Shown here in pieces: positions 1 through 32,000 of a stretch of DNA of 32,000 nucleotides (within the stretch, counting starts at the first letter, position 1; each line of letters opens with the position of its first letter). The notes under the pieces are model-generated. The model was not told where the DNA came from and made no database searches. It was given only the letters and a program-made list of their open reading frames with translations. Source of the DNA: Candidatus Korarchaeum cryptofilum OPF8 (GTDB taxonomy: Archaea > Korarchaeota > Korarchaeia > Korarchaeales > Korarchaeaceae). Both the position numbers and the translations under genes were made by a program. The DNA is taken from assembly GCF_000019605.1 (NCBI RefSeq), contig NC_010482.1, positions 1,320,001 through 1,352,000 of the forward strand. The letters are read 5' to 3'.

Positions 1-894
1 GGCTGTATACTCCCCCTTCGGCAGATCTATCGTTACTGAATTGCTCCCCCTGCTTAAAGAGTAACTCTTATCGCCTATATTTAGCGTAGCTGTGACTGTA
101 TCACCATCGGCCTCATCTATAGTTACCGTTATAGCTTCGCCTCTCTTCACTTCGTTAGGTGCGTTTACGCTTATTGAAGGCGGTGAACCCAGAAGCGTGA
201 CGCTTATGCTCTTACTCTTAGAGTCCGAAACACCTGAATATGTTTTGGTGGCTATAACAGTTATCTGCATTGTTCCTGCGGGTTTGTTCCTCATATCGTA
301 ATTTATCGTGCTGCTGAAGCTTCCAGCTCCGGTTTTAGCTAAGGTGTAGCTGTTCCCGTTGAAGCCAGCTATAACGTTTAGAGAGCCGTAGCTATCATCT
401 ATAACACTTAAACCGCTAGCCGTTATCGTTACGGAGCCTTGCTTGGGCAAAGCCGTTGGATTAGCTGATGCTGAGAAGTCGGGGATGCTCACTATATAAG
501 CTTCGGAGGAGTATTTTTCCAGAGGACCCGTGCTACCCGGAATATCACCTGGATAACATGCCGGCCCGCTGATCTCGCCTGAAACACGGATCTTGAACTT
601 GCCCCCGGGTACGTCGCTCACTGTACAATAACCGCTCCTAGTGCAATACTCCTTCGAGGTCTGACAATCACCGTTGGTCGCGCTCACACTGATGCTGCAG
701 CTGCCCCCACATTCGCAGCTTCCATCAACACTAGCTGAAACATCTATACGTTGCCCGGGCTTCACTGCTGCAGGAACGTTCGCATGCAGGCTTATGCTTC
801 CAGAGCACCTATTCCCTAAACATTTATTGACTTCACCAATGGCTAGGGGTATGATCAATGAGAATAACAAGAGGACCAAGACGGACCTATGCAT
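1..894 (-). CDS. secreted/cell-surface protein, N-terminal part (gene runs off the left edge)
   Basis: Own minus-strand translation from the ATG at 892-894 gives MHRSVLVLLLFSLIIPLAIGEVNKC..., a signal-peptide-like start. A Cys-rich segment follows (CECGGSCS, CQTSKEYCTRSGYC), then Ser/Thr/Val-rich beta-type repeats. The frame stays open to position 1. It is absent from the ORF track because it is truncated. Confidence 0.6.
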   Translation of the reverse strand, partial: MHRSVLVLLLFSLIIPLAIGEVNKCLGNRCSGSISLHANVPAAVKPGQRIDVSASVDGSCECGGSCSISVSATNGDCQTSKEYCTRSGYCTVSDVPGGKFKIRVSGEISGPACYPGDIPGSTGPLEKYSSEAYIVSIPDFSASANPTALPKQGSVTITASGLSVIDDSYGSLNVIAGFNGNSYTLAKTGAGSFSSTINYDMRNKPAGTMQITVIATKTYSGVSDSKSKSISVTLLGSPPSISVNAPNEVKRGEAITVTIDEADGDTVTATLNIGDKSYSLSRGSNSVTIDLPKGEYTA

Positions 895-989
895 AGAGGA
901 ACGGGGTACTGAGATTAAATATGTGATAACTTGTCGTAAGAAATCCGGATGGGAATGAAAGTTTTACTGTCAAGGTATAGTTGAGGTGA

Positions 990-1063
990 TGCGGCCGCCG
1001 GGATTTGAACCCGGGTCTGGGACGTGGCAGGCCCCCATCCTGTCCAGGCTAGACTACGGCCGC
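990..1063 (-). tRNA. tRNA-Gly (anticodon GCC)
   Basis: The reverse complement folds as a cloverleaf: acceptor GCGGCCG/CGGCCGC, T-loop GGTTCAAATCC, anticodon stem GGGGC/GUCCC and loop CUGCCAC. Confidence 0.9.
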
Positions 1064-1093
1064 CTGGCATAATCGAGTTACATATATTTAAGC

Positions 1094-1765
1094 TTGACCA
1101 CTCGTGTGATGGGAATGATAACGCTAGTGCTCGTCGAATCCTCCCTATCCAGGCTTCCAGACTGGGCTAGGAGGAAGGATGTCATCTCTAATTATAAGAA
1201 GGTTTATGGGAAGCCTTATGATGTGCTTGATGTAAATGCTATACCTCCTAGGATGAGGAAAATGGTGGGTGAGAAGGAGGGGAGGCCCGATATAGTTCAT
1301 AGAGCCCTACTCTCAATCACAGATCACCCTCTCTACTCCATGGGGAGGATATCCCTCTACATGCATACAGTCGAGGAGAGGATCTTCAGCTTCTCCCCCT
1401 CAATTAGACCACCTAGGAATTATCTGAGGTTCCTCGGATTGATGGCTGAACTCCTTAGGGAGGGATGGGTTGGGGAGAGTAGGGAAACGGCTTTGATAAG
1501 GGAGGTAGATCTCACGCTGGAGGAGATAGCCGATGGTTCCATACTCCTGGATGAGAGTGGAGAATTCTTGAACCCGATAAGCTTCCTCAAGAGTTTAAAT
1601 GAAGGTAAATTCATCGTTGGATGTTTTCCACATGGAGAATTCTCAGAAAAAGTTGAAAGACTTGCTAAATTTAAGTTGTCCCTCCATAGAGGGACCCTCT
1701 CATCATCAGCAGCTATATCGATGCTCCTGAGTTATGCTTACTACAAGGAGGTCTGGGATCCTTGA
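1094..1765 (+). CDS. nep1: Nep1/Emg1-type SPOUT rRNA (pseudouridine-N1) methyltransferase. The true start is probably the ATG at 1109 or 1115.
   Basis: The 223-aa ORF contains GRPDIVHRALL, typical of the Nep1 family. Length and position next to rnp4/rps19e also fit. Confidence 0.8.
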   Translation: MTTRVMGMITLVLVESSLSRLPDWARRKDVISNYKKVYGKPYDVLDVNAIPPRMRKMVGEKEGRPDIVHRALLSITDHPLYSMGRISLYMHTVEERIFSFSPSIRPPRNYLRFLGLMAELLREGWVGESRETALIREVDLTLEEIADGSILLDESGEFLNPISFLKSLNEGKFIVGCFPHGEFSEKVERLAKFKLSLHRGTLSSSAAISMLLSYAYYKEVWDP

Positions 1766-2067
1766 GGAGGGATAAGAGGAGGGAGAGGGACATAGCCAGG
1801 CAGAGGATAGAGAGACTTTTGAGCTTAGCTGATGAGATATACATGAGGGATAAGGAGCTCGCTATATCCTACGGCGAGCTTGCTAGGAGGATCTCGATGA
1901 GGTATAGGGTTAGGATACCCAGGAAGTGGAGCTGGAGATACTGCAGAAACTGTAAGAAGTTTCTCTACCCCGGGATAAACATGAGAGTCAGGATCAGGTC
2001 GAGGAGGATGCCCCACATCGTGATTATGTGTGGGGAGTGCGGTGGGTTGAATAGGCACCCCTACTGA
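1762..2067 (+). CDS. rnp4: RNase P protein component 4 (Rpp21/Rpr2 family, zinc ribbon)
   Basis: A basic helical N-terminus is followed by CRNC...x20...CGEC zinc-ribbon Cys pairs. The ORF is 101 aa and its start overlaps the nep1 stop. Confidence 0.8.
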   Translation: MRRDKRRERDIARQRIERLLSLADEIYMRDKELAISYGELARRISMRYRVRIPRKWSWRYCRNCKKFLYPGINMRVRIRSRRMPHIVIMCGECGGLNRHPY

Positions 2068-2109
2068 GTAAGGTTTTATATGCATCTTGCAGCATTGCTT
2101 GAGGGGAAA

Positions 2110-2565
2110 ATGCCGACCGCGAGAGAAGTGAGAGCGGACCTCTTGATAGAGAGGTTGAAGGAGGAGCTCAAGAAGTTTGATGGAATTAAGCCGCCAGACT
2201 GGGCTTATTACACGAAAACAGGCTCTCATAAGGAGAGACCACCTATACAGGAGGACTGGTGGTACATAAGAGCCGCTTCGCTGCTCAGGACCCTTTACTT
2301 GAGGGGCGAGCCAGTGGGGGTAGAGAGGCTCCGCACCAAGTATGGAGGAAGGAAGAAGAGAGGAGTGAGGCCCGAGAGATTCGCTAAGGGGAGCGGGCAT
2401 GTCATAAGGCTTATACTCCAGCAGCTCGAGTCATTAGGACTAGTCGAGAAAGTGGAGGGTAGGGGGAGGAGGATATCTCCCGCTGGCATCTCCCTCCTGG
2501 ATAAACTCGCTGGTGAGATAATCAAGGAGCTGAATATAACGCCCGGGAAGGTGGTACCACCATGA
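2110..2565 (+). CDS. rps19e: 30S ribosomal protein S19e (eS19)
   Basis: ORF 2080..2565 with an internal ATG at 2110 (MPTAREV...). Motifs PDWAYYTKTGSHKERPP, WWYIRAASLLR and GGRKKRGVRP are typical of S19e. Confidence 0.9.
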   Translation: MPTAREVRADLLIERLKEELKKFDGIKPPDWAYYTKTGSHKERPPIQEDWWYIRAASLLRTLYLRGEPVGVERLRTKYGGRKKRGVRPERFAKGSGHVIRLILQQLESLGLVEKVEGRGRRISPAGISLLDKLAGEIIKELNITPGKVVPP

Positions 2566-2882
2566 GCGAGGATGAGGCCCTAAGGAGACTCCAGGAGAAG
2601 ATATTGGCTGAGATGAGTGAGAAGAAGGAGAGGGAGGAGGAAGCCAGAGAGCTGCAGAGGATAGATGCCATAGTAAAATCTTTACTAACGAGTGATGCAT
2701 GGCAGAGGTTGAAGAGAGTGGAGCTAGTTAAACCTGAGCTGGCGAATGATGTTAAGATATATTTAATCCAGCTCTATTCAGCCGGTAAGCTCACTAGGAA
2801 GCTCACCGATGACGAGCTGAAGACTCTCCTGGCAAGCTTATCCGAGAGGGCGAAGAGGGATTTCAATATAAGGGTTGTTTGA
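2562..2882 (+). CDS. PDCD5/TFAR19-like double-stranded-DNA-binding protein
   Basis: The 106-aa ORF has a charged helical N-terminus and ...LLTSDAWQRLKRVELVKPELA...IYLIQL..., typical of the archaeal PDCD5 family. It sits in the usual position between rps19e and rpl39e. Confidence 0.75.
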   Translation: MSEDEALRRLQEKILAEMSEKKEREEEARELQRIDAIVKSLLTSDAWQRLKRVELVKPELANDVKIYLIQLYSAGKLTRKLTDDELKTLLASLSERAKRDFNIRVV

Positions 2883-2891
2883 GGTGATATT

Positions 2892-3044
2892 ATGGCTTCC
2901 CAGAGGCTCTTGAGTAGTAAGCTCAGGTATGCTAGTGCCATGAAGAGTAATAAGAGACTCCCAACTTGGGTCTTCGTGAAAACGAGGAGAAGAGTTAGAG
3001 GAAGGCCCAGAAGGAACTGGAGGAGGAGTAGACTCCAGCTTTAG
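2892..3044 (+). CDS. rpl39e: 50S ribosomal protein L39e (eL39). This small ORF is missing from the ORF track.
   Basis: Own translation gives MASQRLLSSKLRYASAMKSNKRLPTWVFVKTRRRVRGRPRRNWRRSRLQL*, 50 aa and very basic. A GAGGTGAT Shine-Dalgarno lies at 2881-2888. Confidence 0.85.
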   Translation: MASQRLLSSKLRYASAMKSNKRLPTWVFVKTRRRVRGRPRRNWRRSRLQL

Positions 3045-3053
3045 GTGATCCTT

Positions 3054-3314
3054 ATGGCGGAGCTCACCTTCAATTTCAATATAGGTATCCTCCTGAGGGC
3101 GAAGTACCCAGCCGAGAAGAGAGCTGCTAGGGCCGTCAAGATGATAAGGGATCTCGTGAAGAGGCATGCTAAACTGAATGATTACGAGATAAGAGTTAGA
3201 CCGGAGCTGAATGAACTTCTATGGAGCAGAGGGGCTTCTAACCCGCCGGGAAAGATTAGAGTTAGGGTAGTTATAGATGAGGAGGAAAAGATAGCGACGA
3301 TCTGGCCAGCCTGA
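3054..3314 (+). CDS. rpl31e: 50S ribosomal protein L31e (eL31)
   Basis: ORF 3045..3314 with an ATG at 3054 preceded by AGGTGATC. The RAARAVKMIRDLVKRH...ELNELLWSRG...PPGKIRV pattern fits L31e. Confidence 0.9.
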   Translation: MAELTFNFNIGILLRAKYPAEKRAARAVKMIRDLVKRHAKLNDYEIRVRPELNELLWSRGASNPPGKIRVRVVIDEEEKIATIWPA

Positions 3315-3322
3315 GTGATATT

Positions 3323-3991
3323 ATGATCTTAAAGGCCAAGGTACTGGGGAGCTCGAATCTCGGGATCTATCTCAGGGTCGCTGGGAGGTATCTGCTGACC
3401 CCAAAAGGTGTGAGCCGCTCCCTAGAGGGGCTCGCTGATAAGCTGGGCCTTAAGATCGTTGAGGCTAGTGTCTATGAGAGCAGGATGCTCGGGGTCCTCA
3501 CCGTAGCTAACAGTAGAGCCCTGCTCCTTCCCTCCCTCTCCTCAGAGAGGGAGCTGAGGGATCTAAGGGAGAAGTTGGACGTCGAAGTGCATGCCCTCCC
3601 CACCACGAAGCTAACGGCTCTGGGAAATGATATCGTCGCTAACGATTATGGAGCTATAGTTCATCCATCATTCACGGATCATGAGCTCGATATAATAGCT
3701 AAGCTACTGGGAGTGAAGGTTATGAGGGGAAGAGTGGGAGGCATCCCCGTCGTAGGTTCCTTAGTTGTCGCCAATAACAGAGGTTGCCTCATCTCACCAT
3801 CCGCCGATGATTCGGAGCTCAAGGGCATCTCGGATACGCTTGGAGTGGAGTGCCTGAAGGGAACCATAAATGATGGCGTCATCTACGTCAGAGTTGGCCT
3901 AGTGGCTTGCGATTCCGGTGCTCTGGTGGGGTTCCCGACGACCCCTATCGAGATAGAGAACCTGGCGGAAGCGCTTAAAATAGAGCCTTGA
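3323..3991 (+). CDS. eif6: translation initiation factor 6 (aIF6/eIF6)
   Basis: The 222-aa ORF shows the repeated pentein-like segments (GSSNLGIY, NDYGAIVHP, NNRGCLISP, DSGALVG) characteristic of IF6. The synteny rpl39e-rpl31e-eif6 also fits. Confidence 0.9.
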   Translation: MILKAKVLGSSNLGIYLRVAGRYLLTPKGVSRSLEGLADKLGLKIVEASVYESRMLGVLTVANSRALLLPSLSSERELRDLREKLDVEVHALPTTKLTALGNDIVANDYGAIVHPSFTDHELDIIAKLLGVKVMRGRVGGIPVVGSLVVANNRGCLISPSADDSELKGISDTLGVECLKGTINDGVIYVRVGLVACDSGALVGFPTTPIEIENLAEALKIEP

Positions 3992-4011
3992 TAAAGTAGC
4001 GAGGTGGCATC

Positions 4012-4398
4012 ATGAGCGAAGACAATATAGCTTTCCTCCAGTCACTCTACAGATACCTTCTGGATGAGTACAATAGGCTAAATCTCCTCAAGAGCGATTT
4101 GGAGAGGAGCATAGAGACTCTGAAGGCTCTGAGTAAATCTAGCGAGGAGAGCATCGGTCCCCTGATACTGCCCATCTCAACCTTCATCTCCCTCTTCGTT
4201 GAAGCTGCTAAAGCTAGGGAAGTGCTCGTCCTCATGGGAGGGAATGTTTACGCCAAGATGGGGCCAGAGGAGGCCTTAAAGCAGATGAAAGAGAGGCTAG
4301 AGGAAGTAAATGAGGGGATAAGGGAAGTGAGTAACAACCTGGCCAAGGTTCAGATAGAGTTAGAGAATGCCCAGAGGATGGTGAGACGTGCTAGGTAG
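4012..4398 (+). CDS. pfdA: prefoldin alpha subunit
   Basis: The 128-aa coiled-coil protein has a central beta-hairpin region, ...VLVLMGGNVYAKMGPEEALKQMKERL.... It sits in the conserved eif6-pfdA-ftsY position. Confidence 0.7.
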   Translation: MSEDNIAFLQSLYRYLLDEYNRLNLLKSDLERSIETLKALSKSSEESIGPLILPISTFISLFVEAAKAREVLVLMGGNVYAKMGPEEALKQMKERLEEVNEGIREVSNNLAKVQIELENAQRMVRRAR

Positions 4399-5260
4399 TT
4401 TGATAGATAAATTGAGCTCCTTAGGTATAGCTAAGAAGAAATGGAGCAAGAAAGATGTCCTCAATATATTCAGTGAACTGGAGATCGAGCTCCTCTCGAG
4501 GGGAATTCCTCCATCCCTATTCGAGAGGATAAGGGATCGCGTATCCATCAAGCTCGAGGGAGTTGAGACTAGAGGGGATCCGAGGAAGATCGTTGAGGAT
4601 GCGATAAGGGAAGCCATATTAGAGATGACCCCGAAGCCTCTCATGGTCGAGGAGTTGAAGGGGGAGAGGAAGCCATTTAAGGTGGTCTTCTTCGGCTTCA
4701 ATGGTGTCGGGAAGTCACTGAGCATAGTCAAGTTAGCTAAATATCTGCAGGATATGGGGGGCAGAGTCCTCGTCGTCTCCGCGGACACTTATAGGGCTGC
4801 AGCAGGGGAGCAGTTAGAGGGTTACTGCAGAGCAGCGGGCATAAGCATTTTCAAGGGACAGAGGGGCTCAGATCCATCAGCCGTCTGTTTCGATGCGATG
4901 AGCATGGCATCTGCGAGGGGTTACTCGCACCTCCTGATAGATACTGCTGGCAGGAATTACCTCAATAAGAACCTGATAGAGGAGCTTAGGAAGATATTTA
5001 GGGTAGTTGAGCCGGACTTGAGGGTGCTGGTTTTAGATGGAGTCGCGGGAAACGATGTTTTAAGCCAATGCGATTCCTTCAATGAGGTCGGTTATGATGC
5101 GATTATAGTGACGAAAGTGGATGCTGGCGGCCCCATCGTCCCCCTTTTTGCCTCGATACATTCAGGTAAACCGGTCCTTTTCGTGGGAACTGGTCAAAGT
5201 TTCTCGGATATCGCTACATTCGACCCCAGAGTCGCAGTAGAGCTTATATTGAGAAGCTAG
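4388..5260 (+). CDS. ftsY: signal recognition particle receptor FtsY
   Basis: SRP-GTPase motifs are present: GFNGVGKSLS (G1), DTAGR (G3) and TKVDA (G4). The ORF is 290 aa. Confidence 0.9.
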   Translation: MLGSLIDKLSSLGIAKKKWSKKDVLNIFSELEIELLSRGIPPSLFERIRDRVSIKLEGVETRGDPRKIVEDAIREAILEMTPKPLMVEELKGERKPFKVVFFGFNGVGKSLSIVKLAKYLQDMGGRVLVVSADTYRAAAGEQLEGYCRAAGISIFKGQRGSDPSAVCFDAMSMASARGYSHLLIDTAGRNYLNKNLIEELRKIFRVVEPDLRVLVLDGVAGNDVLSQCDSFNEVGYDAIIVTKVDAGGPIVPLFASIHSGKPVLFVGTGQSFSDIATFDPRVAVELILRS

Positions 5261-5271
5261 CCCCATCCTAG

Positions 5272-6210
5272 GTGGTTCGCATGTCCGTGCTGAGGAGCCT
5301 CAGGGGAAGGGATTTCCTCACTCTACTAGATCTCACCCCGCTGGAGTTCAAGGCCCTGCTCAGGAGATCTTGGGAGCACAAATATGGCGTAGTGCCTAAG
5401 GACCTGCTCAAGGGGAAGTATGTGGCTGGTATATTCGAGAAGCCCTCTACTAGGACTAGGGTCTCCATAAGCGTCGCCACATTCGATCTAGGGGGCGTAT
5501 TCCTAGAGCTCCCAATATCGAACCTTCAGATAGCCAGGGGCGAGAGCATAAGGGACACTGCCGAAGTGCTCAGCAGGTTCGTTCATGCCATAGCTGCTAG
5601 AGTGAAACAACAATCTACACTCGAGGAACTAGCTAAATGGGCCAGCATCCCCGTTATAAATTTACTCAGCGATAAATTCCATCCTCTCCAGGCCCTAGCA
5701 GATATCTTCACGATTCAGGAGTTCTTTGGGGATAAGAAAGTTAAAGTGGTTTTCTTGGGGGATGGAAGCGCCAACACGAATCACAGCTTGATGATAGCCT
5801 CCGCCTTAATGGGTTACGATTACTCCGTAGGTGCGCCCAAGGATTACTGGCCATCGAGCGACGTCGTGAAAAGAGTTGAGGAGATAATGAAAAAGACCGG
5901 GGGTACGTTGAGCATATTAGAGGATCCCGTGGAGGCTGTTAAGGGTGCTGACGTCATATATACGGACACATGGAAGTCCATGGGTGTGGAGGATGTTGAG
6001 AGGAGGATGAAAGTCTTCCCGCCTTACCAGGTCAATATGGAGATCGTGAAGAAAGCTAGCCCGAGGGTCAAGGTCATGCACTGCCAGCCCTGGTATATAG
6101 GGGAGGAGATAACTGAGGATGTCGCTTATAGCGAGTATTCAATAGCTTTCGAGCAGGCGGAGAATAGGCTGCATACCGCTAAGGCGGTGCTCGAGGCATT
6201 ACTATCCTAA
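5272..6210 (+). CDS. argF: ornithine carbamoyltransferase
   Basis: Motifs STRTR, HPLQALAD, DTWKSMG and HCQP (HCLP-like) are present. The ORF is 312 aa. Confidence 0.8.
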   Translation: MVRMSVLRSLRGRDFLTLLDLTPLEFKALLRRSWEHKYGVVPKDLLKGKYVAGIFEKPSTRTRVSISVATFDLGGVFLELPISNLQIARGESIRDTAEVLSRFVHAIAARVKQQSTLEELAKWASIPVINLLSDKFHPLQALADIFTIQEFFGDKKVKVVFLGDGSANTNHSLMIASALMGYDYSVGAPKDYWPSSDVVKRVEEIMKKTGGTLSILEDPVEAVKGADVIYTDTWKSMGVEDVERRMKVFPPYQVNMEIVKKASPRVKVMHCQPWYIGEEITEDVAYSEYSIAFEQAENRLHTAKAVLEALLS

Positions 6211-6211
6211 C

Positions 6212-6216
6212 TTTTT
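6212..6216 (+). terminator. oligo-T tract directly after the argF stop (candidate archaeal terminator)
   Basis: A TTTTT run lies immediately after TAA. Archaeal RNAP terminates at oligo-T. Confidence 0.35.
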
Positions 6217-6356
6217 AACTGGCCCGTCCTTCCTAGCTGGGATTTAAAGGTGTGTGTTTTTACATTTTAATCATCCTCTCAGATAAATTTTAGGGGGCAT
6301 CCGGTGGGCATCGATGGGCTCCCCTCTATGATATGCTTCAAGAATGCGACGCTAAG

Positions 6357-6364
6357 TTTATATA
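6357..6364 (+). promoter_or_regulatory. candidate TATA box of the rRNA operon promoter
   Basis: TTTATATA is preceded by a purine-rich BRE-like GCTAAG, about 200 nt upstream of the 16S 5' end. It is the only strong TATA-like element in the 6.21-6.52 kb spacer. Confidence 0.45.
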
Positions 6365-6518
6365 GGCGAACCTCTCCATTCTAGCTTGGCCCACCGCTAT
6401 CCCGGCGGGGGGTCCGAGTATGAAGGCTGATGCCTGACATATGAGGGCCCTCCTTCCAGCTGTGGGCACAATAGATATGGGCTATGTGAACATGAGCCGA
6501 GGGCTCATGTTCGAGAGA

Positions 6519-6545
6519 GTTCGGATGGTTCCCGTGAATGGTGGG
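6519..6545 (+). promoter_or_regulatory. 5' strand of the pre-16S processing helix, with a bulge-helix-bulge motif
   Basis: GTTCGGATGGTTCC pairs with GGAACCATCCGAAC (8086-8099). A 4-bp CGTG/CACG follows, then a 3-nt bulge AAT (6537-6539), then GGTGGG/CCCACC. Confidence 0.8.
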
Positions 6546-6562
6546 ATCGCGGCTGTACTCCG

Positions 6563-8057
<1,495 letters not shown>

Positions 8058-8072
8058 CATTATGTTTGCGAG

Positions 8073-8099
8073 CCCACCCACGAAGGGAACCATCCGAAC
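8073..8099 (+). promoter_or_regulatory. 3' strand of the pre-16S processing helix (BHB)
   Basis: The order is CCCACC, CACG, bulge AAG (8083-8085), GGAACCATCCGAAC. It is complementary to 6519-6545. Confidence 0.8.
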
Positions 8100-8152
8100 T
8101 CCCATGAGGCGGGCGAGGCGCAACCTCGTCCGCTGAGGCGCGAGGCAACTAT

Positions 8153-8195
8153 GAGCGCTCAGCATAGTTCGAGAAGCCAAAGGCCGGCGCTGGCA
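8153..8195 (+). promoter_or_regulatory. 5' strand of the pre-23S processing helix, with a canonical BHB
   Basis: GAGCGCTCAGCATAGTTCGAGA pairs with 11751-11772. A 4-bp AGCC/GGCT follows, then bulge AAA (8179-8181), then GGCCGGCGCTGGCA pairing with 11730-11743. Confidence 0.85.
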
Positions 8196-10225
8196 CGCTG
8201 CTACGCCGCCTGGTGGATGGCTCGGCTCGGGCGCCGAGGAAGGGGGTGGCAAGCTGCCATAAGCCCCGGGGAGCCGCAGGCAGGCTTCGATCCGGGGATC
8301 CCCGAATGGCGATGCCGCCGAGAGGCGCTCCCGGCAGGGAGCGGGAACCCCCCGAATTGAAGCATCTCAGTAGGGGGAGGAGGAGAAACCAACCGGGATG
8401 CCCTGAGTACCGGCGAGGGAAAGGGGCTGAGCTCAAACCGAACTCCCGCTCGCGAGAGCGGGTGGATGTGGGGTTGCGGGGGGATCGGGAGCCGCTGGGA
8501 GGGAAGCCGAAGTGGCCTGGAACGGCCCGCCATAGAGGGTGAGAGCCCCGTAGGCGTAACCTACCAGCGGTCCGGTCCTCTCCCGAGTACCGTGGGTTGG
8601 AATACCCGCGGGAATCCGGGGGTCATCGACCTCCAAAGCTAAATACGTCCCGAGACCGATAGCGAACTGAGTACCGTGAGGGAAAGCTGAAAAGCACCGC
8701 TGGCGCGGGGTGAAAAGAGCCTGAAACCAGGCGGTCATAGGAGCGGCGGCCCTCAAGGGCTGAAGCTCCCGAAGGAAAATGCCGCGAGGCATGAGTACGA
8801 GGGAGCGGACCGGGGTCGCCCCGTACGTCTTGAAACACGCGCCGGGGAGTTCACGGGCGTGGCGAGCCTAAGGGCTTTAAGCCCGAAGGCGGAGCGAAAG
8901 CGAGGACCCCGCAGCGATGCGAGGGGGTCGCCTCCGAAAGGGGGTTCAGTCACGCTCGTGAGACCAGAAGCCGGGCGATCTACTCCTGGGCAGGGCGAAG
9001 CCGGGTCGCGAGCCCGGTGGAGGCCCGATAGGGATGGTGAGGTGCAAATCCCTCCCGTGACCTGGGAGTAGGGGCAAAAGACCAATCTAGCCCGGCAATA
9101 GCTGGTTCCCGCCGAAGCCTCCCGCAGGAGGATCTCCGCGGAGGGTGGGGGCGTGGTAGGGCAACGATTGGGTGGGTAAGGGGCTCCGCCCCGCCACCCT
9201 CTCGAACCCCGAATGCGCCTCCCCCGTAGAAGCGGGGAGCCGGGCGGCGGGGGGAAGCTCCGTCGCCGAGAGGGGAACAACCCGGACCGGGGTTAAGGTC
9301 CCCAAGTCCTGGCTAAGTGCCGAAATCCGAAGGGCGTCTCCCTCCTAAGACAGCGGGGAGGTAGGCTCAGAAGCAGCCATCCTTTAAAGAGTGCGTAAAA
9401 GCTCACCCGCCGAGGAGGGAGGCCCCCAAAATGAGTCGGGGCTGAAGCCAGGCACCGATACCCCGGCAGCGTCCTGGAAGGGCGCTGGGTAGGCGGGCGC
9501 GCACACCGGGCGGAAGCCGGGGCGTGAGCTCCGGTGGACCGGTGTGTGTTGCAAATCCCGGCGGTAGTAGCAGCGAAGTGGGGTGAGAATCCCCACGGCC
9601 GAAAGCGCCAGGGTTCGCCGGCAATGCTTCGTCAGCCGGCGGTTAGCCGGTCCTAAGGCGGCACCCAGCTGGTAGCCGCCGAAAGGGAAGCCGGTTAATA
9701 TTCCGGCGCCACCGGGGTAGGCGGCAACGCAGGCCTCACCCCTGACGCCTCGGGCTAGGCTGAGCGGGGGCCCGCTGAGGCGGGCGACCCGTCCAAGCGC
9801 TTAAGGCCGCCGAGAACCGTAATGGTGAGAAGCGGCTGAAGGCGCGATGGGGGCCCCTTTGGGGGCCTTCGGCTCATGCCTGGGGACCTTGAAAAGGGGG
9901 TGGGGAGCGATCCCCGGTGCCCGTACCGAGATCCGACACAGGTGCGCTGGCTGAGAAGGCCTAAGGCCTATCGGTCCTAACGCGGGAGAGGGAACTCGGC
10001 AAATTGGCCCCGTAACTTCGGGAGATGGGGTGCCTGCGTTCCTCCGAAAGGGGGTCCGCAGGTCGCAGTGACAAGGGGCGCCCGACTGTTTAACAAAAAC
10101 ATAGTTCCCCGCGAGCCCGCAAGGGTGTGTACGGGGGATGAGGCCTGGCCAATGCCGGTACCTGAAGCCCCGGTACAACGGGGTGAAGGGCCGGTGAAAG
10201 CCGGGAGTAACTCTGACTCTCTTAA

Positions 10226-10770
10226 CGGCAGGTCCCCACTGCCCCCCGAAAGAAATTTTAATCCCTCAGTGAGTGAAAGCGCAATGGACGGAAGGATAGA
10301 AGGGTATGTGGTGGGATTCATAGATGCTGAAGGGAGCTTCTCTGTGAGCATAAAGTTACAGAAAGGCCTCAGATATGGAATCCGCCTCGATCCTGTGTTC
10401 AGTGTAACGCAGAGGGAGAGGGAACCTATAGATACGATAATACATGTGTTAAACGCGGGCAGGATCATAAGGAAGCCGGGGCAACCGCATTTATATCTGC
10501 TGGTAATAGACAGTATATCGGAGCTCATTGGAAAACTGATACCCTTCTTGGAGAGGAACATCGACTTACTGTGTGCGAAGAAACACCAGTACATTCTCTT
10601 CAGGGATATCGTGAGAGGGCTCCATGAAGCCCGACATAAGGATATCGGGGGGATGTATGATCTTGTGATTAAGGCTTATGAGCTCTCCGATTTAAGTATG
10701 AAATCGAATAGGAGGAGGAGTTTGGATGATGTTCTCTTAATGCTTAAGCAGTGGGGACCGCCGGGGGAAA
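10226..10770 (+). mobile_element. archaeal-type (splicing-endonuclease/BHB) intron in 23S rRNA domain IV
   Basis: The conserved 23S sequence ...GACTCTCTTAA|GGTAGCCA... is split by 545 nt. The intron ends form a perfect 12-bp helix (GGTCCCCACTGC at 10231-10242 with GCAGTGGGGACC at 10748-10759) plus CGGC/GCCG, flanked by A-rich 3-nt bulge candidates. The junction is ambiguous by 1-2 nt because of AA repeats. Confidence 0.85.
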
Positions 10771-10775
10771 GGTAG
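10284..10775 (+). CDS. single-motif LAGLIDADG homing endonuclease encoded in the 23S intron
   Basis: The ATG at 10284 lies in frame within track ORF 10068..10775. It gives MDGRIEGYVVGFIDAEGSFSVSI... with one LAGLIDADG-type motif (GFIDAEGSF) and 163 aa. The part of the ORF upstream of 10226 is rRNA exon. Confidence 0.85.
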   Translation: MDGRIEGYVVGFIDAEGSFSVSIKLQKGLRYGIRLDPVFSVTQREREPIDTIIHVLNAGRIIRKPGQPHLYLLVIDSISELIGKLIPFLERNIDLLCAKKHQYILFRDIVRGLHEARHKDIGGMYDLVIKAYELSDLSMKSNRRRSLDDVLLMLKQWGPPGER

Positions 10776-11381
10776 CCATATGCCTTGCCGAATAAAAATC
10801 GGCGTGCATGAATGGCTTAACGAGGTGCCCGCTGTCCCCTCCCGCGGGCCGGTGAACCCGCATCCCGGTGTACAGACCGGGACGCCCCAACGGGGAGAGA
10901 AGACCCTGTGGAGCTTCACTGCAGCCTGGTCTTGTGGTACAGCTGGGGATGCAGAGGGTAGGCGGGAGCGATGTGGCCACCCTCCAGGGGGTGGCCGAAG
11001 CGACGATGGAACACCGCCCTTCTCCAGCTGTACCACTAACCGCTCCGGCGGGACAGGGCCAGGTGGGCAGTTTGGCTGGGGTGGCACGCCCCTGCAAAGG
11101 TATCAGGGGCGCCCTAAGGCGAGCTCAGGCGGGACAGAAACCCGCCGTAGAGGGCAAGGCCAAAAGCTCGCCTGACTGGATCCCTAAACGCGTGGGATCC
11201 AGGGGTGAAAGCCGGGCCTAGCGAACACTCGAGCCCTCTCGGTGAGGGCCGGGTACGACAAAAAAGTTACCCCAGGGGTAACGGAGCTGTGGCGGGCGAG
11301 AGTCCCCATCGGCCCCGCCGCTTGCTTCCCCGACGTCGGCACTGCCCATCCTGGGGGTGCAGCAGCCTCCAAGGGTGGGGA

Positions 11382-11415
<34 letters not shown>

Positions 11416-11729
11416 CAGAACGTCGCGAGCCAGTTCGGTTTCTCCCTGTTGGGGCTGCAAGGCCGCCTGAGGGGAAGGGACCCTTAGTACGAAAGGAACG
11501 GGGTGTCGGGGCCTCCGGTGTACCGGTCGTCCGAAGGGGCGACGCCGGGTAGCCGCGCCCCAGCCGATAAGGGCTGAAAGCATCTAAGCCCGAAGCGGCC
11601 CCCGAAAATAGGCGGCCTCGCCCCTCGTGGGGTTAGGGCGCGGGTAGAAGACCCGTTCGATGGGGGGGTGGTGTAAGGCAGGAGCTTCGGCGGACTGCCT
11701 CAGCCTACCCCTCCCAAAGCCCGAGCGCA

Positions 11730-11772
11730 TGCCAGCGCCGGCCGGCTAATTCTCGAACTATGCTGAGCGCTC
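11730..11772 (+). promoter_or_regulatory. 3' strand of the pre-23S processing helix (BHB)
   Basis: The order is TGCCAGCGCCGGCC, GGCT, bulge AAT (11748-11750), TCTCGAACTATGCTGAGCGCTC. It is complementary to 8153-8195. Confidence 0.85.
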
Positions 11773-11778
11773 AAATAG

Positions 11779-11853
11779 CGGGCCCGGCGGGACTCGAACC
11801 CGCGACCTTCGGCTCCGGAGGCCGACGCTCTGACCATGCTGAGCTACGGGCCC
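11779..11853 (-). tRNA. tRNA-Arg (anticodon CCG)
   Basis: The reverse complement is GGGCCCGTAGCTCAGCATGGTCAGAGCGTCGGCCTCCGGAGCCGAAGGTCGCGGGTTCGAGTCCCGCCGGGCCCG. The anticodon loop is CUCCGGA. Confidence 0.9.
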
Positions 11854-11968
11854 ACAGTTATGCCCCCCGACTCAATGGGAGGGCCATTGAATAGGAAGCT
11901 CAGACTATTTAAATCCGAAACTCCATCGGGGGCATGATGATCGCCACTTAGGGCTCTGGAGTATGTGA

Positions 11969-12222
11969 CTTTCAATTTCTTCTCCGGGATTCGGAACAAT
12001 TATCGAAGATAAGCTTTCAATTTCTTTCTGGGATTCATCAAGAGCATCGGGGGCTATCCTGAAGCTAGCTATCCCTTTCAACTCCCTTTCCGGGATTCCA
12101 AGGTGTTGTAGTGAATGTTACTGATCTACCTGAGCTTTCAACTCCCTTTCCGGGATTCTCCCTTCGGCCCAAAGCATCTGAGGGAAACGCTGAAGCAGCT
12201 TTCAACTCCCTTTCCGGGATTC
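11969..12222 (-). CRISPR. small CRISPR array with 5 repeats and 4 spacers. Predicted transcription is on the minus strand, with the leader on the 12223+ side.
   Basis: The plus-strand 24-nt repeat CTTTCAACTCCCTTTCCGGGATTC is identical at 12075, 12135 and 12199. Degenerate copies lie at 11969 (CTTTCAATTTCTTCTCCGGGATTC) and 12014 (23 nt). Spacers are 21, 38, 36 and 40 nt and unrelated to each other. The reverse complement ends in GTTGAAAG, like the AUUGAAAG crRNA 5' handle. Confidence 0.8.
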
Positions 12223-12793
12223 CGATGCTCTTCTTCCCCCTCTATACCCCTATCCCCTCTCCTATCGGTGATATTTTTGATACGCCTCCGCTGCTATACT
12301 ACCTGCGCTCCAATTATATAAAGAGTAACGGAGGCACCCCGCTCGCACATAGTTAAAGAATGATCCGATATTGCATTAAATTTTCTCAATTCCGATGAAT
12401 TTTGAAACAAAAGGTCGTAAACGAGATCGCTGAGCATCTCTCTTCTCTCAATCCTCCTCTCATCAGAGTATATTACGGCTCAAGGCTCTACCTTCCAAGA
12501 GCTTCTCGATATTGAGCACCACAAATTTGTGGTGCACTACCGACACGCGATAGCCGCAATTTGCCCCATCAAGCCTCCTATGTGGAACGATGGCCTTCAA
12601 CGGGAGCTCTTATTATCGGACACAAGTCCGCCTTCGATAGTAAATCTCAGCAGGTAATTCATTTGCCTGTCGGTTCATTGAATCCCTCATCTAGCTCCCT
12701 TCCAATCTGAAGCCGTACTAATGCCCTCCCTATCGATCTTAATCGGATCCCGGCGGGAATTAACTATTTAAATGCTGAGAGCCAATTTTATTT

Positions 12794-13387
12794 GTGAGCT
12801 CACAGCTCAAGAGGAAGTTCCTGGAGCTTCTAAAGGAGGATGAGGAGTTCAGATATGCTGTAGCTGGGCTCCTGGGCCTAGAGGAGATTCTGAAAAGGCT
12901 CGATAGACATGAAGAGCAGCTCGTCAAGCTCAGAGAGGACATGAATAAGTTAAGGGAGGATATGAACAAGTTGAGGGAGGATATGAACAGGGGATTCGAG
13001 CTCATAGAGAGGAGGATATCGGCTCTGGGGGCGAGATGGGGACTTCAAACTGAGGAAGCTTTCAGGGAGGGTTTGAAGGGGATACTGGAGAGGGAGTTCG
13101 GTGTTAAAGTGGAGAGATGGATCAAGAGAGATGAGGAAGGGATCGTTTACGAGCATCCGAGCGATGTTGAGGTGGATGTCGCCGTTAAAGATGGAAAGAC
13201 GATACTAATAGAGGTATCTTCGCATATAAAAGCATCAGATATCCCAATCTTCAGGAGGAAAGCTGAATTTTACAGGAGAGTAACTGGGGTAAGGGCTGAG
13301 AGGCTGGTAATAGTGACTCCATACGCGGATGAGAGGGCAGTTGAGATGGCGAGGGAGCTCGGGATAGAGATATACACGAAGGTATGA
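12794..13387 (+). CDS. coiled-coil protein with a C-terminal PD-(D/E)xK-like nuclease-fold domain. From memory it resembles the archaeal DUF3782/DUF1626 families.
   Basis: The 197-aa ORF has an N-terminal heptad-rich coiled coil. The C-terminus ...DVEVDVAVKDGKTILIEVSSHIK... fits a D..(D/E)xK-like core. It starts with GTG. Confidence 0.6.
   Translation: MSSQLKRKFLELLKEDEEFRYAVAGLLGLEEILKRLDRHEEQLVKLREDMNKLREDMNKLREDMNRGFELIERRISALGARWGLQTEEAFREGLKGILEREFGVKVERWIKRDEEGIVYEHPSDVEVDVAVKDGKTILIEVSSHIKASDIPIFRRKAEFYRRVTGVRAERLVIVTPYADERAVEMARELGIEIYTKV
12926..12988 (+). repeat. 3 x 21-nt in-frame tandem repeat (KLREDMN x3) inside CDS 12794..13387
   Basis: The copies are AAGCTCAGAGAGGACATGAAT, AAGTTAAGGGAGGATATGAAC and AAGTTGAGGGAGGATATGAAC. 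Copies 2 and 3 differ by 1 nt. All three encode the same heptad. Confidence 0.9.
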
Positions 13388-13772
13388 ATTATTATTTCGC
13401 AATTCCTCGACACATAGTTATCGTTCGATCTCATCTTCTCCCCCATCATATACTCCGTCAGATGCAAAGCTCCCTTTTGAGCCCCTCTTCACTGCACTCA
13501 GCCTGAAAAGCTCCTCCGAACTTCCCGGAGCCAGGGGGGATCTAGATTTCCTGATATCTCCGTCTTCTATAGCGGACCCTATAAATCAATATAAAAATCG
13601 CCTCCAAGTGAGCTTCTGGAGGTCTCGATACGGAGGATTTTGTGGAATGCTCAAAAAATATAGGGAAAAGTGAAGTGGATGCTGCTGATCCGTTCCGGGG
13701 GGAATATCGAGAGTAAAATAGAGTTCGTATCAGTGAAGTAGACCGCGTATTGTGATAATTGTTGAAAGGGGC

Positions 13773-14819
13773 TCATTCCGAATAGGAAGTCTCGGTCGCC
13801 CCGAGTCTCACTTTCACTACGAGAGGCCTTGAAGTGGTTATGAAGGAGAGATCCAACGTCAACGTCCTCTCCTCCCCCGGTCCTATTATCTCGATAGGAG
13901 AGGTCCATAAGAAGGTAGAGACGGGCTCCTCATTCACATATATTTCAAGCCATCTGATGCTTATAGGATAGCTTCCCCCGTTTGAGATCGTCAGTGTAAT
14001 ATTATCTAAATCCCATTTATCGAAGAAGGGCCTCAATCCCACATTCTCTATCCTCAATTCTGGTCTCAGGGGTTCTATAGTGTAGGAATCTCTCACTAAG
14101 TTGGGTATCACGACATCCAGCTCGTGCTCTCTATCCAAATACTTCGGATCTATGAAGGAAGCGACGGGCTCTAAGCTAAGGCTCGAGATACCTCCGGGCT
14201 CAATTATCAAGGTCGATGGCGATAGGATGAACGATCTTCGGGAATCATCCAGATAGAGCTCGATATTCTCCGGGATCCCGCTCAAATATAAGGGGACATC
14301 TCCCTCATTCCTCACCTCAAGAGTGAGTTTTTCCAGCTTTAATGAGAAGGTGGAGGAGCTAAAACTTACTTCTTTTATCTTGAGCTCAGCCCTTGCTCCT
14401 TTTACCTCAAAGTTAATGCTATATAACTCCTCATCATGATAGAAAGCCTTTATCATGTAGCTTTTCGGCCCTATAATATTAGTGTAGGGATTGAAGGGAG
14501 TCAGATGGAGGTAAACTACCTCCTCCGGCTTACTCGCTACATAAGTGTCTATTAGCTCTCCCTCCTCCGTAAGGAGGCGGAAAGTTATTGGATAGTCGCT
14601 CGTTTTAAATGAGATCTTGAGGCATGGGTAGCCCTCATGATCGACTACCCCGACTCCTCTGACCTCGAATGATGGCTTATACGTCAGGGCCCCCGCTATC
14701 AGCAGTAAGAGGATTACCGCTGAGATTATGAGGAGGACCCTCCCGATGCTCATACGAAGATAGTCCAAATGTTTAATAAAAGGCTTCTTCCTATGGAAGG
14801 GTTCGAAGACGCATTTCAC
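13773..14819 (-). CDS. membrane-anchored extracellular protein with CARDB-like beta-sandwich repeats. The likely true start is the internal Met of MSIGRVLLII...
   Basis: The 348-aa ORF has a single N-terminal TM helix (RVLLIISAVILLLLIAGAL). Repeated segments contain VRNEGDVPL and TISNGGSYPI motifs reminiscent of CARDB/adhesin folds. Confidence 0.6.
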   Translation of the reverse strand: MKCVFEPFHRKKPFIKHLDYLRMSIGRVLLIISAVILLLLIAGALTYKPSFEVRGVGVVDHEGYPCLKISFKTSDYPITFRLLTEEGELIDTYVASKPEEVVYLHLTPFNPYTNIIGPKSYMIKAFYHDEELYSINFEVKGARAELKIKEVSFSSSTFSLKLEKLTLEVRNEGDVPLYLSGIPENIELYLDDSRRSFILSPSTLIIEPGGISSLSLEPVASFIDPKYLDREHELDVVIPNLVRDSYTIEPLRPELRIENVGLRPFFDKWDLDNITLTISNGGSYPISIRWLEIYVNEEPVSTFLWTSPIEIIGPGEERTLTLDLSFITTSRPLVVKVRLGATETSYSE

Positions 14820-14824
14820 CCTAT

Positions 14825-15043
14825 CTAGAATTTTAAAAAATGATAACCTGAAAGAGCTATAAGTAGAATCCGGTATCCTAAGTTCTCTATGCTCCAGTAG
14901 AGGAGGTCCGTTGTCGGGTAGTTAACATTTACTACCCGTTCCATCTCGGCCTTAGCCTCATTGATGGCTTTCAGGGGCAACGGGGCCCCCCTCATCCTGT
15001 GCATGCGCCCATTCGGTGCTACGTACCACCACATATCGGGCAC
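14825..15043 (-). CDS. hypothetical small protein (72 aa)
   Basis: The evidence is ORF only, with a GTG start and no recognisable motif. It lies directly upstream of and co-oriented with 13773..14819. Confidence 0.25.
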   Translation of the reverse strand: MPDMWWYVAPNGRMHRMRGAPLPLKAINEAKAEMERVVNVNYPTTDLLYWSIENLGYRILLIALSGYHFLKF

Positions 15044-15574
15044 AGAATGCGAGATCTCTCAATTTATAAATTTATCGTGTAGGTATATCCAGATAAGGTT
15101 ATATAAAGTTAACTTTCTGGAAACTGCTGAGGAACCCTCTTCATAGCTCATAGAAGCGCTGAAAATATGGAGGAGTCTTGAGCCCCCCAGCGGATGAGGA
15201 GACTGGTTTAAAGCTCTAAGAGTTGAAAACTCCTGATTTCGGTCGAAGAGTAGCTAATGGATGGGTTAGAAGCTCCTCGCAGATGAGAACGCTGCTAGAG
15301 CTGTAATATCACTCAATATGGTGCCCAGCTGGAGCCACGATTCCTCTGGAGAGCTTTTGAAAGTAAATGAAGGACAGGGGGGAAGAGCTAACTGAAGAAT
15401 CAGCTAGATGGGAGCCTCCTGCATTGGATTACCGTTGTTCATGACCCCATACAGATTGAGGCGTGTGGACGAGAGTCATTCGGATGAGGGAAGATATCAG
15501 ATTTTGCGCTCTCAAATATCGAGGGGATAGGGAAGGCTAAATAAAAACTACTGCCTGACCCCGATGAAAAGCGG

Positions 15575-15778
15575 TTAAGGTATCTTCGCTCCCCTGAATT
15601 TCTCACTAGCTCGCATCCCCGCAACTCCCCAGTTCTCCATTGGGACCTCATTTATTATGATCTCGACGGCTTCAGCCGGTATCCCGAGCTCCGTGAAGAC
15701 CCTCGTTATCCCCTCTATCACCTTCCTCTTTGAATCATCCGAAAAGCCTCTCCACACATTCACAATAACTACTGGCAT
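15575..15778 (-). CDS. 4-oxalocrotonate tautomerase family protein
   Basis: The 67-aa ORF starts Met-Pro (MPVVIVNVW...), giving the catalytic Pro1. The beta-alpha-beta size is typical of the 4-OT family. Confidence 0.75.
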   Translation of the reverse strand: MPVVIVNVWRGFSDDSKRKVIEGITRVFTELGIPAEAVEIIINEVPMENWGVAGMRASEKFRGAKIP

Positions 15779-15821
15779 ACGTTAAAAGCCATAATCAGAA
15801 TAAAAACCTTCTTATGGATTA

Positions 15822-15983
15822 TCACTTCCCCTTGAATTCTGTGTAACCGCATCCCCCGCAGCTGTACCTATTCTCGTGCTCCGCCATGAAGCGGCCGCAC
15901 CTTGGGCACTGCCTCCTCTTCCTCACCAGCTTACCCCCTTCCACCGAGTAGTACTTCCAAGCTTGGACGGGCTTATGCTTCAA
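15822..15983 (-). CDS. rps27ae: 30S ribosomal protein S27ae (eS31). This small ORF is missing from the ORF track.
   Basis: Own translation gives (TTG)[53 protein letters not shown]. It has a C4 zinc ribbon, and the TTG start overlaps the rps24e TGA. Confidence 0.8.
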
Positions 15984-16267
15984 GCAGCCTCCCCTCCTTC
16001 GTTCCTCCTCACTATATGCTTTGGCTCTATCATCAGAGCCATGGCCCTGCTGTGGTAGACCATAGCCATTATAGTTGCTTCCTCCTTCCCGTAATCCGTT
16101 GATATCCTCCTTATGAACACGTTGCTAGGCGCCTTCCCGAGCTGCCTAGCTAATATTTCCCTTATCTCCCTCCTGGAGGGTGTGCCTCCCTTGAACCTTA
16201 TCCTAGCTACTACCTCCTCCCTCTGCAGCAGCGGGTTCTCCCTCCTCTTAACTAGCTCCAGTTCCAT
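15980..16267 (-). CDS. rps24e: 30S ribosomal protein S24e (eS24)
   Basis: The 95-aa ORF contains ...[33 protein letters not shown]...EPKHIVRRN, typical of S24e. Confidence 0.9.
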
Positions 16268-16337
16268 TTGCCCACCGGCTCACGGAGCCGTGCCCCTTTT
16301 TATATATTTCCATCAGAATCGGGAAGATGAATTGAGC

Positions 16338-16529
16338 TCAATATACCTTCAGAGCGTAAATTCCGGCTTTCTCATGCCCCAATATCTTGGCTACTTGGGA
16401 TTTGAATGGATCCACTATTGCTACGATCCCCTCCCAGTTGTAAGTGAAGTCATTGGATCCGCATATCGGGCAAACCTCCTCCTTATCCTCGCAAATTGCC
16501 CTACAGTTCCTGCAGGCCTTATATCTCAT
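16338..16529 (-). CDS. spt4: transcription elongation factor Spt4 (RpoE'')
   Basis: The 63-aa ORF has the zinc ribbon CRNC...CPIC followed by ...WEGIVAIVDP..S.VAK.LG. Confidence 0.85.
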   Translation of the reverse strand: MRYKACRNCRAICEDKEEVCPICGSNDFTYNWEGIVAIVDPFKSQVAKILGHEKAGIYALKVY

Positions 16530-17101
16530 TCTGCCACCTCCTCTATCTTCCCGAGTTTGGGCTGCCTCATAGTGAGCGCTACCTTTATCACAGGCTCATT
16601 CCTGAGCACGGCAGATGGATCGGGCTTGCTTACAGCCGTTATCCTGGCCCTAACGACATCTCCAGGCCTGAACGTGACTTTCAGCTTCCTCCCCTGTATC
16701 ACCCCTCCCCTGTGCACGAAGACATCGTCCCCGAGCTGCGAGATGTGCACGAATCCATTTATCGGGCCCACGGTCACGAAGACTCCGTACTCGACTACGT
16801 TCTCCACCTCCCCCTCTATAACTTCATCCTTCATGGGGATGTAGCTGAGGGCCCTGAAGTTCACCCTGACGTAGATATTCGGGCTCCCTATTACCGAGGT
16901 CCCGTAGCTCATATCCACTATATCGAGCACATCGAGTATTAGCCCAGCTTCCTTCACGAACCTCCCAACGTACTTAGCCCTGAACTGCTTCTTCAGTATC
17001 TCCTTCAGATCCTTCCCCAGGTCCAGGGGCCTTATGTAGCCCACATCACTCATTTCGACCTCGTAGAACAACTTCATCACCTTACGGGATGGATCGAGCA
17101 T
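16526..17101 (-). CDS. rpoE: DNA-directed RNA polymerase subunit E' (Rpo7). The likely start is the internal MKLFYEV...
   Basis: An S1 domain (EGEVENVVEYGVFVTVGPINGFVHISQL) follows an Rpb7-like N-terminal domain. The ORF overlaps spt4 by 4 nt. Confidence 0.9.
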   Translation of the reverse strand: MLDPSRKVMKLFYEVEMSDVGYIRPLDLGKDLKEILKKQFRAKYVGRFVKEAGLILDVLDIVDMSYGTSVIGSPNIYVRVNFRALSYIPMKDEVIEGEVENVVEYGVFVTVGPINGFVHISQLGDDVFVHRGGVIQGRKLKVTFRPGDVVRARITAVSKPDPSAVLRNEPVIKVALTMRQPKLGKIEEVAE

Positions 17102-17136
17102 ATCCCTTTATTAAAGCTTTCCCGAGGCCTCTCGCA

Positions 17137-17523
17137 TCAGTCCTCGGATAGCTTGGATGGATCCTCTAAAACTAGCTTCTTCTTCGCCCTCAAGTAAACG
17201 ACCGGCACCCCCTCCCTCAGGAGCTCGTTCTTAAGCTTCAAGTCGAAAGTGACCACAGCGCATCCCAGTTGCTTAGCTGCCCTCACTATATCCTCATCCG
17301 CCTCTCCATCGAACTCCTCTAGCACTCTGACATCATACCCCCTGATGACCTCGATAGCTACTTTAGCCCTCCTCTTCCTCCCGGCCAGTTGAGAGAGCTC
17401 CCTTATTACGGATCTCGTCGTGAGCAGCTCGGCCCTCGGGTATATGGACATCAGCTCCTCCATCCCTATCGAGAGCTCAGTTATCCCCAGGAGGAAGGAG
17501 GAATCCAAGAGTATTCTCCTCAT
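17137..17523 (-). CDS. PIN-domain protein (Fcf1/Utp24-like, COG1412-type)
   Basis: The 128-aa ORF has acidic PIN residues (LLDSSF..., ...EADEDIV..., ...VVTFD). It sits in the conserved position upstream of rpo7-spt4-rps24e-rps27ae. Confidence 0.7.
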   Translation of the reverse strand: MRRILLDSSFLLGITELSIGMEELMSIYPRAELLTTRSVIRELSQLAGRKRRAKVAIEVIRGYDVRVLEEFDGEADEDIVRAAKQLGCAVVTFDLKLKNELLREGVPVVYLRAKKKLVLEDPSKLSED

Positions 17524-17534
17524 GGGATCACCTA

Positions 17535-17609
17535 TGGGCCCGGGGGGACTTGAACCCCCGGCCTCCCGGTTATCAGCCGGGCGCTCTGACCAGTCTGAGC
17601 CACGGGCCC
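17535..17609 (-). tRNA. tRNA-Ile (anticodon GAU)
   Basis: The reverse complement is GGGCCCGTGGCTCAGACTGGTCAGAGCGCCCGGCTGATAACCGGGAGGCCGGGGGTTCAAGTCCCCCCGGGCCCA. The loop is CUGAUAA. Confidence 0.9.
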
Positions 17610-17695
17610 CTCTTAGCTACATTACACAGATTAAAACTCAACCCCCATGGACCGGGCTGAAGGATTTATTTAAGTTTTCCGATGGATTCCTCCAG

Positions 17696-17768
17696 TGGAC
17701 CGGGCGGGATTCGAACCCGCGGCCTCCGCCTTGCGAAGGCGGCGCGCTACCAACTGCGCCACCGGCCC
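17696..17768 (-). tRNA. tRNA-Ala (anticodon CGC)
   Basis: The reverse complement is GGGCCGGTGGCGCAGTTGGTAGCGCGCCGCCTTCGCAAGGCGGAGGCCGCGGGTTCGAATCCCGCCCGGTCCA. It has the G3:U70 identity pair and loop UUCGCAA. Confidence 0.9.
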
Positions 17769-17796
17769 ACTATTCATCCGCATCCAACTTTAAAAT

Positions 17797-19029
17797 TTAA
17801 TCCCTCACCTCATACCTCAATATAGCCACTATCCCGCCCAGGGACCTCAGCTGCATCCCCCACTCGGTATTCGGGCTTATCACGTAAACCTCAGCACCAG
17901 CTTGCTTCCCCATCTCCCCGAAATATTCGACCAAATCTATTTCCTCCACACTGTAACTTGTGGCCTTGCAGTTCGGGCACTCCCAGGATTCTACGTTCTC
18001 CTCCTTCCTCAGTATCCTCCCCTCCTCATAGCCGCAGATCTCGCACCTCACCTTGACCTTCTTCATCGGGAGCTCCTCCATTATCAGAATTTTCTCAGCG
18101 GCTCCGGATTCTATGGCCCTCTCAACCTCCCTGAGACCATATGCAACCCTGTTCGGATTCTTAGCTAGCAGCCTGAATACCTCCTCGACCAGGCTCCTCT
18201 CCTTATGGAGCGTCGATTCCTTGAGTAGGTCCTCTGACTTCATTATCAGCTCCCTCAATCCCTGCTCCTCCGTGTAGGATAGGGGAAGGTTCGCTATGAC
18301 CTTCTCCTTCAGCCTGTAATCCAGGTAATTCCCCTCCTCGAACCTCTCCCTGGCGTCCCCGGGGCCGCCTATTATTATGCCCTCGAGCTCATCGAGAAGG
18401 GGGAGGAGCACCTCATTGGCCCTCATTCCCAGCCTCTTGAAGAAATCGTGGACCCTCTCCTCCCTTATTCTCTCGAACCTCCTCTGACTCTGGCCTCCGG
18501 CACTGTGCTTGGGAGGTATATCCGATGTGACCCAGTCCACTATCTCATAATTCGATCCCCTCAGCGTGGCTATCAATCCCCCTCCCCTGTCCATGACTAT
18601 CAGCCCGTAAACCTTCTTCTCCCTCGCCATGTCCTCCAGGGGCTCCAGGTAGAACTCGTGATCGCAGATGTACTGGAAAGATCTTACCGGTTCAGGGGGC
18701 TCTATCACGTAAATCTCTATCTTCTCAGTCCCCCTGTCCTTCCCCTGAGGTATAGCTCCGCAGAATATCACTAAGCCATTGCTCGGTATCTCCCTATACA
18801 ATTTAAGCCTCTGTATTATGCTCTCTATAGCGCTCTGCACGTTCTTCCTCGTCAATTTATCCTTTATGTTCCCAGCTTGATCGTACTCATCCCTGAGGTA
18901 CTTGATCACATCGTATACGTTCTTATTCGGGGGTATGTAGAGTGATATTAACTCGGTCCCCCTCCCGACCTTAGCCTTCAACTCCCTCAGAAGTTTCTTG
19001 AACTCATATCTCTCGTACATTAGTGACAT
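17797..19029 (-). CDS. prf1: peptide chain release factor aRF1
   Basis: The 410-aa ORF has the GGQ motif (HSAGGQSQRRF), a NIKS-like motif (AGNIKDK) and a CxxC..CxxC insertion in the C-terminal domain. Confidence 0.9.
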   Translation of the reverse strand: MSLMYERYEFKKLLRELKAKVGRGTELISLYIPPNKNVYDVIKYLRDEYDQAGNIKDKLTRKNVQSAIESIIQRLKLYREIPSNGLVIFCGAIPQGKDRGTEKIEIYVIEPPEPVRSFQYICDHEFYLEPLEDMAREKKVYGLIVMDRGGGLIATLRGSNYEIVDWVTSDIPPKHSAGGQSQRRFERIREERVHDFFKRLGMRANEVLLPLLDELEGIIIGGPGDARERFEEGNYLDYRLKEKVIANLPLSYTEEQGLRELIMKSEDLLKESTLHKERSLVEEVFRLLAKNPNRVAYGLREVERAIESGAAEKILIMEELPMKKVKVRCEICGYEEGRILRKEENVESWECPNCKATSYSVEEIDLVEYFGEMGKQAGAEVYVISPNTEWGMQLRSLGGIVAILRYEVRD

Positions 19030-19091
19030 TTTCCCATTCCGATGCTAGGTCCCATCCCATAATTTAAAAGCTATCGATCCCGAGCATCAGC

Positions 19092-20261
19092 GTGCAGCTG
19101 GTGATCTTCGAGGATCGGGGAGTTGAGGCTCTGAGCCCGATAACTGATCTAATACCGATGCAGGAGGTAGTAGTGGGTGGGGCGAAGCAGTTCATAAGGT
19201 TGGAGAGGCTCCTAGATATGGAGAGCAGGTGGATAGTCAGGGATCACATGGAATTGAGGGTCCCCGAATCCAGGAAGCCGGATTACGGGTCTCCAGCCAT
19301 AATCCTGAATTCCAGGCTCCTCTCCACGGATCTCAGCCTTAAACTGGATTACGGTGAGGCCCTGATCTGCGGGAGCCAGGTAGTGGCCGCTAAAGTTAGG
19401 AGCCTGGAGTGGCCACCCGAATTCGAGAGAGCTAAGCCGTGCGAAGCTAAGCTCCTTGAGAACCTCTGGGACATTTGCCCCACATCGATAGTGGAGCACT
19501 TGAGGAGCGATCTCATGAAGCTTTACGGGGGCAGTGAGATCAGGGTCAATGTCAATGTCGTGGGGAGGCATGCTGTAGTTATAGGGGAGGGAGTCGATAT
19601 CCTGGGCCCATTAACTATAGATGCCAGGGAGGGGCCCGTGATAATAGAGAAAGATGTCCTCCTGGAGCCCTATTCCTACCTCAAGGGCCCCCTCTACGTC
19701 GGGGCTGGCTCTCAGATAGTCGCGGGTAGCAGGGTAGCCGGCAGTTACCTGGGCACCGCCACCAGGGTGGGCGGCGAGGTCACCACTAGCGTAATATCGG
19801 ATTACTCCAACAAGTACCACCTGGGCTTCCTAGGCCATAGTTACGTCGGCAGGTGGGTCAACATAGGCGCCGGCTCGATAACCTCTAATCTGAAGAACAC
19901 ATACGGCGAGGTCAAGGTGAGGGGAGCTTCTACAGGGCTGAGCAGGATAGGGGCCTTCATAGGGGATCACGCTAAGCTCTCCATAGGAACCCTCACTTAC
20001 GCTGGTACTGTGATAGGCACCGCATCCCACGTCCACGGCTTGGTGAGGGAGGAGGTACCTCCTTTCACGATATACGGGAGGAGCTTGGGCTGGGAGCCCG
20101 TGGAGATAGAGCTGGATTCTGTTATAAGGACCTACAGGAGGATGGCCCCCAGGAGGAACTTGGAGCCGGATCCCAGGGAGGAGAAGCTCCTCGAATTGCT
20201 TTTCGAGAGGACTGAGGATCTCAGGAGGAGGATGGGAGTCAGGAAAGGTAGGCTAGGGTGA
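19092..20261 (+). CDS. GlmU-like protein with a left-handed beta-helix (hexapeptide-repeat) domain; putative sugar nucleotidyl/acyl-transferase family
   Basis: The 389-aa ORF has C-terminal runs of [LIV]G..... hexapeptide periodicity (VGAGSQIVAGSRVAGSYLG..., VNIGAGSITSN...). The N-terminus MQLVIFEDRG..L.P.T fits a nucleotidyltransferase-like fold. Confidence 0.6.
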   Translation: MQLVIFEDRGVEALSPITDLIPMQEVVVGGAKQFIRLERLLDMESRWIVRDHMELRVPESRKPDYGSPAIILNSRLLSTDLSLKLDYGEALICGSQVVAAKVRSLEWPPEFERAKPCEAKLLENLWDICPTSIVEHLRSDLMKLYGGSEIRVNVNVVGRHAVVIGEGVDILGPLTIDAREGPVIIEKDVLLEPYSYLKGPLYVGAGSQIVAGSRVAGSYLGTATRVGGEVTTSVISDYSNKYHLGFLGHSYVGRWVNIGAGSITSNLKNTYGEVKVRGASTGLSRIGAFIGDHAKLSIGTLTYAGTVIGTASHVHGLVREEVPPFTIYGRSLGWEPVEIELDSVIRTYRRMAPRRNLEPDPREEKLLELLFERTEDLRRRMGVRKGRLG

Positions 20262-20333
20262 AGCCGGGTGGGGGATTCGAACCCCCGTCCACGGGTCTGC
20301 AGCCCGCTGCCTATGCCGCTCGGCCAACCCGGC
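20262..20333 (-). tRNA. tRNA-Cys (anticodon GCA)
   Basis: The reverse complement is GCCGGGTTGGCCGAGCGGCATAGGCAGCGGGCTGCAGACCCGTGGACGGGGGTTCGAATCCCCCACCCGGCT. The loop is CUGCAGA and the discriminator is U73. It abuts the stop codon of 19092..20261. Confidence 0.9.
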
Positions 20334-20513
20334 GATTCAATTATACGGCTGGATCTAATAACCTTTGCCATCAGCTGGCGTCAATATAACCAAAATATTC
20401 TAAAAATTTTTAACTTTAAATGCACAATTTTTCATTAATATATTTCAATATTTGAAATTTTTATAATAAATTTCCCTAAAAACTCCTCATCCCTCGCCTG
20501 CGGTCCTGGGAAA

Positions 20514-20521
20514 TTTTATAT
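20514..20521 (+). promoter_or_regulatory. candidate TATA box for the tRNA-Arg/Gly/His cluster
   Basis: TTTTATAT lies about 32-39 nt upstream of the first tRNA 5' end. Confidence 0.5.
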
Positions 20522-20552
20522 TTGGGAAGCGTTGGGGAGAGTAGAGCCCCCA

Positions 20553-20630
20553 GGGCCCGTAGCTCAGCAAGGATAGAGCGGCGGCCTCCTAAGCCGCAGG
20601 CCGAGGGTTCGAGTCCCTCCGGGCCCGCCA
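20553..20630 (+). tRNA. tRNA-Arg (anticodon CCU), with genomically encoded 3' CCA
   Basis: The sequence is GGGCCCGTAGCTCAGCAAGGATAGAGCGGCGGCCTCCTAAGCCGCAGGCCGAGGGTTCGAGTCCCTCCGGGCCCGCCA. The loop is CUCCUAA. Confidence 0.9.
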
Positions 20631-20634
20631 TTGA

Positions 20635-20708
20635 GCGGCCGTAGTCTAGCCTGGACAGGATGCCGGCCCCCCAAGCCGGCGACCCGGGTTCAAATCCCGG
20701 CGGCCGCA
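20635..20708 (+). tRNA. tRNA-Gly (anticodon CCC), with an unusual C at position 33
   Basis: The sequence is GCGGCCGTAGTCTAGCCTGGACAGGATGCCGGCCCCCCAAGCCGGCGACCCGGGTTCAAATCCCGGCGGCCGCA. Acceptor, D and T arms are the same as tRNA-Gly(GCC) at 990-1063. The anticodon stem is CCGGC/GCCGG and the loop is CCCCCAA. Confidence 0.8.
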
Positions 20709-20715
20709 TCCCTAA

Positions 20716-20788
20716 GCCGGGGTGAGGTAGCCTGGTAACCTGGGGGCCTGTGGAGCCCTTAACCCGGGTTCAAATCCCGGCCCCGGCC
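20716..20788 (+). tRNA. tRNA-His (anticodon GUG)
   Basis: The sequence is GCCGGGGTGAGGTAGCCTGGTAACCTGGGGGCCTGTGGAGCCCTTAACCCGGGTTCAAATCCCGGCCCCGGCC. The loop is CUGUGGA and the discriminator is C73. The base at -1 is A. Confidence 0.85.
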
Positions 20789-20802
20789 TCCCAAAGCGCA
20801 AC

Positions 20803-20807
20803 TTTTT
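20803..20807 (+). terminator. oligo-T tract downstream of the tRNA cluster
   Basis: A TTTTT run lies 15 nt after tRNA-His and is followed by further T-rich sequence. Confidence 0.35.
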
Positions 20808-20852
20808 AAGTTCTTTCTTTCAATCCTCTTTTCATCGAGACTAACTTTTGAG

Positions 20853-20925
20853 TGGACCCGGCGGGACTCGAACCCGCGGCCTCCGGCTTGCAAAGCCGGC
20901 GCTCTACCGCCTGAGCTACGGGCCC
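20853..20925 (-). tRNA. tRNA-Ala (anticodon UGC)
   Basis: The reverse complement is GGGCCCGTAGCTCAGGCGGTAGAGCGCCGGCTTTGCAAGCCGGAGGCCGCGGGTTCGAGTCCCGCCGGGTCCA. It has G3:U70 and loop UUUGCAA. Confidence 0.9.
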
Positions 20926-21168
20926 CTCCTCACTGGAATTTCGCATTAAAAAACCTTAGCCCCGCTACCCCGAAATATTCGCTAAATAAATTTCCAATAG
21001 ATCCATTTAAATTTAAATTTCAAAGCTTTTGGTGGGGCGGCCTCATCTTACTTGATCGAATGCTTTATGGCGATCGCGAGCCACACTTTCGTCGGGCCCG
21101 GACCTTAGTTTAAATATGGGCATCCTGCCACTCTGTAGAGAGAGGAAGCTTGAGGTAGGGGATGAGGT

Positions 21169-22371
21169 TTGAAGTCAATGATAAGGACCGCTACTAGGAG
21201 AGTTGATGAGGGAGTTAGGGAGATCCCCCAGAAGGTATCGCCTGAGGACTCGAGCCTGAAGGAATTCCTGGAGAAAGTCAAGGCCAGGATCGTGATAATG
21301 GGGGTAGGAGGGGGAGGAAGCAACACTATAACTAGGCTGAACGCTATAGGGATAGATTCAGTTGAGACAGTCGCCGTCAATACGGATGCTCAGCACCTAC
21401 TCATAACGACAGCCGATAGGAAGCTCCTGATAGGCAAGGAGCTATGCGGTGGCAACGGATCCGGAGGGGATCCGCACATAGGCGAGGAAGCGGCTAGAGA
21501 GAGCGCGGATGAGATTGAGGAATTCCTGAGTGGCAGCGATCTCTTATTCATAATGGCGGGCTTGGGAGGCGGTACTGGGACAGGGGCCTCCCCGGTCATA
21601 GCGGAGATAGGTAAGAGGGTCGGAGCCGCTGTAGTATCTGTGGTGACGCTTCCGTTCACCGCTGAAGGAGCGAAGAAGAGGGAAATCGCTATGAAAGGAT
21701 TAGCTAAATTGGCATCGGTCTCAGATACTATAGTAGTGGTGAATAACGATAAGATCCTGGAGATAGCGAAGGAGTTGCCACTCTATCAGGCCTTCTTCAT
21801 ATCCGATGAGATAGTGGCTAGAGCTGTGAAAGGAGTCGTGGAGCTCGTCGTGAAGCCTGGTCTCGTGAACGTCGATCTGGCCGATCTCAGGAACGTTATA
21901 GAGAGCGGAGGGCCAGCCGTCCTTACCTTCGGGGAGAGCGATGGTGAGAACAGGGCTATGGAGGCTGTCGATGACGCTTTAGGCAATCCACTGCTCGATG
22001 CCGATATATCCGGAGGGAAGGCGGCCATAATCAACATAACCTCCGGCCCCGATTTCTCCCTCGAGGAGATGCAGCAGATAGTTGAGACCATAGTCAGCTC
22101 GCTGGACCCCAACGCCAACGTCATCTGGGGAGCTAGGATAGATGAGTCCCTCAAGGGCTCGGTTCAGGTGCTCCTAGTGGTCACCGGAGTAGCATCGCCC
22201 ACAGTGGAGGCAGCCCTCCAGGGAGAGCTGAGGGAGCCCTTCGTGGAGAGGGCCACCAAGCCCAAGGTGGAGAAAGCTGCTAAAGCGCTCCCCAGGGTGA
22301 CGGAGAGGAAGACCATACCCATAGCCAGGGAAGTCAGGGAGAGGAGTGACTTAGGAATAGATGAGTTATGA
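21169..22371 (+). CDS. ftsZ: cell division protein FtsZ. The start may be the ATG at 21178.
   Basis: The tubulin/FtsZ signatures GVGGGGSNTI and GLGGGTGTGASPVIAEI are present. The ORF is 400 aa. Confidence 0.9.
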   Translation: MKSMIRTATRRVDEGVREIPQKVSPEDSSLKEFLEKVKARIVIMGVGGGGSNTITRLNAIGIDSVETVAVNTDAQHLLITTADRKLLIGKELCGGNGSGGDPHIGEEAARESADEIEEFLSGSDLLFIMAGLGGGTGTGASPVIAEIGKRVGAAVVSVVTLPFTAEGAKKREIAMKGLAKLASVSDTIVVVNNDKILEIAKELPLYQAFFISDEIVARAVKGVVELVVKPGLVNVDLADLRNVIESGGPAVLTFGESDGENRAMEAVDDALGNPLLDADISGGKAAIINITSGPDFSLEEMQQIVETIVSSLDPNANVIWGARIDESLKGSVQVLLVVTGVASPTVEAALQGELREPFVERATKPKVEKAAKALPRVTERKTIPIAREVRERSDLGIDEL

Positions 22372-22564
22372 GGGGAGGAGGATGCCGGAGAAGGAGAGGA
22401 AGGAGGGTTTAATAGATTACATAGTTCAGACTTTGAAGGTAGCTGAGAAACCGGGATGGGATGAGATCTGGGCAACTTTCAAGGTAACAGTGACTGGATT
22501 CTTCCTCATAGGGCTAATAGGGTTTCTGATCCAGTTAATAGCGCTTTACATAGCGGGTGGATGA
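22361..22564 (+). CDS. secE: protein translocase subunit SecE/Sec61-gamma. The likely start is the ATG at 22382.
   Basis: It is a small protein with a single C-terminal TM helix (VTVTGFFLIGLIGFLIQLIALYI). It sits in the conserved position between ftsZ and spt5. Confidence 0.75.
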   Translation: MSYEGRRMPEKERKEGLIDYIVQTLKVAEKPGWDEIWATFKVTVTGFFLIGLIGFLIQLIALYIAGG

Positions 22565-23045
22565 GATGGAGCAGAGGCAATCCCTCTTCTTCCCCGTCAG
22601 GGTGATCTCTGGGAAGGAGATAAACATAATGAGGCTTCTCGTGAGCAGGGTCTCATCCACCGGGGCCAAAGTCAGATCGATAATATTCGTTCCCAAATTC
22701 AAGAACTACCTCTTCGTGGAAGCTGAGAGGGAATATGAAGTTAGGAAGCTCATAGCTGGCCTCAGCAAGCTCAGATTGGCATCTTCCAGCCCGGTACCCC
22801 CTCAGGAGATAGAGGATATATTATCCTCGGAGACAGCAGGCATGGAGATAGAGCCCGGTGATATAGTGAAGATTATTAAGGGGAATTTCAAGGGCTATAG
22901 GGCTGTGGTAATAGCCACACCGGAGGGCAAGAGTAAGATGCTGACGCTGAAGCTCCTGGATATAGATAGGGATTGGGAGGTGAAGATGCCCGTGATCAAC
23001 GTTAAGCTACTGGAGAGGGGCAAGGGAGGTGGAGAAGTTGCCTAA
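22557..23045 (+). CDS. spt5: transcription elongation factor Spt5 (NusG)
   Basis: It has an NGN domain ([10 protein letters not shown]...YLFVEAE) and a KOW motif ([18 protein letters not shown]). Confidence 0.85.
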
Positions 23046-23517
23046 GAAAATCGTGAGGGTCCTAATAGAGGGAGGCAAAGCTACACCGGGTCCCCCCCTC
23101 GGGCCAGCTCTAGGAGGGCTCGGCCTGAACATGGGGCAGATCGTGAAGGAGATAAACGAGAAGACGAGCAGCTACTCTGGAATGAGGGTACCGGTGGAGA
23201 TAGAAGTCGATACCGAGACGAAGAAATTCGAGATAAGGGTCGGTACTCCCCCCACTTCCATGCTCATACTGAGGGAGCTTAAAGCTGAGAAAGGCTCATC
23301 CGACGCTTCGAAGAAGATAGGGAATTTGAAGATGGAGACCGTTGTGAATATAGCTAAGATGAAGCTGGCTAGCTCCAATACTCCCGAGCTCAAGCAGGTG
23401 GTGAAGCAGGTCCTCGGGACAGCCCTCTCGATGGGCGTAACAGTGGAGGGCAAGGACCCGAGGGAGGTACAGAGGGAAGTGGATTCCGGAGCTTGGGATA
23501 AGTTGTTGGGTGGTTGA
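23029..23517 (+). CDS. rpl11: 50S ribosomal protein L11 (uL11)
   Basis: The motif [29 protein letters not shown] is diagnostic. Confidence 0.9.
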
Positions 23518-24199
23518 TATGTCCAAGCTGCTCACTGAGAGTGATTCCTTGAAGGTGATCAGGAGGATACTCGAGGGAAGCCCCAAGAGGAGGTTCAACG
23601 AGGCCGTGGATCTCGTAGTGGTTCTGAGGGGAATAGACCTGAAGAGGGATCCAAACGCGAAGATAAATGAGGTGGTGGAGCTCCCCCATTCACCGAGGAA
23701 CAGGAAAACGAAGGTGGCTGTGATAGGGAAGGGAGAGTTCCTCTCTAAAGCTAAGGAAGCCGGTGCGGATAGAGTGCTCGAACCTGAGGAGATAGAGGCC
23801 ATAGCTGCTAATAAGAGGGCCCTTAAGAAGCTGGCTAATGAGTACGATTTCTTCATAGCTCAAGCCGATGTCCTGCCCAAGATAGTGAAGTATATAGGTC
23901 CAGTACTCGGGCCCAGGAACAAGATGCCAATAAACCTGCCAGCCATGGCCGTGTCCCAGCTACCAGACCTTATAGAGAAGCTGAGGAGATCCGTGAGGAT
24001 AAGGACGAAGGATCAGCCGATAATACATACGAAGGTGGGCTCGAGGGATATGAAGCCCGAGGAGATAGTTGAGAATATAAGGGCGGTGCTCTCAGCTATA
24101 GAGAGGAAGTACGAGGATCCATCCAAGATATCGAGGGTCTACGTGAAGACTACGATGGGGCCGGCTGAGGAGCTCCCGTTGGCGGCTGGGAGGAGGTGA
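23510..24199 (+). CDS. rpl1: 50S ribosomal protein L1 (uL1)
   Basis: The 229-aa ORF contains ...[20 protein letters not shown]... and ...[11 protein letters not shown].... It follows rpl11. Confidence 0.9.
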
Positions 24200-25068
24200 A
24201 TATGGCTCTGGAGACCGTGAGGAGGAGTAGTGCCAGGATAAGGAAGGAGGAGGCCATAAATAAGTTCCTGAAGCTCCTCAAGGAATACCCGACTGTGATG
24301 ATCGGGGACTTCTCCAGGATACCCGCTAACCATTTCGAGAGAGTGAGGAGGGAGCTTTCCCCTGATGTCAAGTTCTTCGTCATGAAGAAGACTCTATTCA
24401 AGAAAGCCTGCGAGCTCTCAAATAGGGAGGGCCTGAAGAAGCTCTCAGAAATGGTGCCCCAGAGCTTAGTGGTCATATTCAGCAGGAAGGACCCATTCGA
24501 TACCTACAAGCTCCTCTCAGAGAGGAAGACCGAGATATTCATGAAGCCCGGGGATGTAGCTGAGGAGGATGTCGTAATACCGGCTGGCCCGACGGATCTG
24601 GCTCCAGGTCCCATACTGATGGATCTGAGGGCCATGAATATACCTACGAAGATACAGGGAGGGAAGGTAGCTATAGCTGAGAGCGTGACCATCCTGAAGA
24701 AGGGCCAGAAGGCCTCAGCTCAGATAGCCGACCTCCTCAGGGCGCTGAACATAAAGCCCCTCAAAGTGGGCTTCAAGGTGACCGGGGCTATAGATGAGAG
24801 CGGCCTCATCTACTCACCTGAAGTGCTCTCCGTGACGAGGGAGGACATCCTCAGGCTACTGCAGGAAGCCCACATGAGGTCCTTGAACCTCGCTATAGAG
24901 TTGGGAGAGATAAACAGGCACACTTTAGCTCCTATGATGCAGAGAGCTGCTGCAAGGGCTATAGCTCTCTCAATGAGGCTGAACTGGGTCAGCGATCTCA
25001 CCATACCGCTGCTGCTCAGGAAAGCAGTGCAGTTAGCGAAGTTCCTGAACGAGAAAATAGGGGGTTAG
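24196..25068 (+). CDS. rpl10: 50S ribosomal stalk protein P0 (uL10), a short form lacking the usual C-terminal tail
   Basis: The N-terminus KEEAINKFLKLLKEYPTVMIGDFSRIPANHFERVRREL is typical of L10/P0. The protein is 290 aa and ends ...QLAKFLNEKIGG. Confidence 0.85.
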   Translation: MNMALETVRRSSARIRKEEAINKFLKLLKEYPTVMIGDFSRIPANHFERVRRELSPDVKFFVMKKTLFKKACELSNREGLKKLSEMVPQSLVVIFSRKDPFDTYKLLSERKTEIFMKPGDVAEEDVVIPAGPTDLAPGPILMDLRAMNIPTKIQGGKVAIAESVTILKKGQKASAQIADLLRALNIKPLKVGFKVTGAIDESGLIYSPEVLSVTREDILRLLQEAHMRSLNLAIELGEINRHTLAPMMQRAAARAIALSMRLNWVSDLTIPLLLRKAVQLAKFLNEKIGG

Positions 25069-26201
25069 CCCCTCATCTCTCCCAAATATGGTTTATAGGA
25101 TCTGAGTACATCCTCCCACTCCACATCCCCAAACAACCCTCTTTCTCTCTGCCATTTCTGAAGCCTGTATAGGGGCTCTATCAACTCCTTCTCGCTCTCG
25201 AATATCTCCCTCACCCTCGAGAATTCCTCTATGAGGTAATTTGCGACTAACTCCTTCAGATCCATCGGGTGGACTTCTCCAGCTATGTACATCCTCTCCA
25301 GTTGCTCGTAGCTATTCACCTCAACTTCTCCCCCGCCAGCGGCCCTGCTCCTCTTCACCACGATCTCCCCGACCTCCGGGAGTATGAAGTACTTCGCTAT
25401 AGCCAGTATCGGATTCTTGAGCTTCCCATCTTCGTACTGATCGCCACCCGGGGGGCAGAACGCGTTCATTATCTTCTCCCTTATGAGCTCGGGGGGATCG
25501 TGAACAGCTATGTGAGATCTCGGTATACTGCTGCTCATCTTCCCGCCCGTGAGACCGGGGAGGAGGGGGGTGTGAATCGCCGTGGGCACGTACCTCTCGA
25601 CCCTCAGTGGGATATCGGAGCTGAATACTTCCCTGGTCAGGGCGTGTATCTTCCTCTGATCCGTCCCGCCTATGGCTATCTTAACGCGTAAGTAGAGTAT
25701 ATCGAGGGCCTGCATCAGTGGATACACCATGTGGGAGACCAGGGGATCCTTCCCCCTCGCCACCATAGTCATAGCCCTCCAAGCCCTCCTCGCGGTCACC
25801 CTCTGCGATAAGGTGAGGAGATCCATCACGTAGTCCTCAGATAGCTCGAAATCAGTCCCCAGTCTTATCTCTATCTGCTTCGACCCTAGTTCATGGAATA
25901 CAGTCTTCCAGTAAGTCATAGAGACCTCCTTTATCAGATCCTGGGGGCCCTTGAGATTGAGAATCGCATGTATGTCAGCCATGAGTGCGATTGAGTGGAA
26001 GCCCGCTTCTATCATATCCCTGAGCTTCCTCACCGTTATTAGGGTACCGACGTGTATGGGTCCCGAGGGCTCGTATCCTACGTAAACGTTGCCCCCCTTA
26101 CCCAGGAGCTCCTTGACCTCATCCAGGGTCATGACGAACTCATCCAGGGGTTCAGCTAGGTTCCTCAAGACGAGCTCTAAGCTACCCGTATTACCACCCA
26201 C
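25065..26201 (-). CDS. tyrS: tyrosyl-tRNA synthetase
   Basis: Class I motifs are present: PSGPIHVGT (HIGH-like) and KMSSS (KMSKS). YPLMQALD and GGTDQRKIH favour TyrRS over TrpRS. Confidence 0.8.
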   Translation of the reverse strand: MGGNTGSLELVLRNLAEPLDEFVMTLDEVKELLGKGGNVYVGYEPSGPIHVGTLITVRKLRDMIEAGFHSIALMADIHAILNLKGPQDLIKEVSMTYWKTVFHELGSKQIEIRLGTDFELSEDYVMDLLTLSQRVTARRAWRAMTMVARGKDPLVSHMVYPLMQALDILYLRVKIAIGGTDQRKIHALTREVFSSDIPLRVERYVPTAIHTPLLPGLTGGKMSSSIPRSHIAVHDPPELIREKIMNAFCPPGGDQYEDGKLKNPILAIAKYFILPEVGEIVVKRSRAAGGGEVEVNSYEQLERMYIAGEVHPMDLKELVANYLIEEFSRVREIFESEKELIEPLYRLQKWQRERGLFGDVEWEDVLRSYKPYLGEMRG

Positions 26202-26305
26202 CGGGCCCGGAGGGACTCAAATTAAATCATTTGCTCCAATCGGATTGTACATGGAGGGCCTCAGCTCAGGTCAGTAAGTTCACAGCTCATTGCCGTCACC
26301 TAACA

Positions 26306-26800
26306 TCATAGGCCCCCGCCTATTCTCATCTCCTCCCTTTTTTCCTTTACTCTCGCTAGAGTCCCCAGCATCTTCCAGTAGTGGGATCCGAACCAGAATA
26401 CCTTCCCGCATTTCCTGCACAACAAGAACCTCCTGTGCCCCCTAATAACCTCCCTAGGCAGCTCAATACCTATTTCCCGATTTCTGACGATCGAGAGGGG
26501 CTCGTCGCAGAAGGGGCACCTCGTCCCCCTCGGGTCTATCCTCAGCCTGATCCCCAGATTCGATATCGAGACCATAGCTGCCATCAGATCCTGAGGCACC
26601 TCATGTGCCTCCAAGTTCATCTTCCTAGCTCTCTCCAGGAGCTCATGATCCCTAGTTATGAGGACAGCTCCCCCCGCGAGCTTCAGTACGGAGGAATCGT
26701 CCTCTTTAGGTGAAACGTATTTGACGCTGTGGCCGAGGATCCTGAGCCACTTAGCGATCTTCCCGCTCATCGAATCGACGATGAACTCCATGAGGATCAC
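26306..26800 (-). CDS. Mut7-C RNase domain protein (COG1656/DUF82; PIN-like domain plus zinc ribbon)
   Basis: The N-terminus is F.VDSMSGKIAKWLRILGH. The C-terminus has CPFC...CRKCGKVFWFGSHYWKM. Confidence 0.75.
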   Translation of the reverse strand: MILMEFIVDSMSGKIAKWLRILGHSVKYVSPKEDDSSVLKLAGGAVLITRDHELLERARKMNLEAHEVPQDLMAAMVSISNLGIRLRIDPRGTRCPFCDEPLSIVRNREIGIELPREVIRGHRRFLLCRKCGKVFWFGSHYWKMLGTLARVKEKREEMRIGGGL

Positions 26801-26807
26801 TTTAATG

Positions 26808-26880
26808 TAGCCCCGCCCGGATTCGAACCGGGGTCTCCGGGTCCAAAGCCCGGCGTGCTTGGCCGCTACACCACGGGGCT
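26808..26880 (-). tRNA. tRNA-Gln (anticodon UUG)
   Basis: The reverse complement is AGCCCCGTGGTGTAGCGGCCAAGCACGCCGGGCTTTGGACCCGGAGACCCCGGTTCGAATCCGGGCGGGGCTA. It has an A1:U72 pair and loop CUUUGGA. Confidence 0.9.
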
Positions 26881-26987
26881 CCGGCTCACTATGGGATAGG
26901 AGCTATTAAGCTTTACCTCCCCCAGCTCATGAGAGTGAGCGGCATAGCTGAAAGGGATTCGGAAGGTAGCTGGAGCTCTTAGCTGAG

Positions 26988-27074
26988 TGCGGGGGGTGGG
27001 ATTCGAACCCACGAGGGCCTGACGCCCAACGGATCTTGAGTCCGTCGCCTTGAACCTGGCTCGGCCACCCCCGC
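26988..27074 (-). tRNA. tRNA-Leu (anticodon CAA), with a long variable arm
   Basis: The reverse complement is GCGGGGGTGGCCGAGCCAGGTTCAAGGCGACGGACTCAAGATCCGTTGGGCGTCAGGCCCTCGTGGGTTCGAATCCCACCCCCCGCA. The loop is CUCAAGA. Confidence 0.9.
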
Positions 27075-27078
27075 TTCA

Positions 27079-27957
27079 TCATTGATCTGCTCCATCAAGA
27101 TTTAAAGATTTTGCGGGGGCCGGCCTGAGCTTCTCGTAATGCAGTATACCGGTTAGAGTCTTCGGGATCATCCTTTTAACCATTCTCTTGTAGAATTCCG
27201 TCGGATCCGGGGACTTCCTTATGAATACAGCTTCTCTCCTTGAGCGGGAGATCCTCAGCGGGGGCCTCAGCCTGACAGGGGAGAGGCCATCCGCCACTAC
27301 GTAGAGGAAGGGGGAAGTGGACCAGACTTCCACGACCGAGGAGGACGGTACTACTATAGATCTAACAGCGGGCACGAGGCTCGGGGGCCAGGGGGCCACG
27401 TAAGATATAGCTATGTTATCGCAACGGGGATCCAATACCGGGCCTCCCGCGGCTAGGGAGTAAGCGTAGGATCCGGTGGGCGTCGCCACTATGATCCCAT
27501 CGCATATGCACTCACCCAGGGGGGCATCGTCTATAGCCAGGCCGAGCCTGGAAGATTTCCCAAGCTTGCCGCTCCTCACCAGAAATTCGTTCAGGGCTAT
27601 TAGACTTAATTTCGAATCTATTATCTCTAATGTGAGAGCATGCTCCAACCAGAACTCCCCTTCCCTCAGGATCTCAGGTATTATATCTAACTGCGTTGAA
27701 TCGAACTCCAGTAATGTCCCGAAGGTCCCATCCTTAACTCCCAGGATTGGGAGGCTCCCCACCTGATGGAATGCCCTCAGCACAGTTCCGTCCCCGCCTA
27801 TGACTACGGCCACCTCCGCCTCCCTATGGTCCTCCACTACCTCGATTTCATTCGAGAGTAGGGAAGATCTCAGCCTCTCGAATATCCTATAGGACCTCTC
27901 CCTATCCCTATTGTAGAGCAGTACGACTTTACTCACCCTGAATCCCTTTTCATGCAT
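27079..27957 (-). CDS. ppnK: NAD(+) kinase
   Basis: Motifs VVIGGDGTVLRA, NEFLV and DGIIVATPTGSYAYSLAAGGPVLDP are present. Confidence 0.85.
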   Translation of the reverse strand: MHEKGFRVSKVVLLYNRDRERSYRIFERLRSSLLSNEIEVVEDHREAEVAVVIGGDGTVLRAFHQVGSLPILGVKDGTFGTLLEFDSTQLDIIPEILREGEFWLEHALTLEIIDSKLSLIALNEFLVRSGKLGKSSRLGLAIDDAPLGECICDGIIVATPTGSYAYSLAAGGPVLDPRCDNIAISYVAPWPPSLVPAVRSIVVPSSSVVEVWSTSPFLYVVADGLSPVRLRPPLRISRSRREAVFIRKSPDPTEFYKRMVKRMIPKTLTGILHYEKLRPAPAKSLNLDGADQ

Positions 27958-28009
27958 CCCGAGTTGATTCGCGGGCCAAAATATTTAATGTTAGTATGGG
28001 GGATGGGGT

Positions 28010-28510
28010 GTGTTGATCTCGAGTAGGATGGCGGAATGCCTTGAGGACATTCAGAGCGTGAGGGTAATAGCTAAGAAGGACTTAAATTTCGAGAGGCTGG
28101 GTATAAGGATTTTCAAGGATGTCGAGACTGAGGTACCGAGGTGGCTGGCTGAGATACTCGAGGAGGAGGGTGCCTGCGAGGTGATAAGGGGGGGCCCGGA
28201 GATAATAAGCGAGAGGCTGTATAAGGAGAAGGTCTCGATACTATTCGCTGAGCTCCCCCAGGAGACCTTTCAGATCATAAGGGATGTGGTAAGGGGGAGC
28301 CCGGAGGATTCCCTGATAAGGAGGGATGCTATAGAGCTAGTTAACAGGAGGTTGGGGAAGATAATGGACTATCTCAAGGCATCCATACTCCTCACATCCA
28401 AGAAGCCCCCGAAGAACTTATTGGTCGAGGAGCTAATACTTTATAACGCCCTGAAGTCCATCATAGAGGAGTGGATGCGCTCCTTCGTAGGGGTAAGGGT
28501 TGACCGGTAA
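28010..28510 (+). CDS. GINS complex subunit (Gins23-like by synteny). The likely start is the ATG at 28028.
   Basis: It is a small helical protein with VPRWLAEILEEEG, the GINS-like 'P.W.A..L' motif. Its stop overlaps the MCM start by 1 nt. Placement of a GINS gene directly upstream of mcm is known in Crenarchaeota. Confidence 0.5.
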   Translation: MLISSRMAECLEDIQSVRVIAKKDLNFERLGIRIFKDVETEVPRWLAEILEEEGACEVIRGGPEIISERLYKEKVSILFAELPQETFQIIRDVVRGSPEDSLIRRDAIELVNRRLGKIMDYLKASILLTSKKPPKNLLVEELILYNALKSIIEEWMRSFVGVRVDR

Positions 28511-30621
28511 TGGTGGAGAAATCCCCTCTAATGAGCTCAGAGGAGCTGGTCGAGAAGTATAAGAGCTTCATCAGGTACTACAGGGACGAGAACAACGAGC
28601 CCATCTATCAGAAGGCACTAGCACAATTAATAGAGGAACAGAGGAGGTCCTTGAGCGTTAATTGGTACCATTTATATAATTTTAACCCTGATTTCAGGGA
28701 AATAGCTGAGGATATTGTGATGAATCCCTCCCTGCATATCTCAGCGGGCTCCTCAGCAATCAAGGAGCTTGTGATGGAGCTAATGCCGATGACTGAGGAG
28801 TTCAGGATATACAGCGAGGGCGACTTTCACTTAAGGTTCTACAACGTCCCAACTAAGGCCTCATTCAGGGATTTAACGAAGTTCTCGATAGGGAGATTGA
28901 TAGAGATAGAGGGTATAATAACCAGGGTCTCAGATATCTACGATAAGCTCGTCAGGGCATCATTCATCTGTACTAACTGCGGGAGGATTGAGGAGATAGA
29001 TATAATCGGGGAGAAGCTCAGGGTTCTGGAGAAATGCCCTGAGTGTGGCGCTCCAATGAAGCTGGATCATGAGATGAGCAAGTTCATAAGGTGGCGTAGC
29101 GTCAGGATTCAGGAGAGGCCCGAGGACTTGCCACCGGGTATGATGCCGGAGCACGTGGATGGAATACTCACCGATGATATAGTTGACGATGTGAAACCCG
29201 GGGACAGGGTCAGGGTGACTGGGATAATAAGGATAAAGCCGGCTAGGAGGGATGAGGGAAGGGAGGGGCTCATATATAAGAGGTACTTGGAGATAATACA
29301 TGTAGAAGTCCCGAATAGAGTTTACGAGAAGCTAGAGATAACTCCAGAGGATGAGGAGGAGATACTGAAGCTCTCTGAGAGGGAGGATCTGGAGGAGCTC
29401 ATAGTGAAGTCCATAGCCCCCTCCGTATTCGGTTGGGCCGATGTGAAGAGGGCAATAGCTTACGCTCTATTCGGGGGGAGCACGAAGATACTGGCTGACG
29501 GCTCTAAAGTGAGGGGGGAGATAAATGTACTTCTGGTGGGCGATCCAGGTGTCGCTAAGAGCCAGCTCCTCAAATACACAGCTCAGCTAGCCCCCAGAGG
29601 GCTCTATACGACTGGGAAAGGCTCCACTGCTGCTGGACTGACAGCAGCAGTCGTGAGGGATTCCGCGACCGGAGGATGGACTCTGGAGGCCGGGGCCTTA
29701 GTGCTAGCGGATATGGGAGTAGCGTGCATAGATGAGTTCGATAAGATGAGCGAGGACGATAGGAGATCAATACATGAGGCTATGGAGCAGCAGACTATTT
29801 CAATAGCGAAAGCTGGCATAGTAGCAACCCTAAATGCCAGGACAACGATAATAGCTGCTGCAAATCCTAAGAAGGGGAAATACGATGATTATGTGACGGT
29901 AGCCGAGAACATAAACCTACCACCGACCATACTATCGAGGTTCGATCTCGTCTTCATAATGAAGGACAGGCCTGGGGTGGAGTCTGATAGCATGGTGGCT
30001 GAGCACATACTCATAACTAGGATGGGGAGGAATCCTGAAGCGAAGCCCCCGATAGATCCTAATCTCCTCAAGAAGTACATAGCTTACGCTAAGCAGAACA
30101 TAGACCCTATACTCACGGATGAAGCGGCTGAGAGGATAAAGAATTACTACGTAGATGTGAGGGGGAGGGGTATCAAGGAGAGTGAGGAAGGGATCGTTCA
30201 GGATCTGATTTCGATAACCCCGAGGCAATTGGAAGCCCTGATAAGGTTGAGCGAAGCTAGGGCCAGGATGCACTTGAGGAGGGAGGTGACAGCTGAGGAT
30301 GCTGAGATGGCGATAAACCTGATGGAGATAACTCTCAAGGGGGCGGCCTACGATATAGTATCGGGACACTTCGATATAACCGGATGGATGACCGGCATCT
30401 CGTTCCCCGAGGTGAAGAGGAGGGAAGTGGTTTTCCAGATCATAAAACAGCTGGCCGAGGGGAGTGAGGATGGCCTAGTGGATAGGGACGTTGTAGTGAG
30501 GATGGCGGCGGAGAGGCTCAACCTGAAGGGGAAGGAGTACGTCATCGAAGATATACTCAGGAAGCTCAATGAGGACGGCCTGATAATATTCCCGCCGGGA
30601 GGGAAGATAAGGCTCATATAA
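28510..30621 (+). CDS. mcm: replicative helicase MCM
   Basis: The 703-aa ORF has the zinc finger CTNCG...CPECG, Walker A GDPGVAKSQ, Walker B CIDEFDKM, the arginine finger SRFDL and a C-terminal wHTH-like tail. No intein is present. Confidence 0.95.
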   Translation: MVEKSPLMSSEELVEKYKSFIRYYRDENNEPIYQKALAQLIEEQRRSLSVNWYHLYNFNPDFREIAEDIVMNPSLHISAGSSAIKELVMELMPMTEEFRIYSEGDFHLRFYNVPTKASFRDLTKFSIGRLIEIEGIITRVSDIYDKLVRASFICTNCGRIEEIDIIGEKLRVLEKCPECGAPMKLDHEMSKFIRWRSVRIQERPEDLPPGMMPEHVDGILTDDIVDDVKPGDRVRVTGIIRIKPARRDEGREGLIYKRYLEIIHVEVPNRVYEKLEITPEDEEEILKLSEREDLEELIVKSIAPSVFGWADVKRAIAYALFGGSTKILADGSKVRGEINVLLVGDPGVAKSQLLKYTAQLAPRGLYTTGKGSTAAGLTAAVVRDSATGGWTLEAGALVLADMGVACIDEFDKMSEDDRRSIHEAMEQQTISIAKAGIVATLNARTTIIAAANPKKGKYDDYVTVAENINLPPTILSRFDLVFIMKDRPGVESDSMVAEHILITRMGRNPEAKPPIDPNLLKKYIAYAKQNIDPILTDEAAERIKNYYVDVRGRGIKESEEGIVQDLISITPRQLEALIRLSEARARMHLRREVTAEDAEMAINLMEITLKGAAYDIVSGHFDITGWMTGISFPEVKRREVVFQIIKQLAEGSEDGLVDRDVVVRMAAERLNLKGKEYVIEDILRKLNEDGLIIFPPGGKIRLI

Positions 30622-30630
30622 GGGATCCGG

Positions 30631-32000
30631 ATGGGCTTGAATGAGTTCTTGAGTAGAGTAGGAGTTAAGGAGCTCTACCCGACTCAGAGGGAGATCTTGG
30701 AAAGGGGGCTCGTTAGCGAGGGGAATTTCGTGCTGGCAGCCCCTACTGCCTCCGGCAAGACCCTGGCGGCTGAGATTGTGATGAATGAGGAGCTGGAGAA
30801 GGGGGGAAAGATAGTCTACCTAGTCCCTCTCAGGTCCCTAGCTTACGAGAAGTACGAGGAGTTCTCCAGGGTCTTCGATAAGTGGAGCGTTAGGGTATCT
30901 ATAGGCGACTACGATTCCTCGGATGAGCCCCTGGGGAAGCATGACCTCATAGTGATGACCTATGAGAAATTCGACTCCCTCCAGAGGCACAGGAGCTCCT
31001 GGCTGAGTAGCGTGAGCTTACTGGTCCTGGATGAGGTTCACTACGTGGGCGATCCGAGCAGGGGGCCAACTCTCGAGATGGCCGTATCCAAGTTCATGCA
31101 TGAGAATCAGTCGAGGAGGATAGCCTTAAGCGCCACTATAACTAACTTGGAGGAGATAGCCGATTGGTTGCAGGCCGTCCCGATAAGGGTCGATTGGAGG
31201 CCTGTCCCCCTGAGGGTGGGGATGTACGTTGAGGGGAAGCTGATATATCCGGATGGGGAGGAGAGGCTCGAGGGGGAGGGGATAATACCTCTGCTTAGGA
31301 AGTGCTTAGTTGAGGGGGGCCAGGCCATAGTTTTCTACAATAGGAGGAGTGATGCCGTATCCTGGGCCGAGAAATTAGCTTCTCACTTCAATATGAGTGG
31401 TGAGTTACTTGAGGAAGTGAACTTATCCTCCTACGGCTCCTCCAAGCTCCTTGAGAAGCTCTCCAATGTGATGAGGAGGGGGGTGGCTTTCCATCACGCT
31501 GGCCTGCCCTTCGAGCTGAGGAGAGCCGTGGAGAGGGCCTTCAAGAGGGGCTCAGTCAGGATATTGACGGCCACACCCACTCTCGCAGCCGGTGTGAACT
31601 TACCAGCTAGAACCGTGATAGTGAGCTCCTACATGAGGTACAACCCTAAGCTGGGCAGGATGACTCCCATCTCTATCATGGAGTTCTGGCAGATGGCCGG
31701 CAGGGCCGGAAGGCCTGGCTACGATCCCTACGGGGAAGCTTACATAATAGCTAAGCGGAGCGAGGCTAAGAGGGTATTCGAGTACATAAGCTCCGAGCCC
31801 GAGCCCATCTCATCCAACTTGCACGATACATCTCTACTGAAGAACCACTTGCTGGCCCTTATAGCGAGCATGGAGCCGATATCCTCGGGGGAGATACTCG
31901 ATATATTCAAGAGGACTCTCCTTTACATTCAGGGAGGGGATAAGTTCCTGAGGAGGACCATACCTTTCCTCCTGGATTCTCTAAAGGAAGCTGGATTCCT
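30631..32000 (+). CDS. hel308: Hel308/Hjm-type Ski2-like DNA helicase, N-terminal approx. 456 aa (runs off the right edge)
   Basis: Own translation from the ATG at 30631 gives MGLNEFLSRVGVKELYPTQ..., motif I AAPTASGKT, motif II DEVH, SAT, TPTLAAGVNLPA and QMAGRAGRPG. It is absent from the ORF track because it is truncated. Confidence 0.85.
   Translation, partial: MGLNEFLSRVGVKELYPTQREILERGLVSEGNFVLAAPTASGKTLAAEIVMNEELEKGGKIVYLVPLRSLAYEKYEEFSRVFDKWSVRVSIGDYDSSDEPLGKHDLIVMTYEKFDSLQRHRSSWLSSVSLLVLDEVHYVGDPSRGPTLEMAVSKFMHENQSRRIALSATITNLEEIADWLQAVPIRVDWRPVPLRVGMYVEGKLIYPDGEERLEGEGIIPLLRKCLVEGGQAIVFYNRRSDAVSWAEKLASHFNMSGELLEEVNLSSYGSSKLLEKLSNVMRRGVAFHHAGLPFELRRAVERAFKRGSVRILTATPTLAAGVNLPARTVIVSSYMRYNPKLGRMTPISIMEFWQMAGRAGRPGYDPYGEAYIIAKRSEAKRVFEYISSEPEPISSNLHDTSLLKNHLLALIASMEPISSGEILDIFKRTLLYIQGGDKFLRRTIPFLLDSLKEAGF

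Follow-up and report, generated by a model that had tools for sequence, protein, structure and literature searches.

An L1927-type intron in the 23S rRNA gene of Candidatus Korarchaeum cryptofilum: splicing structure, endonuclease gene and possible route of expression

The 23S rRNA gene of Candidatus Korarchaeum cryptofilum OPF8 carries an insert whose open reading frame does not end within the insert but in the rRNA sequence that follows it, which raises the question of what kind of element this is and from which RNA its protein is made. The window analysed here is a 32,000-nt stretch of the genome (NC_010482.1, positions 1,320,001–1,352,000); all coordinates are positions in the window, and the host gene, the insert and its features are on the forward (+) strand. 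A preliminary description of the locus had read the insert as an intron encoding a LAGLIDADG protein and had proposed that its reading frame fills a circularised intron almost exactly.

The insert, its junctions and its relatives

The host gene (8189–11736; Rfam RF02540, full length, 2603 bits) follows a 16S gene (6563–8058) and is 3548 nt long compared to the 2987 positions of the Rfam archaeal LSU model. Alignment of region 10050–10950 to this model gives one insertion only, of 546 nt, which falls after model position 2030 and before 2032, and by direct reading CTCTTAA ends at 10225 and GGTAGCC starts at 10771, leaving an insert of 545 nt (10226–10770). Junction placement is uncertain by 2 nt because exon 1 ends with AA and the insert with AAA; the intron is 10225–10769 if cleavage follows the second nucleotide of each bulge (see below), and neither the spliced product nor the circle sequence depends on the convention. 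The preliminary reading of CTCTTAA/GGTAGCC as a block split by 545 nt is thus confirmed. In E. coli numbering (rrlH; T1926 A1927 A1928 G1929 at CCTAAGGTAGCG) the junction falls within TTAA/GG, and cleavage after the second bulge nucleotide places it at A1927/A1928, immediately 3′ of helix 69, where the sequence is universally conserved. To the left of the insert, the 24-bp homing site reads TCTGACTCTCTT/AA (10212–10225, direct reading) and holds the 5′ strand of the exon–exon helix H1 (10216–10218), CUCU (10219–10222) and the 5′ bulge UAA (10223–10225). Exon 2 starts with GGTAGCCATA (10771–10780), which supplies the right part of the homing site, the 3′ strand of H1 and the TAG (10773–10775) that the reading frame borrows.

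A bulge-helix-bulge motif (BHB) has two 3-nt bulges on opposite strands with a 4-bp helix between them, and carries the exon–intron junctions (PMC6379350). The insert is a canonical example because a central 4-bp helix between exon CUCU (10219–10222) and intron GGGG (10764–10767) sits between two 3-nt bulges, UAA (10223–10225) and AAA (10768–10770). The 5′ strand of the closing stem (10226–10242) consists of CGGC (H3), an unpaired A10230 and the 12 nt GGTCCCCACTGC; the 3′ side (10748–10770) contains the complementary strand (10748–10763), GGGG and the 3′ bulge. Minimum-free-energy (MFE) folds recover the two helices noted in the preliminary description, a perfect 12-bp helix (10231–10242/10748–10759) and the 4-bp H3 (10226–10229/10760–10763; CGGC:GCCG, with A10230 unpaired); the central helix had not been spelled out there. 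On the exon side, H1 has 3 bp (U-G, C-G and A-U), a mismatch and one further pair.

Pairing in the BHB is retained by 41 of 41 distinct relatives and shows covariation, including G-C to C-G exchanges at pair 4 of H3, and the closing stem has a compensatory A-U to G-C change relative to L020; the BHB statistics, and those on the palindrome given below, leave out a 1075-nt set (L041, L043, L044, L047 and L061) with wrong regular-expression boundaries. The canonical structure evaluates to -37.3 kcal/mol, and a mini-substrate fold (z = -5.9), together with the retained pairing, puts the helix and the BHB beyond chance. The whole-region MFE fold recovers the closing stem and lacks the central helix, and in the mini-substrate MFE fold the register slips by 1 nt because the window has GGGG and the family GGAG; geometry, energy evaluation and family conservation are therefore the basis for assigning the BHB. 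No group I or group II intron was matched at the Rfam gathering threshold, or at E≤1 on 10215–10780. With its bulge and helix core, flanking helices on both sides and no ribozyme core, the insert is of the splicing-endonuclease type and not group I or II, as had been proposed. An expansion segment retained in mature 23S rRNA, named in the preliminary description as the case that would overturn an intron, is contradicted by the covarying BHB, by the position in a universally conserved stretch and by a homing endonuclease gene (HEG) family experimentally placed in an intron at the same site (PMC2602781); the same evidence, with the lack of a ribozyme match, speaks against a group I intron, and both readings are exceedingly improbable.

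The element is almost certainly a BHB intron of the published L1927 family (Vdi141.L1927, I-ApeKII) at E. coli position 1927. Vdi141.L1927 of Vulcanisaeta distributa IC-141, which encodes I-Vdi141I (PDB 3e54; Nomura et al. 2008, PMC2602781), shares with it the L1927 position, the target core CTGACTCTCTTAAGGTAGCC and the character of an archaeal non-group-I intron, but is 586 nt rather than 545 nt long and encodes an enzyme of 169 rather than 163 aa; the Aeropyrum pernix I-ApeKII intron is analogous to Vdi141.L1927 (PMC2602781). The reconstituted exon junction TCTGACTCTCTTAAGGTAGCCATA differs only at -12 and +11 from the published I-Vdi141I target CCTGACTCTCTTAAGGTAGCCAAA, which is cut as CCTGACTCTC^TTAA^GGTAGCCAAA (PMC2602781), and the intron-less homing-site sequence of the window (CTGACTCTCTTAAGGTAGCCATA) is predicted to be cleaved to leave a TTAA 3′ overhang. 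By analogy with the family, the tRNA-splicing endonuclease would cut both 3-nt bulges of the pre-rRNA, the exons would be ligated, and the intron would be released and probably circularised; the encoded endonuclease would cut intron-less alleles at CTGACTCTC^TTAA^GGTAGCC, and repair would copy the intron in. The window intron extends this already described family of mobile rRNA introns by one lineage, and the element itself is not new.

Relationships to other introns of this region differ in part from those first suggested. The preliminary description had taken the insertion site to be that of the chloroplast group I intron encoding I-CeuI. This is not the case; a cut site was confused with an insertion site, the boundary CTAA^GG marked there being the I-CeuI cut site and not the position of its intron. 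The I-CeuI intron (CeLSU.5) is at position 1923 (PMC3315327), in contrast to 1927/1928 for the window; its enzyme is a homodimeric LAGLIDADG protein of the same Pfam family and its target overlaps the helix-69 region, but CeLSU.5 belongs to group I and its target, GGTCCTAAGGTAGCG, is of bacterial type. The associated idea that two intron classes share one target is real, but was already published in 2008, and for I-PpoI (L1925) and I-Vdi141I rather than for I-CeuI (PMC2602781). The Physarum enzyme recognises the same rDNA sequence (CTCTCTTAA^GGTAGC), whereas its intron Ppo.L1925 is a self-splicing group I intron of a eukaryotic nucleus, encodes a His-Cys box enzyme of unrelated fold and is inserted 2 nt upstream (1925 compared to 1927). 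The I-DmoI and I-PorI introns are, like that of the window, BHB introns in crenarchaeal 23S genes with LAGLIDADG enzymes; these are two-motif monomers, however, and the insertion sites are others. The window is presumably intron-less at the I-PorI-like site (10111–10135) and at the I-DmoI-type site in helix 71 (10787–10803).

The endonuclease gene and its stop codon in the exon

The gene starts at ATG 10284 and has 163 codons followed by TAG (10284–10775). Its last sense codon, AGG, straddles the intron–exon junction, the stop codon (10773–10775) lies within exon 2, and the 3′ stem strand and bulge (10748–10770) also encode the protein tail QWGPPGE. There is a single LAGLIDADG motif (YVVGFIDAEG, residues 8–17; 10305–10334) in a single Pfam LAGLIDADG_1 domain (residues 10–110, E 1.2e-11); within GFIDAEG, G11, I13 and D14 are invariant and A15 and E16 nearly invariant among 41 sequences. 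The database comparison proposed in the preliminary description matches the protein to I-Vdi141I (PDB 3e54, E 2e-40; query residues 6–158, chain residues 9–160) and to I-CeuI (PDB 2ex5, E 2.6e-8). An exact-sequence look-up of the protein returned no entry. With one motif the enzyme is of the homodimer type, as the mention of I-Vdi141I in the preliminary description had foreseen; I-Vdi141I is known to dimerise and to cut at a specific site, leaving 4-nt 3′ overhangs (PMC2602781). The reading of this frame in the preliminary description, including its start, length, single motif (unlike the two of I-DmoI and I-PorI) and exonic stop, is upheld throughout, as is its remark that the excised intron has no in-frame stop at its 3′ end.

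Premature stops mark about one relative in four as a clear pseudogene, as fits the HEG life cycle (PMC2602781), and the window gene might similarly be a decaying, unexpressed relic whose missing stop is part of the decay. However, it is full length, lacks none of the invariant residues and only one of the nearly invariant ones, and gives dN/dS values of 0.07–0.25 against relatives, with synonymous change saturated; a relic is very unlikely. These comparisons show, at the level of sequence, an intact gene under purifying selection that encodes a predicted one-motif (homodimeric) LAGLIDADG endonuclease related to I-Vdi141I.

The exonic stop had been presented as a curiosity of one intron, and this does not hold. 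Altogether 28 distinct introns (from Desulfurococcales, Zestosphaera, Odinarchaeota, Thermoproteota and metagenomes), the window intron and 27 relatives, read through the 3′ BHB strand to the same exon TAG and end in ...PGER or ...PGDR, in contrast to cloned I-Vdi141I, which ends in ...NVSTSL; Caldivirga-type relatives have their own TAA stop, and the frames of L071 and L073 enter exon 2 in a different phase. Judged from these alignments, the exon-borrowed stop is a family-wide trait and not peculiar to the window intron. The search for relatives took in GTDB representatives and located them in Thermoproteota, Odinarchaeota, Aigarchaeota-like and Bathyarchaeota MAGs, a wide taxon spread that confirms the 2008 statement of a widespread family. 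The modestly new aspect is the expression logic: the gene overlaps the splicing signal, and in most of the family it no longer has a stop codon of its own.

The RNA from which the endonuclease is made

The intron leader contains a purine-rich, BRE-like AAAGAAA followed by a TATA-like box, TTTTAATC (10256–10263), which together (10249–10263), by their resemblance in sequence to host promoters, constitute a putative intron-internal promoter. The sequence TTTTAATC is found only three times in 64 kb, at 6265 upstream of the 16S gene, at 10256 in the intron, and in a tRNA-Ile promoter. Host tRNA promoters in the window have AAAG and a TTTAA-type box ending 19–25 nt before most genes (31 nt upstream of one), and in host protein genes the box core is most often 25–31 nt before the start codon; the TTTTAA core at 10256 is 27–28 nt before the ATG. 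The four distinct sequences of the window lineage all share the box and place TTTAA 22 nt from the ATG, while roughly half of the spacer positions differ between them and indels are confined to the region upstream of the box. A fixed spacing of this kind agrees with what is expected of a promoter for a leaderless mRNA, a BRE/TATA box centred ~26 nt upstream of the start codon. In the same four sequences the SD-like GTGAGTGA is not conserved, which argues against internal initiation on either the pre-rRNA or a circle. The promoter comparison uses exact-word counts and spacing in place of a 16-column PWM from nine host promoters, which was over-fitted and scored the intron box below its 9-bit cut-off.

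The overall GC content of the intron is 47%, and an A/T-rich box in it could be fortuitous or serve RNA folding. Polymerases reading heavily through the rRNA operon might occlude a promoter within it. An internally started mRNA would end in a 3′ tail made up of ~960 nt of 23S, and no terminator was seen on reading the first part of exon 2. A full-text search, with the classical papers outside its reach, returned no relevant statement on promoters or translation of archaeal rRNA-intron reading frames.

On the evidence of the leader, the endonuclease may be made from a separate transcript and not from the circle. Transcription from the leader promoter (10249–10263) would start at or beside ATG 10284 and yield a leaderless mRNA, the type that predominates in the crenarchaea studied (PMC4983044); the transcript would continue into exon 2, and translation would end at the invariant UAG of GGUAGC. 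Such an RNA, lacking the 5′ strand of the BHB, would be unspliceable and would read into the exon, which would explain how the family could lose its own stop and also the extension of the reading frame through the 3′ BHB strand. Expression via an intron-internal promoter has in our estimate about an even chance, and an L1927 BHB intron so expressed is, on balance, the best overall explanation of the locus. The leaders suggest how genes embedded in archaeal rRNA may be expressed, namely from an intron-internal promoter as a leaderless, unspliceable transcript.

The same element could instead have its enzyme translated from unspliced pre-rRNA, by internal initiation at ATG 10284 on the nascent transcript, while the 3′ BHB strand is yet to be transcribed or splicing has yet to take place, with termination at the exon UAG; any one molecule could then be spliced or be translated through the 3′ strand, but not both. 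Because unspliced pre-rRNA contains the exon UAG, this accounts for the conserved read-through no less well than the promoter does, and a weak SD-like GUGAGUGA is located 7 nt before the AUG of the window intron, with GGTGA preceding the start in many relatives. However, within the window lineage it is the TATA-to-ATG distance that is conserved and not the SD-like element, we know of no recognised route for SD-less internal initiation in archaea, and a host-type BRE/TATA box at leaderless spacing is left without a reason. Translation from pre-rRNA is therefore rather unlikely.

The circularised intron is the other candidate mRNA. As in the preliminary description, the frame would continue for 15 codons past the junction (which would read ...GGGGGAAA-CGGCAGG...) to a TGA at 10270–10272, giving 177 codons and leaving 11 nt before its own ATG, with a predicted C-terminal peptide of QWGPPGETAGPHCPPK as compared to QWGPPGER with the exon stop. 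This arithmetic is correct, and 27 of the 28 exon-stop relatives have a circle frame that ends on or close to the start codon it set out from, 25 of them with the stop ahead of that codon. Excised archaeal introns are known to circularise, and ORF-bearing 23S introns have been reported as stable circles (Dalgaard & Garrett 1992, cited in PMC3326292), so a circular template probably exists. Against this, nothing points to selection on the part of the frame that crosses the junction: among exon-stop relatives the extension ranges from 8 to 27 codons and the stop-to-start gap from -11 to 56 nt, the extension sequence is unconserved beyond what the stem dictates, L019 (91% identical) has CGA in place of TGA, and L066 (564 nt) has no stop anywhere on the circle and thus an endless frame, while 47% of shuffled leaders have a stop in the leader frame, and the filling of the circle does not go beyond chance. 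Moreover, a circle has no 5′ end and therefore needs SD-type internal initiation, for which the required element is unconserved, and ribosomes would have to traverse the two strands of a GC-rich stem of 16 bp. A circular mRNA ending at this TGA is thus quite improbable, and translation of the stable circular intron RNA, which would constitute a natural circular mRNA in a prokaryote and give here a 177-residue enzyme with a tail encoded by the 5′ stem strand, is disfavoured by the evidence and has only a slim chance of being correct. If it did occur, L066-like circles with a length that is a multiple of three and no leader stop would yield tandem LAGLIDADG domains by rolling-circle translation, a natural route from homodimeric to single-chain enzymes.

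A palindrome in sister subfamilies

Most other subfamilies have a 22-bp palindrome that is lacking in the window lineage, with its shorter leader (58 nt). In most sister subfamilies it is a version of the enzyme's own homing site, made symmetrical and altered at its centre, and fills the gap between the TATA box and the start codon (in L040 it reads CTGGCTACCAATAGATAGTCAG); variants have A or G at -8, T or C at -6, A or G at +6, and C or T at +8. As a candidate RNA guide pairing with both exons the palindrome was rejected, since the variants fit the substitutions tolerated by the enzyme better than they fit exon complementarity; the changes are G·U-compatible, such that an RNA hairpin could still form. 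A model for its role is provided by autorepression of I-TevI, which is encoded in the phage T4 td intron, has its own promoter in the intron, and has an operator similar to the homing site that escapes cleavage (PMC3943268). I-TevI differs in being a GIY-YIG enzyme expressed from a bacterial promoter in a group I intron, and the window intron lacks such an operator. If the palindrome of the relatives is an operator, theirs would be the first autoregulated LAGLIDADG homing endonuclease.

The 23S rRNA intron and its splice signal

The window contains archaeal 16S (6563–8058) and 23S (8189–11736) rRNA genes, both on the forward strand and identified with Rfam, and the 23S gene hosts the intron. 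Alignment to the Rfam archaeal LSU model yields a single insertion of 546 nt, which falls between positions 2030 and 2032 of the model in an otherwise collinear gene, and direct reading places the end of CTCTTAA at 10225 and the start of GGTAGCC at 10771, with 545 nt between them, as the preliminary description stated. Because exon 1 ends with AA and the insert with AAA, three junction placements are possible; E. coli rrlH numbering (T1926, A1927, A1928, G1929) puts the junction at 1927/1928, or 1928/1929 as previously drawn. The insert contains no group I or group II intron match, either at Rfam gathering thresholds or at E≤1, and with a canonical bulge-helix-bulge (BHB) present its assignment to the splicing-endonuclease type holds. 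Non-intron readings of the 545 nt are contradicted and carry practically no weight.

The splice signal has canonical BHB geometry, with two 3-nt bulges 4 bp apart (PMC6379350). The intron ends form an inner 4-bp helix (CGGC 10226–10229 with GCCG 10760–10763) and, after an unpaired A10230, a perfect 12-bp helix (10231–10242 with 10748–10759), both recovered as first described. The central helix, not spelled out previously, pairs exon CUCU (10219–10222) with intron GGGG (10764–10767) beside the bulges UAA (10223–10225) and AAA (10768–10770), and a short exon-exon helix (10216–10218 with 10771–10773) lies on the flank. Comparison with 41 distinct homologous introns of other archaea shows the four central pairs and inner-helix pairs 1–4 intact in every one; both bulges are 3 nt long without exception, and inner-helix pair 4 covaries (G-C in 37, C-G in two and U-G in two). 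Within the window lineage, one A-U pair of the 12-bp helix has become G-C by a double change that replaces Trp157 of the encoded protein with Arg; what is conserved there is therefore the helix rather than the protein tail. The canonical structure has an evaluated energy of −37.3 kcal/mol, and the unconstrained MFE is off by one base in register because the family's GGAG is GGGG in the window lineage. Splicing endonuclease cuts after the second nucleotide of each bulge, which would give an intron of 10225–10769; the spliced RNA and the circle (the excised intron with its ends joined) are identical under this convention and the earlier 10226–10770.

An L1927-family endonuclease that stops in the exon

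The intron encodes a forward-strand LAGLIDADG homing endonuclease gene (HEG) of 163 codons, from ATG 10284 to the TAG at 10773–10775, two bases into exon 2. The start, length, single motif and exonic stop are all as originally reported, and a Pfam search finds one LAGLIDADG_1 domain (residues 10–110, E 1.2e-11). The top solved structure is 3e54, an 'rRNA intron-encoded endonuclease' (E 2e-40, window residues 6–158), which is I-Vdi141I. All residues invariant among 40 homologues in the protein collection, including the GFIDAEG motif, are present in the window protein, and dN/dS against its closest relatives is 0.07–0.25 with synonymous sites near saturation. These values indicate a working gene rather than a relic, and together with the retained invariant residues they make a dead, unexpressed gene very improbable.

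I-Vdi141I is a 169-aa, single-motif, homodimeric enzyme encoded by Vdi141.L1927, a 586-bp intron in the Vulcanisaeta distributa 23S gene, with the target CCTGACTCTC^TTAA^GGTAGCCAAA; A. pernix has an analogous intron encoding I-ApeKII (Nomura et al. 2008, PMC2602781). The reconstituted window junction is unlike this target only at −12 and +11, and the window element is a further member of the published L1927 family at an already described site. The same sequence is recognized by I-PpoI, a His-Cys box enzyme of a Physarum group I intron (PMC2602781) designated L1925 (PMC3679873), whereas the I-CeuI site is 1923 (PMC3315327). Two intron classes thus do share one target, as proposed, but this is already published and the partner is I-PpoI, not I-CeuI; the proposed insertion at the I-CeuI intron position does not agree with the 1927/1928 junction. 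The CTAA/GG noted initially is presumably the I-CeuI cut, about 5 bp from the I-CeuI intron insertion point.

The exon-borrowed stop is not peculiar to the window intron; it is a trait of the family. Scanning GTDB genomes and JGI metagenomes gave 96 loci, among which 45 distinct introns occupy exactly the same junction, their 3′ ends following the pattern ...CCCGGGAGAAA/GG; carriers include Zestosphaera, Desulfurococcales, Ca. Calypsonella, Odinarchaeota, Thermoproteota, Ca. Wolframiiraptor and Ca. Terraquivivens. In 28 of the 45, the LAGLIDADG frame reads across the 3′ BHB strand as far as the same exon TAG, giving a protein end of ...PGER or ...PGDR. Two others (L071 and L073) cross the 3′ splice site in another frame (...PPGRKVAKCLV) that extends past the 20 nt of exon 2 examined, and a homologous protein, P0026, has a tail of this kind ending ...EVAKCLAG; followed by eye, this frame reaches its stop in the helix-71 loop, at the TAA within GGGTAAG. 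The remaining same-junction introns are mostly pseudogenes with early stops, and only the Caldivirga/Vulcanisaeta-type subfamily has its own stop ahead of the stem. As cloned, I-Vdi141I ends ...NVSTSL (PMC2602781), whereas the window protein ends on the exon TAG. The alignment to 3e54 ends five residues short of the C-terminus of the window protein; the PGER tail is thus probably a tolerated side effect of the overlap between gene and splice signal.

Expression of the endonuclease gene

The intron leader contains a BRE/TATA-like element, AAAGAAA-TTTTAATC (10249–10263, forward strand), resembling host promoters. Nine host promoter segments from the window (eight tRNA genes and 16S) share a design in which a tract rich in purines, mostly AAAG or AAA, precedes a TTTAA/TTATA-type box; for seven of the eight tRNA genes this box ends 19–25 nt before the gene. 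A search of both strands of the 32 kb for the exact 8-mer TTTTAATC gives three places only: 6265 upstream of 16S, the tRNA-Ile promoter and the intron. The commonest distance from box to start codon among protein genes in the window is 25–31 nt, which is leaderless geometry, and the intron ORF has 27–28 nt. Among four distinct window-lineage sequences (window/L017, L019, L020/L099 and L098), the box and the 22-nt TTTAA-to-ATG distance are invariant, about half of the spacer positions differ, indels fall only upstream of the box, and the Shine-Dalgarno (SD)-like GTGAGTGA of the window is not conserved. A conserved box, a variable spacer of fixed length and no conserved SD constitute the signature of a leaderless-mRNA promoter. 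In the crenarchaea studied, most mRNAs are leaderless (PMC4983044). Two promoter-like boxes also precede 16S, TTTTAATC at 6265–6272 (about 300 nt upstream) and AAGTTTATATAG at 6349–6364 (about 200 nt), and are candidate rRNA operon promoters.

Three routes to the protein can be considered, and we put at roughly even odds that the HEG is made as a leaderless mRNA from the candidate intron-internal promoter. Such a transcript would start downstream of the 5′ BHB strand, would be unspliceable in lacking that strand, and would run into exon 2 to reach the invariant UAG, which would explain, with no need for a circle, how the family came to lose a stop codon of its own. Internal initiation on unspliced pre-rRNA would use the exon stop too, but leaves both the host-type box and the missing SD unexplained, and is unlikely. 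The circular intron RNA as template, less likely than the internal promoter, is quite doubtful. Archaeal introns are circularized, and ORF-bearing archaeal 23S introns are reported as stable circles (PMC3326292). The arithmetic of the circle-filling ORF also holds: across the ligated junction the window frame reads ...PGE-TAGPHCPPKEILIPQ to a TGA at 10270–10272, making 177 codons and leaving 11 nt before the ATG. However, there is no sign of maintenance. Across the 28 exon-stop introns the extension is 8–27 codons and the gap from stop to start anything between −11 and 56 nt, and the extension peptide shows no conservation beyond the part whose sequence the stem imposes. In L019, whose protein is 91% identical to the window's, the TGA is CGA and the frame reaches a TAA overlapping the ATG (TAATG); in L028 it extends beyond the start codon; and L066 (Ga0190361_1007803; 564 nt, a multiple of three) has no circle stop, giving 188 endless codons. 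A stop in the circle frame of the window leader arises in 47% of shuffles. The preliminary description is confirmed as observation and supported only in part as interpretation; worth keeping are the overlap between gene and splice signal across the family and the internal-promoter hypothesis.

Leader palindromes and neighbouring rRNA sites

A 22-bp palindrome, CTGRCTAYC-nnnn-GRTAGYCAG, occupies the whole interval between TATA box and start codon in 22 or more of the 41 distinct L1927 introns, and in 24 when the cut-off is relaxed to 14/18 positions (e.g. CTGGCTACCAATAGATAGTCAG at intron offset 42–63 in L040; also L023, L006, L034, L028, L003, L008, L069 and L066); it is absent from the window leader (10226–10283) and its lineage. 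It is a symmetrized version of the enzyme's own homing site with the same 11+11 spacing, matching the half-site consensus at 15–18 of 18 outer positions (reached by 0–5 of 300 shuffles), and is the top target-like 22-mer in each intron that bears it. The four bases at its centre are never TTAA. The variants of the palindrome (−8 A/G, −6 T/C, +6 A/G and +8 C/T) are exactly the substitutions that I-Vdi141I tolerates, and its changes at −2 and −1 are not tolerated (PMC2602781). By analogy with I-TevI, which has a known bind-but-do-not-cut operator (PMC3943268), the palindrome may be such an operator for autorepression; an RNA hairpin is the alternative.

The helix-71 hairpin downstream of the intron (10787–10803), which we take to be the I-DmoI-type intron site, reads GCCGAAUAAAAAUCGGC, where almost all others have GCCGGGUAAGUUCCGGC (Rfam consensus GcCGgcUAAgUgcCGgC). 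All window-lineage relatives (L017–L020) share this unusual loop unchanged, no other host compared has it, and it might make the lineage immune to an I-DmoI-type enzyme. Upstream, GCGAGCCCGCAAGGGTGTGTACGGG (10111–10135), which closely resembles the I-PorI homing site (GCGAGCCCGTAAGGGTGTGTACGGG), is uninterrupted, and the host is thus apparently intron-less there. Many relatives have extra insertions close to the L1927 intron (about 25 nt away at most), on its downstream side in the helix-71 loop or on its upstream side in the helix-69 loop: after GCCGGGTAAG (L001, L025, L034, L035 and L085), after GCCGGGTAT (L029, L077 and L078) and just upstream of CTCTGACC (L027, L029, L078 and L041–L047), with up to three introns within about 40 nt of mature rRNA. 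More distant enzyme relatives (28–35% identity) are in CPR/Saccharibacteria and other bacterial MAGs (L012–L015) and in Thermoplasmatales (L011); the bacterial loci agree with the homing-endonuclease-bearing insertions in CPR rRNA genes described in PMC11270868.

Follow-up and report, generated by a model that had tools for sequence, protein, structure and literature searches.

The locus studied here lies in the single-contig genome of Candidatus Korarchaeum cryptofilum OPF8 (1,590,757 bp, 49.0% G+C), within the window, i.e., the whole 32,000-nucleotide stretch that was analysed (genome positions 1320001-1352000); coordinates are those of the window unless the genome is named. Positions 11969-12222 are occupied by five direct repeats of the 24-nt type, three exact and two decayed, and four spacers. 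The exact 24-mer, present in three copies in the window, has the plus-strand letters CTTTCAACTCCCTTTCCGGGATTC and reads GAATCCCGGAAAGGGAGTTGAAAG in the RNA sense (minus strand). Throughout, "B family" refers to the repeat of this mini-array and "A family" to the repeat of the cas-adjacent resident arrays. The features of the locus are as follows:

11778..11853, minus strand: tRNA-Arg(CCG), oriented like the array, whose trailer repeat lies 115 nt upstream
11969..11992, minus strand: trailer-most B-family repeat, decayed by 4 substitutions; predicted to fold at 0 kcal/mol, hairpin lost
11993..12013, minus strand: spacer 1, 21 nt, the oldest; common to all sister loci (L043, L036, L048, L026)
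12014..12036, minus strand: another decayed B-family repeat, with 3 substitutions and 1 nt deleted; no fold predicted; 30.6 bits against CRISPR-DR25
12037..12074, minus strand: spacer 2, 38 nt, the anchor spacer; in all sister loci, 95-97% identical
12075..12098, minus strand: exact B-family repeat, predicted 4-bp hairpin
12099..12134, minus strand: spacer 3, 36 nt; elsewhere only in the near-identical contigs L043 and L036
12135..12158, minus strand: exact B-family repeat
12159..12198, minus strand: spacer 4, 40 nt, leader-proximal; unique to this genome
12199..12222, minus strand: exact B-family repeat, leader-proximal
12223..12440, minus strand: B-family leader; those of large metagenomic arrays are 91-98% identical to it
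12445..12468, minus strand: A-family repeat, degenerate through 4 substitutions and 1 deletion, just upstream of the B leader

An earlier note on this DNA had described an array beside the rRNA operon with no cas gene nearby, and the surroundings bear this out, the neighbours being rRNA, tRNA, ribosomal, FtsZ, aRF1 and similar genes. The tRNA-Arg(CCG) gene comes after the 16S-23S operon, and a TTTAAATA box lies between it and the trailer repeat. On the leader side there follow a DUF3782/PD-(D/E)XK gene and an unknown 348-aa ORF, then S24e, Rpb7, a PIN protein and aRF1; farther away are FtsZ, Spt5, L1 and L10 on one side and EMG1, eIF6, FtsY and OTCase on the other. The 32-kb window contains no cas gene. 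The counts of the same note, three identical and two decayed 24-nt repeats (one with a 1-nt deletion) and spacers of 21, 38, 36 and 40 nt, agree with ours in number and place. The locus fits the general definition of a CRISPR array, which asks for three or more direct repeats of 23-47 nt with unique, similarly sized spacers between them. The spacers had been called unique, on the understanding that related spacers would point to a plain tandem repeat; in local alignments the scores among the four stayed inside the shuffle range, and they are mutually unrelated. With up to 3 mismatches allowed, the chance expectation of the B repeat in the window was 0.00 (0/100 shuffles), and Tandem Repeats Finder called zero arrays at the locus.

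The orientation of the array can be read from its two ends. On the high-coordinate side, homology with the flanks of metagenomic arrays spans about 115-200 nt (12223 to about 12425), and a leader core of ~115 nt (12223-12336), abutting the first repeat, is conserved in the alignment of all related arrays. The TATA-like box that the earlier note had put at about 12314-12321, ~90 nt upstream of the first repeat, is real; it lies on the minus strand as TTTATATA at 12316-12323, 94 nt upstream. The conserved form of the box, TTTATAT(A), falls inside a block kept in all related leaders and is bracketed by an 11-bp inverted repeat with arms at 12325-12335 and 12285-12295. In this lineage, shared with L043 and L036, one of the arms carries two substitutions, and a 1-nt insertion lies beside the TATA box; these changes may represent early decay. 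With the leader at high coordinates and the decayed repeats, which do not fold, at the low-coordinate trailer, minus-strand polarity is confirmed, as had been proposed together with the trailer position of the decayed repeats. The locus thus shows the usual CRISPR layout of an AT-rich leader with a predicted promoter on one side and degenerate repeats opposite.

The intact repeat is predicted to fold into a 4-bp UCCC/GGGA hairpin (-5.9 kcal/mol), whose stem ends at its 3' base exactly 8 nt short of the end of the repeat. Two variants of the repeat in the genus differ in loop bases only, so that the hairpin is kept, and none is predicted for either decayed repeat. Cas6 usually cuts at the 3' base of the hairpin, 8 nt before the repeat end; such a cleavage would leave the crRNA with the 5' handle GUUGAAAG. 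The likeness to Sulfolobales repeats asserted earlier held in part: there is some resemblance to the Sulfolobales-type Rfam family RF01338 (CRISPR-DR25), with 30.6 bits for the decayed and 18.7 bits for the intact repeat, yet both fall below the gathering threshold of 36 bits, which leaves it at a resemblance.

The same locus with the same flanks was found on four contigs, of which L043 and L036 are 99.5-99.8%, L048 93-99% and L026 (G017:C13) about 92% identical to this genome. Read from the leader, their spacer orders are:

this genome: leader, spacer 4, spacer 3, spacer 2, spacer 1
L043 and L036: leader, spacer 3, spacer 2, spacer 1
L048: leader, fourteen other spacers, spacer 2, spacer 1
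L026: leader, three other spacers, spacer 2, spacer 1

All sister loci keep the two oldest spacers and the decayed trailer repeats, with the leader-end spacers varying, which points to polarised acquisition after the lineages split. The number of exact B repeats per locus ranges from 2 to 14, and this genome has the shortest array of all or close to it. A comparison with L026 shows no change in the exact repeats and 1/69 changed positions in the leader core, as opposed to about 8% divergence in the flanks; this far better preservation of repeats and leader core argues for selection or recent activity. Spacer 4 sets this genome apart from the 99.8%-identical contigs. It was either gained here or lost in L043 and L036; a gain would imply very recent activity.

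The degenerate A-family repeat that precedes the B leader itself follows an A-leader-like end (about 12469-12482). In L026 this position holds an exact A repeat, followed by 42 nt of spacer and a degenerate repeat, and in L048 an A repeat with 1 mismatch, compared with a background of 2 matches in 300 kb of unrelated genome sequence for the A repeat at up to 5 errors. The satellite locus thus combines an A relic and a B array in tandem. The two kinds of array also adjoin on contigs L019, L021 and L049, and in L049 A repeats pass straight into B repeats. Arrays of both families and both types of Cas1 coexist in the genome G031 and on L019, L021 and L049.

Outside this genome, the exact B 24-mer occurs on 47 JGI hot-spring metagenome contigs, mostly in arrays of 15 to ~100 units, and it had 0 matches in 2.9 million viral contigs. 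With up to 2 mismatches, it is confined to the same genus, where 7/20 other species carry it; G031 alone has 146 copies. The repeat is tied to cas genes on four contigs. In L046 two B leaders face a csa1-cas1-cas2-cas4-cas6 cassette between them (its two arrays are mirror images, probably an assembly artefact, and only the central cassette is relied on here), and in L014 the B leader is followed by csa1. Genes for Cas3 with a fused HD domain, a Cst2/DevR-like Cas7 and a Cas5b-like protein stand beside the B arrays of L027, and Cas3 with a fused HD domain beside that of L053. In the metagenomic relatives, B arrays adjoin a type I-B-like effector module. Since the identical repeat builds arrays of up to ~100 units beside cas genes, the mini-array is a CRISPR array as well.

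The resident CRISPR-Cas loci of this genome belong to another family (genome coordinates):

433,485-433,636: A-family array, 3 repeats
up to about 443.6 kb: type I-A cluster with cas1, csa1, cas4, csa3, cas7, cas5a, cas3' and cas3''
444,085-451,661: A-family array, 120 repeats of GTCTCGATGAAAAGAGGATTGAAAG
about 452.8-463.6 kb: Cmr1-6 (type III-B) with Csx14/Crn1-like and Csx1 genes

The whole genome has a single cas1 gene. Two Cas6 paralogues (PF10040) are encoded at 78 kb and 475 kb, remote from the arrays; the former has orthologues in almost every genome of the genus. The best genome-wide matches to the B-family proteins were 29% identical for Cas1, 32% for Csa1 and 26-29% for Cas6, and the I-B-like Cas7 and Cas5 of the B family had zero matches in the genome. 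By-eye alignment gave about 14/24 positions in common between the A and B repeats, and the two leaders are dissimilar by eye; the 8-nt handles differ in one base, the resident A handle being AUUGAAAG. The mini-array thus shares neither repeat nor leader with the cas-adjacent arrays, and cognate cas1, cas2 and cas6 are missing both from its neighbourhood and from the rest of the genome. As the genome holds only type I-A and III-B systems, an A repeat and B-protein matches of about 30% identity at the closest, the mini-array is certainly an orphan in respect of its own machinery. This agrees with the earlier description of an orphan array: the only Cas1 and the Cas6 paralogues, ~30% identical to the cognate ones, are encoded ~0.86-1.25 Mb away, and the I-A and Cmr cluster about 0.87 Mb away.

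The origin of the spacers was sought in viral sequence, as the earlier note had suggested, and the search gave no target: neither the cores of spacer 4 (25-nt and 22-nt) nor that of spacer 3 (22-nt) had an exact match in IMG/VR. Likewise, a search of 185,579 species genomes with the spacer 4 core gave no exact match. The full-length spacers 3 and 4 (up to 3 mismatches) were confined to this genome within a set of 43 from the phylum, and spacers 1 and 2 had no target in this genome or in the metagenome contigs. Spacer 4 faintly resembles the organism's own 23S rRNA (14/17), an observation that led nowhere.

Taken together, the feature is with certainty a CRISPR array that has a leader, belongs to a second repeat family specific to the genus, and is orphaned in this genome. 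The reading that we consider likely is that of a genuine, leader-equipped satellite array of the B family on the minus strand, perhaps serviced in trans. The array is probably still transcribed; transcription would start from the leader promoter, whose TATA box and the first repeat are about 94 nt apart, and proceed along the minus strand. The cognate csa1-cas1-cas2-cas4-cas6 cassette and the I-B-like module have either been lost by this genome or were never present in it, and growth through the cognate integrase would no longer be possible. If the B hairpin is accepted by one of the resident Cas6 enzymes, as many as three crRNAs, with spacers 4, 3 and 2, could still come from the intact repeats, and with the handle GUUGAAAG one base off the resident AUUGAAAG, the I-A or Cmr complexes might load them; the mini-array may in this way feed up to three crRNAs to the resident effectors. 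Elsewhere, crRNAs can serve effectors even when the repeat of their array is a different one, and Cas6 paralogues can be broad or specific (PMC6858448; PMC4041471; for the case of M. mazei, PMC7694759). Cas6-1 of S. solfataricus, for instance, is specific for its repeat family (PMC4041471). Given this precedent and the absence of the cognate Cas6 and Cas1, processing of the B transcript by the resident enzymes is not assured.

The main alternative is that the mini-array is an inert relic, a dead remnant of a lost B system that gives no usable crRNAs, takes up no new spacers and decays slowly, which we regard as possible if rather doubtful. It would agree with a genome devoid of the cognate cas1, cas6 and effector, with two of the five repeats decayed and unable to fold, and with the lineage-specific changes beside the TATA box of the leader. 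Moreover, only 3 exact repeats are left compared to 14 in L048 and up to ~100 elsewhere, and no targets were found for spacers 3 and 4 in IMG/VR or in the 43 genomes of the phylum. On the leader side, however, all three repeats are perfect, and the leader core is far better conserved between species than its flanks. The decayed trailer repeats, for their part, occur in all sister loci, even in the one with 14 repeats, and so reflect old decay and not a recent death. Finally, spacer 4 distinguishes this genome from contigs that are 99.8% identical to it, which, if it was gained, would speak for very recent activity.

A further question is how the resident system deals with B-family DNA. The earlier note had taken a genome with neither another copy of the repeat nor cas genes, together with a lack of crRNA signal, as the sign of a dead relic; cas genes are present, and so is one more B repeat, the only other copy in the genome, which lies inside spacer 62 of the main A array (genome 447,994-448,031). 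This spacer consists of 7 nt, the whole B repeat and another 7 nt, and at 38/38 positions it agrees with the trailer junction of a B array of 66 repeats (L011:144-181), where the 5' flank is TCC. Spacer 55 agrees at 39/40 positions with cas4 in the B cassette of L046, antisense to the mRNA and with a 5' flank of TCG; its protospacer is absent from 43 species-representative genomes. The third hit was by spacer 2 of the small A array, 34/39 on a stretch beside the B leader of L019, again with a 5' flank of TCG. The dinucleotide TC stood at -3/-2 in 3/3 protospacers, for which the chance is about 2 in 10,000, and TCN is plausible as the PAM of a type I-A system by comparison with Sulfolobus and Thermoproteus. 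A search of IMG/VR for further protospacers with three A-family spacer cores gave no match. The loci targeted by spacers 55 and 62 are absent from this genome, and in L014 a B array, a B leader and csa1 occupy the chromosomal site of this genome's A cassette, with flanks 92.8% identical. With spacer 55 derived from cas4 and spacer 62 from an array trailer junction of the B system, the B cassette has been a target for this lineage. Among the A spacers, about a dozen overlap metagenomic B spacers in shifted register, so the two families evidently sample the same invaders.

These data allow a second and bolder explanation, according to which two CRISPR-Cas families compete within the genus, and the A system, through DNA cleavage by type I-A or recognition of B transcripts by type III-B, has purged the B cassette or keeps it out by means of its spacers against cas4 and the B-array trailer. 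The mini-array would be a survivor, the flanks of its repeats having no PAM and seed match. We put this forward tentatively and consider it unlikely. In its favour are the 38/38 and 39/40 matches with their TC-bearing flanks, the third protospacer beside the B leader, the lack of the targeted loci in this genome and the exchange of cassettes at the site seen in L014. The crRNAs of spacers 55 and 62 would, in addition, run antisense to the mRNA of cas4 and the B pre-crRNA, which suits the Cmr module. The mini-array repeats match spacer 62 over the central 24/38 nt only, with unrelated flanks, which makes DNA interference against self unlikely; crRNA-62 would still be complementary to the predicted mini-array transcript, pairing over these 24 nt. 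On the other side, A and B systems coexist in G031, L019, L021 and L049 and are therefore not generally incompatible, and a strict A/B incompatibility can be ruled out. Just two or three spacers are involved, and random sampling of a sister-strain chromosome during DNA exchange would yield such spacers too. Nor was there any sign of reciprocal targeting, as 0/1115 unique B spacers match A cas genes or contain the A repeat.

An integrated virus or plasmid carrying the mini-array at tRNA-Arg, as in Sulfolobales viruses, is highly improbable. A tRNA gene is a classic integration site and stands directly beside the array, and the adjacent 13565-15817 stretch is an indel relative to the sister strains. 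The array is also short, has a leader and lacks cas genes, similar to those of SPV1 and SPV2 (PMC6858448). However, four strains or species keep the array with its leader and the flanks on either side at the same position (92-99.8% identity), syntenic from tRNA-Arg/23S rRNA to core genes; no integrase or viral genes were found near the array, the indel starts 1.3 kb away and leaves the array outside, and the repeat had no match among the viral contigs. The synteny and the lack of a mobile-element gene nearby largely refute this origin. Chance, or a plain tandem repeat other than CRISPR, which has nothing but the small size of the array in its favour, is refuted with next to no doubt by the shuffles, the unrelated spacers and the long cas-adjacent arrays of the identical repeat elsewhere.

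As a satellite array of the B family, the mini-array has several known counterparts. Orphan arrays and multi-family CRISPR loci are well known, and taken alone the mini-array is ordinary in kind. Orphan (isolated) arrays have been surveyed (PMC5294841), with a recent example in PMC13142298, and the mini-array resembles them in being short, far from the cas locus, unlike the resident arrays in its repeat and dependent on trans-acting Cas proteins. It differs in that its cognate cassette, leader and much longer sister arrays were found here in related strains, in that it keeps a complete, conserved leader, and in that the resident system holds spacers against its cognate cassette. Sulfolobales carry repeat families A-D or AB/CD with their own leaders, adaptation cassettes and Cas6 paralogues (PMC4041471; PMC6858448; PMC7694759). 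The Korarchaeum loci are similar to these in the 24-25 nt repeats ending in (A/G)TTGAAAG, in the two repeat/leader families per genus, each with an array-flanked csa1-cas1-cas2-cas4 cassette, in the type I-A and type III-B effectors that may share crRNAs, and in the Cas6 genes located away from the arrays. As opposed to the Sulfolobales systems, they belong to the phylum Korarchaeota, their repeat stays under the CRISPR-DR25 gathering score, and the B family is linked to a type I-B-like effector module. The mini-arrays of SPV1 and SPV2 likewise have few repeats, a host-like leader with a TATA box and no cas genes, and need the host machinery (PMC6858448), whereas the one described here is chromosomal, syntenic across strains and built of a repeat without a match in viral contigs.

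The spacers of the A arrays also have a parallel of their own. Turgeman-Grott et al. reportedly found in 2019 that Haloferax takes up spacers from related archaeal chromosomes during inter-species mating. Spacers 55 and 62 are comparable in matching non-viral, chromosomal DNA of sister strains with a PAM-like flank; unlike in Haloferax, the targets are parts of another CRISPR-Cas system, namely cas4 and an array end. We know of no mating system in Korarchaeota. A search of open-access literature turned up no report of the mini-array or of cassette-directed spacers in Korarchaeum.

The mini-array exposes the population structure of CRISPR-Cas in Korarchaeum, with two families of repeat, leader and adaptation genes that replace each other at one chromosomal site, in some cases join into hybrid arrays and leave satellite arrays and solitary repeats near tRNA genes. 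The part most worth pursuing is the concrete and testable case of one CRISPR system with spacers against the genes and the array of another. If this targeting is functional, CRISPR systems would police each other's spread between strains, and there would be a rationale for orphan arrays outlasting their cas genes.

The surroundings of the mini-array, the orphan array of the second (B-family) Korarchaeum repeat, differ between strains at several points, beginning with the neighbouring 23S rRNA gene and the segment beyond the array leader:

window about 10238-10752: low-G+C stretch of ~515 nt inside the 23S rRNA gene (8189-11736)
window 10068-10775 (+): open frame with a LAGLIDADG_1 domain (44.5 bits)
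window 12516-12535: perfect 20-nt palindrome
window 13565-15817: 2.25-kb segment missing from the sister contigs L043 and L048
window 13773-14819 (-): unknown 348-aa ORF within the 2.25-kb segment
window 14908-15139: copy of a dispersed element of ~250 nt

The low-G+C stretch, missing from L048, is a 23S rRNA intron carrying a homing endonuclease. This intron is variable among strains, with some carrying it and others lacking it. Small ORFs were also observed in the 2.25-kb segment. The dispersed element has further copies around genome positions 414682 and 624186; in L048 an inserted copy separates the leader from the DUF3782 gene. The palindrome is present on L048 in three copies bordering inserted segments, and a near-copy lies within the 42-nt "spacer" separating the two A-family repeats of sister contig L026. 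The palindrome is a possible site of recombination or insertion. Spacer 4 (window 12159-12198), the leader-proximal one, matches the genome's own 23S rRNA at 14 of 17 nt, in a conserved 3' part of that rRNA (window 11572-11588), and might originate from a foreign rRNA gene; no source was found in IMG/VR and 185,579 species genomes searched by core, nor in 43 genomes of the phylum at 3 mismatches.

Repeats of the resident A family also occur singly:

window 20817-20841 (-): exact repeat, 10 nt downstream of tRNA-Ala(TGC)
genome 419984: repeat with 1 mismatch
genome 424745: repeat with 1 mismatch
genome 1112868: repeat with 1 deletion

The exact copy is on the same strand as the tRNA gene and has neither a leader nor a partner repeat. 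These solitary repeats could be array relics or, alternatively, Cas6-processed non-coding sites. In the main A array, spacers 107-110 recur exactly as spacers 111-114 (genome 450856-451336), an internal four-unit duplication close to the trailer end; L048 contains a similar, two-unit duplication. Adjoining A and B arrays were found on three metagenomic Korarchaeum contigs:

L049:1-1250
L019:4826-6223
L021:1-3926

The L049 array is a hybrid, its A repeats passing straight into B repeats with no B leader in between.

Two Cas6 (PF10040) paralogues are encoded far from every array:

genome 78079-78699: first paralogue (locus L008:1327-2142)
genome 474929-475297: second paralogue (locus L009:1486-2391)

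The one at 78 kb is kept in almost all of the genus's 20 genomes, even in ones where the B-type Cas1 query gave no Cas1 match. Its behaviour is that of a core gene.
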